In this document: piece by piece, positions 1 through 64,000 of the stretch
Position numbering within the stretch: position 1 is the first letter of the stretch
Layout: each line of letters starts with the position of its first letter
Assembly (NCBI GenBank): GCA_013416795.1
Contig: RQSC01000029.1
Coordinates: forward strand, 687,067-751,066
Length of the DNA: 64,000 bases
Source of the DNA: Prasinococcaceae sp. CCMP 1430
Taxonomy: Eukaryota > Plantae > Prasinodermophyta
Reading direction: 5' to 3'
Notes under the pieces: generated by a model
Seen by the model: the letters and a program-made list of their open reading frames with translations, nothing else
What the model was told of the DNA's origin: nothing
Database searches by the model: none
Position numbers and translations under genes: made by a program

Positions 1-539
1 TGTCCTCGCCAGCCTGCCGCAACAACTCGATCGCCCACGCGGCCGACATCCTGGCGGAGGCTGAAGCAGCCGCGAGTGAGGCCGGGGCGAGCAGCCCGGG
101 CGGGTGCAGGAGGGGCCAGCGACCCTTGCCGCGAGGGGACGCTCGCCGCCAGCAGGGCCGGGGGTCGCGGCCGCTCCCTGTGGCGCCCCCGCCCGGCAAC
201 GCCCAACACCCGCGCGCCAGCGCGCGCTTGTGCGGTCCGCCTCGACGAAATGCTTTTATTCCGCAAACGCTTCCATCTTTTCGAGTTGACCGCCCAAGAA
301 AAGCGGCCGCGGAAAACGAGAGAGGATCGCGCGTTTGGCGCGCGCCACCGCGCCGCGCGGGGACGCGCATATGGGGTTTTAAAAAGGGTTTACAGTATAC
401 ATGTGCTGTGTCTCTGTGTGCCTGTGTACCTGGGGCCACACGGCGCGCGGGCGCGGCGCGCCGCGAGGTGTGGGAGGGAGCGGGTGGGGGAAGGGCGGCG
501 CGCGGTGCGGGGCCGGTGGGTGTTTGCTGCGGTGGTCGC

Positions 540-588
540 GTGGGCGCGAGCGCGTGGGCGCGGGCGCGTGGGCGCGAGCGCGTGGGCG
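540..588 (+). repeat. 14-bp tandem repeat (gtgggcgcg[a/g]gcgc) x3.5 immediately upstream of the SelS ATG
   Basis: Units at 540-553, 554-567 and 568-581, partial unit 582-588. Confidence 0.9.
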
Positions 589-591
589 GTG

Positions 592-1113
592 ATGGCGTTC
601 CCCGGGGACGGCGCGCCGCATGGCACGGCGCCGTTCTACTCGTGGGCGCTTGCGTTCTTGCGCGACTTCCTCGCGGCGCACGGCTGGTCCATCGTGTTCG
701 GCACGGTCGCGCTCGCGCTCGCGCTGCCGCCGCTGTGCGCCCGGCTGGGCGCCGTACGTGAGCGTCTCGAGGAGAGCGCAGACCCTGGCAGGCGGGATCG
801 CCTCAACAACGGCGCGGCCGCCGCGCGCGCGCGCCAGCAGGCCGCGCTCGAGAAGGCTGCCGCCGAGCGCCGCGAGCAGGAGCGCGCACAGGCCGAGGAG
901 CGCAGGCGCGCGGCGCAGGCGGCGCGCAACGCGCGCACGACCGGCGGCGACAGCGAATCCAGCGAAGCGCTCAAGTCGCTTGCGTCCACCAAACCCAAGC
1001 AAAAGCCCAAGCCCTCATACACCCTCGGCGGTAGCGCAGGAGCGAGCGGGAGCGGCGTCTACCGGCCCGGCGGTCCCTCTGCGCGCTACCGCAGTCGTGG
1101 TGGCTGAAGTTAG
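592..1113 (+). CDS. SELENOS: Selenoprotein S (VIMP/SelS)-like, 173 aa, Sec (TGA 1105-1107) as penultimate residue, true stop TAG 1111-1113
   Basis: ATG 592. TM segment after HGWSIVF (cf. SelS YGWYIVF), coiled coil AAAARARQQAALEKAAAERREQ, Gly/Pro-rich tail ending YRSRGG-TGA-AGT-TAG, i.e. GG-U-S*, matching the GG-U-G* end of animal SelS. Confidence 0.85.
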
Positions 1114-1275
1114 TGCACGCGGCGGGTGAAGGCTCGCCGCGCCAGCGCCAGCGCGTCCATGCGCACGGGCCGCACGAGCCTACACCGCCGCGAGCACGCA
1201 CTTGCCGCTCGCCCACTGAGCGGGACACGTGCCGCCGTGCGGAACGGACAAGAGAGGAGAGAGGAGCAGGTAGCC

Positions 1276-1381
1276 GGGACGGCGCGCTATGACGGCGCGC
1301 GCGCGCAAGCACGGGCCGAGCCCTCGCCGCAGGCGGGAGGCGACCCACGCCGCGTAGCCTGAGAACACACAGCGCCGACCC
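1276..1381 (+). promoter_or_regulatory. Candidate SECIS element in the SelS 3' UTR
   Basis: Helix I 1276-1285/1372-1381 (9 bp, one A.A mismatch); A-TGAC 1289-1293 facing TGAG 1360-1363 (G.A/A.G quartet); helix II 1294-1303/1348-1359; AA at 1307-1308. Folded by hand only. Confidence 0.55.
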
Positions 1382-1395
1382 CACCCCTCAACACC

Positions 1396-1400
1396 TGTAA
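1396..1400 (+). terminator. TGTAA green-algal poly(A) signal (SelS)
   Basis: TGTAA also lies at or just after other gene ends: 9797, 9869, 12554, 34629, 40729, 47055, 59759 (+) and 14651-14655 (-). Confidence 0.6.
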
Positions 1401-1513
1401 TTGTGCTGTACCATACAAGCTTTTGCAATCTTCTGACCGGCGCAGCCCGCGGTTGCCACACTACGCGCGCGCGCACGCGTTCGCGCAGGAGCGCGCTCGC
1501 GCCCAGCCGCCCG

Positions 1514-2875
1514 ATGACGGCGATCGCAGCGCGTGCGCTCGCGGCTGTAGGGGCGCTACCGCGCGTGCGGCTGCGGTTGCGGCCGCCGCAGCGCCTGCGT
1601 GGCCGCTGCCGCGCGCTCGCAGCCGCCACCGCAGGCGATGACGCCATCGATGATGACGGCCCATTCGCGCCTGAGATGGAGGGCGTGGGCGCGCACGCGC
1701 AGCGCGTGAGGGTATGCGACACCTTCTTGGAGCCATCACTAGCCTCTTCCCTACGGGCCACCTTCGATGCGCGCCACGCAGACCCGCGCTCCCTCGGCGC
1801 CGAGCGCTTCGTCTGGGACTACTGGCATATGCCCGGGCAGTATCGGCAGCTGCGCACGCCGGCCCAGGACTACTTTAGCAGGTGAGCGGCAGGCAACCGC
1901 AGACCTAGCTCTACACCCAGTTCTGTGCTTCGCGCCTGTGCTGACAGAGCTTTCCCTCACGCGCCCCCTGCGTGCACGTCGCGCGTGCTGCGCACAGCGG
2001 CGAGGGCAGCACCGCGGGGGACTGGGAGGCACTAGAGCGCGCGCTGTTGGACTTCGGCCGGCGCGAGCTCGGTTGCTCGGCTCTCACGCCGCCATGGCTC
2101 TCGTCGTACGTGAGCGGCATGCAGCAGGAGTGGCACACGGACAACGTGCACGGGCCGTGGGCATTCGTGCTCTCCCTCACGCACTGGGACGAGAGGAAGT
2201 TCTCCGGCGGCGAAACCGAACTCCTCACGCAACAAACCCTCGACTACTGGTCGACGTCTGGGGCCTCCTCCGGTGTTGCCGAGGCACCGCAACTCGTAGA
2301 GCGCGTTGAGCCCCTCTTCAACCGCCTTACTCTCTTCGACCCGCGGCTCCCGCACGGCGTCAGAGAGGTACAGGGCGAGATGGACCCACGCAAGGGCAGG
2401 CTCGTGCTGCATGGCTGGTTCACGGAACCTGTGCCTTACTACGAGGTATTCGCGCGCACGCGCGCCGGAGAGTGCTTGTCTGCGCCGGCGTTTGGAATTC
2501 CGCCGGCCACTAACAGCGCGCATGTGCCTCGCGCGCGCACACACGCAGGGCCCTGTGGCTGAAAGTGACTCGAAGCTCGCTGCTGCGGAGGAGACCATCA
2601 ACGAGCGTCTGGCTGCACTCTTCGGCGAGCTCGAGCAGCTGCCTCCGTGTTTGGGTACGCTGGTGGTGCGCATGGACATCTCCGGCAAGGACGGCGCAGT
2701 GCGCTCGGTGAGGCCACTCACTGACACAGTGGTGGTTCGCCCCTGCGGCGCGGACGCCGAAGAGGTGCGCGCACAGGTGATGGCTGAGATCGGGGATGCG
2801 CTAGGTACTCTGTGGTTCGACGGTGCCATCGGCGCAGAGGATAGCGAGATCGTTCTGCCGCTCGTCTTTGAGTGA
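1514..2875 (+). CDS. 2-oxoglutarate/Fe(II) dioxygenase (prolyl-hydroxylase-like), probable plastid transit peptide; exons 1514-1881, 1998-2445, 2549-2875
   Basis: HTD...H iron triad (EWHTDNVH...RLPHGV) and RLVLHGWF. GT-AG introns 1882-1997 and 2446-2548 (branch CACTAAC) join three ORF frames. The intron 1 acceptor could instead be 1949. Confidence 0.75.
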
Positions 2876-3017
2876 CGACCTCCCTCAAAGTCACGGTAGG
2901 GCGTTTGCGTCATCGCGCTGGCATGGGCGTGGGCTGGTGAACGCCAGGCACGTACCACATCCGCATGATGCTGGCGAGCTGCAGCTTCCTCTCAGCCGAG
3001 CGGAAGAGATCGCGCCG

Positions 3018-3275
3018 TCATTCCTGTAGCAATACCAAACCTTTACCAGCCGTCACTGGAAAGATCAGGCTTGCATCGCTCACGACGCCTACAGAGCCTC
3101 CTACGCGCGCGGTAGCACTGCACGCAGATATCAGTGTGTCTTGAAGCACGATGGGCTCCTCCTCCTCCTCCTCCTCCTCCTCCTCCTCCGCCTGCTGCAG
3201 CAGCTGCTTCTGCTCCCCCTTTTTCTTGCGCGGTGGGAGCGCAGTCAGCTCGCCGCCGCCACCGCCGCCGTCCAT
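3018..3275 (-). CDS. Small acidic ORF (MDGGGGGG...PRKKK...E11-PIVL), structure uncertain
   Basis: ATG 3275; poly-Glu encoded by the (CTC)11 tract 3156-3188; possible intron from 3104 to the acceptor at 3024. No family recognised. Confidence 0.3.
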   Translation of the reverse strand: MDGGGGGGELTALPPRKKKGEQKQLLQQAEEEEEEEEEEEPIVLQDTLISACSATARVGGSVGVVSDASLIFPVTAGKGLVLLQE

Positions 3276-4804
3276 CCCCGCAGTGATGGGCGCGGGGTGG
3301 GGTGAGATGGGGTGGGGGGAGGCGCCGGGCCAGCGCGCTCGCCTGCGCACTGGCGCGCCGCGCGACAATGGCGGCACCGTCCCCCGGCGCCGCGCGCGCC
3401 CCGCCGCCCGTTTTTTCCGCGAATCAGCAGTTTGATGGCATTTCGCTCCCGTCCGCGCTGTCGTCGCCGCCGAGAAGATTCCAGCATCTGCGGCGCAAAC
3501 ATCGGGGAGGGAGCGCAAACATCCGCCAGGGAGGACGAGCGAGACGAGACGCCTCATAAAAATCCAGAATAAAAAATCAAAACAATCGCCCTCGTTTTGA
3601 TGGACGCCCCCTTTTTTTGATATCCTTATTTTTTCGTCGACTATGCTTGTGAGAGAGAGACACTGTGCTGTTTGTTGGTGTCCGGCCGGGAGGGCCGGCC
3701 GCCGCGACGAACACCCCCGAGAACACGCGCGCGCGCGCCGCGCCCCTTTTTCGCGCGGCGCGAACCGGCGAACGGCGCCTGGGCGGCGCCATCCGAACGC
3801 ATCCGAACGGCCAAAAACCGCGGCGGGCGCCGATCGGCGCGCGCGTCCGGCAAACCTTTTTTTTTTTTTTTTGGCTCCCCCCCGCGCGCGCCTCGAAACC
3901 GCCGCTGCCTCGCCGTGCCGGGAAGCGCAAAGGCAAAGCCAAATGTCCCGGAATCCCATTTCAAATTAGAGAATACTTGTAAAATATATTGCTAATTGAC
4001 CTGATTAATAATAATAGCGGATTTGAAATTGGGGGTTGATCTTCTTCATCAGCATCAGCCCTGCAGCGGGGGCGCCTGCGGGCGCCACAACGCGCGCGGC
4101 AGCTCTGGAAGGAAGACCGAGCAGGGTGCGCCGTCGCATACTTCCACGAGGCGGCGGCGCCGGTGTGGCGGTGGCGGCGCGTACGGCGCCAGGGGGGCTC
4201 GGGCGCGTTTTTTTTTTTCGCAGGCGCAGCGTGCGGGCGAGTGTTAGGGGTTGGCTGCGCCCCCGGGGAGGGGAGGGCCCGGTCCGGAGGGAGGGGCTGT
4301 GCGCGCTCCTGGGAGCGGAGGGACGCCCGCGCGCGTTGCGAGGAACCGATCGGGACTCGTGGGGGCGCCCTAGCTCCCGCGAGCCCCGATCGTCGCCCGC
4401 GGGCCCGCGCGCTGAGCGTGCTCTGCAGTGGCGACGTCAGCGTCAGCCGCAGCAGCTGGGCGGCGGCGGGACGTGGCGGATGCAGCGCACGTGGCGGCGG
4501 CAACGGCGCCGCGCCGAGCTTGCCTCACGATGCGGACGCGTGCGCGACTTCATGTTGCAAATGCCCGCAAGCGACTGGCCCCGCTACGCAGTGGCGGGCG
4601 ATCGATCGCTTGGCGCCGCGCACAATGGGGACGCGCTGGCGAGGGCTCGACGCTAACACCCCGAGCCGCTCCTTGTTGTATGTGCCTGCATGCTAACTGT
4701 GGCGGCGCCTGCTGGCCTGGCCGATCCCATCCCTCACCCCCTCACCCCCATCCGACCCCACCCGCTTCACCTACCGCAACACCTGCTGGCACATGCGCAC
4801 ATAG

Positions 4805-7800
4805 TTGCCCAACGTTGGCATCAACAGCCAGTTCATCACGTTCACCCATGTGACGATGGAAAGCGAGAAGTACGTGTGTGTGCGCGAGACCGGCGGCAAC
4901 AATTCTGTCGTGATCATCGACATGGCAAACCCCATGCAGCCGCTGCGCAGGCCCATCACGGCCGACTCGGCACTCATCAACCCCAACTCCAAGGTGATCG
5001 CACTGAAGGCCGCCATCCCCAACACGACGCAGGACCATCTGCAGATCTTCAACATCGACGCCAAGGCCAAGATCAAGTCCTTCCAGATGCCTGAGCAGGT
5101 GGTGTTCTGGAAGTGGATCACGCCCGGCATGATCGGCATCGTTACGGCCGGCGCGGTGTACCACTGGGGAATGGATGGCGCCTCCGACCCTGTGAAGGTG
5201 TTCGACCGCACCGCCAACCTCGAGGGCAACCAGATCATCAACTACCGCTGCTCGCCGGACATGAAGTGGCTGGTTCTGGTGGGAATCACCGCGGGCAGCC
5301 CCGAGCGCCCGCAGCTGGTCAAGGGCAACATGCAGCTCTTCTCGGTGGAGCAGACGCGCTCGCAGGCGCTGGAGGCGCACGCCGCCGCCTTCGGTCAGGT
5401 GAACGGCACCAACGTCATCACCTTCTCCACCAAGACGGTGGCGAACGGCGCGCTCACCTCCAAGCTGCACATTGTGCCTCTGGGAGGCACCGGCTTCACC
5501 AAGAAGCAGGCGGACCTCTTCTTTCCGCAGGAGTTCGCCGATGACTTCCCGGTGTCCATGCAGGTGAGCGAGAAGTACGGCCTGATCTACGTGATCACGA
5601 AGCTCGGCCTGCTCTTCGTGTACGACCTCGAGACTGCCACCGCCGTGTACCGCAACCGCATCTCGCCGGACCCCGTTTTCCTCACGGCGTCCTCCGAGGC
5701 CACCGGCGGCTTCTACGCGATCAACCGCCGCGGCCAGGTTCTGCTCGCCACTGTCAACGACCAGACGATCGTACCCTTCATCAGCGGCCAGCTGAACAAC
5801 GCGGAGCTCGCCATGAGCATCGCCAAGCGCGCCAACCTCGCGGGCGCCGGTGACCTGGTCTTCCGCCAGTTCGACCAGCTCTTCGCGCAGGGCAACTACA
5901 AGGGCGCGGCCGAGCTCGCGGCGCAGAGCCCGCAGGGCGCGCTGCGCACGCCGGAGACCATCGCCAAGTTCCAGCAGGTGCCGGTGCAGCCGGGGCAGAC
6001 CTCGCCGCTGCTGCAGTACTTCGGCACGCTGCTCACCAAGGGCGGCCTTAATGCCATCGAGTCCGTGGAGCTCGCGAAGCTGGTCATCTCGCAAAACAAG
6101 AAGCAGCTGCTGGACAACTGGATGGGCGAGAACAAGCTTGAGTGCTCCGAGGAACTCGGCGACCTGCTCGCGCAGTCGGACCAGGACATGGCCCTCAAGG
6201 TGTACGTCAAGGCGCAGGCGAGCCCGAAGGTCGTCATGATGCTGGCGCAGAAGAAGGAGTACGAGAAGATCGCGAAGTACTCGCAGCAGGTGGGCTACAC
6301 GCCGGACTGGCTGCAGCTGATGATGCAGATGCTCATGCACGACGGCCAGGGCGCTGTCAACCTCGCGCTGATGATCGTGCAGCAGGACCCGCCCGGCCTC
6401 GACCTCAACACCATTACGGATCTGTTCCTCCAGCGGAACATGATCCGCGAGGCCACGAGCTTTCTGCTGGACGTGCTCAAGCCCAATCTGCCCGAGCACG
6501 CCATGCTGCAGACGAAGGTGCTCGAAATCAACCTCATCACCTTCCCAAATGTTGCCGACGCCATCCTGGGCAACGGCATGTTCACGCACTACGACCGCCC
6601 GCGCATCGCGCAGCTGTGCGAGAAGGCCGGCCTGTACCTGCGCGCGCTGTCGCACTACACCGACTTGCCGGACATCAAGCGCTGCGTGGTGAACACGAAC
6701 GCCATTGAGCCGCAGGCCCTCACCGAGTTCTTCGGCACGCTCAGCCGCGAGTGGGCGCTCGACTGTCTCAAGGAGCTTCTCACGCTCAACCTGCGCCAGA
6801 ACCTGCAGCTGGCCGTGCAGATCATGAAGGAGTACACCGAGCAGCTCACCGCCGAGTCGTGCATTGAGCTGCTCGAGTCCTTCAACTCGTACGAGGGCCT
6901 GTACTTCTACCTGGGCTCGTACATCGCCTTCTCGGAGGACAAGGACGTGCACTACAAGTACATCGAGGCCGCCGCAAAGACCGGCCAGATCAAGGAGGTG
7001 GAGCGCGTGACGCGCGAGTCGAACAACTTCGAGCCTGAGCCCGTCAAGCAGTTCCTCATGGAGGCCAAGCTCCCGGACGCGCGCCCGCTGATCAATGTGT
7101 GCGACAGGTACGGCTTCGTCCACGACCTGACGACCTACCTGTACGACAACTCGATGCTGCGCTACATCGAGGGCTACTGTCAGAAGGTGAACCCCAGCAA
7201 CACCCCCGAGGTGGTCGGCGCGCTGCTCGACAAGGAGTGCGACGAGGACTTCATCAAGAACCTCATCGTGTCGGTGCGCTCGCTGATCCCGGTCGAGAAG
7301 CTCTGCGAGGAGGTGGAGAAGCGCAACAAGGTCAAGATCTTGAGCGCCTTCCTCGAGCACCTCGTCAACGAGGGCTCTACCGACGTGCACGTGCACAATG
7401 CGCTCGGCAAGATCATCGTTGACTCCAACAACAACCCTGACCACTTCCTCACCACCAACCCGTACTACGACAGCGTGGTGGTCGGCAAGTACTGCGAGAA
7501 GCGCGACCCCAACCTCGCGTGCGTTGCGTACAAACGCGGCCAGTGCGACATGGAGCTGGTGGCCGTCACCAACAAGCACTCGCTCTTCAAGCTGCAGGCG
7601 CGCTACATCACCGAGCGCATGGACCTGGAGCTGTGGGAGCAGGTGCTCGACGAAGGGAATGAGTTCCGCCGCCACCTGATCGACCAGGTCGTTTCGACCG
7701 CGCTACCCGAGGCCAAGAACCCTGAGCAGGTGTCTGTGACCGTCAAGGCCTTCATCAACGCAGACCTTCCCAACGAGCTCATCGAGCTGCTGGAGAAGAT

Positions 7801-9790
7801 CGTGCTACAGAACTCGGCATTCAGCGGCAACCCCAACCTGCAGAACCTGCTTATTCTGACGGCGATCAAGGCCGACAAGACGCGCGTGATGGACTACGTC
7901 AACCGCATGGACAACTTTGACGGCGCTGCGGTGGGCGACATCGCAGTGGGCTCGGAGCTGTACGACGAGGCCTACGCCATCTACAAGAAGTTCAAGCTGC
8001 ACTCGCAGGCCATCTCGGTCCTCATCGACAACCTGCAGGACTTCGAGCGCGCGCAAGATTTCGCGAGCAAGGTGGAGGAGCCGGAGGTGTGGGCTGTGCT
8101 GGCGCGCGCCATGCTCAATACGGGCGACGTCGCAGGCGCCATATCTGGCTTCCTCAAGGCGGGCGACTCCACAGACAATGCGGCCGTCATTGAGGCCGCC
8201 GAGGCTGCGGGCGAGTACGAGGCGCTCGTCAAGTATCTGCAGATGACGCGCAAGAAGGTCAAGGAGGCGCGCGTGGACAGCGCGCTGTGCTACGCGTTCG
8301 CGAAAACCGGCGCGCTCGGTGAGCTCGAGGAGTTCCTCACGGTGCCCAACTCGGCGGACATCAGTGCGTGCGGCGACAAGTGCTACGACGAGGGCCTGTA
8401 CGAGGCCGCCAAGGTGCTCTTTACAAACGTGTCCAACTGGGCGCGCCTCGCGAGCACACTTGTCAAGCTTGGGCAATACCAGGCGGCCGTGGACGCCGCA
8501 CGCAAGGCCAACTCGATGCGCACCTGGAAGGAGGTGTGCTTCGAGTGCGTTCTGCGCGACGAGACGCGCCTGGCGCAGGTGGCTGGTCTGAACATCATTG
8601 TGCACGCGGATGAGCTCGACGAGGTGTCCGAGTTCTACCAGCGCAAGGGCAAGTTCGACCAGCTCCAGGCACTGCTCGAGGCCGGTCTGGGGCTGGAGCG
8701 CGCGCACATGGGCATCTTCACCGAGCTCGGCATCATGTACGCCAGGTTTGCGCCCGAGAAGCTCATGGAACACATCAAGCTCTACGCCACGCGCGTGAAC
8801 ATCCCGCGCCTCATCCGCACGTGCGACGAGCAGCAGCACTGGAAGGAGCTCGCGTTCCTTTACTGCCAGTATGACGAGTACGACAACGCCGCCGTCACCA
8901 TCATGACGCACTCGCCGGACGCGTGGGAGCACTCAACCTTCAAGGATGTGCTGGTCAAGGTGGCAAACATGGAGCTCTACTACCGTGCGATCAACTTCTA
9001 CCTCGACGAGCAGCCTCAGCTTGTCAACGAGCTGCTGGCGGTGCTGTCGAGCCGCGTGGATCACTCGCGCGTGGTCGACCTGCTGCGTCGCGCAGGCCAA
9101 CTGTCGCTCGCGAGGCCTTACCTGGAGCAGGCGCAGCAGGCCAACCTTGCCGCGGTCAACGAGGCCGTCAACCAGCTGTGCGTGGACGAGGAGGACTACG
9201 AGGCGCTGCGCGCTTCCATCGATACCTATGACAACTTTGACGCTGTGGCACTCGCCGTCAGCATCGAGAAGCATGAGCTGCTCGAGTTCCGCCGCGTGGC
9301 CGCCACGCTGTACAAGAACAACAAGCGCTACCGCAAGTCGATGGAGCTGTCCAAGGAGGACAAGCTCTACAAGGACGCGATGGAGACTGCGGCGATGAGC
9401 GGTGAGCACGAGCTGGTGCAGGAGCTCATGCACTTCTTCGTGGACAACCAGATGAAGGAGTGCTTCGCCGCCTGCCTGTACACGTGCTACGACCTGGTGA
9501 AGGTTGACGTGGCTCTCGAGCTCGCGTGGCTCAACGGTATGATGGAGTTCGTCATGCCCTACCTCATCCAGTCGATCCGCCACTACACCGGCCTCGTGGA
9601 CAAGCTGGAGCAGGCGCGCCTCGACGCCGTCGCCGAGGAGGCCAACAAAAAGGCTGCGGAGAAGCAGGAGGAGCAGCAGGCCAACATGTACCAGCAGCTG
9701 CTGCCGCCGGCGCTTCCTGCTCCGGAAATGCCCAACGGGCAGCAGGGCTACCCAGGACAGCCGGGCTTCGGCGGCCCTGGGGGCTACTAA
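4805..9790 (+). CDS. CHC: Clathrin heavy chain (main exon; short first exon not located)
   Basis: 1661-aa ORF with [50 protein letters not shown] and clathrin repeats. It is preceded directly by an in-frame TAG that serves as acceptor (4802-4804). Confidence 0.98.
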
Positions 9791-9902
9791 AGAGGGTGTA
9801 ATCGGGGCAGGAAAAAGGAACTAAATGAATGCCGCAGGGGCGCGCACCAGCTGCGGCGACCTGTGACCTGTAAACATTGAAAGAATGTCATAAGATGCGC
9901 GT

Positions 9903-11831
9903 CTAGTTCCACCACGCGGTCCAAGCGCCGTTGTCGTGCTCGCCGCAGCCAGGCAGCTTGTCCATCGTGTCGATTCGCTGGCCCTCCGATAATTGCATGC
10001 TGCTGCCGTCGGGCAGCAGCGCGTACAGCGGGAACTCCGCGCGCGGAAGCCTCTCCATGGCTGGCAGCATTGTGCAGCAGGGACAGCCCCCGCTCCCGTC
10101 GCCATCCGAGCACAACATGACGCGCGAGCCCTCCTCCACGTCGCGGAAGAATGTGTGGCTTGCCACGATGCCCCTGTCTAGCTCGCCGTCGTCGTTGGAC
10201 GGATCAAAACAGCCGCCGACGAGGTCCTCGGGCGGCGGGCGAGGCGCGTCCGCGCGCGCGCACGCGCGCGTGCCGTTGGCGAAGTGCAACGTCTCCTCGC
10301 CAAGTGGGCACACGTCCCAGACGCCGAAGAGGTCCAGAATATTCGCGCGCTTCGGAGCCATCGCGTACACCATGTGCACGCCCACCAGCGCGTGGCCGAG
10401 CGGGCCCGGTGCTGGCATCACCGGCGCTGAGGCGAAGCCCTCGAACCCGCATGTACTGCGCGCACGTCCCTGCCGCCCGAGCAGCTCGCGCGCATACGCG
10501 CCCGGGCGCACGTGCGCGCCCGCTTGTGCAGGCGCGCGCGCGCGCCTGTCGGTGCTTGCGAGCGCCCTGCGCGCCGAGGGCTGTGCGGGCGGCGCGCTGG
10601 GGTGGTACTTGCGCATAAGAGGCGAGGCGTGCGTGAGTAGCTTGGCGCATGCCTTTCCGAAGAGCCAATCAGGCGCGCCTGCCACCAGCTCAACACTGCC
10701 GCTGCCAACCTTCGGCAATAGTCGCGCGTAGCGCACATCCGCGCGCGCGCGCAGCTCGTTCACGGTGTCGCACGCGTGCGCGTCATGCGGGCATGCCCCC
10801 GGCGAGTAGAAGTCGAGCGCGTCGCCCCGCGAGTTGTACCAGATTTCCCTCTCCACGCGCTTGTTGGTCTCCACGCGGAAGAGGGGCTGATCGAGCAAGG
10901 CCTCCTTTTGGACCGTCTTCCCAGCCTTCAAGATGGGGTCTCCTTCCAAGCGCCTCAGGATGGTCTCAACCGTTTCGTCGAGCACCTCCAGCACAGGTCC
11001 GTCCGACGCGACGTTTTGCACGTACAGCATCCCAATGTTCATCTCGAGACGCGTCCTGGAGTGTAAGCAGACGTCCAGGTCCGCGCCCGCGGGGTGGCGC
11101 CCGACCTCCTCGCCCAGCTGCTCCGCCACCCACTCCTCCGTCACCGGCGTCAAAGCCGTGTTGACGCGGGCATGGTCGCACGAGGGCCGCGTGAACTCCT
11201 GGAACAGGTCCACCTGCGTCAGCATGTTGAACCTGCCCATGTACGGCCCATGCAGCATGGGGTAGGGGTCCTCGCCGAAGAAGACGTCCGAGTCGAGGCG
11301 CAGCACGTTAGCGCCGCGCTCGCGCGCGGCTCGCGCGACGTAGTGCCACTGCTTTGCCCACATGATGAACATCTCGTCGTGGGACACCCCCCAGCGTGCC
11401 TGCCCTCCGTGGTCGGCCCACTTGCTACTCCACGCACAGCCGTCCACGCCGTAGCCCCGCTGCAGCCGCCTGCAGAGCGCCTCAGAGCTGGTGAGCATCA
11501 GGTAGTGCGTGATGCCCAGTCGCTCGAGGTTGCGCACGAGCGACACCGCGAAATCCACCGCGAGGGTGTTGAGAGTTGGGTCCTTCACAGCCCTCCGCGA
11601 GTCTTTGGTGTCGCCGACGCACATCATGATGAGCTCCCGCCCTGTATCGCCGCCCATACGCGCGGCGAGCGCCGCATCGAAGACGCCCTCGGCCTCCAGG
11701 TCGCCGCCCGGGAAGGGGATAGCGCGCTGGCGCTGGGCCGTGCGCCCGCGGGCGCCGCGCGTCGGCACCAGCGCGAGCGCCAGCGCGAGCACCAGCGCCG
11801 GCGCCAGCGCCAGCGCGCCGCGCCGCGCCAT
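9903..11831 (-). CDS. Nucleotide-diphospho-sugar transferase (GT77-like), signal/anchor at N-terminus
   Basis: MARRGALALAPALVLALALALVP hydrophobic start; NLERLGITHYLML and the DxD motif NVLRLDSDVFFGEDPY. An in-frame intron near 10440-10580 is possible. Confidence 0.7.
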   Translation of the reverse strand: MARRGALALAPALVLALALALVPTRGARGRTAQRQRAIPFPGGDLEAEGVFDAALAARMGGDTGRELIMMCVGDTKDSRRAVKDPTLNTLAVDFAVSLVRNLERLGITHYLMLTSSEALCRRLQRGYGVDGCAWSSKWADHGGQARWGVSHDEMFIMWAKQWHYVARAARERGANVLRLDSDVFFGEDPYPMLHGPYMGRFNMLTQVDLFQEFTRPSCDHARVNTALTPVTEEWVAEQLGEEVGRHPAGADLDVCLHSRTRLEMNIGMLYVQNVASDGPVLEVLDETVETILRRLEGDPILKAGKTVQKEALLDQPLFRVETNKRVEREIWYNSRGDALDFYSPGACPHDAHACDTVNELRARADVRYARLLPKVGSGSVELVAGAPDWLFGKACAKLLTHASPLMRKYHPSAPPAQPSARRALASTDRRARAPAQAGAHVRPGAYARELLGRQGRARSTCGFEGFASAPVMPAPGPLGHALVGVHMVYAMAPKRANILDLFGVWDVCPLGEETLHFANGTRACARADAPRPPPEDLVGGCFDPSNDDGELDRGIVASHTFFRDVEEGSRVMLCSDGDGSGGCPCCTMLPAMERLPRAEFPLYALLPDGSSMQLSEGQRIDTMDKLPGCGEHDNGAWTAWWN

Positions 11832-12140
11832 CCGAGCCGGGGTAGCGAGCGCTGCTCCTCCCCCTTCCCCTCTCAGGTGCGTTCGCAAATGTGTGTGAGC
11901 GTGTGTGTGTGAGCGCGCGCGCGCGTGCGTGCGTGCGCGTTGGTATACCCCTCCCTTCCCCCCTCTGCCCCACTCCCGCCAACCCCCCACCCGCCCCACC
12001 CGCCCCCACCCAACCCCGCACCGCTACCAGTCTGCGCCGCCGCGGCGCAGCAGCAGCCGGCGCGCGCGGCCGGGTTGCCGGACTTGCCGGGCGCGCTCGA
12101 TGCGTCCGCGCTGGCCTCGTACGTCGCGCAGGAGTGCGGC

Positions 12141-12449
12141 ATGAGCGCAGTCGCCGGGGCTGCGTGCGGCGTGCTGATTAAGACCGCCGCCAAGCTCCTC
12201 CTGGTGACCTCTGTTGGCGTCGCCGCAGTGATCTACCTCCTCACACGCCACGGCCTCGTCACCGTGCACACCGACGCGCTCGGGGTTGCCGCTCGCGCTG
12301 CGGCCGGCCTCGCTGACGTCGATGGCAACGGCGTGGTCGACGCGCGCGACCTCGACGCCGCGATCAAGGCGCTCGAGAAGAAGGCCGGCGGCGTGCTTCC
12401 CGACGTCGCTGGTTTTTCCATGGGACTCATGCTGGGCCTTAAGCTCTGA
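12141..12449 (+). CDS. FUN14-family mitochondrial outer-membrane protein with an EF-hand-like insert
   Basis: GAACGVLIKTAAKLLLVTSVG...HGLVTV and C-terminal GFSMGLMLGLKL fit FUN14; DVDGNGVVDARD loop. Start may lie further upstream. Confidence 0.65.
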   Translation: MSAVAGAACGVLIKTAAKLLLVTSVGVAAVIYLLTRHGLVTVHTDALGVAARAAAGLADVDGNGVVDARDLDAAIKALEKKAGGVLPDVAGFSMGLMLGLKL

Positions 12450-12631
12450 GCGGTCAGGCTTCGCGCAGGTGACACGCGCACACAACGAGGTGGACAGAGG
12501 AGGGGGGAAAGAGAGAGAGAGCACATGTCATGTCGCTCTCTGGAGAATCAGCTTGTAAAGTCTAGCTCGCTCGCTCTAGTAACGTACAGAAATGGTACAC
12601 TACACAGTCGAGGGCCGGCGTGTGGGCGCAT

Positions 12632-14134
12632 TCAGTCGCTGGCGACGGTGGCTGCCGCCAGCGTGTACGCTTGCGTGTCCTCCTCGTCTTCAGAGCCGCC
12701 CGCGGGGCCTGCTCGCCCGCCCGCCGTGTCTGTGTCGTCCCGCGCAGCGAGCGCCACGCCACCGCACCCAATGGCCCCCGCGTTCCCAATGCGGCGGTGT
12801 GCCGCCGAGCCCTGCTGTGGCGCTGTCGTGGCGCCGGCGCCGGCGCCAGCAGCAGGCACGACGCCGCGCGCGTCCACGGCGTACGCCACAACGGCATTTG
12901 GTGCCAGCGGCGACTTGGCGATGCTGAGTAGCCGCCTGCCGCCGTCGGCCTCCACCACGAGGCGGGTGTTGACGGCATGCGCCCAGTTGTACCCGAGCGC
13001 CGCAGTCAGATACGAGTCCTTGCCCTCACCCATCCCGCCGCGGCCGCGCGCCTCCTGCTCATCTCCGCCGTCGTCATGACCGCCTGCTCGTCGCCCAACC
13101 AGTGCGTGTGCCGCCCCCCCGCCCATCATCGTAGTCACCTGCGGCGAGTGGGGCGGCGCAAGTCAGTGGCTTTGGGACCGCGCGCGATGCGCGTGAGGTC
13201 TCGCGATGGCATCGCCGAGCAACACGCAGCCTGTAGGCGTGCCCCGCAGGCGCGCGTGCAAGCTGGCAGCACCCGGGCACACACACCCACAAACACGCAC
13301 ACATCGCTCATACATCGCTCACGCAACTTGGTTCACCGTGAAGACCGGTATGTTGAAATTCTCCGCGTAGCGCTTGAGAACGGCCGCCTGCCTGCCGAGC
13401 ACCTCGTTGTTGCGCTTGCGGTCCTCCGCCGTCTCAGCGCTCGCGGCGCGCACCAGTGAGGCGATGGAGTCCACCACGATGAGGCGGATGTTGCGCATGA
13501 CGATGTGTTGCTCCAGGTCGACCATCAGCTGCAGCAGCTGCGCGCCGGCGCCATCCCCTCCGCCGTGCCCCCCTTCGACGTACGGCGAGAATACCAGGAC
13601 GCGCTCAGCGAGGCTCTGCGCGGCCTCGGGCGCGTCATACTGCCCGGCAAAGCGCGCGCGCGCGATCTGCAGCAGGCGCGCCGACGAGAACTTGTTCTCG
13701 GTGTCAAAGTATGCCACCGCCCCGCCCAGCCCGCCCGCGTCTGGCGCGCGTGTGGCCACAACGCTGAGAGTCAGACAAAGCTGGGTCTTTCCCAGCCCCG
13801 CGGGCCCCACGACTTCGGTAATCGAGCCTGCAGGCACGCCGCCGCGCAGGGCAGCGTCAATCTCGTAGAGGCCGGTCGGCAGGCAGCGTCGCTCGGCCGC
13901 GCTGAGGAGGTCGAGGGCAGTGCGCTGCTTGGGCGCGGCGGCAGCACTCGCCGCAGCGACGGCCACGGCGGCCTCGCCGGGCAGCAGCCCAGCCTCGATA
14001 GCGTCCAGCGCCGACGCGCCGAGCAGCTCTTCGGCGGTGTGCACGCCGGCCGACGCTAAGCGCGCGAGCGCGCCGCTCTCCAGCCCGCAGCGCTCCAGGC
14101 GGAACTGGCCGCCTCCCACAGCAGTGGTGGGCAT
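12632..14134 (-). CDS. RAD51B: RAD51 paralog B; exons 14134-13328, 13138-12632
   Basis: Walker A GPAGLGKTQ, YFDTENKFSS, Walker B LIVVDS, NIPVFTVNQ|V, and DSYLTAALGYNWAHAVNTRLV...IAKSP typical of plant RAD51B. Confidence 0.9.
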
Positions 14135-14688
14135 CGGCAACCCCGTCGCTCTCTGCGCGCGGAAAAGCGCCCCAGCAGCGACAGCGCCGGCGAGCGGCGG
14201 CGAGCAGCGGCGAGCGGCGCGGCGCGGCCTGCCACGCGCAAGCGCGCGGCGGCAGCCGCTGCCGCGTACCCGCCAAACCTTCCTCGCACCCGCCCGCCGC
14301 CGGCCTCGCCCGAGCACGCCTGCGTGCGCACTGTGGCTCGCGGCCCCGGCCCGCGCTGCTCCCGCCGAAAGGAGTTCGAAATTGATTTTGCTGTTACTCG
14401 GTGCGCACGCGGCGCTGCGCTCCGTGCAGGCAGCGGCGGGCGTGCTGTGGTGGGGTGTGGAAGAGGGGCGCGCCCCGCCTCCTCTCCCCCTTGAGCTCCC
14501 ATTCGCGTGTGTTTTGCGCGCGCCGCGCGCGTGTGCGCTGCGCACGGGCATGCAGAGGCCGTCGCACATGCACGTAGCGTTATCACGACATGTCGACGCG
14601 GTAGGTTTGCTGCTTGCCAAGATCGCAACATGCGCTAAAAACTGATTGGCTTACACAATGGACGACCATCGATGTCAATACAGGTCTG

Positions 14689-17600
14689 TCAGCAAAACGG
14701 ATTGCCACCGAGCTTGATGGAGTGCGAGCCTTCGCAGTACCCATAGTAGCTCTCCTTGGTGTCACAGAAATTGTTTGAGACGGCGCCGTAGTAGCAGGGG
14801 CAGCACACGCCGGTGAAGCACGCCGCGTTGTCGTTCCAGCCGCAGTCGTCGCCGATGTTGAGCTTGTTGCCCGAGAAGTACACCGTCTCCTGCGCTTCTT
14901 CGTCGTCGTACCACATGAGCGGGTCGTTGTGGTTGTCCCAAATGGGCACGCCCACCTGGAAGAAGCCCACGTTGACGCCGCCGTTGATGTCGCCCTTGAG
15001 CAGATGCATCTTGCGATTGTCCAGTTTGGACGGGAAGTAGTAGTTGTACTCGAAGTTGCCCCAGAAGCCGACGACATTGATCTGGCCCGAGGCACCGATG
15101 TACCCAATCGTCGGCTGATCGCTTGCCGAGCCTTGACAGATGTTACTCTTGGAGCAAGGGTGCGCGTCGGCCCCTTGCATCCCACCCAGGAAGCCGACCG
15201 TCACGACAGGTATGCCGACTTCCCAGAGGCCGACCTTGACCTGCCCCTCGCCCTTGACCTCGAAGGCGCCGGCAAAGCCTTCCTTAGGGTCAACGTCCAC
15301 CTTGAGCGAGATGCCGAAGGCAAGCGGCCCCTTTTGGATCTCGCCTTCGATCTGCACCAGGCAAATCGGGTACGAGTTGGGGTTAAAGTCCTCCACGTCG
15401 TGGTTGATGCCATAGACCATCGCCAGCCCTTTCGGCAGCTCTATGCCGGAGAGCAGGCGCGGCTTGCAATGCGCGCTGAGGTCCGAGTGGGAAGCCTGCA
15501 CCTGGAAGTGGCCCTTCCCTGCCGCCTTCCATAGCTTCAGCAGCTTGTTGTCGGCCTTTGCCAGCAGGTGCCGCGTGGCGTTGCCCCCGTCCGCCGCCAG
15601 CGAGGCCATCACGCCCTCAGCGGGCCCGACCACGCGCGCCGTGAGCTGATCGAGCGGCAGCGTGAGGATTTCCTCGCCCGAGTCGAGTGGCGAGGCGAAC
15701 TCGATGCCATTCTCGGTGAGACGGCCCGGCACATGGCCTTCCATCAGCAGACGCCGCTGGCCCGCGTCGGGCTGGCCCATCGACACGCGGCGCTGCTCCT
15801 TGCGGATATGCGACGCCAGCTTGCGGTGACCCTCGGAGGTGCCGTCGCCGATCGAGCCCGGCGGAAAGGGGTTTGTGCCGCGGAAGGGCGTCGTGCCGCT
15901 GCCCAAGAGCGTGATGGCCGGCGCGTCGCACCCGCCTGGCAGCTCGAAGTTGAAGCTCGCAAGGTCGAAGTCGGCGGCGCGGCCATCGCATTCGGAGTCC
16001 ATGCACGTGAGCACGAAGACGGTAGACTCGCCATTGAGCTGGTTGCTCACGCGGCGGGGAATATAGCTGCCGTCGGACATCTCCTGGTCGAACAGGAAGG
16101 CCTGCAGGTATTGGATGTTTTCGTCCCCCTCGATTCGGAACTTGCGCAAGGTGGCACTCTCGTCTGACATCACGTCAGGCGCGTAGCCGTGCTGCGCCAG
16201 TCGCTCGGCTGATACAGACATCTCACCGTCGTAGTAGCCCACCGAGTGGGTGGCGAGCACGTCTGCGAAGCTCAGGTCTGCGTCATCGCCCCCGTCGAGC
16301 TTGCACTGGATCACACCAGGGAACGTCGGGTGGCTCAAAGGGTCATCTCCAAAAGCAGAGATAGAGTAGTTGAGCCCAAAGTCGGTTCGGTCGGGGTTGA
16401 CCATCCACGCGGCCTTGCGATCGTCTGCCTTCGAGTCACCGTCCTCGCCGGGGTCGAAGAAGGTGACACTGACATAGCCCTCGGGGAAGAGCGTCGACTC
16501 CTTTACCTCAAATGCTCGGCCTCCTTCCATCCACATGCGCCCCTTCACGCTGCGGATGTAGTTGCTCTGCGCCTCCGTGGCGTCTTCAGCCAGCGACATG
16601 TTGACGCGGTAGTTTTCTGCTGGAAAGTCGCCGATATGGTCGTGCAGCGATAGGCAGCGGTCACGGCCGCTCGACTCGGGCCCCGTCTTGACGCAGGCGT
16701 AGTACATCTCGTACTCGACGTAAAAGCTGGCCGGGAAGCTAGGCATCGGGCCGTCGTCCTCGTCCATGCCCTCAAAGGCGTCAATCTTATTGAAGAGGCC
16801 GACCAGATCGTACAGGCTGGCCAGGCGACGGCCGCTCGCGTCCAGCGCGAAGCCTGCGTTCTCGAAGAGCGGTGCCACCTGTGAGCTAAAGGAAAGCTGG
16901 CGGCCAGTGATTGTAACCTGCCCGATGTGCGTCTACAGCACAACGCTCGAGCCGTCGCCCTCAAAGAAGCGCGCCCAACCGGTAATCTGCAGAACCAGCT
17001 TGGCCTCCTCGTTCTCCACGCGCAGGTAGCGCATCTCGTCAAAAGCTTCGTCGGGAAGCAGACTCGAGAGCGCGGCGGGCACCGCGTTCACCGCCGCAGA
17101 GGCCGTCTTGTTGTCGGCGGTCTTAGTGACGCCTGAGGCATCGCTGAGCCCCGCAGAGGCGGTGGGAAGGCCGGTCGCTTTGTCCAGCGTTACGCCGCCC
17201 TCGATCTTGGTCTCCTTAGAGAGCTCAACCACGGTGAAGACGAGGCCCGTGATGGCCGCAAGCATGATTCCCATGAGTAGCAGCAGTGCGGCAGCCAGCC
17301 TAGTCAGCTTCTTCACCATCTTCTTTGACTCAAGGTAGAGCTCAGCGCCGCGCGCGAGCTCCATCGGCGCCACCGTGCCATCGCCGTCGACGTCGAAGAC
17401 CTTGAGAGTGGGCTGGATTTCCTTGGGCAGCGTCTTTATCGCAATCTCGCCGCTGCGGTTGGCTTTCTTGAGCGTCGCGTACGTGTCGAAGACCTCCGTG
17501 ATCTGCACGACACACAGCGCCCAAGGTCAGCAATGCAGTGCGCGCGGTGCAGCCTCGGGCGCGCGCCACGCCTGCAGCAAGGAGCGCGCGCCAGCTCGCA

Positions 17601-18440
17601 GCGTGACGCCCTAGTTGATAGCACGCACCTCGTCAAGCTCGAGGATTCCGTTGCCCTCGTCATCGATCTCCTTCAGGATGGCTGCGGACGGACGTGTGCA
17701 CGGCGCCGGCGGGCGGGGGTATGGGCGCAGTCAGCGCAGGTGGCGCACTGGTCTCGCCAAGCACTGCGAGGCCCCCTTCCACGGCCAGTCGACCCCCCCC
17801 CTCCCACCCCAACACACACCGCAGCCTTCGAGGCAGCCCTGTGTCACCAGGGTGCCCGCACATACCACTCGCGTCCACAGCCGCAACCGGAGCGCCACGC
17901 GACGCGAGGTGCGCCGCAGGCGCGCGCACGGCACGCGCGCAGGGACATGTCTACAGCGCGCGGGGGAAAGGAGGGGCCAACAACAACCAAAACAAAGAGG
18001 CCGCCGCCGGCCGCGGCGCGCGAGCCGTTCGCGCCGCAGCAAAACGCCACGGCACTGGCGGAGGGCGTCTGCCCACACGAGCGTGCGCCCACGCCTCAGA
18101 CGCCACCCTCAACGACCGGCGCAGCTCGCGAGCCGCCCCGCGACGCATTCGGTCACAGGCTGACGCGGAGTGCGCGCCCAGCGGCAAGGCGCAGAGCACT
18201 CGACGCAGGGGTGTGGATGACCAACCGAACGGCGGCGCGCATCGGTTGGGTGTGCCAGCGGTTGGGGATTTCTCACCGCACGCGGCTCGTACCGTGCAGG
18301 CTCTCGGGGAACATGTCGATGCCGATGGAGAAGGCCGCGCCGTCCGCCGGCGGGGCGGCCGGGCCATCCTCTACTTTTCCGGATGCGGAGTCATCCTCCA
18401 CTTTACTGGATGCGTTGCGCCCGCCGAAGGCGAAGGGCAT
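14689..18440 (-). CDS. EF-hand + single-TM + large lumenal Cys-rich protein, interrupted by one in-frame TAG (16935-16933); exons 18440-18293, 17681-17629, 17502-14689
   Basis: Splicing gives MPFAFGG...MFPESLH|AILKEIDDEGNGILELDE|ITEVFDT...FDVDGDGTVAPME (two EF-hand loops) and the TM LAAALLLLMGIMLAAITGLVFTVV. ORFs 16933-17508 and 14689-16878 are in the same frame. Confidence 0.7.
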
Positions 18441-18460
18441 GGCCTGCCGCGAGAGCGCGC

Positions 18461-18516
18461 GGCGCCGCGCGCGCTACGTGGCGCCGCGCGCGCTGTGTGG
18501 CGCCGCGCGCGCTGTG
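18461..18516. repeat. 19-bp tandem repeat (ggcgccgcgcgcg-ct[a/g][c/t]gt) x3
   Basis: Read directly from the sequence. Confidence 0.85.
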
Positions 18517-18586
18517 CCCCCTGGGCGAGACACCCAGCCCGAATGTCTCTGTCTCTCGTCACCGCGTTCAGCGCGCGCACTGATGA

Positions 18587-18676
18587 GCGCACGCACACAC
18601 AGATACACACGCACGCGCGCACACACACGCACGCACGCACGCACGCACGCACGCGCGCACGCACGCGCGCACGCAC
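18587..18676. repeat. (GCAC)n/(CA)n microsatellite, probably in a 5' UTR intron of the EF-hand gene
   Basis: Run of gcacgcac/acac units; similar tracts fill other introns in this window. Confidence 0.8.
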
Positions 18677-19179
18677 CCCAATGCGCGCGCGCGCGGCGAG
18701 ATACGCGTTCCGCGGCGTTTTCGCGGGCGCGTTCCGCGGCCTCCCGCGGCCGAGCTCGCTCGCGCGCGCCGCGGACGGGGCAGGGGGCAGGCGCCGTAGC
18801 GCGCCGTAGCGCGCGCGCGCTCGCGCGGCGGTTGGTTGGTTGGGGGAACGGGCGCGCGCGCGCGCATCAAATACGTGCACACACGCTTGACGCTGCTAAC
18901 GAACTGTCCGGCGATAGGCCATTTTTGATGGTGCTGTCTGTACCAGATATTTGGCAAATCTTGCGGAATCCTCTCATGCTGTGCAGAACTGTGTCCGGCA
19001 CCCAAGGAATCCGTCTGACCTACTATTTTCGCCTTGTCTTCTGGGGAACCGACACCCGGCCTCAATTGACCCCACCAACCAATATTACATGTCGCCGCTT
19101 CAATGGCGGCGCTCGGAGCTGCGCGCGCCGATCCGTGTCAAAGTACTGTACGGTCTCGCTCGCGGTTGTCGCCGCCGCC

Positions 19180-22100
19180 TCACCACCTGGCGAGTTCTGC
19201 GTGTTTCTCGTCGAGCTCCTTCTGCACCTTCTTGCGCCGGTAGAAAATAGCGCAATCCCTGTTGCTGCACAGCACATCCTGGTGAAGCGTACCCGAACAG
19301 CTCTGACATTGCGTCCACAGGCGAGAGAATTGCTCTTCGAGGTCGTTAGCGGCGCTCAGGCTCTTGTAGTAGATCTCCCCCGCGCGCGGCGAGCAGTTGG
19401 GACAGAGCGCGCCCTTGGCCGCAGCGCCCGACAGCGGCGCCTTGCAGCCGAGGCATTTGGCCTGCACCTTGGCGAACCGCATGATCCCACCGCCGGACAT
19501 GCTCGGCGTCGAGATGGTGATGGCGCGCGTGTGATCGCCGGTGAGCAAGCTCTGCGCGTTTTTGAGACAAGGGTCGAAGATGCGAAGGAGGGGCGCCTTG
19601 AGCATTTCCAGGTAGTGCCGCGTATCGAGCGGCAGGTTGTGCTCGAGCGCATAGATGGGGTCCTCGGCTTTCTCGTACGCCTTGGCGCCCTTGGCGCCCT
19701 TGACAATCACGTACGCCACGCGATCGCCGGTGGCGGGCGCGGTGGCGGGATCACGCTTGCGCATTCGCTTGGCGAGCTCGACATGCGGCGCTTTGGCGTC
19801 GTACGCCTCAACGTCCTGCGAGAGGGCCTTGGAGATCACCAGCATAGACATGTCAAGTCGGTTCTGAAGCAGGTCCCGGATGCGCTCCTTGACGTATTCG
19901 GCGGCACCATTGACGTCGCGGTCCATGAGAATCTTGTTGAGCGCGTGCGTGAGCACGTCGCGCACCAGAGCACAGTTGTCACGGCGCTGCGTCTCAATGC
20001 CCGTGGTATCCATCTTGTCCCACTTGACGGGGTTGGTCCAGTACATGCCCGCGTAGCGCTTCTTGCTCAGCAGCAGGAAAGGAAAGTACACTTTCTCGAA
20101 CTCGAGCTTGATGGGCTTGGGGAAGGTCTCCGTCACTAGCGCCGCGGCCTCCTCGCCGAGGCGCATCGCCTCCTTCACCATGCCCGTGCCGTCCTTGTCG
20201 TCGGGGTCCTGGGTGAGATTGAAGTTGACGAAGACCGAGTCGGTGTCACCGTACACCACGTCGGCGTCCGCCGCATAGCCGTTCGCCACCGTGTAGCGCT
20301 TCTTGACCTCGGCCATGGTCTGCTCGATCATCTGCCGGCCGTACGCTGTAGTGGAAGAGGAGATGGCCAGGCACGGCAGCTTGCCCACGGTCGCGCCGGT
20401 GAATCCGTACACAGAATTCGCACTCACCTTCAACGCCAGCTGGCGACCGTTGAGCACGGCCTTCGCAAGCGGGTCGGTCGCTTTCTTCATGTCAGCCTTC
20501 GCCCGCTTGCGCGCGCCCAGGAGCTCCTGCAAGATCTCGGGCAGCAGACCTTTGCGCACGCTCTCCTTGACGAAGTAGTCCCCGTTAGGCGTCTTCTCGA
20601 TCTGCTCTGGCGCGAAGCTGCTCGCCATCTGCGGGGGGACGAGAGTGGTGTAGCACAGGTTGTGCGCCATCATGATCGAGGGGTAAAGCGAGGCAAAATC
20701 GAGCGTGGCGATGGGCTTCTCGTAGTAGCCTGCCTTGGCCTCGAGCACGGTGGCACCCTCGTACGTGGCGTCGTTCTGTGTGCGCTGCACGACAGGCACC
20801 ACAAGATCCTGCTGGCGGCACTTGCGCAGGATCTGACTCAGCACCTTGATCGACTGGCCCTTCGAGAGCAGGAAGGAGATGGGCACACCGGTCACGCGCG
20901 CCATCTCGGTGTAGTTGTACATGTACATGAGCGAGTCCAGCAGGCGCTGCGGCAGCAGGGCGTCCTTGAGACAGTATACGGCCAGGCGGCGACGCGTCTC
21001 GGCATTGCCCTGCTGCAGGTCGGAGATGATCGAGTGGTGTACGTCTTCCTTTTGCTCCCCCAGGAAATGCGCTGACACGTTGTTCAGGCTGTAAGACGAC
21101 AGCTTGTAGTCGCGGCGCACGGCCTGCAGCAGGTCGAATTGCACGCGCCCCTCGAGCGTGATCTCTTTGGTCTCGCGCGTGCCGTACGCCTTGGAACTGA
21201 AGGTTGTATTGCGCATCTTGATCATCGAGCCGCGAATGCGGCCGAAAACCGGGAAGTCGGTCAGGCGCAGCGTCTCCGCGCGGTCGAGCAGATACGGAAG
21301 GTCGAAGTCAACGATATTGTAGCCGATGATCATGTCGGGGTCGGTGGCGATGATGAAGTCGCGCCACGCGCGCAACAATTGGCGCTCGTCTGCGAAAGGC
21401 ATGACCTCCGCGCCCACGATGGCGCTGCAGGTACCCAGCGTCATGACGTTCTTCACGGCGGGCGAGCTCTCGCCTTGCACAGTGAGCACGCTGGCGATCT
21501 GGATCACGGGGTCGAGCTTGGCGTCGGGGAAGTGCCCCTTGCGACCCATGCACTCTATGTCCACGCTGACAATACGCAGCGGCGCGATCACCGAGTGCGG
21601 CCCCTCCGCGGGGTGGCTGATGATGTCCTTGTAGTGCACGTCGAACTCGATCTGGCAGCTCGAGGCGGGCTTGGGATGACCGCCGTCGGTTCGCAGCTTG
21701 TACTTACCCTGCTTGGCCTCGACCCAGTTGCCACCCACGATGTCGGTGTCGATCATGTAGCGCAACACGAAGAGCACATTGGATTCGAAGGTGGGGAAGG
21801 AGATGCTCCCGTCGGTGGGCGTGGGCATGCCCTTCTCCAGCGCGCTGCGCGCGGCAGTCACCAGCGTGGGCAGCGCCATGGTGATTTTGATGAATGTGCG
21901 CGACTTCTCCGACTGATAGTTCCACACAGTCTGCTTCTGCACGAGCTCCACGCGCGTCACGAGCGGGCCCTGCACGTCACGCGCCTTGGCGCCTGCGTTC
22001 TCCGCCGTGCCGCGATTCAGCACGGACTTGAAGCCCGGGAGGTCGTCCGGGCCGAACCCCGGAGGCGCCGGCGCGTAAAAGTACGGCTCGAAGCCGTGCA

Positions 22101-22463
22101 CAAAGCAGCACACCGAGTTGCCCTCGGGCGTGACGCCGAACATGCGCAGCTGCGCGGCCTTGCCCACCTGCGAGCTGAAGCGCGTGTCCACCTTGTCGAT
22201 CACGTAGTCGATGTCGACCTGTTGAAAGAGCAGCGACCGCGCGCCAGGGTTGACGCCCCCGGCCGGCAGCGCCGGCCGTAGCCACTTCTCCTGCACGGCG
22301 GTGTCCGTCGCCGCCACGAGCTCGATGTCATCGGGTATCATCTCCTGCATCGCGCCGTCGGCGTCCTCGAGGTCCTCGTCCCACTCGGGCGGCTCGTCGT
22401 CCTCGCCGACGTACGGGCGCTTCGGCGCGCCGCCGCCGGGCGCGGGATCCGTTTTCGGGGGCG
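19180..22463 (-). CDS. POLD1: DNA polymerase delta catalytic subunit, intronless; start codon probably hidden at the N at 22464
   Basis: LDFASLYPSIMMAHNLCY, ALKVSANSVYGFTG, YGDTDS, and C-terminal CysA/CysB motifs (CLGCKAPL...CPNC; CQSC...CSNRDC). Confidence 0.97.
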
Positions 22464-22558
22464 NGCGCGCGCCCCCGCCCGCCGCGTTTCGAACGCAGTT
22501 CGAAACGCGCACAGCGGCGAGAATAATGCGAATATGCGGACGCCGCCGAGTGTCGCGC

Positions 22559-22566
22559 GCGCGAAA
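22559..22566 (-). promoter_or_regulatory. E2F-type site TTTCGCGC upstream of POLD1
   Basis: Exact TTTSSCGC consensus about 100 nt upstream of the POLD1 start. The octamer also occurs elsewhere in this CG-rich DNA (3749, 25882, 25987, 58232). Confidence 0.45.
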
Positions 22567-22721
22567 TCGCCAACCTCAAACGAACAAACAACGCGCTCGC
22601 GGAGGTGGCGCGGCCCGGCGGCGCGCGCGGGGGGTCCGGCGCGCGCGCGAGCGCGGGGGTGCGTCGTTGCGAGCATTACCGGCGGCGAGGCAGCGGCGCG
22701 CGTGCACCGCCGGGAGCGTCC

Positions 22722-25700
22722 TCATCTCCTGCTCTTCTTCGAGACGATCGCAGGACCGCCAGTCTTGCGCTTCCTGCCGCCGCCGCCATCGTCGAGGCCG
22801 CGCTCGCGATCTTCCTTGCGCGCTTGCTCCTCGAGCTCGTCCCAGTCCTCGCCCTCCTCGTAGTCATCATCGAAATCGCTCTCGTCCTCCTCGTCCTCGT
22901 CGAAATCGCTCTCGTCCCCCTCCTCGCTCTCGGGTTCGCTTTCTTCGGGCTCGTAGCCCTCGCTCTCCTCCTCCTCGTCCTCCTCGTCGCTCGATCCCGC
23001 CTCCATGTCGAGGAAGTTCCATCCGCCTTCCTCGATGAACTTCTGCGGGTCGTCCACAATGGTCTTGAGGATGGGCTTCCATGCGAGGTTCATCTTCGAC
23101 TCGTAGTACTTGATGCCCATGCCGTTGAGCCACTCCTTGATGGACTCGAGCGACGTCGTCGGGATGGCGTCGACGCGGTGCACGTCCTTGGAAAAGTCCT
23201 TGAAGACGATGGTCATGTCGAAGTTCTTGAGGCCGAAGCCCACGCGCTCCAGGTTGACGATCTCCACCTCGTCGAGCGTCAACACGAAGAACGGCTGCTC
23301 GACCAGGCTGATGAGGCACCCCACCGATGGCATGACGGTGACGCTCTCCTTGTACGGCACGCCCTGGAACGCCAACTCCTTGTACGGAATGTCGAACTCA
23401 AGCTCGAGATTCTTCCTCGTGCGCTCCCACAGCTCCTGCACACGGCGCGTGAACTCCTGGAACTCCTTGTTGGCGCGATTGCGCTTCTGCCGGTCGCGCT
23501 GCTCTTCGTCGATCTCATCGGGGTCGTACGCGTTGGTGCGGCGGCCGTCGAGCGCCTGGGACATGTCCACGACCTCGCGGTAGAATTGCACGTCCTCCGT
23601 CTTCTTCTTGTTGATGATGATGGGGTTGTGAAGACGGAAGTGCAGAATGACCACGGCCTCCTTTTCGGCTGCCTGGAAGAAGGCGTGCTTGATGTTCGAG
23701 TAGATCACGTCGCACACCTCGCCCTTGGGATTGCGGTAGCGGAAACCGTTGCTGTGGGCCTCCAGCGTGCCGGACGACCGCCGTCCACGCCCGCCGAAGG
23801 TGGGCTTGATGTAGAGGTCCGGCAGGCGGAAGAGGCGGCCGGTGCTCACCTTGAGTGTCTCCTGCGTCACGAGGTTCTCGCGCTCCGTCTTCTCCTTCTC
23901 CCGGTCGAGCACCTGCTTGCGCAGCGTCTTCACGTGCTGCATGAGCTGGTTGGCGTGGCGCGCGTCCGTCGAGCGGAAGGTGGCTTCGCGAAGGAAGGTC
24001 AGGTTGGGGTACTTCTGCGCGGGCAGGTACTGCGTGCCGAAGGCACTGCCAGGCACGTTGAACTGAAGGTGGATATACGCGCCCTGGCCCTCGGTGTGCA
24101 CCGTCACGTTCTTCACCGTCGTGATGTGAAACGGCACAAGCAGGCCGCGGATGGGCAACAGCACGGCCGCGTTACGCGCGTCCACCTGCAGCTCGAGCTC
24201 CGACTTGCAGGGAATGTCTGCCACGCGCCTGTAGGCGACCTTGTCGGCCTTGCTGAGCTTCCTCTCCTCCTCCTTGCCCTTTGCGGCGTTGGCCTTGTTC
24301 AGCCGGTTGAATGTCTCCTGGTTTTTCGCGTCGAGGAGCGCCTGCTGCGACTCGAGGCGTTGGCGCTCACCCGGTGCCTCGCTGCGCAGCTGCGTGTCCT
24401 TGATCACGCTCGGACCCTGCGGGGCGGCAGCCTGACGGGCGGGCGCGGCCTCCTCCTCGCTGAGTTCGTACGCCACGTCCTTCCACTCCTTGCCCGCGCG
24501 CGACGTGATGACCTCGGGCTCGTTGCCCTCCTCCGTCTTCCTCGCCACCACCGAGTCGCCAATGACGAGGGCGTAGGTGCGCGCGCTGGGATCCTGCGCG
24601 GTCGGGTTGGACAGGTCCGAGAGGCTCACAGTCACATTGAAGACCATGCCCTCCTTGATCTCGCGCTCGTTCTTGGCGTTGAGCGCGAGCGTTCCGTCGC
24701 GGAAGTCGAGGCCGAGGCCGAAGCCAGCGTTCTTGGACATCTTGGGAACCAGCTCCGGGTCGGCCTCGGCAAGTGCGGCCGACGCGGCAGCGTACACGTC
24801 CGACGCCTTGGCGCCGGGCCTCACCGCCTTGATCGCGGCCGTCTGCGCCTTCAGCAGCGCCTTGTACGCGCGCTCCTGGGGCTTCGACGGGTCCACCATG
24901 TACGTGCGCGCGAGGTTGGTGCAGTACATCGAGTAACGCGTGCCGAGCATCGTCACGATGACGCCAGAGTTCAGAGGCGTCTCATCCGAGATGCTCGAGT
25001 ACTTGAACGAGTACTTTCCACCGGACTGGAAAATGGGCGGGTACGCGATCTCGCACTTGTCCTCGCGCAGCTTGAGCTTTATCTTGGACGGCGTCAGAAT
25101 GGTCTGCTCGGTCATGTCCGAGAGAGCCGAGTGTTTAACCTCCTTGCCGCTGTCCATGACGGTCTCGAGCTCCGGCACCACGAAGTCCTTCAGCACGGTG
25201 GCGGCCAGGTGCGCGGACTTCTTGCAGTTGAGGATCTCGGCCGCGTCCTTGACGGCGAGTAGGCCCGCGATCCCCTCAGCCGCGTCGGCGGTCGCACTGC
25301 CAGCCTCCTTGAGCGCGGCGGCCCACGCGCCCGCAGGGGCGCCCTCGGGTGCCTCCTTGGCGATGACGGCGACGGTGGTGTCGCCGCCGATGCCCAGCGC
25401 CGCCACGGCCGCCTTGATCTGCTCGGCGCCGTCGTCTGCCTTGGCGCGCACGTGCGATACGATGTTCGCGCACGCGGCACTGCCCTCCTCCGTCGCCCGG
25501 AGCGCGTCGAACATGCCGGCTTTCTTGGAGGTGGCGACGACGTGCAGCGCATCCTTGGTGAAGAGGAACACCGTGTCGGTGAACTCGAACCCGAAGAGCC
25601 AGATCTGCAGCGCGGCGGACTTGAGGTACGTGAGCTCGTCGGCAGACTTGCCCGTCGCAACGGCGAGCACGCCTGCACCTCCGCCGAGCGCGCCGCTGCC

Positions 25701-25763
25701 GATCGCATCCGCGAGCTGCCCCCAGCGGCGCGCGAAGGCTTTCTCATCGATCGCGATGGACAT
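22722..25763 (-). CDS. SPT16: FACT complex subunit SPT16, intronless
   Basis: YLKSAALQIWLFGFEFTDT, PPIFQSGG, LVPFHITTVKNV, GTLEAHSNGFRY, GGWNFL, acidic C-terminal tail. Confidence 0.97.
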   Translation of the reverse strand: MSIAIDEKAFARRWGQLADAIGSGALGGGAGVLAVATGKSADELTYLKSAALQIWLFGFEFTDTVFLFTKDALHVVATSKKAGMFDALRATEEGSAACANIVSHVRAKADDGAEQIKAAVAALGIGGDTTVAVIAKEAPEGAPAGAWAAALKEAGSATADAAEGIAGLLAVKDAAEILNCKKSAHLAATVLKDFVVPELETVMDSGKEVKHSALSDMTEQTILTPSKIKLKLREDKCEIAYPPIFQSGGKYSFKYSSISDETPLNSGVIVTMLGTRYSMYCTNLARTYMVDPSKPQERAYKALLKAQTAAIKAVRPGAKASDVYAAASAALAEADPELVPKMSKNAGFGLGLDFRDGTLALNAKNEREIKEGMVFNVTVSLSDLSNPTAQDPSARTYALVIGDSVVARKTEEGNEPEVITSRAGKEWKDVAYELSEEEAAPARQAAAPQGPSVIKDTQLRSEAPGERQRLESQQALLDAKNQETFNRLNKANAAKGKEEERKLSKADKVAYRRVADIPCKSELELQVDARNAAVLLPIRGLLVPFHITTVKNVTVHTEGQGAYIHLQFNVPGSAFGTQYLPAQKYPNLTFLREATFRSTDARHANQLMQHVKTLRKQVLDREKEKTERENLVTQETLKVSTGRLFRLPDLYIKPTFGGRGRRSSGTLEAHSNGFRYRNPKGEVCDVIYSNIKHAFFQAAEKEAVVILHFRLHNPIIINKKKTEDVQFYREVVDMSQALDGRRTNAYDPDEIDEEQRDRQKRNRANKEFQEFTRRVQELWERTRKNLELEFDIPYKELAFQGVPYKESVTVMPSVGCLISLVEQPFFVLTLDEVEIVNLERVGFGLKNFDMTIVFKDFSKDVHRVDAIPTTSLESIKEWLNGMGIKYYESKMNLAWKPILKTIVDDPQKFIEEGGWNFLDMEAGSSDEEDEEEESEGYEPEESEPESEEGDESDFDEDEEDESDFDDDYEEGEDWDELEEQARKEDRERGLDDGGGGRKRKTGGPAIVSKKSRR

Positions 25764-26012
25764 GGCGGCCGCCAACGCCGCGCAACCCCGCCCTGCTCCT
25801 GCCCCCGGGATGCGCCTCCCCTGCCCTCTCCCCCCTCTTCCCGCGGCTGTCGCCCCGCGCCGCGAGGGCGCCGCGCGCCGCGCGCGAAAAGGAAGTGCGC
25901 CGCCGGCTTGCTGCCGCCGCCGCCGCCGCCGCACGCCCTGTGCCGCCGCGCGCCCCGCGCGCGCGCGCGCGAATGCGCGCGAACGCGCGCGAAACACGCC
26001 GCAAAATCACGG

Positions 26013-26025
26013 ACCCTAACCCTAA
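26013..26025 (+). promoter_or_regulatory. Telo-box-like (ACCCTA)2A in the SPT16/SCL divergent promoter
   Basis: accctaaccctaa at 26013-26025. Confidence 0.55.
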
Positions 26026-26280
26026 TGTACCGTACACAGAGGTTTCGGTTTTGGAGGGCCGCCGGCAGCCTTACCCACGGTTTCATCCGCGCGGGGCCTT
26101 TTTTTCTTTTTTTTTTTCTTTTTCTTTTTTCTTTTTCGTTCGCGCGTCGTCGGCGCGCGGCCTCTTTGGCGCTCCGCGCGCGCGCGGGTTCCGCGGTTTC
26201 GCCCCCATCGCGCCGAAGGCTCGTTTCGCGGACGGCGGGCGCGAAAATGCTCGGCGGCTGGGCTGGGCTGCGGCGCGTAG

Positions 26281-27675
26281 GGCGGCGGCGGCGGACCGCC
26301 GCCGCGTGGCGGCGGCGGGGGCGGCCGCGTGTCGCTGCTCGTGCGCAACCTGCCGAACGACGTGCACCCCAACGACGTGCGCCAGGAGTTCGAGCGCTTC
26401 GGCGCCGTTCGCGATGTCTACCTGCCGCGCGACTTCCACACCAAGCGCCCCAAGGGCTTCGGCTTCGTCGAGTTTGTGGAGGAGCCTGATGCCGACGCCG
26501 CGCAGCGTCAAATGGATAGGCAGGTGCGTCGCGCGCAAGTGTTCCAAGTCGCAGCGCGGCGGGCGACGGCCAGGGCGCGCCGCCCCTGCACCCTGTACCG
26601 AAGCTGCGGGGCTGGCGCCTCGCCGGCGCCGCGGAGGCGCTCGATCTGCGGCACCCTAGGCGCGGTGGCGCGGGGAGGGAGCGTCACGGGGTGGAGCGCG
26701 CGTGCTATTTTAGGGCAGGGTCCAAGCGCTCCCAACGCACGTCGCAGGGTGCTCGCGCGCTCCGCTCGTGTGCGCGGTCGCGCGCGGTCGCGCGCGCCGT
26801 GCACCCTCGTCACGCGTTTGCGCTGGACATGCGCGATCGAGTTTTGTGCGAGCGAGCCAAGTGCAAGCGACCAAGCACGAGCGACCAAGCGCGATGAAGC
26901 CCAGCGCGAGTGAGCAATCACTTCTTTCCGCCTGCGCATTCGGCCAAGCGCAAGCAGTCCGAGCGTTCCCGCGCGTCAGGAGACGCACCCGCCCGGACTG
27001 TGAGGCATGCGCTTGCACTGTGCCGTCCTCTGCCATTGCCCCCGCGCGCCACTGCTCGGGGGGGGAGTCAGTATAGCACCGATTGCTGACGCGCTGTGCA
27101 TGTGCGCCCCTCTCTCCCCATCTGTGCGTGCTCCGCAGCACGTGTTCGGCCGCCCGATCCAGGTCGAGTTCGCGCGCCACGGGCGCAAGGACCCCAACCA
27201 GATGCGCGGCGGTGGCGGCGGTGGCCGCTACGGAGGCCCGCCGCCGCGCAGGTGGGAGCCGCCGCGCGGACGCAGCCCGCCGCGTGGCTACGACCGCGGC
27301 GGCTACGACCGCGGCTACGACCGCGGCTACGACCGCGGCTATGACCGCGATCGTGGCTACGGCCGTGGTCGCAGCCCGTCGCCACGTGGCAGGGACTACC
27401 GCCGCCGCGATTCGCGTTCGCGCAGCCGCTCGCCGCGCGACCGTGACTACCGCCGCCGTGACTCGCGCTCGCGCAGCCGCTCGCCGCGTGGGCGCGAGGA
27501 CCGCCGCCGCGACTCACGCAGCCGCTCGCCACGCGACCGTGACTACGGCCGCCGCGACTCGCGCTCGCGCAGCCGCTCCCCGGGCGCCCGTCGCTACAGT
27601 CGCTCCCCGCCTCGCCGGGACTCGCGCAGCCCGCCGCCGCGCGACGCCGCCGAGGCGCCCGCCGACGACAATTAG
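26281..27675 (+). CDS. SR splicing factor, SC35-like (SCL) subfamily; exons ~26281-26523, 27139-27675; start unresolved
   Basis: RRM SLLVRNLP...FERFGAVRDVYLPRDFHTKRPKGFGFVEF; 615-nt intron 26524-27138 (GTGCGT...CCGCAG); RS/RD domain. Confidence 0.9.
27286..27590 (+). repeat. Coding tandem repeats in the RS domain: 12-bp (ggctacgaccgc; GYDR) x~5 and ~51-bp (GRDYRRRDSRSRSRSPR) x4
   Basis: Seen in both DNA and translation. Confidence 0.85.
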
Positions 27676-27903
27676 CCAGCAGCTACTACACAGAGAGACC
27701 GGGATGGGCGATCGCGATTGCCGCCAGGCGATGTCATGAGTTGTCCACGTCGGCGGCGCAAACGCCCAAGATCCCGCTCGCGCGAGGCCGCTCGCACATA
27801 CTTAAAGCACCCACGCGAGGCACTTTTGTCACGCGGAGTCGTGAGCGCAGCTTTACAGAGCATCGGTCGTCTGGGGCGTGTCAGCCGACACGCGTGCTTG
27901 CTC

Positions 27904-28491
27904 TTACGCGGAGCGCGCCGCCTTGAAAGCGTCCACTGCAGACAGCCGCCCCGCGCTGCCGTCGCCGTCGCTAACACCTGCGTCGGCGGCCTGCGCCTGT
28001 GCGAGCTGCGCCTGCGCAAGCTGCTTCAGCTGGCGCTCCTCGCTGTCCTCGAGCACCTCGCCCTCTCGCTCGAGCTCCCAACTGTCCTCGACAAGCGCTT
28101 GCACGCGCACAAACGCCTGCCGCAGCGCGCCGGAGAGCTTGTCCGCCTCATCCAGCAGGGTGTGCTGTAGCAGGCCCATCAGACAGCCAACGAATCTAGT
28201 TTCCTCGAGCATCCCTGCCTCGGCGAGCTGCGGCCCAAGCACACAAATCTCTGCGATGACCTCGTCGACGCGCTCGGCATCATCCAGCGCCATCGCGCGG
28301 GCCGCGCGCGTGCAGAGCTCCCGCAAGGCCAGAGCGTATGCTGGATCCATTTCGGCCCACTCGGCTGCGGCGGCCCTCTCTAGCTCGATGTGCTCCTCGT
28401 ACGCACCGAGCGCACCCTCCTGCTTCGCCCCGCGCTCGTCCAGGGCGTGGCCCTCGCGCTCGCGCCCGCCGGCGCCGGCGCCGGCGCCCCG
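27904..28491 (-). CDS. Uncharacterised helical protein, 5' end in gap
   Basis: Coding-biased frame EWAEMDPAYALALRELC...VLGPQLAEAGMLEETRFVGCLMGLLQH. Confidence 0.6.
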   Translation of the reverse strand, partial: RGAGAGAGGREREGHALDERGAKQEGALGAYEEHIELERAAAAEWAEMDPAYALALRELCTRAARAMALDDAERVDEVIAEICVLGPQLAEAGMLEETRFVGCLMGLLQHTLLDEADKLSGALRQAFVRVQALVEDSWELEREGEVLEDSEERQLKQLAQAQLAQAQAADAGVSDGDGSAGRLSAVDAFKAARSA

Positions 28492-28737
28492 NNNNNNNNN
28501 NNNNNNNNNNNNNNNNNNNNNNNNNNNNNNNNNNNNNNNNNNNNNNNNNNNNNNNNNNNNNNNNNNNNNNNNNNNNNNNNNNNNNNNNNNNNNNNNNNNN
28601 NNNNNNNNNNNNNNNNNNNNNNNNNNNNNNNNNNNNNNNNNNNNNNNNNNNNNNNNNNNNNNNNNNNNNNNNNNNNNNNNNNNNNNNNNNNNNNNNNNNN
28701 NNNNNNNNNNNNNNNNNNNNNNNNNNNNNNNNNNNNN
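28492..28737. other. Assembly gap (N run)
   Basis: 246 N. Confidence 1.
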
Positions 28738-29457
28738 CGGCCGCGCGTCGCGGCGGCGCGCCCGCCGACGCGGACGTTGCAGTGCGGACGAGGGCGCGGT
28801 GGGGGCAGCGGTGGGGGGCAGGGCCGCAGGGGCGGCCGCGCCGCCGCACGACCGGGGTCGGGCAGCGGTGAAGGCGCAGAGGACGACGAGGGTGTCGTTG
28901 ACAGCGGCGCGCGCGACACGCTGCGCGCGCTGGAGCGCCTGTCGCGCGACGCGAGCAAAGGAAGCGACGAAACCTCCGCTGGCCTGCAGGCGAACGAGGC
29001 CGCTGCCGATGTCGTGGAGCTCGAATTTGCCCTTCCCGACGGCGAGCGTGCCCCGCTGCGCCTGCGTACGCCGCCTGTGGGTGGGCAATACGTCTATGCG
29101 CGCGCGCGTTTGCCGCTCGGAGCGACCCTGCATGATGTCGGAAGTGAAATCGTCGTGGAAAGCGTGGAGGCTGACGGGGAGGCCGACAAAGCTGGCGTGC
29201 TCCCGGGCGACGCTCTCGCTGCCATCTCGGTCGCGGTGCCACGTATGACCTACCCTGGCGGCAACTTGCTGCTTGGGGGCGTTGGTCGGCCAGGGATTGC
29301 GTCGGGGTGGTACGTTGTGGCCGATGAATCGGAGGGGTCAGAGGAACAAGAGGGAGATGAGGAGGAAGGGGCCGCTTTCGCCGCGGCGCTGCGCGCTCTT
29401 GGCACCAACGCGAGACGCGCCGACCGTAGCGTCGCGCTCGTGCTCTGCCGAAGATAG
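28738..29457 (+). CDS. PDZ-like domain protein (possibly plastid-targeted), 5' end in or near gap
   Basis: LPLGATL...IVVESVEADGEADKAGVLPGDALAAI resembles a PDZ core. Confidence 0.55.
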   Translation, partial: RPRVAAARPPTRTLQCGRGRGGGSGGGQGRRGGRAAARPGSGSGEGAEDDEGVVDSGARDTLRALERLSRDASKGSDETSAGLQANEAAADVVELEFALPDGERAPLRLRTPPVGGQYVYARARLPLGATLHDVGSEIVVESVEADGEADKAGVLPGDALAAISVAVPRMTYPGGNLLLGGVGRPGIASGWYVVADESEGSEEQEGDEEEGAAFAAALRALGTNARRADRSVALVLCRR

Positions 29458-29649
29458 CGAGGCCGTGCGCTGAGGCATGGGGCCTACTGCGCTGCGGCAG
29501 AGCCTCTTTAGCTACTGGACGGAGCTGCTGAGCCCCGTAGAGTTGATGTGATTATATTGAGTTTGTAGTCTACACTATAGATTTGATGCGAAGCCCACCT
29601 ACGAGCCTGCCTTCAAGTGCGCCTCTGCAACCACCCTTTAGCTCGCACG

Positions 29650-32175
29650 CTACCCTGAGTTGGCTTCCAGTTTTGCCTGTATGAGCTTGAACATTTCCTC
29701 GCACTCGACTTGCCGAGCAAGGGGGGCCGAACGCGTTCGGTCGGGGTGCAGTCGCAACGCAGCACGGCGATACGCCGAGCGCACTTGCGCTGCCGAGTCG
29801 CCAGCGGGCGCAAAGCCGAAGGCAGAAAGCACGCCTGGGAGGTCCAGGTGCCCACCCTGCGCGTGCACGCACACAAATGCGCGGAAGTACGCGTATATTA
29901 GCACGTCAGGCATCGCACGAGAAGCGTCGAAGTCGACTTGACGCGCACGGATGCACGAGTGCCCATCGCAAAGTGCGTGGCGCAACGCACCTTCTCAGCC
30001 ACGCGAGCTGCCACATCCGCGCGCAGATTCTCGCGCTGTGCGGCCTCCGACGCGGCCGCCGATGCCACCGCCGCGGCCTCTTGCCGACGCCGCTCGAAAC
30101 GGTCAGGGGTACCGCGCTCGCCCTTGCCCTCGTCTCCACGCTCGCTCGCTCGCTCGCGAGCATTCGACTGCGCGCTCGACACTGCACTCGCAGAGGATGC
30201 AGGCCTGGCATTGCGCCGGGATTGGCAGTCAGGGCGGTCGTGGTCGTCCTGTGGTCCACGTGCGTTTGAGCCCGCTTGTGCGTCGTTTGCGTGCGCACGT
30301 GAGCCCTTGCCCGGGCTCTCGTAGCTTTCGTATCCACCCTCGTAGAGCTCCTCCTCCCAGCGGTACGGCTCCGGCGTCGGTGAGGAGCCACGCGCTCGCG
30401 CTCGAGCGTGCGCCGCCGCTGCGTCTGCCGGGGCCCGCCCACGCTGTTCCTCGGAAGCGTGGCGCGCAGTGGACTCGTTTGGAGCCCGCGATGCCAAGCT
30501 TTCCTCGTCATCCTCACCACGCGCGCCTGTAGGTGTGTCAGGCGCGTCTCCGCCCTTCGAGACGCCCGGCTCCAACACCGTCTGACGTCCACCGATGAAG
30601 GCCTCGATGGTGACGTCAACGTCCCATCTGCACGCTTCGAGCCATGATGCGGCATCGAGCGCACCCACGCCAGTGACGTCCATCACCTGGCATGCCGCCA
30701 GCGCGCGCGATGCGTTGCCGTCGCACATGCGGAGCGCGCGCAGCGCCTGCTCGGCGCTTAGTCCCTGCGCAAGACAGCCCAGAGCGTCGAGCTGGCGTAG
30801 CAGGCGTTGCTCCGCCAGGCCGTCCTCCTTGGCCTCCGCGGCACTCCCAACGCGGGCATCGTCGTCCATACTGCCCTCCCGTGTGTGTGGCGACGCATGT
30901 GCGTCGTCACTGCGCAGCGCCCCGACTTCGCGCGCAAGATCCACCTCGAGCGGTTCCTCGCCAAGCATCACCAGAGCGCGCGCGGACAGTTCGTCGCCGC
31001 AATAGAATGCGCCTCGCACCAGCCGCACGTGCAGGCCGGCCAATGGGGCCAGAACTTTGAAGAGGAGCGCTCGGTAGCGCGGCAAGCCGGCCTCGGTGAT
31101 GTCTGCGGGCGCTCGAGCAGCGCGACGGCACGGCAGGGCGGAGTCAGAACAGCGCTCGCCTGCTCGCCTACCCCCCCCCCCTTCCCCCACCCCCCCCCCC
31201 CCCCCCCCCCCCCCCCGCTTCCCCCGCTCTCGCGCCTCAATCTACGCGCGTCGCACCTCCAAGTGGCAACGCGAGTGACCCCCTCTCGCAACGGAGGCGC
31301 GCCGACACCTCACGCCAGCGCTCATCGGCTGCGTTCGCCTCGAACGCGGCAGCTGACTTGCTATTCGGCTGTCGTCGCTTTTTGGGAGAGACCCCGTCCA
31401 TCTGGTTGGCCACGATCACAGCCAGCGCGGCTGCCCGGCCCCGTTCATCCACGCCTGCATACGGCGCCATTTCCTCGGCCACATACTCGCACAGGGCCGC
31501 CAGGGCGGCGTCCCTGCCACGGTCCACGTAGACAACCTCGCGCGTGTCGGCGTAGAACGCTTCGAAGGAGCTTGGCGCATGCGGGGGGGCATCCGCCCGC
31601 ATCGCCTCCAGCGCCTGCAGCGACGGTAGCCGGCTCGTGCCTATTGCGTCTTCGTCGAACCCCCAAAGCTCGTAGTACCCATCGCACAGCTCCTCGTTCT
31701 CACGCACGCAGCATGTCACGAAGGCCACCGCCGCTTGCGCCTGACCCTCGGCGGAGGGGGGCGGCGCGGGCGGCGGTGAGGGGGAGCGCGAGCGCGCGTG
31801 CGCGTATGCGTGCTCCGACGGCTCGTACACAGAAGTTGCGTGTGCCCGCTCGTCCGCGGCTTGGAAGCGCTGCTGCTGCGCGCGCTGCTCCTCGAAGAAT
31901 GCGTACTGCGCGCGCTGTTCAGCCTCAAATTCCTCGTACGCCGTCTGCTCGGCGCGCCGCCGCCGAGCCTCCTCCTCCTCCTGCCACCGCTGGCCTCCCC
32001 CTCGCTCCCACCAGTCCTCTCCATGCGCGCGCTGCAGCGCTGGCGCGGTTGGCGACGCGCCGGCTCGCGCGCCGGCGTTGGCGCGGCGCGCGCGCTCCGC
32101 CGCAGCGGCGGCCTCGGCCTCGGAGGCGCTCAGTGCCATCGCCAGCAGCAGCTCCTCGTCGTCCTCGCCGTCCAT
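29650..32175 (-). CDS. UIM - EDR1/CTR1-type N-terminal domain - UBA-like x2 - C-terminal J domain protein, ~745 aa; exons 32175-31257, 31102-29991, 29856-29650
   Basis: EELLLAMALSASE (UIM); LCDGYYELWG...LPSLQAL...EVVYVDRGRDAAL...ALAVIVANQMDG...LPLG|DITEAGLPRYRALLFKVLA...RLVRG...VDL (EDR1 domain); two UBA-like repeats; AYRRAALRLHPD...EEMFKLI (J domain). Intron phases 1 and 0 fit. Confidence 0.75.
31171..31216. repeat. Interrupted poly-C tract (poly-G on the transcribed strand) in intron 1 of the EDR1-J gene
   Basis: Read directly from the sequence. Confidence 0.9.
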
Positions 32176-32388
32176 CGTCCGCCCGGGGCACGCACGCCCC
32201 CGCGCGCGCTCTGGAGCGGCCGGGACCGGCACGGATGCGGCGCACAGCTGGCGCTGCCGCCCCCACCAAAAAGCAACGATACCAAGATTATCCGTTTCTT
32301 ACAAAATGCGTCGTCCGGATAGAGGAGTGGCGCACAGTTGAGTGAGAGCCTGGCGGCGCGCGTCAGCAGGCTCCTGCGAGCTCCCGCG

Positions 32389-33246
32389 CTACTCGCCCGC
32401 CGGCGGCCTGCGCGCGACGAGGACCTCCGAGCACAAGAGCCCAAGGAAGTCCTCGCCTTCGCCGCACACGACGGCGCGCTCGAGCACCTCGAATCCGGCG
32501 CCCTCCGCGTATGGCGCCAGCGCCTGGGCTCGGCAGCCGCCGACGACGTGCGGCGTTAGGCTGTGAATGAGAGCCCAGACCGCCGCCGCAATGCGGCGAG
32601 CCACACCCGCTTCCTCCGGCGGTGGCGAGAGGCCCGCGAGGGCGAGCACGCCGCCAGGCCGCAGTGAGGTGCGCGCCTCGGCGAAGAACGCGCGCACGTC
32701 ACTGTCGCTCAGGAGGTCCAGCATGTACGTCGACACGACCAGGTCCAGAGGGCCACCCTCCTGTGCCGCCGCAAAGGCGGCCGCCTGCGATCCGTCTGTC
32801 TCCACGACGACGGCGCGCGTATCACCTCGCAGCCGCGTCCTGGCGTTCGATGCCTGGACGCTCGAGAGATCAACGCAGGTGTAGCGCTGGCACGCAGGCG
32901 CGAGCTCGTCGCCGAGCAGCTGCGCCGCCAGCTTCCCCGAACCACTCCCCACCTCGAGCACGTGTCGCACTCGCTCATCGGCCACGGCATGCGCGAGTGC
33001 CGCGCGCAGCGCCGCGACCGCGTTGCGCCCATACGAAGACCCTGAGTCGTCAACTGTCTGCCCGGCGCGGTCGTACACGCGCTGTGCTGCGCTGCGGCTC
33101 AGCGTGCGGCGCGTATCAAGCGGCGCCGCGCCACGCGGCGCCGAGCGGCGGCACCGTGACTGAAGAAGGGCTCGCGCCCGTGCTCGCGCCAGCGCCTGCG
33201 GCTGCGGCTGCTGCTGCGCCGCGGGGCGTGAGGCCATCGCCCGCAT
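32389..33246 (-). CDS. Class I SAM-dependent methyltransferase, intronless
   Basis: Motif I VLEVGSGSGKLA, YTCVDLS, DLVVSTYMLDLL, SLRPGGVL. Start uncertain. Confidence 0.8.
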   Translation of the reverse strand: MRAMASRPAAQQQPQPQALARARARALLQSRCRRSAPRGAAPLDTRRTLSRSAAQRVYDRAGQTVDDSGSSYGRNAVAALRAALAHAVADERVRHVLEVGSGSGKLAAQLLGDELAPACQRYTCVDLSSVQASNARTRLRGDTRAVVVETDGSQAAAFAAAQEGGPLDLVVSTYMLDLLSDSDVRAFFAEARTSLRPGGVLALAGLSPPPEEAGVARRIAAAVWALIHSLTPHVVGGCRAQALAPYAEGAGFEVLERAVVCGEGEDFLGLLCSEVLVARRPPAGE

Positions 33247-33502
33247 GGCTCCGCGCGTCACCTCAGGAGGGGCCGAGGCTGCGCCCGCGTGCCCGGCGTG
33301 TCGCGGCTTGGAGTGCGGTGACCAGCACCACGGCCGCGCCGCTGCGACGCGCAGCACCCCCGCGGTGCGCTGCGTCACAGCGTGCAGGGCGATGTGGCAG
33401 CGCAGTCTCCCACCACAAACCACTCACCGCCCACCTGCCCACACCAGCGCACTCGGCGCTGCTTCGACGACACGCCACGCCCACGAAACCATAATTCAGG
33501 TT

Positions 33503-33577
33503 AAACCCTAACATCTTCTTCGCTTGAAGGGTTTGTACGTTACATCAAAATGAGTGGTGTTTCACCGTCGAGGGTTT
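33503..33577. promoter_or_regulatory. Telo-box cluster: AAACCCTAA 33503-33511 plus AGGGTTT at 33528 and 33571
   Basis: Three AAACCCT cores within 75 nt of an AT-rich island between divergent genes. Confidence 0.65.
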
Positions 33578-33834
33578 TTGGCCTTGGCGTGCAAGCTGTG
33601 TGTGTGTGTGTCTCCATCGTGCGCCGTCGGGGGTCTCGCTGGGCGGCCACCACGCAGCACGCCCGTGCGTGGGGGGGCGTGTGCGTGCACGTGCATGCGA
33701 GCGTAGGCGCGTTCGGGCGCTCGCCACAGCGCGGTCGGTCTGCGCGGCCGCGGGCGAGGGATGGCCTGCGTGGCGGCCCGCGCGCGCGCGGCGGCGCACG
33801 CGGCACGCGGCATGCGGCGCGCGGCGGCGGTCGC

Positions 33835-34575
33835 ATGGCGGGCCTCGGCGAGACGGCCGCCGGGGCCGAGGGCGAGGCGGCGCACCTTGCGGGCGACGAT
33901 GCGGAGTTTGTGGTCATCGACAGCGAGGACGAGGCGTTCGGGCCGCCAGCCCTCGTGCTGGCCTCGTTCCTTCCTGAGGAGGTCGCGATAGTGCGCGAGG
34001 CGGTACGTCTTCGCGTGTGTGTGCACAGGTGGCGCCGTGCGCAGCCGCGCGCGGTAGAAAGAGGACGTCGCAGGGAGCAATTCCTCACCCTCGTACTTGC
34101 TTGCACGCTCGCGCTTGCGCTGGCCCTCGCGCCCGCGCTGACATCCCGCCTGCCACGCGGCGCGGTCCAGCTCGACGCCATGGGCGCGGGCTTCGTGCGC
34201 GTGTCGCGGCTGCCCACGTCGGCGCTCTCACAGCCGCTCGGGAAGGCCTTCGAGGCTGCCGACGAGACTGTGTCCTCGGTCAGCGAGCCCGCACTGGGCG
34301 TCATCCGCTGCACACTGTTCAGCGGGCTGAGCGGCGCCGAGGTCATCGCGTGCATGGACACGCTGGACGAATTGGAGCTGCCCGGTGGACCATGCGCGTT
34401 TGCGGCACTGGTGCCGCGCAACGCCAACAAGGTCTGCAAGGACGTGCTCGACGAGATACAGAAGGACCACGAGGCGACTGCCGCGGCCGTCGAGGCGGGC
34501 GAGTTCGCCGAGCTGGCGGCCCAGGACGGCGCCGACACCCTCGTCGGCCAGCAGTACGAGGACCAGCGGCAGTGA
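33835..34575 (+). CDS. DUF3783-like protein (green-lineage type); exons 33835-34002, 34171-34575
   Basis: FGPPALVLASFLPEE...LFSGLSGAEVIACMD...FAALVPRNANKVCKDVLDEIQKDHE; intron GTACGT...GCTGAC...CCAG. Start may be upstream. Confidence 0.7.
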   Translation: MAGLGETAAGAEGEAAHLAGDDAEFVVIDSEDEAFGPPALVLASFLPEEVAIVREAVRLRVCVHRWRRAQPRAVERGRRREQFLTLVLACTLALALALAPALTSRLPRGAVQLDAMGAGFVRVSRLPTSALSQPLGKAFEAADETVSSVSEPALGVIRCTLFSGLSGAEVIACMDTLDELELPGGPCAFAALVPRNANKVCKDVLDEIQKDHEATAAAVEAGEFAELAAQDGADTLVGQQYEDQRQ

Positions 34576-35081
34576 GCTCGCGACACCTGTACCATACATA
34601 CACAGGACGTCGCGCCGCCCGCGCACCGTGTAAGACAGCTCGGGTTTTTCTTTTTTTTTTTCTTTTTTTTCTTTTTTTTCGTCGCGCGCGCCTCATCACC
34701 TCGTGAGCCCACAGCGCCATGCAAAATACGGATTCGAAATGTGAGCACCCATTTGGTTTTTCATCTATATTAACCGGCCGCGACGCGCGAGCTGCCGCGG
34801 GGAGCCCGAGCCAGCCAGCCGCCGCCGCAGCCGGCGGCCGGCGAGATGAGCGCGCCGACCTCGACGGGAGCGCAGACGAGGATGCCTCCGAGGGGGGCGA
34901 GCGAGCGAGGACGCCACATCCCGCGCGGCGCGCGCGCCGGACGCGGGAGTGGGAGTGGGGGCGCAGAGGGGGAGGGGGCGCGCGCGCATCAGCCCAGGCC
35001 GCAGAGCGCGCTTGCGCGGCCTCGGTGGGGGCGCGAGCGGGAAAGGCAGGGGGCGGCGAGCGGCGGTGGCGGTAAGCAGCC

Positions 35082-36815
35082 ATGGGCAAGAAGCAGGCGC
35101 GCGGCAAGACGGGCACGGCGGCGGTGTACACCACGCGTAACCGCGCGCTCACCAAGCTGCAGCTGAAGCTGCCCGAGTTCCGGCGGCTTTGCATCCTCAA
35201 GGGCGTCTTCCCGCGCGAGCCGAAGAAGAAGGTCCATGGCCAGCGCAAGACGTACTATCACGCCAAGGACATCGCGTGGCTCGCGCACGAGCCGCTGCTC
35301 GACCGCTTTCGCGAGCAGCGCGCGTATGAGAAGCGCATCTCCAAGGCGCACGCGCGCCAGAACCTCAAGCTCGCGCAGCAGCTCAAGGAGCGGCGCCCGG
35401 GGTACACGCTGGACCACTTGGTGCGCCAGCGCTACCCGTCGTTCGTGGACGCGCTGCGCGACCTGGATGATCCGCTGTCGCTGCTCACGCTTTTCGGCAC
35501 GCTGCCCGCCGAGCGCGAGCACAAGATTCCGACCGAAATGGTGCACGCTTCGCGCCGGCTCGCCCTCGAGTTCCAGGCGCACGTGGTGCGCTCGCGCGCG
35601 CTTCGAAAGGTGTTCGTGTCCGTCAAGGGCATCTACTACCAGGCCGAGGTGCAAGGCCAGACGGTCACGTGGCTCGCGCCGCACGCGCTCGCGCAGGTGC
35701 TGCCCGCGGACGTCGACTACCGCGTGATGCTCACCTTCCTCGAGTTCTACCACACGCTGCTGTCCTTCGTCAACTTTAAGCTGTACCACGACAACAAGGT
35801 GGCCTATCCGCCCCTGCCGACTGATTGGGTGGACCCGTCCGCGGTTGGCCTCGGCGCCATGCTGCCCTCCGATGAGGAGGAGGAGGAGGCCGCGCGGGCG
35901 CGCACCGCGCGCGCGGCGACGCCCGCTGCTGCCGATGGCGCCAACGCCGACGACGCCGACGCTGAGGAGTCGGGTGTCTTTGAGGGGCTGGTGTTCTACC
36001 TCGGGCGCGAGACGCCCAAGGAGTCGCTGATGTTCGTCATCCGCGCCAAGGGCGGGCGCGTGGCGTGGGACGGCGAGGGTTCGCCCATGGCAGAGTCAGA
36101 TGCGCGCATTACCCATTCTGTGTGCGACCGGCCGAAGCTCAGCGGCGACGCGCGCGGCGACCGCGACTACGTGCAGCCGCAGTGGGTGTTTGACTGCGCC
36201 AACCAGGACTTTCTCATCCCTACGGAGGCGTATGGGCCGGGGAAGACGCTGCCCCCGCACCTCTCGCCATTCGTGGACGACGAAGCGGAGGGTTACGTGC
36301 CGGACTACGCCGAGCAGCTGAAGTCGATGAAGGAGGCTGCCGAGGGCGCGGCAGTGGGCGGCGGTGACGCGGCGGCCGCGATCGCGGCGGCAGCCAACGT
36401 GGAGGGTGGGGCGGTGGAGACCGCGCGGGAGCTCGCGCTCGAGGCCGAGGAGATCGAGGCGCGCCGCGCTGCGGAGGTGGAGGGCAGGTTCGCCGCCGAG
36501 CTTGCCGCCGAGCGTGAGGGCGTGCCCTACTCGGAGGCGCAGCGCCGCAAAGAGGAGGGCGAGGACGACGCGAGCGAGGCTGCCGAAGAGGAGGCCGCCG
36601 CCGCGGGCGTCGACGAGGAGGACGCGCGCCTCAAGGCGCAGGAGGAAGAGGAGCACATGGCCAAGGCACTGCTTCCGCGCAAGAAGCAGAAGCTCTACGA
36701 TGCCATGCAAATGTCCCTTTCGCGCAAGCGCGAGCGCGTGAACGACCTCATGACGCGCCGCAAGTCAGCGCGCACTGCCGAGGCGCAGAAGAAGACGCCT
36801 GCCAAGAAGAAGTGA
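35082..36815 (+). CDS. PES1: Pescadillo / Nop7 ribosome biogenesis factor
   Basis: YTTRNRALTKLQLKLPEFRRLCILKGVFPREPKK; BRCT with YVQPQWVFDCAN and LPPHLSPFV. Confidence 0.97.
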   Translation: MGKKQARGKTGTAAVYTTRNRALTKLQLKLPEFRRLCILKGVFPREPKKKVHGQRKTYYHAKDIAWLAHEPLLDRFREQRAYEKRISKAHARQNLKLAQQLKERRPGYTLDHLVRQRYPSFVDALRDLDDPLSLLTLFGTLPAEREHKIPTEMVHASRRLALEFQAHVVRSRALRKVFVSVKGIYYQAEVQGQTVTWLAPHALAQVLPADVDYRVMLTFLEFYHTLLSFVNFKLYHDNKVAYPPLPTDWVDPSAVGLGAMLPSDEEEEEAARARTARAATPAAADGANADDADAEESGVFEGLVFYLGRETPKESLMFVIRAKGGRVAWDGEGSPMAESDARITHSVCDRPKLSGDARGDRDYVQPQWVFDCANQDFLIPTEAYGPGKTLPPHLSPFVDDEAEGYVPDYAEQLKSMKEAAEGAAVGGGDAAAAIAAAANVEGGAVETARELALEAEEIEARRAAEVEGRFAAELAAEREGVPYSEAQRRKEEGEDDASEAAEEEAAAAGVDEEDARLKAQEEEEHMAKALLPRKKQKLYDAMQMSLSRKRERVNDLMTRRKSARTAEAQKKTPAKKK

Positions 36816-37030
36816 GCGAGCGGGCTCGCCGGCGGTCCGTCTTCTGTTTCACAACCAATTGTACATATGATGTCAGTATCCCTCAGCCTGTCGCACCCGT
36901 AGCGTGCTTGCGTGCTTGCGCGCGCACGCGCTGACGCGCGCGGGAAAGGGATTGTCAAAATTGCTATTAGTACACGGCCGGCTGCGCCCCATTGTCTTGT
37001 CCGGCACGGCGCGTGGTGACACACCGGCTC

Positions 37031-38079
37031 TCAGCTGGTCTCGGCCCGGCCCTCACCATCTCTTGCATCTTGGTCTAGCCCGAGCTCGCGCACGAGCGTG
37101 CTCGCGATGGCAAAGTATGCCTCGCCCGCCGCGCTGTCGGGCGCTCCGATGGCCACTGGCACGCCCGCATCGGAGGACTCACAAACGGCCGGCTCGAGCG
37201 GCACCTCGCCAAGCACGGGCACACTGAGTTCGTCTGCGACGGCGCGCGCGCCGCCGCGGCCGAAGATGTACTCGTGCTTGCCGCACCCGCCACACTGATA
37301 GTATGCCATATTCTCAACCACACCTAAGACTGGTACTTTGACCGCCTCGAACATTGCGATGCCCCGTCGCACGTCGTCGAGCGCAACCTGCTGCGGCGTA
37401 CTCACGATGACGGCTCCCGCGAGCGGCAGGCGCTGCGCGACGCTCAGCTGCGCATCGCCCGTGCCAGGTGGCATGTCAATAAGCATGACGTCAAGCTCAC
37501 CCCACGCGACGCCGCGGCTCAGGCGCTCGAGCGCAGATGACACCATCGGCCCGCGCCACACCGCCGCGGCGCCCTGCTTGAGCAGGAAACCCATCGACAT
37601 ACACCGCACGTTGTAGTTTTCCAGCGGCAGCATGCGCTCGCGCGAGTCGACCGCAGGCTCGCCCGACTGCGCGGTCCGCCGGACCCGAGTGCGAAAACGG
37701 GTGCGCACGACGACGGCGGATGACATTGGGCGGCGGGGGGGATGAAGGGGCAAGAATGCGCGCGCGGAGGGCAGGTTTCAGCGCGATTGACCGGGAGGCG
37801 GAGCGTGCGTGTCAGCTCGAGACTGGTGCGATGCTGCATCGCGGTCGCCAGCCGCGCTGCGCAAAGGCACCGCGCCGCGGGCGCCCGCACCAGGTTGAAC
37901 ATAGTGGGCACTGACGGCCCGTATACATCAGCGTCCATCAGACCCACGCGCAGCGGCCGCGCCGCACCGACCCTGCTCGCCTCGCCTGCGAGCGCCGCGG
38001 CGAGGTTTGCGGCGACGGTCGACTTGCCCACGCCGCCCTTGCCACTGGCGACGGCCACGATGGCGCGCACGCCGGCCAT
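37031..38079 (-). CDS. IND1: Mrp/NBP35-family Fe-S ATPase, IND1/NUBPL (complex I assembly) type; exons 38079-37891, 37666-37031; true start uncertain
   Basis: [51 protein letters not shown]. Confidence 0.85.
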
Positions 38080-38275
38080 AGGCTCCGTGCCGCGCGGCAG
38101 CGGCGGCGGCCGCGCGAAGCCAACCTTCTCGAAGCGACGGCCGCAGCCGCGGCCGCAGACGCGAGCGGCCGCATGGCTCCCAGGCGCGCGCGCGCACCGC
38201 AGGCTGAGCGAAAGATCGACGGCGGGCGGCTTCGACGGGGGTGCCGCCCCTGCGCGCGTGCTGTGGCGCGAGTGG

Positions 38276-38352
38276 CAGCAGCAGCGGCAGCGGCAGCGGC
38301 ACCAGCGGGGGCGGCAGCAGCAGCAGCAGCAGCAGCGGCAGCGGCAGCAGCT
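38276..38352. repeat. (CAG/CGG)n trinucleotide tract; second (CTG)(CGG) tract at 38722-38762
   Basis: Read directly from the sequence. Confidence 0.85.
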
Positions 38353-38780
38353 CCGGCTCATCGTACGGGTTTGCACACACGCATATTAAGGTTAGGGTCT
38401 ATGTCACTGCAGTCTTCGATCTTCACTGTTTCGCATTGCTTCGCATAAATTGCGAAAATTGCATTCGAACGGAACACATATTAAGGTAGGATGCATATTT
38501 GGCGTTTTCACAGATACGCATATTTTCGAAACCGTCGTTCGGAGGGTTGTTAGTCAGCGGCCGCGGCCACACCGCCACACCGCGCAGCAGGGGCGGCGCG
38601 GTGCCGACCGAGGTGTGGAGGGGGGGGTGTCTCGGCGGTGGCGAGGGCTGGCGGCGCGTGAGGTCCGAAGAGACGCGCGCGAGCGAAAGGGAGAGAGAGG
38701 GGCGGGACCGTCGTCGTCGTCAGCTGCTGCTGCTGCTGCGGCGGCGGCGGCGGCGGCGGCGCTGCGCGGCACCCCCCTCC

Positions 38781-40733
38781 ATGGCCACCGCTGCGGGCGG
38801 CTGGGAGATTGAGCCATGGCTTGACGTGGGCCGCGACCAAACGTACGCGGCCTGGGCTGTGCTCTCGCAGTGGCGCTGGCTGGCGTGCGGGCCTCGATCA
38901 CCCCAGGCCGCGCTGCCGCCCGTGAGCGACTCGCAGCGCAGGAAGGCTTACTTGTACGCGCACAGCCGGCGCGTCGCCGACCGAGACGCGCCGCCGTCAC
39001 CGCCGCGCGCATGGTACTCGCCACGGTACCCGCCCCTCCCGGAGCGAGCAGGCGATACGCCGAGGGGCGAGCCAGTGGACGTGTCTTTTGCGCTGCGCCG
39101 AGCGCTGCGCGTGCGCGGTCCTGCAGCTGTGGCACGGCTGCAAGACACGCTCTGGCAATGGTCAGCATACGCTCGCGAGAGCGCCGCGGAGCGCGCGGGC
39201 ATACAGGGCGTCGCCACGATGGTGCAAGCTGCCGTGCGAGGCTTTCTGGAGCGCCGCCGCCACCGTCAGCGCATGCGCACCGCGCGCGAGCAGCGTGTCA
39301 GCGCGTACGTCGTCGCGCACTGGCGCGCGTTCGCTGCACGCAAGATCGAGTGGAGGAGACGAGTGGCTGACTTCGCCAGGGGCGAGCAGCAGGCGCGCGA
39401 GCAGGAGCGAGCGGCTTCACTAATCGGCGCGCGCTACCGGGGGCACAGGCAGCGCCAGGAGATGCAGCGCGCGGGCGGCAGGCGCGAGTGGGCGCGGGCG
39501 CGTCGCGAACGAAGCGAGCGCAGGGAGCGCGAGCTTGCCAGCGCGGCTCGCGTCGAGAAAAGTCGGGTGGAGGGTCAGGATGAAGCTGACGTGCGCGCCA
39601 ATGAAAGTGCGCATGCGCCAGCGTCCACGAGGTACGCCCGTGCTGCGCGGACGCTAGACCTGTCGTGCACGTCAGCTTCCATGCGGCTGACGACCCACGC
39701 TCGCGCCGCGCGCGCTCGCGAACACTCAGCCCCGTGCCCCACTTCACCGCGTCCGAGCGGCGTGCGGCGCTCTTTGTGCAACGAATATGGCGTGGGAAGC
39801 TGGCGCGCAACGCCGCGAAGATGCGCGCAAAAGACCCGTGGTTCAGAGTGGGCCGCTGCGACACGCAGCTGGGCAAGGCCAGCAACCTCTTGGCCGCCAT
39901 CGCAAAAACGACGGTCGCTGTCATAAAAGAGGGCAAGCAAGGCGAGGACACGATCAAGCGAATGCGACTGAGCAATGAGGCCGCGCTTCACCAGCTACGC
40001 AATGCACGGTACGCGTGCATCAGCGCGAGCGAACGTCACAGGGCGGCTGAGGCCCATTTCTACATCCGCCGCAACGAGATGGACTACCGAATACACACCT
40101 TCGACCCAAAGCAGTGAGTGCGACCGCCCCGCGACGACGTGTGCTTTCGTGCCCCTCCACAAGTGTGCACGAGTGCGGGCGGCGCGCGGGCGCCTTTTTC
40201 AGCGTATGCGACTGCATCTGCGCGCCTACTCGCCTCGCCTGGACACCCATATCTGACGACCTGCCATTTGGCGCCTGGCGCTCGTGCGTAGCAAGCTGGA
40301 GCAGTCCAATGCGCGCGCAGGCAAGGCGCCTCCCCCCGGCGTGAGGCGCACAGAGCTTCCGTGGACGCTGCAGGACGAGGTGCGCGCGGGCGTGGATCGA
40401 CGCGGCGTGCTGGAGACCACCGAGCCATTCGCCCCACCGCTTGAAAGTCTTAGCGCGCCGGCCAAGGTGATGACGGCCTGGGAGAGAGATCAGGTCAACG
40501 CCCCGGGTGCCTTCATGGCGACTGGCCTCGTGGCGCGGCGCGAGCAGCGCCGCGCGCAGCTGCGGCGACGCGACGTGCGCCAGGCCGGAGCTGTAGCAAG
40601 CGCGGCCGAGGACATACGCGACCCGCGGCGAGCTGTCGCGCGCGGCGCGCAGAGCAATGACGCGCGGCGCGCTGGGCGGCGTGGGAGCGCGGGTGAAGCC
40701 AGGGCGAAGGCGAGGCGAAGCTGGCAGTTGTAA
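38781..40733 (+). CDS. IQ-motif (calmodulin-binding) protein; exons 38781-39631, 39730-40113, 40292-40733
   Basis: IQ-like motifs VQAAVRGFLERRR, IGARYRGHRQRQ and VQRIWRGKLARN; two phase-2 introns with CTGAC branch points. Confidence 0.7.
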
Positions 40734-40942
40734 CATGTGTTAACCTACCTTGCAAACGAGCACTCGCGCAAGCGCTTGCCGCATGGAATGGAATGAAGTT
40801 TGTTCATTTGTTCATTTCTACATGCCGTCTTGCGGCTCAGTGCCGCGGCGCGCAAGCTTCCTCTTGGCTCACGTGGGTGGAGGAAGCGGTTCTCTCGAAG
40901 GTACCGCCCGGTGTGCGTTGTGTACAGTGGTCACTTGCGTGA

Positions 40943-41790
40943 CTAGCACCTACGCGGACCGGCAGGCACGTGCACGACGAAAGGATTGTCGGCGAACACG
41001 AGCGCCGTCGGCAGTGCCGCGGGCGCATCGATCGCTGCGCCAGCGCGCGCGTCACCTTCCCTCGCGGCACCCGAGCCTGCGCCAGGCGGCGAGAGGGGTG
41101 GCGAGTTCGGCGGCGGGTGCGCCGCGTGGGGGCTGCGCACGTGCGCCGTCTGCGCGCGCTCCCTGGCGTGCCGCTGCCCAATCGCGTCCAGTATCGCTTC
41201 GTACGCGTTCCGCGCGCGGCTGTTTGCGTCCCGCGCCGCGCCGTGGCCCGCATCTGTGCCGCCCTTGAAGGACAGGCGAAAGAGGATCCTGCGGTGGTGC
41301 GAGAAGTGCGCGCGAGCGCCCTGCGCGGCTCCCGCGCCAGGCGCGGTGCCGCTCGGCTCGCAAGTGCCCGTGACGAGCGTCGGCCCGAAGAGCTGTTGCT
41401 CGAGCCGCACGCCCGACACGAGGCCGAGAGGCAACACGAACTCACCTCCGGCGTGTTTCCCCGAGGGAGGGCCGTAGGGGTGCGCGGGCGCTATGTTCAC
41501 GCCGCCCACGCTGCGCGACGAGGGCGCCGGCGCGCGCGCACGCGCGCCCGTGTGCCCTTGCGCGCCCTCGCTGCCCTTGCCGCTGACAAAGGTGATTGCG
41601 TGCCCGTCGAGCCAGAGCGTGCCGCGCACGTGGTGCATTTGCCCGTGCGCGCCGACTTTCCCGCCCACCTCGAACACCTCCAGCCGAGCGTCTCGCTCCA
41701 CGAGCAGCCACCTCCCGCCGCCCACGCCGCGCAGCACGTGCCCGCGGGCGCCCGCCGCCCCGCCAGGGCCGTACCAGCCAAGGTCCCCCG
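40943..41790 (-). CDS. PH-GRAM (WBP2-like) domain protein, 5' end unresolved
   Basis: RGTLWLDGHAITFV...FVLPLGLVSGVRLEQQLFGPTLVTG...FRLSFKGG...DNPFVV fits the WBP2-type pattern. Confidence 0.5.
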
Positions 41791-41873
41791 CCACCACCCG
41801 GGTAGGTACCCGCCCGCCCCAACCGCAACCGCCCCGCGCGCCGCGCGCCGTGTGGCGCCGCGCGCATCCGCCG

Positions 41874-41904
<31 letters not shown>

Positions 41905-42604
41905 CGCCGCGCGGTCCGGCGCCGAAACGCGCGCGTTCCGCCAATCGCGAGGGCGTCGTACCTGAGGTACCCCGCCTCGCGTTCGTTATCGGTAAAAACG
42001 CCGTTTTCGTCCCCTTCCGTTTTTTTCCGCGCCTCGCACCGGAAAAAAACGGGGCGCGCGCGCGGGCGCTTTCGTCCCCTCGACGCGACCGAACCCGAAG
42101 CGTCGATCGCGAGCCAGACGGCGCTCGAGGCCAGGATTCGATCCCGCGGGCCGCGACGGGGCGCCCGCGCGCGGCCAGACCACGAGGCCCTTTCCTCGCA
42201 GCAAAGCTCGGACACCGTGTGATGTCGACGATAAGAGCGCGCTCGTAAGGCGCATCCATGTCAGCAGCGTTGATGCGCACAGCCATGGCGATTGCGTGCA
42301 CCGCATCCGAGCGTGGGCAGGCGAGAAGCCCGCCACGGCTAGGGCAAGCGATTTCCACTGACATGACAGTCAGGTGAGAGGCGCCAACGCCGCCACCGGC
42401 CGCATACGCCTGGCTGTGCCCCGCGGANGCGCCACTCGCCGGGGCGCGCGCGCGGGGGCGCGGAGCGGGGGGGAAGGGGGGTGGGTAGCTGGGTGGGCGG
42501 GCGGGGAGGGAGGCCAGCGGGCGCGCGCGCGGGAAAGGGAGGGGACCCGGCGAGCGCGGAGTGCGGGCGATCAGCGATCGGGGGGGGACGTCTGCGGCGG
42601 CGCG

Positions 42605-42901
42605 ATGGTCGCCGAGGGCAATGTCGGGCTGGCGTTCGGCCTCGTGGTGGCAGCGGGGCTGTCGACGACGATCGGCGCCACGTTCTCGTTCTGCTCGAAC
42701 CTGTACAACCGCAAGCTGCTCGCGGGCGCCCTCGCCATTTCCGCGGGCGTCATGATCTACGTGAGCTTCGCGGAGATCTTCTGCGTGAAGGTGCGTGGAC
42801 GACGAGGGAGCCGCCCCCCCCCCCCCTGTCCCCCCCTGCGCGGCGCCGCGCGCCTGCCTGGCGCTCCTCTCCCTCCCCGCGCGCCGCCGTGCGATGCCCC
42901 T

Positions 42902-42950
<49 letters not shown>

Positions 42951-44051
42951 AGCGCATGGACGCACACGCACACACATGCACAAGAACGTGCACACACACT
43001 CACCCACACACACACCCACGCGCGCTGTGCACGCAACGCTGTGCGCGCAGAGGCCCGGCGCACCGCCTGGCCGAGGACAGCGCGTCTGACTCGCCCGCGA
43101 CCGCGACCGCACCCCTTCCCGCAGGCGGTCGAGGGCTTTATGGACGCTGGCTACGATGACGCAGCGGCGTGGAGGTACGCCACGTTCTCGTTCTTCAGCG
43201 GGATCATTCTCATCGCCATCCTGGACTGGCTCGTGCACAGGATCACTGGCTGGGCGCACAACGCAGGGGGGAAGGACGCGGCGGCCGATGGCGCTGTGCC
43301 TGGAGCAGTGTGCGTGGCTGAGGGTTGCCACGGCGGCGACGGCGCCGCACCTGCCGCAGTCGTCGACTCGACCCAGATCACGCTCCAGCCGCCGGGCGTT
43401 CAGGCGATTGAGCAGCTGCACCCCCCGCCCCGCCCGGACGTGCAGGGCGATGCGCTCGACACCAATGTCGCCCTCGTGGGCCAGCTTAGGGAGGGCGTCG
43501 AGGGGCTCACGCACGCTGCGGCGGAGGGCGATGAGGAGGGCGGCGCTGCGGACGCGAAGAAGGACGAGACCCCTGAGGAGAAAGCTGAGCGCACCAAGCT
43601 CACCAAAATGTCGCTGCTGACGGGACTGGCCATCGCGATACACAACTTCCCCGAGGGTCTGGCAACCTTCGTGGCGACGCTGGCCGACGCGAGCGTGGGC
43701 ATCAGCGTGGCCATCGCCATCGCGCTGCACAATATTCCGGAGGGCATTTGCGTTGCTATGCCCGTGTACTACGCGACGGGCTCGAGGTGGAAGGGTTTCC
43801 TGTGGTCGTTCCTCAGTGGCGTCTCGGAGCCCATCGGCGCCCTCATCGGCTATGCCGTCCTTTCCGACGGCTTCTCAGACACGGCCTTCGGCGTGATCTT
43901 CGGCATGGTGGGCGGCATGATGGTCTTCATCGCTCTGCGCGAGCTGCTCCCCACCGCGCACAGGTACGATCCCGAGGACAGCGTCTCGTCCTTCTGCCTC
44001 GTGCTGGGAATGGCGCTCATGGCTGCGTCGCTCCTGCTCTTCGCCATTTGA
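42605..44051 (+). CDS. ZIP-family metal transporter (ZupT/ZTP29-like); exons 42605-42790, 43125-44051
   Basis: AAGLSTTIG, SAGVMIYVSF, HNFPEGL, HNIPEG, SGVSEPIG, VGGMMVFIALRELLP. Confidence 0.92.
42903..42950. repeat. C48 homopolymer in the ZIP intron
   Basis: Read directly from the sequence. Confidence 0.9.
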
Positions 44052-44871
44052 GGCGGCCATGTATCAATTGATCGCCGTCGGACGGCTCGCCTCGCTGCCT
44101 GCGGCCGCCGCTCGGATGGCCCGACAGCGCCAGCGGGGCGGGGCGGAACGCAGAGGGTCGGGACACCAAAGGGGATGAGAGTTACTTAATAAGGGGGAGC
44201 TTCGGGCGCGTGCGGCTGCCACGATCGCGCGCGTCGAGGAGGGAGGAGGGCGCGGCCGCGCCCCCGACCGTAACAACCACCGCGACACTTTCCACGCGTC
44301 GACCAACGTCACCGAACTCGCTCGAGCATTGGCCTTGAGTGGCTTCTCCCCAGCGCGCACGTGGGGCACGCGTACAGGCACGCGCTGCCGCGCGCATGCG
44401 CGCACTCCGCGAGGGAGACGTGATCCCATCGCACGCGCGCGCGTGCGCCTGCTGCGCCCCACGCGGTCGGACAAGTCTCCCGTCGTTATGTTTGAGCTTT
44501 TTTATTACTGTACATATTTCCAACTGCGGTGGGGTGGGGGTTGTTGTTGTTGCCATGGCGGCAGACTCACACCCTCCCGCACCGCGGGTGGACAGGAGAC
44601 AAAAAGTCCATCAAAATTCAAACACGTCGTCGCCTCGTGTCCCTCACCACGCGGTTGTACCGCCCGGTCAAGTCGGATCCGGCGCGCGCCGCTCGGCGGG
44701 GGCGTGGAGTTTTTTACCCCGGCCGCGGATGGGAAGTTTGGGTGGGAGAGACACGATTGAATGAGAGGAAGCGAGCGCGGTGCGCAGCGGGTTTGCGCCG
44801 CGGCGCGGAAGCGCGCGCGCTGACGGGGGTGGGTGGGGGCAGCGCGGCACACGTCGCGCGGGCGGCGGCGC

Positions 44872-45714
44872 NNNNNNNNNNNNNNNNNNNNNNNNNNNNN
44901 NNNNNNNNNNNNNNNNNNNNNNNNNNNNNNNNNNNNNNNNNNNNNNNNNNNNNNNNNNNNNNNNNNNNNNNNNNNNNNNNNNNNNNNNNNNNNNNNNNNN
45001 NNNNNNNNNNNNNNNNNNNNNNNNNNNNNNNNNNNNNNNNNNNNNNNNNNNNNNNNNNNNNNNNNNNNNNNNNNNNNNNNNNNNNNNNNNNNNNNNNNNN
45101 NNNNNNNNNNNNNNNNNNNNNNNNNNNNNNNNNNNNNNNNNNNNNNNNNNNNNNNNNNNNNNNNNNNNNNNNNNNNNNNNNNNNNNNNNNNNNNNNNNNN
45201 NNNNNNNNNNNNNNNNNNNNNNNNNNNNNNNNNNNNNNNNNNNNNNNNNNNNNNNNNNNNNNNNNNNNNNNNNNNNNNNNNNNNNNNNNNNNNNNNNNNN
45301 NNNNNNNNNNNNNNNNNNNNNNNNNNNNNNNNNNNNNNNNNNNNNNNNNNNNNNNNNNNNNNNNNNNNNNNNNNNNNNNNNNNNNNNNNNNNNNNNNNNN
45401 NNNNNNNNNNNNNNNNNNNNNNNNNNNNNNNNNNNNNNNNNNNNNNNNNNNNNNNNNNNNNNNNNNNNNNNNNNNNNNNNNNNNNNNNNNNNNNNNNNNN
45501 NNNNNNNNNNNNNNNNNNNNNNNNNNNNNNNNNNNNNNNNNNNNNNNNNNNNNNNNNNNNNNNNNNNNNNNNNNNNNNNNNNNNNNNNNNNNNNNNNNNN
45601 NNNNNNNNNNNNNNNNNNNNNNNNNNNNNNNNNNNNNNNNNNNNNNNNNNNNNNNNNNNNNNNNNNNNNNNNNNNNNNNNNNNNNNNNNNNNNNNNNNNN
45701 NNNNNNNNNNNNNN
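44872..45714. other. Assembly gap, probably containing the first CK1 exon(s)
   Basis: 843 N. Confidence 1.
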
Positions 45715-46110
45715 CGCGCCTGCGGCGCCGCCGCCGCCCCCCGGCCGCGCGCGCGCGTGTGCGTTGCGATCGCAGGTGTCCGCTGTTTTTTTTTTTTTTC
45801 GACGCGCGGTGGAGGTGGGCGCGCGCGAGGGCACCGAGGCGTGCGCGCGCGCCACGCTCTTCCCGCCCCCCCCCGCACCTGTTTCGCGGACTGGGGGGGA
45901 GGCGAAGCCCTCCCTCGTGCGCCGTGCGGGGGATTGGCAGTTCGCCCCGCGCCCGGGACGTCCCCATTCCCCTCCGAACGCGCGTGGGGCGTTGGGCGCG
46001 CGCGCGCGCACGCACGCGCTTGCGAACAGGCAGGGCAGGACCTTCGTGCCGGGCGCTGACTCCCATCCCCCCACACCCGCCAACCCCTCCCCTTCCCCCC
46101 ACACCCGCAG

Positions 46111-46985
46111 CGGGCATCCCCAACGTGCGCTGGTTCGGCGTGGAGGGCGACTACAACGTGATGGTGATGGACCTGCTGGGTCCCTCGCTCGAGGACCTGT
46201 TCAACTTCTGCGGTCGCAAGTTCATGCTCAAGACGGTGCTCATGCTTGCCGACCAGCTGCTGAGCAGGATTGAGTACGTGCACCTCCGCAGCTTCATCCA
46301 CCGCGACATCAAGCCGGACAACTTCCTCATGGGCCTGGGCAAGCGCGCCAACCAGGTGAACGTGATCGACTTCGGCCTCGCAAAGAAGTATCGCGACCCC
46401 AAGACGCACATCCACATCCCCTACAGGGAGAACAAGAACCTCACCGGCACCGCGCGCTACGCCTCGATCAACACGCACCTTGGCATCGAGCAGTCGCGCC
46501 GCGACGACCTCGAGTCGCTCGGCTACGTGCTCATGTACTTCCTGCGCGGGAGCCTGCCGTGGCAGGGCATGCGCGCGGCCACCAAGAAGCAGAAGTACGA
46601 AAAAATCAGCGAGAAGAAAATGAGCACACCCATCGAGGTGCTCTGCAAGGGCTTCCCGCAGGAGTTCGTGACCTACTTTCAGGTGTGCCGCTCGCTGCGG
46701 TTCGATGACAAGCCGGACTACTCGTACCTGCGCAAGCTCTTCCGCGACCTCTTCATCAAGGAGGGCTACCAGTACGACTACGTCTTTGACTGGACCATCC
46801 TCAAGTACCAGCAGAGCCAGCAAAATTCGAGCGGCGGCGCGGGGGGCTCGGGGACGCAGCAGGCAGGCTCCAGGTCGCGCGAGGCGAGCGGCAGGGCGCC
46901 TGAGGCGAGCCCCAAGCGAGGGGCGTCGGGGGCTTTGGCGAGCGCGGCAGCAGGTGGCAGGCAAGCATCGGGATCGCGCAGATGA
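46111..46985 (+). CDS. CK1: Casein kinase I (3' exon; N-lobe in gap)
   Basis: [61 protein letters not shown]; acceptor CCGCAG at 46109-46110. Confidence 0.96.
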
Positions 46986-47442
46986 TCCTGCCGAGCGCCA
47001 TCGGGGTGGGATGGTTGGTGGGTGGACGGCGGTGATGCCGGTGGGCTGATGCCATGTAAGAAGCGTGAGTGGACGCTGACACTCGCTGCACATGGGCACC
47101 TCGCGAGTCGGCCACTTGGTCGCGCGCCAGAGCGCTCGCGCGTCGGCGTGTGAGGGAGGAAGCCGCTCAGCCATCCCATCGACCAGCCAGGTGCCTCTGC
47201 TCGCGCTTTGGATACTCAGGATAGACAGGCAGCGGATCAGGTGGTGAAATCAGATTCGCTCGTCTGGTCAATTTTTCTGCAGCGCAGCGCCCGGACACAC
47301 TGTGCGGGCGCGCGCCGGCGTCGCGCCACTGCACTTGCGAGCGCTTGCCAGCCGCCACGCCGCCGCCGCCGCCGCCGCCACACCGTCGCGCCATCAATCG
47401 GTCCTGCCCTCGCCCGTCGATCGCGCAGAGCGCCTCTGCGCC

Positions 47443-48220
47443 ATGGGGACCACATACAGTGGTGCGTCGCCAGCGAGCGGCTGCTCGTGCGAGTATATGT
47501 GCCCCATTTTTCTGGCTGGGCGCTGCGGCAGCGCCCATCGCAGCCGCCAAGAGGTACTGTGGCTGACGAGCAGCCGCCCTTTGCGCGCCCGGCCTTCCTG
47601 CACGCAGCGTATCCGCCGCCCAACTGCGAGAAGGCGATCTGGGAAGGCGGCTACGAGTCTGTCAAGTGGTCCACTGATGCCAAGCTCGTCAATGCTTTGC
47701 CTACTCCGTACATTACCGGCTCCGCGGCCGACCCGGTCTCAGACAAGTGGCTGATTCCCACCGGCCTCAACGATTACTCATGGGTGTACACCAGCGATCC
47801 AGACGAGCTGACGTGGCAGGATGACGGCACCATCACCTGGACCGAGGGCAACGCGCCGTCCATCTGCACCGGCACGCCGTACGGCCCAGGGACGATCGTG
47901 TGCGCTAACACCGACAATGGCGGCTACCGCGCGATATTCGCCACGTCGTACACGAATGACTGCAAGGTCGACAACGCCACCTTCATCTACGCCAAGTACG
48001 TACGAGCCGAGCGCGCGTGTACGTGCGTGAGTGTATGTGTGCGCGCGCGTGCGTGCACGCGTGCGTGCATACATACTGCTGCTTGGCAAGACGCGCGCAC
48101 TGACGCGCACACGCGCACAGGTCTTGGACGGTCGGCTGCACGTCCGAAGCTTGCAACCCGTCCGTCGCCTACACCGAGTTTTACCGCAAGGCCTCGGACG
48201 GTTCCTACGGTCACCACTGA
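47443..48220 (+). CDS. Orphan 168-aa protein with N-myristoylation motif; exons 47443-47461, 47608-47995, 48121-48220
   Basis: Splicing GTGCGT...CGCAG and GTACGT...CACAG gives a stop-free 507-nt CDS MGTTYSAYPPPNCEK...SWTVGCTSEACNPS...YGHH*. Confidence 0.65.
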
Positions 48221-48704
48221 CCAGTGACTTGAGCAAGCGAGCGTCTGCGCGACCAGTGCGTGGCAACTTTTGAAGCGCGTACCACTACACTGTTAGTACT
48301 ACAGTCAGAGTAGCCTCTCTACTAGTGGCTACTCGGGACCGAGGGAGGACATCGCAACTATCGCCGCGTCTAACGAAAGAGGCGGGTGCATAGATACCTC
48401 TACCATCGACCGACGCTGTCTTGTAGCTGTGACCGTGGATTGGCGCCGACGAGAGACAAACAGAGAGGCTCTTGACGGAGCTCAGGGACAGCGTGGTACA
48501 CTGCCTCAGGCTTCTCCGTCAGCAGACCGTCAAACGACGGCGACCGACGCGCTCCGTCGCGCGCAGTAACGCTCGCCACCCGTTTGAGTCGCCCTCCAAG
48601 TTTGCTTTAAGTGATCTGTCCTTCGAGCGCGAGGAGTCTCCGGCGCGCGTCGCCGCCGCGAGCTTCCAATGAGGGCGTGCGAACCACGCGGGCAAGGATG
48701 TCAC

Positions 48705-49427
48705 TCACCTGACGAAGGGCACGCCGCTCCACGGCACTCGCCGCTTGTACTCGTGCCATGCGTCGCCGAAGAGGTGCTCGAGCGTGCGCTCCTCGTACGG
48801 AATACGCTCGGCAAAGAAGCGGCGCGCCGCCTCGGCGAATGCGACCGCGCCAACTGGGTTACCTGCGCACAGGTGGGCGCGTGGGCGGCGCAGCGTCAGC
48901 CGCCGAGCGCGCGCGAACCACGCGTGCGTGTGCGCGCGCACGGCGGGAGGAGAGCGGCGAGCGCGTACTCGCGCCACACGCGCTCGCACTCACGCACCGA
49001 GCATCAACTGCGTGCCAACCGCCCACAGCGACCAGCCGCCGTAGCCCGGGTGCCGGCACACGGCGTACGGTCCGCTCGTGACGAGCGCGTGGCCGTCGCG
49101 GCGGTGTGTCTTGATGTCGTGCGTGAACGCACGGCCGGCCCACGCCATCGCCCCCTTGCGCACGGCCTCGCCGAAGACGACAAGCGTGGCGCCCGCGGTG
49201 AAGGCGTGCGACACCATGCTGCGCTTCGCGCCGGGGAAGAGCGCCGCGCCGAGCACGAACTCGGCGGCGCCACCGGCCATCGCGAGCAGGTACGGCCTCT
49301 GCAGCAGCGCCGAGTCGAGCGAGAGGTTGTCGCCGTTGTGCCACGCGACGAGCGCGAGCTCCGACGCGTGGAAGAAGCCCAGGGCCGCGGCGAAGCAGCT
49401 GAACGACGCGCCCAGCGAGACGGGCAT
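48705..49427 (-). CDS. ICMT: Isoprenylcysteine carboxyl methyltransferase; exons 49427-48998, 48862-48705
   Basis: FTHDI...HALVTSGPYAVCRHPGYGGW...QLMLG|NPV...RIPYEERTLEHLFG...YKRRV. Confidence 0.92.
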
Positions 49428-49560
49428 CGCAACAGGCGGGGAAGTCGGGGATGGGGGGGCGGCGGGCAGGGCGGGGGGCGCGGGCGCCCCGCCGCCGCCC
49501 CCGCTCGAGCGCGCAGTGTGGCGCCCACAGCACCCCGCTCGGCCTCTGCCCCCCAGATTT

Positions 49561-49569
49561 AAACCCTAA
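49561..49569 (+). promoter_or_regulatory. Telo-box AAACCCTAA in the ICMT divergent promoter
   Basis: tttaaaccctaa, followed by further degenerate AACCC units up to about 49595. Confidence 0.65.
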
Positions 49570-49874
49570 CCCAATCACATCCCCAACCATAACCCAAAGG
49601 TCCACCATTTGTCTCAGGCCGAAAATCCGCGGTTTGTTTTGAATGAACGCCATTATTACGTATATTAAGTCGCGATGGAAAGATCAAATCTCTTCCAAAG
49701 TTGGACTCTACGGAACGAATTTGGAAGGTGGAGGAACGACTCGTGGAGCAGGGCGGCCGGGCGGCCGAGCGCATCCAACCGACGGCGAGCGGCGCCAACC
49801 GACGGGTGCGCCCGCGCGCGAGCGGCGCGGGCACACTCTGCGCGACCCCTTGCGCCCCGCGCGTGCGCGCCGCG

Positions 49875-50399
49875 ATGGGCTGCTGCGGCCCCGATGCGCC
49901 CCCGGGCGGCGGGAAGATGCTCGGGCGGCTCCAATTCCACGGCGCCGGGGTGTGCGGGGACCAGCGCCCGCTCACGTTCAAGGCGGGCGAGTGCTGCCTG
50001 CCATCGGGGCCGAGCGACGCGCGCTGGCTCGCGGCCGCGCCGGGCTTCGCGCCCCTGCTGGCCGAGGTGGACCAGTACGCCGTCGTCAAGCCGTGTTGCG
50101 GCTGCGCCTCGGCGGACCCCTTCGCCTCCAAGACCGCGCTCGACGGCGAGTGGACGCCCAAGGCAAACGCGTACCTGGCCCAGCACGGCCTCGTGTGCCA
50201 GATCCACGCCTTTTACCAATACGTGAGCACCGGCCAGGGCGGCACGGCGGTGCCCATGGCGCACCTGCTCATCTACGCGCTGGACGACCCGGCCGCCGCG
50301 GCCGACATGGCCAAGAACGCCGAGGAGTCGGCCGAGGCGATCGCCAAGGAGGGGGCGCAGAGGGCCGACAAGGCGCCCACGCAGCAGAGCATGCGGTGA
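49875..50399 (+). CDS. Small Cys-rich protein with MGCCG dual-acylation N-terminus (weak resemblance to Erf4/GOLGA7)
   Basis: 174 aa, high GC3; VKPCCGC, WTPKANAYLAQHGLV. Confidence 0.7.
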   Translation: MGCCGPDAPPGGGKMLGRLQFHGAGVCGDQRPLTFKAGECCLPSGPSDARWLAAAPGFAPLLAEVDQYAVVKPCCGCASADPFASKTALDGEWTPKANAYLAQHGLVCQIHAFYQYVSTGQGGTAVPMAHLLIYALDDPAAAADMAKNAEESAEAIAKEGAQRADKAPTQQSMR

Positions 50400-50534
50400 C
50401 GCGCGCGCAAAGGTAGTAAACTACAGAACATTACCAGCGATCACACCGGCCACCCACCCGAGGCGGCCACCCACACGACTCGGCGTGCGCGATGTGTGTT
50501 CACGAAGTCGTCGCGGTTGTCTCCTGACACGACG

Positions 50535-53500
50535 TCATCCCTGAGACGCCTGCGAGACAGCGACGGGCTGCTGCTGCGCACCCGCACCACCACCCCCGCC
50601 GAGCTGACCCCCATCGCCACCCTGCACGCAGCTTCGGGCGACGGACTGGAAGAGCCTCTCGATCTCGGGCGCGCAGCGCGTGAAGCCGCGCGCCCAGAAG
50701 GAGTACGTCGGGTTCTTGATCAGCTCGATGAAGCTGACGAGCAGCCCCCACGGGTGCGGGCGGTTGACGATGAGGCGCTCGAGCAGCACGCGCGTGATCT
50801 GCTCCTGCACGGCCTCGCTGGGCGCCTCGGCGAACAGCTGGAGCAGCAGGCAGCTGAAGAGGTGCGTGTGCGCGTTGGGGTAGCGCAGCTGGTTTGACAG
50901 CGCGTTGAAGAGGAGGTAGCGCCCCTCGGCATCGAGCTCAGCCACCAGGTACTTCATCACCTCCATGGGCGCGCCCTGCGCAGCCGCGGGCACCGACGTG
51001 CCCTTGGACTGCGCGTGGGCCACCGCGAGCGACCCCAGGTGGAGCACGAAGCCGTTCATCGCGGGCGTCGCGTAGGCGCCGCTGCCGCCGCCACCCTTGC
51101 CCCCGACGCGCATTGACTTGAGCGCCTCCTGGACCACCCGCGCCGCCGGCGCGCTACCCTGCACGAGCGCTTGCATGTCACGCCGCAGCGCAGCGCTGGG
51201 CACCAGCTGCTCCGCGTCGGCGGCCATGCGGGGCACCTGCGTAATCTCCGGGAGCATGTCCACCTTGAGGTTGGGCGTGAAGGGGTCGGGCAGACGCATC
51301 CCGGCGGGGAAGGCGGAGAGCACGAGATTCCTGAGCTGCACGCACGTGAGCGGGATGGCGTCGCAGAGCGCCGCGTGATGTTCGCACAGGAACGAGGGCG
51401 CGTCGTGCAGCAGCACCAGCAGCACGCGCAGCACGCCGCGGTACATCACGCGCATGGGCTCCGACAGCTCGGCGGCGCCGAGGGCGGGCTCCACGAATCG
51501 CAGCGCGGCCACGATGAGGCGCTTGAACAGATCCCAGCCCGCGCGATTCGCCAGCATCTTGGGCATGTACGTGCGGTGCGAGACGAGCTCGAGCCAGGCG
51601 AACGCGAACGCTGGCACACGCAGCGGCTGGACGGCCACGTAGAGCTGTGCAAGCGAGGACAGCGCGTGGGCGCGCCCGGCCTCGCCTTCCATGCCATCAA
51701 CCGCCGACGTGAGGTCAGCGGACCACGTCACCAGCAGCCGGAAGTACGGCCTCGCGTTGAAGCCCGCACCCTGCTCGTCCGCGTCCGCCACCAGCGCGCG
51801 CGCGGCAACGCCGAGGACCTTGGTGAGCATGGCCGCCGAGCGCTGCGCGGCGACCTGCGGCGGCGGCGCAGGCTGGCCGGGAGCCGACTGCCCGGCCCCC
51901 TTAATCACGTAGAGCGCCAGTTTGGCGAACGCGTCCACCGCCTGGAAGTTCAAGCGAGCCGGTGCGCCCTGCGCTCCCGCGCCGCCGGGCGCGGCCTCGC
52001 CGCTGGCGACGCAGTGCGCCGTGCACAGCTCCATGAGGATGAGGAGGAGGCGCTCGGTGGTCTCGTCGCCACGCGTAAGCCCCGCCGCCTGCAGCTGCGC
52101 AACGAACGCGGTGGCCGCGCCGCGGCCCGCCTCGTACACCCGCGCCCACTCCTCGAAGAGCGCCACCGCCTGCTCGCGGAGGCCCGCGCGGTCGCCGCCG
52201 CGCTTGTCGCTTGCTGCCGCCGCCGCACCCGCGACGGCGCTGGCAGCAGCCGCGCCGCCAGGCCCGCTCCCGCTCGAGCGCCTGCCTGAAGAGCGCGCGG
52301 CCTCAAGCAGCTGCGAGAGCGGGTCGTTGGGCCCCGCGCCCGCAGCCGCCTTGGAGAGCGCCTCCATGGTCGCCGTGAGCTCCGAGGCTGGCACCGCGCG
52401 GGCCTCAACGCACGCGCCCTGGACGACGAGCGCAGCGAACTCGGTGTGCCTGCCGCCGGCAAGCCGCACGAGCGCGCTGTCCACGTCGCGCGGGGCCACC
52501 GCGTGCGCGCGCAGAAGCGCCACCACGTGCTCCGGCCTCACCGTGAGCTCGTTCGCGCCGAGCGCATGCGCAAGCGCCGTAGCCACGTCCTTGGGCACCC
52601 GCTGGGGTGCGAGGCCGGCTATGGCGGCCACCGCCGCGGCGAGGCCGCCGTGCAGAATCCGCGCGCTTGGTGGCGACTCCAGCAGGCGCGTCAGTGCGCG
52701 CATCGCCCCCGCACCGGCAACGGCGGGCCGCCTCGCCGGCTGCACCGCGGCCACCGCGTCGCGCGCCTCGGCGACCGCCGCGCGCGCTTCGTGCGTCGAG
52801 GGCAGGCTGTCGAAGGTGTTGGTGCCCTCATCGTTGCGCAGCAAGCCGTCGAGCCGCGTGAGCGCCGCGTTCACCAGCTCCGACGCGGCCTCCTCCGCAC
52901 TCGCCGGCGGCGCTTGCGACGATGCCTGCGCGCCCGACGCGCCGGACCCCGTGCCAGCACCCCCGGCGCCGCCGGAGGCGGTGCCGGCCGAGGAGCCACC
53001 GCTGCCACCGCCGCTCGCTGCCGAGCCGTAGAGCGCCTGCTTTGGGATGCGCGTGAAGTCGTCGTACACGCGCTGCTGCGTGCGCGACAGCGGACCCGGC
53101 TTGGGGCGCAGCAGCTCGGGCAGCTCGCCTGGGTAGCGCCCCTGGCTAAGCACGGCCATGTCGTAGAACGGCTGGCTGCCGTGAGTGGTCTCGCGATGCT
53201 TGCGGCGCGCGGTGTAGGCCTGAGACAGCGCCTCATCCACATCGCGTATGGCCTTCTCCGTCGCCGCCTTCTCGATGAGGGCGCACCCAAGCTCGAGATT
53301 GTCGGCGGTGACCACCTGCACAGCCTGGTCGAGGATAGCGGCGTCCATGGACACGCCTGCCGAGCGCACCACCTCCTGCATGAGCTGGCGGTGGTGGTTC
53401 GCCATCGACACACGCAGCGGCTCGCGGCACGTCACCAGCGCAAGGCTGCCAGCCAGGCTGGACACCATCAGATGCGCGGCCGCGCGCATCTGCCCCTCGT

Positions 53501-56500
53501 CCGACTCCATGGCGAAGTCCTTCACGATCAGTTCGCGGCTGGTCATGCACGCGATGGTCACCGACCGCTCCACCACTGGCGCGATGATCTCGCGAATGGC
53601 GCGGTCGATTGCCACGGGCACGAGGCGCTTCAGCTGCAGCTGCTGCGCGAGCACTCCCATCTGAGGCGAGATCTGAATGTACTGCTGCACGGCCACGTCC
53701 GGGCTGGCGCCCTGCTGGAACGCCTGCGCTGCAGCCGTCGCCGCAGGCGAGAAGCCCGTGCCGTACGGCCCGCCCTTTTCCTTGTCACCGCCTGCACCGC
53801 CCATTTCGCCCGCGCTCACCATCGAGCCGTGCCCTGCGCCGGAGCTGCCCCCGCCGCTGGCGGTATCCTTCTCGCGCTTGTGGTTGAAGTCCGGATTGCC
53901 CTCCAAGTCGACGTTCACGTTGTCGAGAAGATTGAAGGTCTCAATTTTGATGCTCTCGTCCACCGTTGACTTGCCTGCAGACAAGTCGAGCTGGAGTTTC
54001 TGCACCATGATCTCCACCTCAAACTTCAGATTGAGCTTGAGGTCGGGCTTCTGGTAGATCTCCGAAATGAGCCCGACGATGGCCATGGTCCACGGGTTTG
54101 GTGGGCGGAACACCATCGAGTCGCGCGCGTGCTCGAGGACCTTAGATACGAATGGCATCACTGCGATCATCTTGCCACTCTTGTACGCATCAATGATGAG
54201 CTCCTTCAGCGCCAGGTCCTTGTAGAGCACGGGGCGGTTCTTGGCGAGCGTCATGGCCCCGAGCCACAGGCCCAGATTCTTCAGGAGCGAGCGCTCCGAC
54301 GAGCTGCTCTTGATCTTGTCGCTGTTGAGTAGGATCTTGGCGTTGGTGTACGTGGCCTTCAGAATCTCCTTGTTCAGCTTCGGAAGGGCAAGCTTGTCGA
54401 GCAGCGAGTGGTAGAGTGCGTGGAAGTTCGGCTCGATGGAGGCGCGCTTCACGACGAGGTACTGGCTGAACCACGGGTAGTACTCCTCGGTGATCATGGA
54501 GGCGATTTCCTTTGACTTGTTGGGCAAGTTTGCGTTGGACAGGTTGTTCGTGATGAAGAAGACCTTGTCCTGAACGGCATCGGTCGGCGCCTTGAGCCCC
54601 TGCTCTGCCGCCGCTGCCATGAGCGTGTCGACGTTCAGAGTGCTGAAGGACGGAGCAATGCCCATCGACTTGCCCTCGAGAGTGGGCAAGCCCGCGCCGC
54701 CGGACGAGAAGGCGGCAGCCACAGACGACGGCGCCGCGCCGCTCGCAGCGTCTGCCGGCGATGGCAGGTGCAACGTGGGGCCGCCCGCGTCGGGGGTGGT
54801 GGCTGTCGCCACGCCCGCGGCGAACGCCTGCTCCGCCTTGCCTCCTCCCGCGCTGCTTGCAGACGAGGCACCCTCGCCCTTAGTGCCAGCCGCGCCCGCG
54901 CCCCCGCCACCCCCGCTGCCCGTGCCAACCCCATTGCCGCGCACCACGCTCTGTATGGCCTCGAAGAGCTCGGGGCTGGCCTGCTGGATACCTTGGATCT
55001 GCACGATGTGCGAGCAGTACTGCGGCCACTCGCTCAGCTGGTCCTTGAACTGCTCGAGAGCGACAATGCCGAAAAGGAACATCTTGCTGGGGTACGGCTG
55101 CCGCAGCGACTCGAGCACGTACCGCAGCGCCATTCCAAGCGTCGTGTTTGCCACCAGTTGCCGCGCCACGAGCATTCCAAAGAGCACGGCCGTAATGCGC
55201 AGCTCCTTGGTGGGATATTTGCTAAAGAATCGAACCTCGTCAAAGAGGTTGTGCACCATGCACGCGAAGACGTCGGCCTCGCGCTTATTGCCGCTGGCCT
55301 TGTACCGCTGCAACATGTTCACCACGTCCTCCACGCTCGTTTCGCCGCTGTAGAGGTTCTGGAACACGGCGTTGGTCTCCGCCTCCACATCGTTCACCGC
55401 ACCGGCATCCGAACCGCCCAGGCCTCCCTGGCCGAGGTCACCCTGCCCTTTCCCGAATCCCTCGCCGCCTCCGAGGAGTTGCGCCAGCTGCGGGCTCTTG
55501 GAGACAGCCGCTTGCACCGCCGCGCGCAGCGCGTCGTTGGCCTCGGGGCAGCGCATCGGAACGGCCTTGTGGAGCGCGCTAAGCAGCGCGGCCACGGAGT
55601 TGGGCGGCAGGGCACCGTCCGAGGCACTGCCGACGGCGGCAGCCGCGGCGGCGCGCACGAAATCAGGGCCGCTGGGCTTGGCCGCCACGCGCGCGTCGAT
55701 CCAGGTGCCAAGATTGGGCAACGCGCCTCGCATCGACGCCAGTGTCGCGAGCTCTGCAGCGAGCGAGTTGGGCGCAGCCGCCAGAACGTCGTCGAGAGCA
55801 CCCAGCTCGCCGACGGCGACGTCAAGCAACCTGCCGAGGGCTGGCGGGTCGTTCTGACGCAGGGCGGCCATCGATGCCGTGACCGCGGCTGGCTGTGCGG
55901 GAAACACACGCCTGATGAGCACTGCCGAGTTCGGATGCGGGAGCAGGAAGCGTGGCAGCAGCGCGCCGAAGACTTGCTCATGCAGCGTGCCCCACGGCAC
56001 CTGCGCCTCCGCAAATGCTACCAGGAGCACCTCCGGACACTGCTGCGCAGGGCGCTCGAGCACACTGCGCGCAGCGTCGACGTGGCCAGCCGCAGCCACG
56101 CTGCAGAGCGACTCCACCACGCTCAGGCACAGCCACGCACGGTTCGGTGTGCCATGCGGCAAGCGCCCGGCAGCGAGGCCCTCCAGCGGAGCGGCCAAGC
56201 GAGGCGCCCGCGCGAATGTGATCAGCTCGGGCGGCGCCGACGAGGCATGGCCGATGAGCTCGAGCTGCGCCCCCATGTTTTTCTCCCAGGCCTTTCCTGA
56301 TGCGAATGTCGCAACCGGGTACGGTTGGCCGCCCGTCGCGGCACCCCACCACTGCATGAGGAATTGGAACGCCCCCGCATTGGGAAACGCGACTCCCTGC
56401 TGGTCAAAGGCCTGGGCGATCGTGTCCGGCGACACCGAGGGCGCTGCGGTCGCCAACGCAGCGGCGAGCACCTGCGGATCCCACGTCGCGTTCGAGTTGT

Positions 56501-57379
56501 CGCCGCCGAGGCCGCGCAGCGTGCACGCCATCATCGACACCAGCCGCGCGCAGCCGGCGGCATCGAGCGCTGGAAGCTGGGACAAGACCTCAACCAGCGA
56601 CTCCTTGGTCGACCCGCGCCCGTAGCCGAGCTCGGCGACCACCGAGGCCGCATCCTGCGCTCCCTGGCGCTGCACACTCGCGAAATCCATGGCGGTTGTG
56701 CTGCTCAGAGACGCTGTCAGTATCGACGATGGCCTCCCCTCGTATCCGAGCGCGGCTGTCAGGCGCGCCGCCAAGCCTCCCGCCTGATCAATGTCAGCGC
56801 TGCTGTCGGCCGCGAGCGCGACGAGCACTCTCCGCAGCACCTCGGGTTTGACACCTGCCTGCGAGGCTTTGGTGTCACCCGCAGCGCGCTCGGCGGCCTG
56901 CTTCAGGTGTGCAGCACCTGTGCGGGGCGAACACGGCGCGCGCGTCAGCGACGGCGCGAACCTATCGCTGCGCGCGGCGGCGCGGGTCCCACACGCTCGC
57001 CAGCCCCGTGCGCCAACCCCAGGGACAAAGAGAAAAGAGACCTAGCCCTCTGACCTTCCTCCCTCCAGCGGCGATCACCGGCCTCGCAGAACGCAGCTCC
57101 GAGCGCGAGCGACGGCCCGTGCGCGAGCTTAAGCACCGCCGCGGCCCAACTCACGTATCCGCCGCCCGGCGCGAGCCCCGCGTCGGCAAACGCGCCCTCA
57201 ACGACCGCGGCACTGGCGCCGTGGCCGCCCTCCTCAGCGTCGAGCGCGCGGCAGAGCGCTCCTGCGAGCAGCTGTGCTCGCACGCTCTCGCCGTGCAGCC
57301 GGCGCGCGCGCACGTCGGCGTCGCCGAGCGAGTGCGCAAGCACGAGCCGCGGCGCGTCCGCCGGGTAGCGCGCCTCCAG
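50535..57379 (-). CDS. CNOT1: CCR4-NOT scaffold NOT1; exons (gap)...57379-57055, 56917-50535
   Basis: KYPTKELRITAVLFG, DKVFFITNNLS, YLVVKRASIEPNFH, LLKNLGLWLG, FRPPNPWT, QLRYPNAHTH, LERLIVNRPHPWGLL; phase-1 intron 57054-56918. Confidence 0.96.
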
Positions 57380-57382
57380 CTG

Positions 57383-57543
57383 AGTCTGGTCGACTGTGAG
57401 CGTGGGGAAGTGAAGGTCCGCCTCGCCAACCGCCACCAGGCCTAGCGAGCTCGGCAACTGGTCCCCGAGCTTTGTGCCGTTGAAGCGCACGTCACCACGC
57501 ACCGCCTTGTAGTGCCTTGTCTGCCCTGACAGCACGTTACACA
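57383..57543 (-). other. ABCG/PDR transporter NBD-like coding fragment in frame with the NOT1 N-terminus
   Basis: CNVLSGQTRHYKAVRGDVRFNG...VGEADLHFPTLTVDQT matches the post-Walker-A to H-x-P-x-LTV-x-x-T segment of ABCG/PDR NBDs. Confidence 0.7.
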
Positions 57544-57857
57544 NNNNNNNNNNNNNNNNNNNNNNNNNNNNNNNNNNNNNNNNNNNNNNNNNNNNNNNNN
57601 NNNNNNNNNNNNNNNNNNNNNNNNNNNNNNNNNNNNNNNNNNNNNNNNNNNNNNNNNNNNNNNNNNNNNNNNNNNNNNNNNNNNNNNNNNNNNNNNNNNN
57701 NNNNNNNNNNNNNNNNNNNNNNNNNNNNNNNNNNNNNNNNNNNNNNNNNNNNNNNNNNNNNNNNNNNNNNNNNNNNNNNNNNNNNNNNNNNNNNNNNNNN
57801 NNNNNNNNNNNNNNNNNNNNNNNNNNNNNNNNNNNNNNNNNNNNNNNNNNNNNNNNN
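57544..57857. other. Assembly gap
   Basis: 314 N. Confidence 1.
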
Positions 57858-58477
57858 GCGCCCCGCCCTCGGCGACGCGCGGTCGCGCGCGCCCGAAATT
57901 TGACGCCGTCGGATCCGAGTCGGCCCGGCCCCGCGCGCGCGCGCGCGCGCGCGCGCCGTTTTTTTTTTTTTCCCTCGCTGTCTCTCCGCCTTCGTCTTGT
58001 TCTTCTCCGTGTTCGGACTTTTTCGGACTTTTTCCCCCTTTTTCCTTTCACGGTTTGAATCGAATTCGGCGCACAAGGAAAAAAAAGGTTGGAAAAGAAG
58101 GCTCGGAACGAAACGCGCGCCGACGCGCGCATGCGCTTCGATGGCGCCCCGTTTTTTATATATTTTTTTTTCGCCCGCCCCTCTCGGCCCCTCCCGTTCG
58201 GAGCCCGTCCCCGCCCGCCCGCCGGCGCGCCGCGCGAAAAAAAAACGCGGCGACCGGAATTGGAATTCCGAATCAAAATCCTGGTGCGCGCCCCCTCTCG
58301 CGCGCGCGCGCGCGCGAACTCCCGGCGCGCCGCCGCTGCCGTTCGATCCGATCGCCGCGGCCGGGGGCGGCGATCGGAGCGGCCATCAAAACGCATGCGG
58401 TCGCGCGGCTGTTCGTGTTCGCTGCGGTGTGCGGTGGGGCCACAGCGCGTGCGCGCGGTGGGGAGGGCGGGGTCGAG

Positions 58478-59735
58478 ATGGTGGTCAAAGTGTTGGGGCT
58501 GGGACTACGCGAGCGGGAGAGCGCTCGGGCGGGCGCCCAGGCGGGCGTGGGCGGAGGCGCGCCGGCGTCCCAGGCCGGTGGCGCAGGGGGTGGCGCGCCA
58601 GACCTCGCCGAGGAGGCCAGGCTGCGCCTCCACTGGGAGCACAAGGTGCAAGAGGTGTGCGCGGCCTTCAAGTTTCCATCCAAGGTCATGGTGTGCGCTG
58701 TCACGTACTTCAAGGTGCGCCCGCGCACAGCGCGCGCCTTGATGAGATCTGCGCAGGCCCGCGGTGGGGCGCGCGCGAGCCGGCCGGGCTTGGACGCGAG
58801 GCTGGGCGCCTGCGGCCTCGCACGAATGCACGCACGGCTGACTCTCGCGCCTGCGCTCCTCCCAGCGCTTCTACCTGAGCCACAGCATTCTGGACTACCA
58901 CCCCAAGCACATTTTGTGCACGTGCATCTACCTCGCGTGCAAGGTCGAGGAGAACCACGTGTCAGCGACCCAGTTCGGCATTGGCCTCAACGACGAAAAT
59001 GTGATGGGCCACGTCCTCAAGCACGAGCTCATCGTTCTGGAGGCGCTGCGCTTCGAGCTGATCGTGCGCGGCCCTCGCCGCCCCATGCTGGCGGCGCTGG
59101 CCTCGCTGGGAGGCGGCCTGTGGCCGCCGGACAGCGCGGCGAAGGGGCGCGTGACGAGGGCAGCCAACCGGCGTGCGGACCGCGCGATGCTCACCGATGC
59201 CGTGCTGCAATTCCCACCCTCGGTGGTGGCAGTGGCGGCGGTGCGCCATGGCGCGCGCGCAGTGGCGGAAGAAGGTGGGCCGGACGTCGGTGGTGCCGAC
59301 GAGGCCATCGCCGCGATGGTGGAAGCAGCTGCGAGCGCTGGCGAGTATGCCGGCGGCGCGGCCGCCTTGGCGGCGCGCATGGACGAGTGCGACGCGCTCA
59401 TCGACGCGCAGGACGTAGCGCTCGACAAGGATGACATCGTCGAGCTCGAACGCAGGCGCAAGGAATATCGCAACCCACTGTACAACCCCGAGAGCGCGCA
59501 GTACAAGGAGGCCGCGGCCGAGAAGGAGGCCAGGCGCAAGAAGGCCAAGCGAAGCAAGGCCTCGAAGTCGGTCTCGAAGTCGGTCTCGCTGGACGACTTC
59601 AAGGATGTGGCAGATGCTGACGCCGGCACGAAGCGCGTGCCAATGCAGGTCGACGCGGCTGACGACGGTGGCGACTTTCTCAAGCGGCGCAAGAGTGACG
59701 ATGGGAGGCCTGTGCCGTGCAGTCTAGCGAGCTGA
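58478..59735 (+). CDS. CYCH: Cyclin H; exons ~58478-58714, 58866-59735; start uncertain
   Basis: EEARL...KVQEVCAAFKFPSKVMVCAVTYFK|RFYLSHSILDYHPKHILCTCIYLACKVEENHVS, LEALRFELIV, LTDAVLQFPPS. Confidence 0.9.
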
Positions 59736-59946
59736 CCGCGGCAATGACAACGATGGGATGTAAGGCGCCACTTGCCGATACCAACGCACGTGCGCGCGCA
59801 TCCATTCCATTGCGCAGGCCCGCGCGCGTGCGGTGCGCCGGCGCGTCCGGCGCTGGTGCCCTGGGCGCAAACGGGCCGGTGGCGGCCGCGCTGTACAACA
59901 AGTCACCGCGACCATTACGCGCCGCGTGTGCGGCAGGCGTCGGTCC

Positions 59947-61098
59947 TCACTTCTTGCCTTTCCCCTTGCCCGCCTTGGCCTTCTTGCCGAGCCCGCCAAG
60001 CTTGGCCTTCTTCGACTTCTTGACGGAGCGCTCATCCTCGCCGGGCGCGAGCCCCTTTCGGCGCTGGCGGTTGGTGAGGCCGTCGGCGGCGCGCGCGGCG
60101 TTGGCGGCGGCGCGCGCGTCGTCGCCCTGCTTCTGGAAGTGGCGCGCGGCCTTGTCGACGTCCACGAAAGCCGCGCGCTCGCGCGCGTCCACGACGCGTC
60201 CCATCACCTTGGATAGCAGCGCCCCCTCCTTCTCGGCGGCATCCTTGCCCACCACCGCGAGGCGCTTCGGCCTGCGCGTGTTGGCGTACTTGGTGCTCTC
60301 GCGCTCCAGCGACGACACCTTGTCGAACTTGCCCATGGACGCGGTCGCCGAGGCGGCGGTGGCGGCCGCTAGCCGTATGTTCGCCTTCGACTTCGTCTTG
60401 GGCGCAGCGATGCCCTGACCCTTGAGGCCCTTCTCGAAGGGCAGCGCCACGGAGCTCGCCAGCCCCGCGGGTATGTCGTCGAGCCCCGGCCTGCCTCGGT
60501 CGCCGCCGCCGCGCGCTGCCGAGCGAGCCGTCACGCCGTGCTCCTTGAGGCTCGCCTTGACGTTGGCCACGCGGCGCTTCTCGTTGGCCTTCACGCGCGC
60601 CTTCTTCTCGTTCCTCACGCGCGCGAAGGGGTCCTCGTCGGGGTCCTCCCCCGGCCGCGCCTCGAGGATGGGCACGTCGGCCTCGTCCGAACCCGCGCGG
60701 CCGTAGCCGAAGCGGCGACGCCACTCGCCGGCGGTCTCGTCCCACACCAGCTTGGAGCGCTTGCGCTTTTTGATGCCCTTCGTCTCGGCGAACTTCTCCC
60801 ACTTGGTCTTGGCGCGCTCGAGCGGCAGCGGTTTGTGGCGCGGCAGCGGCGTCACCGGCGGCGGCAGCAGCACCAGCCTGCCGTCGGCCTTGTCGTCGGC
60901 GCGCGAGGGCAGCTCCACCAGCGTGGCGAAGAGCGCCTGCAGCGCGCGAGCCCCCTGCTCGCAGCAGCTGCGCGCGGCCGCCTCGGCGCTGGTGAACGCG
61001 CGCGCGTCGCACGGCGCGGGGTCCGACGCGACGAGGTTACCCACGTCGACCTCAAAGTCGCCCGGCGCCGGGCCCGCGTCGTCCGCGCCGACCGCCAC
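59947..61098 (-). CDS. RRS1: Ribosome biogenesis regulator RRS1; no in-frame ATG, GTG at 61098
   Basis: VDVGNLVASDP, LPPPVTPLPRHKPLP...TKWEKFAETKGIKKRKRSKLVWDE...WRRRFGY, ASASMGKFD. Confidence 0.92.
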   Translation of the reverse strand: MAVGADDAGPAPGDFEVDVGNLVASDPAPCDARAFTSAEAAARSCCEQGARALQALFATLVELPSRADDKADGRLVLLPPPVTPLPRHKPLPLERAKTKWEKFAETKGIKKRKRSKLVWDETAGEWRRRFGYGRAGSDEADVPILEARPGEDPDEDPFARVRNEKKARVKANEKRRVANVKASLKEHGVTARSAARGGGDRGRPGLDDIPAGLASSVALPFEKGLKGQGIAAPKTKSKANIRLAAATAASATASMGKFDKVSSLERESTKYANTRRPKRLAVVGKDAAEKEGALLSKVMGRVVDARERAAFVDVDKAARHFQKQGDDARAAANAARAADGLTNRQRRKGLAPGEDERSVKKSKKAKLGGLGKKAKAGKGKGKK

Positions 61099-61325
61099 CG
61101 CCGGCGGCCCGGCGGCTGGCCTGGCGACTTCGGGAATTCGCCGCCGCGCGCGCCGCGCTCCCGAATTACGTGAAACGTGCCCAAACGACGGAAAGCACCC
61201 ATTTCATCGTTTGGGCGTTCGGCGGTGCGTTTTGACCTCTTCGGGTCGTCGAATGCGTTTTGGCCTGGGCGCGCGCGCGTGGCGCGGCGCAGCCGCCGCC
61301 GGCGGCTGGGCCGGACGAGCGCGGC

Positions 61326-63116
61326 ATGGCGGCGCTCGCGGCGTGGCTGGCCGGCGTGGGCGGCGCAGGCGCGGGCGCCAGCGAGATGCGGCGCGTGTGG
61401 AAGGGCCTCTTCTACATGATGTGGCACGCGGACCGCGCCAAGACGCAGGGGCAGCTCGCCGAGTCGCTCGGCGCGCTCGTGAGCGAGCTTCCCGCCAAGC
61501 AGTCACAGAGCTACTTTGAGGCCTTCCTGGTGACCATGCGCCGCGAGTGGCACGGCATCGACAAGCTGCGGCTGGACAAGTACTACTCGCTGGTGCGCGC
61601 GTGCGTGCGGCACGCGCTGCGCGCGTGCCGCGCGGACGGCTGGTCGGCCGAGGCGCGCGAGCGCTACTTGCCTGTGCTCCACGACTGCATCAACGCGAAC
61701 CGCAGGACGGGCACGGCTGCCACGACGCTCTCGGTGGGGCTGCCCATGCATGTGGCGGACGTCTACCTCGCTGAGCTCTGCGGCGCGTGCGCCACGCAGT
61801 GCGGCAAGGCCAAGCCCAACAAGCCGCTGCCGGCGGAAGCCCTGTTGGAACTCCTTGAGCCCTTCTTCGCGGCGGTGGGCGGCGGCCTCGCTGACACGCG
61901 CGTAGTCGGCCGGGTCGCCGAGGCGGTGTTCTGTGGCATGCTCAACCTCGGGAAGGAGGCGCTCGCCGTCGCAGCGGGCGGCACAGACGCTGCGGACGCT
62001 ACCGTGGGCGCGGCGCTCGTTGCGCCGCCGGAGAGCGTGCGCGCGGTGAAGGCGGCGATCTTTAAGCGCGCCGGGTCCGAGGACACCGGGCGACGGTGCG
62101 CCGAGCTGTTGTACAACCTCCACTCCATGTATGAGGCGTGGGAGCGCAACGAGCTGGGAGCGGGCGCTGGCGGCCAGGGAGGCGAGGAGGATGGCATGGG
62201 CACCGAGGCCGCCAGTGACGAGGACGGCGAGGATGGCGAGGGAGCGGATGAAAGCGAGGATGAGGAGGATGACGACTACGTCGACCTTGACGAGGCCAAC
62301 GCGGGCGTGGGCGGCGCTGAGGTGGAGGCCAGCGAGGAGGAAGAGGAGGAGGAAGCGCAGCGCGTGGCGCGGGCGGTGGAGGAGGAGGAAGAGGAAGACG
62401 ATGAGGTCACTGTGACGCCGCGCCACGGTGACCGCTCGATGAACGCCAAGGGGCGGAAGCTCGAGCGGCGACGCGCGCGCATGGCCGAGCGGCAGGCGGC
62501 AAAACAGGAGTTCGTGGCGGTGCCATTTGGCGACGACGGCGAGGCGGATGTGGCGACGGCAGCGGAGGAGGAGACGCGCCCGAAGAAGGCCGCGCGCCTC
62601 TCGCGGCGCGCCGCCAAGGCCGCCGCCAGGGCCGAAACAGGGAGTGCAAAGAAGGCCAAGAAGGCCACCAAGGCAGCCGGGGCGGCCATGGTCACGCCGC
62701 CGCCTGCGGCCCAGGACAAGGGCAAGGCGCGGTCCGAAACGCCCAAGAGCGGCGGGGGAGAGGCGAATGGGGTCGGCGAGGGTGTGCGCACGCCCAAGAG
62801 CGCGCTCAAGAAGACGGGCTCGTACATGGACCCGTCGCCCAAGAAGAAGAGGGTCAAGTTCGAACTAGCGAGGAACGAGGTCAACGAGTTCCCGATGGTG
62901 CGCGGCGAACGCTCAGTATGCGAGCCAAACATGGTGCAGGCGATGCACGTGCAAATGGAGCGCATGAGCAAGATGCAGCGGAAGCAGCAGCAGGGTCGAA
63001 GCGGTGGCCTCGGCGTGCGCCGGGGCGGCGTGGCCAAGCGCGGCAGCAAGGCGAACGGCGGCGGCAACAAGAAGAAGGGCAGGGGCGGGCGCGCGCGCGC
63101 GTCGGACTTCTTCTGA
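61326..63116 (+). CDS. RRP1: RRP1/NOP52 rRNA processing protein with long acidic/basic tail
   Basis: VWKGLFYMMWHADR, FLVTMRREWHGIDKLRLDKYYSLVR, KKRVKF. Start may be slightly upstream. Confidence 0.9.
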   Translation: MAALAAWLAGVGGAGAGASEMRRVWKGLFYMMWHADRAKTQGQLAESLGALVSELPAKQSQSYFEAFLVTMRREWHGIDKLRLDKYYSLVRACVRHALRACRADGWSAEARERYLPVLHDCINANRRTGTAATTLSVGLPMHVADVYLAELCGACATQCGKAKPNKPLPAEALLELLEPFFAAVGGGLADTRVVGRVAEAVFCGMLNLGKEALAVAAGGTDAADATVGAALVAPPESVRAVKAAIFKRAGSEDTGRRCAELLYNLHSMYEAWERNELGAGAGGQGGEEDGMGTEAASDEDGEDGEGADESEDEEDDDYVDLDEANAGVGGAEVEASEEEEEEEAQRVARAVEEEEEEDDEVTVTPRHGDRSMNAKGRKLERRRARMAERQAAKQEFVAVPFGDDGEADVATAAEEETRPKKAARLSRRAAKAAARAETGSAKKAKKATKAAGAAMVTPPPAAQDKGKARSETPKSGGGEANGVGEGVRTPKSALKKTGSYMDPSPKKKRVKFELARNEVNEFPMVRGERSVCEPNMVQAMHVQMERMSKMQRKQQQGRSGGLGVRRGGVAKRGSKANGGGNKKKGRGGRARASDFF

Positions 63117-63248
63117 GCGCAGGCTGGGTGCCGAGTAATGCAATTCCTCAATTCCGGGGCAGCAGCGCGCGCCACACGACACACGTCTATGTAGGGGTGC
63201 TATTACGGTCGGCGCTGGGAGTCCGCCTCATGCCTGGCTATTCTACGC

Positions 63249-64000
63249 CTACGGCCCCGCTGTGCCGCCGCTCCTGCCGCTGCCCCGTCGCGCCTCGGCC
63301 TCAAGCACCTGCTGCGCGGCCACTTGCACCTCGCGCCTGTCGGTCGCTGGAAAGCCGTCCGAAACGAAGGCCCCGTCCGCTGGCACGTAGCACTCGGGCA
63401 GTGCCTTGAAGCGCGAGAGGCTGGGCTCGTCGGAGACGACCACTGCCACGCACTCGTCACCGGGCAGCGGCAGAGGCACCGGCGGTCGGGCGGCGCGCGG
63501 ATTTGCGCCTGCACGCGGAGGCAAACGCGCTCGCGCGCTCGCGTCAGCGCAAGTCCCGATCGCAAGCCGGGAGCGCGGGGAGGGCGCGCACGCGCGAGGG
63601 GCGGCGGCGGCGCGCGCCGCGCACCCGTCGGCATGATGACAGTCACGCTCGCCAGGCCGGGGTCGCCGAAGACCACCTCTGCCTCGCCCAAGCTCTCTCG
63701 CACGCTCAGGACGCGCGTCAGCCACAGCCCCGCGTAGGGGTAGCGCTCCGCGCTCGGCAGCGCTTCCCGCTTGAAGCGCGCCTGCCAGTAGGGCACAAAA
63801 TACCAGCCGACGACCGTCACGCAGGCGCCTGGCGTCCATACGTTGGAGAGAATGACGGTGGCCGTGGCCGCCACCCCAAGCCGCACCACCACGTCGACGG
63901 GTCTCCCCCTGCAGTACGCGACCTGGTCGCTCGTTGGCGTCGGCGGCAGCAGGCGCGCGCGCGCGCCACCCGCCAGCGGCACGACGCGCGGCCGCCGCGG
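63249..64000 (-). CDS. Conserved membrane protein of probable plastid/cyanobacterial type, 5'-partial; intron 63624-63509
   Basis: YFVPYWQARF...RYPYAGLWLTRVLSV...IMPT|GANP...GDECVAVVVSDEPSLSRFKALPECYVP; the phase-1 intron joins two frames. Family recalled from memory only. Confidence 0.55.
   Translation of the reverse strand, partial: AAAARRAAGGWRARAPAAADANERPGRVLQGETRRRGGAAWGGGHGHRHSLQRMDARRLRDGRRLVFCALLAGALQAGSAAERGALPLRGAVADARPERARELGRGRGGLRRPRPGERDCHHADGCAARAAAAPRACAPSPRSRLAIGTCADASARARLPPRAGANPRAARPPVPLPLPGDECVAVVVSDEPSLSRFKALPECYVPADGAFVSDGFPATDRREVQVAAQQVLEAEARRGSGRSGGTAGP

What the first reader, a model, noticed from the sequence alone, without database searches (positions are those of the whole stretch)
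29650..32175. Unusual architecture: UIM + EDR1/CTR1 domain + UBA x2 + J domain, with no kinase
The EDR1 domain is known as the N-terminal regulatory region of plant Raf-like kinases (CTR1, EDR1; GLCRHRALLFK). Here it reads GLPRYRALLFK, lacking the Cys and His, and is joined by phase-compatible introns to ubiquitin-binding modules and an HPD-containing J domain instead of a kinase. Inferred: an Hsp70 co-chaperone that recognises ubiquitinated cargo through a pseudo-enzyme scaffold. It parallels the UBA+J design of yeast Swa2/auxilin and may shed light on where the CTR1 regulatory domain came from.
Basis: partly seen in the sequence, partly recalled or inferred. Interest (0 to 1): 0.75.

Follow-up and report, generated by a model that had tools for sequence, protein, structure and literature searches.

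The report
Ubiquitin-binding J-protein with dead EDR1 peptidase domain
A green picoalga (Prasinoderma coloniale) gene joins the "EDR1/CTR1" domain, known from plant stress and ethylene kinases, to ubiquitin-binding modules and an Hsp70-recruiting J domain instead of a kinase; the design is real, is shared with other marine green algae, and I found no paper describing it.

Summary
Minus-strand gene 32175..29650 has three exons. An RNA-derived contig skips intron 1 exactly. Both junctions are mirrored in an intronless 743-aa ortholog on marine metagenome DNA. The gene is already annotated as Prasinoderma coloniale PRCOL_00002172.

It encodes four modules:
- An N-terminal UIM.
- A PF14381 EDR1/CTR1/ARMC3 transglutaminase-like domain.
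- A tandem UBA-like pair, closest to TNK1, TDP2 and p47.
- A C-terminal auxilin-type J domain with an intact HPD.

There is no kinase. At least nine further 50%-identity cluster representatives carry EDR1 plus a C-terminal J domain. They include a Pyramimonas transcript and abundant Tara Oceans picoeukaryote contigs.

All ten members lack the transglutaminase-type Cys and His, so the domain is a pseudo-peptidase. That is true of nearly all PF14381 proteins, plant kinases included. The window's RYR (His to Tyr) is unique among about 130 sequences.

A UIM consensus also precedes the EDR1 domain in 26 of 33 kinases. This suggests an old UIM–EDR1 unit wired either to a kinase or to Hsp70.

The proposed function, a ubiquitin-directed Hsp70 co-chaperone, is inferred and not shown. 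I found no paper describing the architecture. I class it as a new variant of a known kind, of moderate interest.

The parts
31257..32175 (-). Exon 1 (ATG at 32175; 306 codons plus 1 base): UIM, an acidic/Gln-rich spacer, and the N-terminal two thirds of the EDR1 domain
   Evidence: Translation. Identical to P0170 residues 1-306. RNA contig X1 covers 31257-31955. The start MDGEDDEE.. parallels the ortholog's MDELDEE...
32119..32163 (-). UIM (DDEELLLAMALSASE)
   Evidence: It fits Ac-Ac-Ac-Ac-phi-x-x-A-x-x-x-S-x-x-Ac. It is the only match in the six-frame translation of the window. It is conserved as EETQLALALSASE in P0002. Pfam does not call it.
31103..31256 (-). Intron 1 (154 nt, GT..AG, phase 1; holds a G homopolymer with a longest run of 27)
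   Evidence: Skipped exactly in an X1 contig of 1398 nt, joint 31102|31257, ends CT..AC on the + strand. Boundaries.
29991..31102 (-). Exon 2: C-terminal third of the EDR1 domain, the tandem UBA-like pair, a charged low-complexity linker, and the first helix of the J region
   Evidence: Translation. Pfam. RNA contigs X1 cover 30404-31102 and 30056-30372.
30915..31719 (-). EDR1/CTR1/ARMC3 peptidase-like domain (P0170 residues 153-369), interrupted by intron 1
   Evidence: PF14381 scores 81.8 bits, E 7.5e-23, on P0170. AlphaFold model has pLDDT 85.7. VIA-align Z is 6.0-6.9 to factor XIII, TglA, TG2/TG3 and LapG. ESM-Atlas shape matches to EDR1 kinases and ARMC3 have rmsd 2.8-3.7 A over about 200-240 residues.
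31056..31088 (-). GLPRYRALLFK motif: Pro at the transglutaminase-type nucleophile position, Tyr in place of the near-invariant His
   Evidence: Sequence. Family comparison: H181 is nearly invariant in A2, and Y is also seen in strain variant P0001.
30594..30812 (-). Tandem UBA-like pair (P0170 residues 404-476)
   Evidence: UBA_4 scores 24.7 bits against a cut-off of 21.8, in 2 stretches. VIA-align gives TDP2 UBA Z 7.2 with rmsd 0.6 A over 41 residues, Dcn1, FAF1, p47 and Dsk2 UBAs, and UBAP1 SOUBA over 76 residues. Foldseek gives TNK1 UBA at probability 0.99. The family profile against TNK1 UBA gives E 0.1.
29857..29990 (-). Intron 2 (134 nt, GTGCGT..GCAG, phase 0)
   Evidence: Sequence. The public model P0170 uses the same junction. 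X1 has no depth at 29817-30055, and an X3 contig stops matching at 29858. Orthologs read ..AERLAQAVEGLDLADTL.. without interruption. No RNA contig bridges it directly.
29650..29856 (-). Exon 3: J domain helices I-III plus the stop (TAG 29652-29650)
   Evidence: Translation. DnaJ PF00226 scores 27.9 bits. Model has pLDDT 94.3. Closest structures are auxilin-type J domains. RNA contig X1 covers 29515-29816 and so includes the 3' UTR.
29740..29748 (-). HPD tripeptide of the J domain
   Evidence: Sequence. Invariant in all ten family members.
30182..30298 (-). 117-nt in-frame stretch that the public annotation removes as a further intron (GTGCGC..TGCAG)
   Evidence: P0170 lacks these 39 codons. 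X1 contig 30056-30372 keeps them without a gap. So it is either exon or an alternative intron.

Best explanation
Shown:
- The locus is one three-exon gene (Prasinoderma coloniale PRCOL_00002172).
- Its product is a class-III (type C) J-domain protein built as UIM, then an EDR1/CTR1/ARMC3 transglutaminase-like domain without the Cys and His of the catalytic triad, then a tandem UBA-like pair, then a charged linker, then a C-terminal auxilin-type J domain with an intact HPD.
- It belongs to a conserved family in prasinophyte-grade marine green algae.

Inferred:
- The J domain docks on cytosolic Hsp70 and triggers its ATPase.
- The UIM and the UBA pair bind ubiquitin or ubiquitin chains.
- The dead peptidase-like domain keeps a substrate-binding cleft and serves as a binding scaffold.
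- Together they would bring Hsp70 to ubiquitinated proteins or assemblies for remodelling, extraction or hand-over to degradation. This is the logic of DNAJB2/HSJ1 (J plus UIMs) and Swa2 (UBA plus J).
- The UIM-EDR1 unit is probably the same unit that plant Raf-like kinases (CTR1/EDR1 type) carry in front of their kinase domain. If so, this family is the Hsp70-wired sibling of the kinase-wired form.
For: Gene structure:
- Intron 1 is skipped exactly in an RNA-derived contig.
- Both junctions are identical in the public model P0170.
- They are mirrored in the 743-aa ortholog, which is one uninterrupted ORF on Tara metagenome DNA contigs of up to 23 kb.

Domains:
- PF14381 scores 81.8 bits, UBA_4 24.7 bits and DnaJ 27.9 bits.
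- The J-region profile matches DNAJB8, Sis1, Ydj1, DnaJ and auxilin at E 2.5e-8 to 3e-4.
- The J model has pLDDT 94. It is nearest JAC1 and the auxilin J domain crystallised on Hsc70, TM 0.77.
- The EDR1+UBA model has pLDDT 85.7. It shows a transglutaminase-like core and UBA matches at rmsd 0.6-1.5 A, several of them UBA-ubiquitin complexes.

Conservation:
- Ten 50%-identity cluster representatives share EDR1 plus a C-terminal J domain. RxRALLFK, VDL, a UBA signature (A..A...C....W) and R.AYR.A...HPD are invariant.
- Triad loss is family-wide.
- The strict UIM consensus is unique in the window. A UIM consensus lies upstream of the EDR1 domain in 26 of 33 kinases against 1.4 expected.

Literature:
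- PF14381 is classed with transglutaminase-like papain-fold peptidases near MEROPS C71 and C93 (PMC10318531).
Against: - No biochemical evidence exists for any step. Ubiquitin binding, Hsp70 stimulation and the ligand of the EDR1 domain are all inferred from family membership.
- Pfam scores for UBA and DnaJ sit close to their cut-offs. The full-length P0170 falls below both (24.2 and 17.8 bits).
- Only 3 of 9 J-type members match the strict UIM pattern; the rest are degenerate.
- UBA-like folds of the W-D type (TAP-C, Dcn1, EF-Ts) do not all bind ubiquitin.
- The Prasinoderma EDR1 domain sits on a long branch (1.13) and has lost the near-invariant His, so its function may have drifted.
- No RNA contig bridges intron 2.
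Confidence: 0.6

Rival explanations
1. Partner-directed trafficking or uncoating adaptor. The EDR1 domain, not ubiquitin, is the main targeting device. It would bind a specific protein partner or membrane compartment, as the CTR1 N-terminus binds ethylene receptors and EDR1 is recruited to TGN/early endosomes by KEG (my knowledge of the plant literature). The auxilin-type J domain would drive Hsp70-dependent disassembly of a coat or complex there. The UIM and UBA would be regulatory, for example through coupled ubiquitination or autoinhibition.
For: - The J domain is structurally closest to auxilin and JAC1. It is C-terminal, has the extra N-terminal helix and ends after helix III.
- The EDR1 domain is the most conserved and largest module.
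- Strict UIMs are missing in most family members.
Against: - No clathrin box, FxDxF, NPF or W-box is found in any of the ten members, and DPF occurs in only two.
- There is no PTEN-like or TPR domain.
- The UBA pair is conserved with invariant residues across all ten, which argues that it is a core function.
Confidence: 0.25
2. Active enzyme. The EDR1 domain would be a working peptidase, deubiquitinase or transglutaminase using a non-canonical nucleophile, with the UIM and UBA presenting ubiquitinated substrate.
For: - The fold is transglutaminase/papain-like.
- The Asp of the triad (VDL) is invariant.
- Ubiquitin-binding modules next to a papain-fold domain are typical of DUBs (general knowledge).
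Against: - The nucleophile position is P/P/E/T/P/A/E/A/E/S in the ten members.
- The transglutaminase-His position is S/T/S/E/C/A/A/A/S/S.
- No alternative conserved Cys, Ser or His lies nearby. The only invariant Cys is in the UBA region.
Confidence: 0.04
3. Annotation artefact. The J-domain exon, or the UIM/EDR1 exon, would belong to a separate neighbouring gene, and the fusion would exist only in gene models.
For: - No single RNA contig spans all three exons.
- Intron 2 is not bridged.
- Run X1 is only guessed to be RNA.
Against: - Intron 1 is removed exactly in an X1 contig.
- The ortholog P0002/P0165 encodes all four modules in one uninterrupted ORF on DNA contigs.
- Eight further cluster representatives have EDR1 plus a C-terminal J domain in one protein.
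- Exon 3 has no start codon of its own upstream of the J domain, and it is in phase.
Confidence: 0.02

Closest known systems
Plant Raf-like MAPKKKs CTR1 and EDR1 (PF14381 N-terminal domain plus kinase)
   Same: They share the PF14381 domain with the RHRALLFK core and the VDL strand. They mostly lack the transglutaminase-type His as well. A UIM-consensus motif precedes the domain in 26 of 33 kinases sampled. The nearest non-J relatives are green-lineage kinases from Cymbomonas, Chlorokybus, Mesostigma and Myrmecia.
   Different: This protein has no kinase domain. A tandem UBA and a J domain follow instead. The nucleophile position is Pro, and the near-invariant His is Tyr in P. coloniale.
ARMC3 (armadillo repeats plus C-terminal PF14381 domain, animals)
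   Same: It has the same domain fold, with ESM-Atlas shape matches at rmsd 2.8-3.0 A over about 200 residues. Here too the domain is attached to a non-kinase partner module.
   Different: The partner modules are Arm/HEAT repeats, not UIM, UBA and J. It belongs to a different lineage (Metazoa).
DNAJB2 / HSJ1 (J domain plus two UIMs)
   Same: It is a J-domain co-chaperone carrying ubiquitin-interacting motifs, known to couple Hsp70 to ubiquitinated clients (general knowledge; review PMC7463752 listed). Its J domain is matched by the family profile (2lgw, E 5e-6).
   Different: HSJ1 has an N-terminal class-B J domain with a G/F region. It has no EDR1 domain and no UBA. In this protein the J domain is C-terminal and auxilin-like.
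Auxilin / GAK / yeast Swa2 / Arabidopsis JAC1 (C-terminal auxilin-type J domains)
   Same: The J domain is C-terminal, has an extra N-terminal helix and ends after helix III. These are the best structural matches (3ag7, 2qwo_B, TM 0.77). Swa2 also carries a UBA (PMC4689296, listed).
   Different: This family has no clathrin-binding motifs and no PTEN-like or TPR domain. The targeting modules are entirely different, so it is not an auxilin ortholog.
TNK1 C-terminal ubiquitin-association domain
   Same: It is the closest solved relative of the UBA pair. Foldseek probability is 0.99, VIA Z is 5.6-6.8, and a borderline profile match covers both halves, including the W-D motif.
   Different: The sequence match is not significant on its own (E 0.1). 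TNK1 is an animal tyrosine kinase.
Transglutaminase-like cysteine peptidases (LapG/C93, PeiW/C71, TgpA, factor XIII core)
   Same: The core fold is shared, with VIA Z 6.0-6.9. PF01841 is hit weakly by family members. The classification is given in PMC10318531.
   Different: The catalytic Cys and His are absent in this family.

Membership tests
PF14381 EDR1/CTR1/ARMC3 peptidase-like domain | Pfam profile match above the gathering score (27 bits) | tested here: met
   Exon 1 scores 30.5 bits and exon 2 scores 39.6 bits. The public spliced protein P0170 scores 81.8 bits over profile positions 11-202.
PF14381 EDR1/CTR1/ARMC3 peptidase-like domain | Shared fold with EDR1 kinases and ARMC3 | tested here: met
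   The model has pLDDT 85.7. Atlas shape matches give TM by query 0.47-0.62 and rmsd 2.8-4.5 A over 181-243 residues.
Active transglutaminase-like / papain-fold cysteine peptidase | Cys-His-Asp catalytic triad | tested here: not met
   The Cys position is Pro. The His position (HAWN in P0102) is Ser. Only the Asp (VDL) is kept. The same holds in all ten J-type members.
J-domain protein (Hsp40), class III/C | J-domain profile match with an HPD tripeptide between helices II and III | tested here: met
   PF00226 scores 27.9 bits against a cut-off of 27.8 on exon 3. The family profile against PDB J domains gives E 2.5e-8. HPD is invariant. The model has pLDDT 94.3 and a J fold.
J-domain protein (Hsp40), class III/C | Stimulates Hsp70 ATPase | not testable with these tools
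   This needs biochemistry.
J-domain protein, class I/II | G/F-rich region and/or zinc-finger and C-terminal client-binding domains after an N-terminal J domain | tested here: not met
   The J domain is at the extreme C-terminus, and there are no DnaJ_C or DnaJ_CXXCXGXG hits.
UBA / UBA-like domain | Three-helix bundle matching UBA profiles and structures | tested here: met
   UBA_4 scores 24.7 bits against a cut-off of 21.8. TDP2 UBA gives Z 7.2 at rmsd 0.6 A over 41 residues. FAF1, p47, Dcn1 and Dsk2 UBAs also match.
UBA / UBA-like domain | Binds ubiquitin | not testable with these tools
Some UBA-like folds do not bind ubiquitin.
UIM (ubiquitin-interacting motif) | Consensus Ac-Ac-Ac-Ac-phi-x-x-Ala-x-x-x-Ser-x-x-Ac | tested here: met
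   DDEELLLAMALSASE fits fully. It is the single match in the six frames of the window and is conserved in P0002. The Pfam HMM did not report it.
Auxilin / Swa2 family | Clathrin-binding motifs plus a PTEN-like (auxilin) or TPR (Swa2) domain upstream of the J domain | tested here: not met
   No clathrin box, FxDxF, NPF or W-box in ten members. No such Pfam domains. Only the J-domain subtype resembles auxilin.
CTR1/EDR1-type Raf-like MAPKKK | C-terminal protein kinase domain | tested here: not met
   No Pkinase or PK_Tyr_Ser-Thr hit and no HRDLKxxN motif. The ORF ends in the J domain, followed by a 3' UTR that is covered by an RNA contig.

The most novel reading that the evidence does not exclude
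The UIM-EDR1 unit could be an ancient reader of ubiquitin conjugates: a dead transglutaminase/papain-fold "pseudo-deubiquitinase" with a built-in UIM. Early green algae would have wired it either to a Raf-like kinase (the CTR1/EDR1 line) or to Hsp70 through a J domain (this family). If so, the long-unexplained N-terminal domains of CTR1, EDR1 and their relatives would sense ubiquitinated partners, and this algal family would be the simplest system in which to test that.
Probability: 0.2. Interest if true: 0.75.

Novelty: new variant of a known kind. Interest (0 to 1): 0.47.

Why it matters
The EDR1/CTR1 domain sits at the head of ethylene, abscisic-acid/osmotic-stress and immunity kinases in plants, yet what it does at the molecular level is unclear. 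The large, named clusters show it only with kinases (plants) or armadillo repeats (animal ARMC3).

A third, conserved architecture surrounds it with two kinds of ubiquitin-binding module and an Hsp70-recruiting J domain. A UIM also precedes the domain in most kinases. Together these point to a ubiquitin-related role for the domain and make that idea directly testable with small recombinant proteins.

The finding also adds a lineage-specific J-protein class to the chaperone repertoire of abundant marine picoalgae.

Tried and rejected
Searches that gave nothing useful:
- Word-index protein searches with the full ortholog and with the family alignment returned only self or near-self hits. The 8000-candidate list was swamped by low-complexity words, so these blanks are uninformative.
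- The scan of bacterial and archaeal genome contigs found nothing, as expected for a eukaryotic family.
- PDB sequence searches with the EDR1 domain or the EDR1+UBA profile gave nothing significant for the peptidase-like part.
- Foldseek against PDB gave no hit at E <= 0.001 for either model. Fold calls therefore rest on VIA-align Z values of 6-7, on the consistency of the hit lists and on the Pfam profile matches.
- Pfam did not call the UIM.
- The search for clathrin or adaptor motifs was negative.
- Literature searches for EDR1 with J domain, DnaJ, UBA or ARMC3 found no description of the architecture. The library excludes most subscription journals.

Readings rejected:
- Separate genes, rejected on ortholog and RNA evidence.
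- An active peptidase, rejected because the triad is absent.
- An auxilin ortholog, rejected because there are no clathrin modules.

Steps not taken:
- I did not build or search my own joined 745-aa model. I used the public spliced protein P0170 and the intronless ortholog P0002 instead.
- The organisms behind most J-type clusters could not be named. Only Prasinoderma and Pyramimonas are labelled. The 64% GC, compact Tara contigs carrying P0025/P0200 look Micromonas-like, but that is a guess.
Full report
**The sequence and the gene model**

The region is about 68-70% GC. On the minus strand there are three open stretches. They are linked by two short introns with the same boundary style (GTGCG...GCAG).
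- Exon 1 is 32175-31257.
- Intron 1 is 31256-31103 (154 nt, phase 1). It contains a G homopolymer with a longest run of 27.
- Exon 2 is 31102-29991.
- Intron 2 is 29990-29857 (134 nt, phase 0).
- Exon 3 is 29856-29650, ending in TAG.

The junction residues read ...SLALPLG-D-ITEAGLPRYRALLFK... and ...AARVAEK-GGHLDLPGVL....

**Transcript evidence**

Laying public runs on 29500-32450 gave one decisive result. In run X1 (organism A, labelled RNA by guess) a 1398-nt contig joins 31102 to 31257. It skips exactly the 154 nt of intron 1, with CT..AC on the + strand, which is GT..AG on the gene strand.

X1 contigs also cover exon 3 with the 3' UTR (29515-29816) and two stretches of exon 2. X1 has no depth over 29817-30055, which includes intron 2. 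A metatranscriptome contig (X3) matches exon 3 and stops matching at 29858, at the predicted acceptor.

No contig bridges intron 2, so that junction is not shown directly by RNA.

**Identity of the gene and independent support for the fusion**

Exact-sequence look-ups show that the exon-1 ORF clusters with EukProt protein EP00793_Prasinoderma_coloniale_P002690, PRCOL_00002172-RA (P0170, 706 aa). P0170 uses both of my junctions.

P0170 additionally removes 39 codons (30298-30182, an in-frame GT..AG stretch). The X1 contig at 30056-30372 keeps them, so that intron is unsupported or alternative.

A 57%-identical ortholog (P0002/P0165, 743 aa) carries all modules in one uninterrupted ORF. It occurs on a transcript-like 3.3-kb contig and on metagenomic DNA contigs of up to 23 kb, including a Tara Oceans METAG scaffold. 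Its sequence runs straight through both junction equivalents. The three exons therefore encode one protein.

Whole-protein work used P0170 and P0002.

**Domains**

- *UIM.* DDEELLLAMALSASE fits the UIM consensus completely. The strict pattern occurs once in the six-frame translation of the 64-kb window, and that hit is this one. The ortholog has EETQLALALSASE. Pfam's UIM model did not fire.
- *EDR1 domain.* PF14381, now named "EDR1/CTR1/ARMC3, peptidase-like", matches both exon pieces above the gathering score. In P0170 it matches as one 81.8-bit hit.
  - An AlphaFold model of P0170 residues 136-476 with a 44-sequence alignment has pLDDT 85.7 and pTM 0.71.
  - VIA-align places residues about 25-245 with transglutaminase cores and relatives: factor XIII Z 6.9, TglA 6.7, TG3 6.5, TG2 6.3, LapG 6.0, PNGase and XPC/Rad4. 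Each Z is modest, but the list is uniform.
  - This agrees with the published classification of PF14381 next to MEROPS C71 and C93 (PMC10318531).
  - ESM-Atlas shape matches are plant EDR1-type kinases and animal ARMC3.
- *UBA pair.* UBA_4 scores 24.7 bits against a cut-off of 21.8 on the isolated region.
  - The second three-helix bundle superposes on the TDP2 UBA bound to ubiquitin at 0.6 A over 41 residues (Z 7.2), and on Dcn1, FAF1 and p47 UBAs.
  - The first bundle superposes on Dsk2 and hHR23A UBAs.
  - The pair as a whole superposes on UBAP1 SOUBA and the TNK1 UBA. Foldseek gives the TNK1 UBA a probability of 0.99, and the family profile gives a borderline match to it.
- *J domain.* PF00226 scores 27.9 bits against a cut-off of 27.8, with HPD at 29748-29740.
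  - The profile of the ten family C-termini hits solved J domains at E 2.5e-8 and below.
  - The model has pLDDT 94.3. Its best structural matches are auxilin-type J domains: Arabidopsis JAC1 and bovine auxilin cross-linked to Hsc70, TM by query 0.77.
  - It has the extra N-terminal helix and ends after helix III.
- *No kinase.* There is no kinase Pfam hit or kinase motif.

**The family**

An exhaustive phmmer search of 1.84 billion cluster representatives with the ortholog's EDR1+UBA region found only 201 proteins at E <= 0.001.

Among the best 150, nine besides the query's own cluster have an EDR1 domain and a C-terminal J domain: P0004, P0005, P0007, P0008, P0020, P0024, P0025, P0058, and the Prasinoderma proteins.
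- P0005 is a Pyramimonas MMETSP transcript.
- P0025 stands for 145 sequences seen on many marine metagenome contigs. Those contigs show compact, intronless genes and 64% GC.

The ten-sequence alignment shows invariant RxRALLFK, VDL, a UBA signature, and R.AYR.A...HPD...E..FK.

In a maximum-likelihood tree of the EDR1 domains, the J-type proteins lie on one side of a branch, but with support of only 49. Seven of the ten form a clade with support 86. The Prasinoderma pair sits on a long branch. A single origin is compatible with the data but not demonstrated.

The nearest non-J relatives are green-lineage kinases from Cymbomonas, Chlorokybus, Mesostigma and Myrmecia. None of the large ESM-Atlas clusters combines PF14381 with DnaJ; they are kinase or ARMC3 types.

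**The catalytic residues**

The G-L-C position corresponds to the nucleophile at the start of the transglutaminase core helix. Only P0102/P0219 (WD40 + EDR1 + kinase, from metagenomes) keep C...HAWN...D, and they also reach the PF01841 Transglut_core threshold region.

In all ten J-type proteins the Cys position is P/E/T/A/S and the transglutaminase-His position is S/T/E/C/A. The Asp is invariant. Most plant kinases also lack that His, and many lack the Cys (GLS/GLA). "Pseudo-enzyme" therefore describes nearly the whole Pfam family, not this protein in particular.

Its replacement by Tyr is seen only in P. coloniale strains (P0001, P0170). The closest ortholog keeps His.

**UIM and EDR1 travel together**

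A UIM-consensus match lies upstream of the EDR1 domain in 26 of 33 kinases with enough N-terminal sequence, typically EE[FY]Q[VI]QLALA[IL]S. Shuffles predict 1.4.
- In the J-type family, 3 of 9 match strictly and others are degenerate.
- Gene-family surveys have occasionally noted a UIM in Raf-like MAPKKKs (PMC4432876).
- I found no paper that links it to the EDR1 domain.

**Mechanism**

The architecture and its conservation are shown. The function is inferred from the established roles of the parts:
- J domains with HPD activate Hsp70.
- UIMs and UBAs bind ubiquitin.
- Inactive papain-fold and transglutaminase-fold domains commonly act as binding modules.

The simplest reading is a class-III J-protein that brings Hsp70 to ubiquitinated clients or assemblies. 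This is analogous to DNAJB2/HSJ1 (J plus UIMs) and, in layout, to Swa2 (UBA ... C-terminal auxilin-type J).

The main rival is a partner- or membrane-directed auxilin-like adaptor in which the EDR1 domain does the targeting. Against it, no clathrin or adaptor motifs are present. An active enzyme and a mis-fused gene model are both very unlikely.

**Novelty and score**

All four modules are known, the gene is in a public annotation, and ubiquitin-binding J-proteins exist. The combination with an EDR1 domain, and its conservation across prasinophyte-grade algae, appears undescribed in the searchable literature. I class it as a new variant of a known kind, interest about 0.47.

The more ambitious reading is that UIM-EDR1 is an ancient ubiquitin-conjugate reader shared with CTR1/EDR1 kinases. 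The evidence does not exclude it, and it would be of clear interest to plant-signalling researchers.

**Limits**

- Taxon labels exist for only two lineages.
- Two word-index searches were uninformative.
- Fold matches are of moderate strength.

Noticed in passing
window 30182-30298 (minus strand): The public gene model (P0170) splices out this 117-nt in-frame GT..AG stretch (39 codons). The RNA-derived contig of run X1 (30056-30372) retains it. It is therefore either an annotation error or an alternative intron.
   Followed up: partly
window 31167-31227 (inside intron 1): There is a long G homopolymer (longest run 27 G, with more G-rich sequence around it). Read laying says reads seem cut there, so the assembled length of this tract is probably unreliable. 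It lies in an intron and does not affect the protein.
   Followed up: no
P0161 (478 aa, Logan contig of a related strain); equivalent to window 29857-29990: In a closely related strain, intron 2 is open in frame, so a prokaryote-style gene call reads from exon 2 through the intron into the J domain. This shows that the J exon lies next to exon 2 in that strain too.
   Followed up: partly
P0102 / P0219 (JGI metagenome proteins): These are EDR1-domain kinases, one with N-terminal WD40 repeats. Unlike nearly all other family members they keep a full transglutaminase-type Cys...HAWN...Asp triad and reach the PF01841 cut-off region. They are candidates for a still-active peptidase-kinase fusion and for the ancestral state of the domain.
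   Followed up: partly
EDR1-domain kinases among P0006-P0138: A UIM-consensus motif (EE[FY]Q[VI]QLALA[IL]S) lies about 180-200 residues upstream of the RHRALLFK motif in 26 of 33 kinases, against 1.4 expected from shuffles. The UIM-EDR1 pairing seems to be a general feature of the family that Pfam does not annotate.
   Followed up: partly
window 32392-33423 (minus strand): The upstream neighbour, about 215 bp from the ATG, is a class-I SAM-dependent methyltransferase (Methyltransf_12/25/11, E 1e-12). The spacing shows how compact this genome is.
   Followed up: partly
window 28492-28737, 44872-45714, 57544-57857: These are assembly gaps (runs of N). The first lies about 900 bp downstream of this gene, inside the neighbouring plus-strand ORF (28390-29457). 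The part of that ORF after the gap has no Pfam hit.
   Followed up: no
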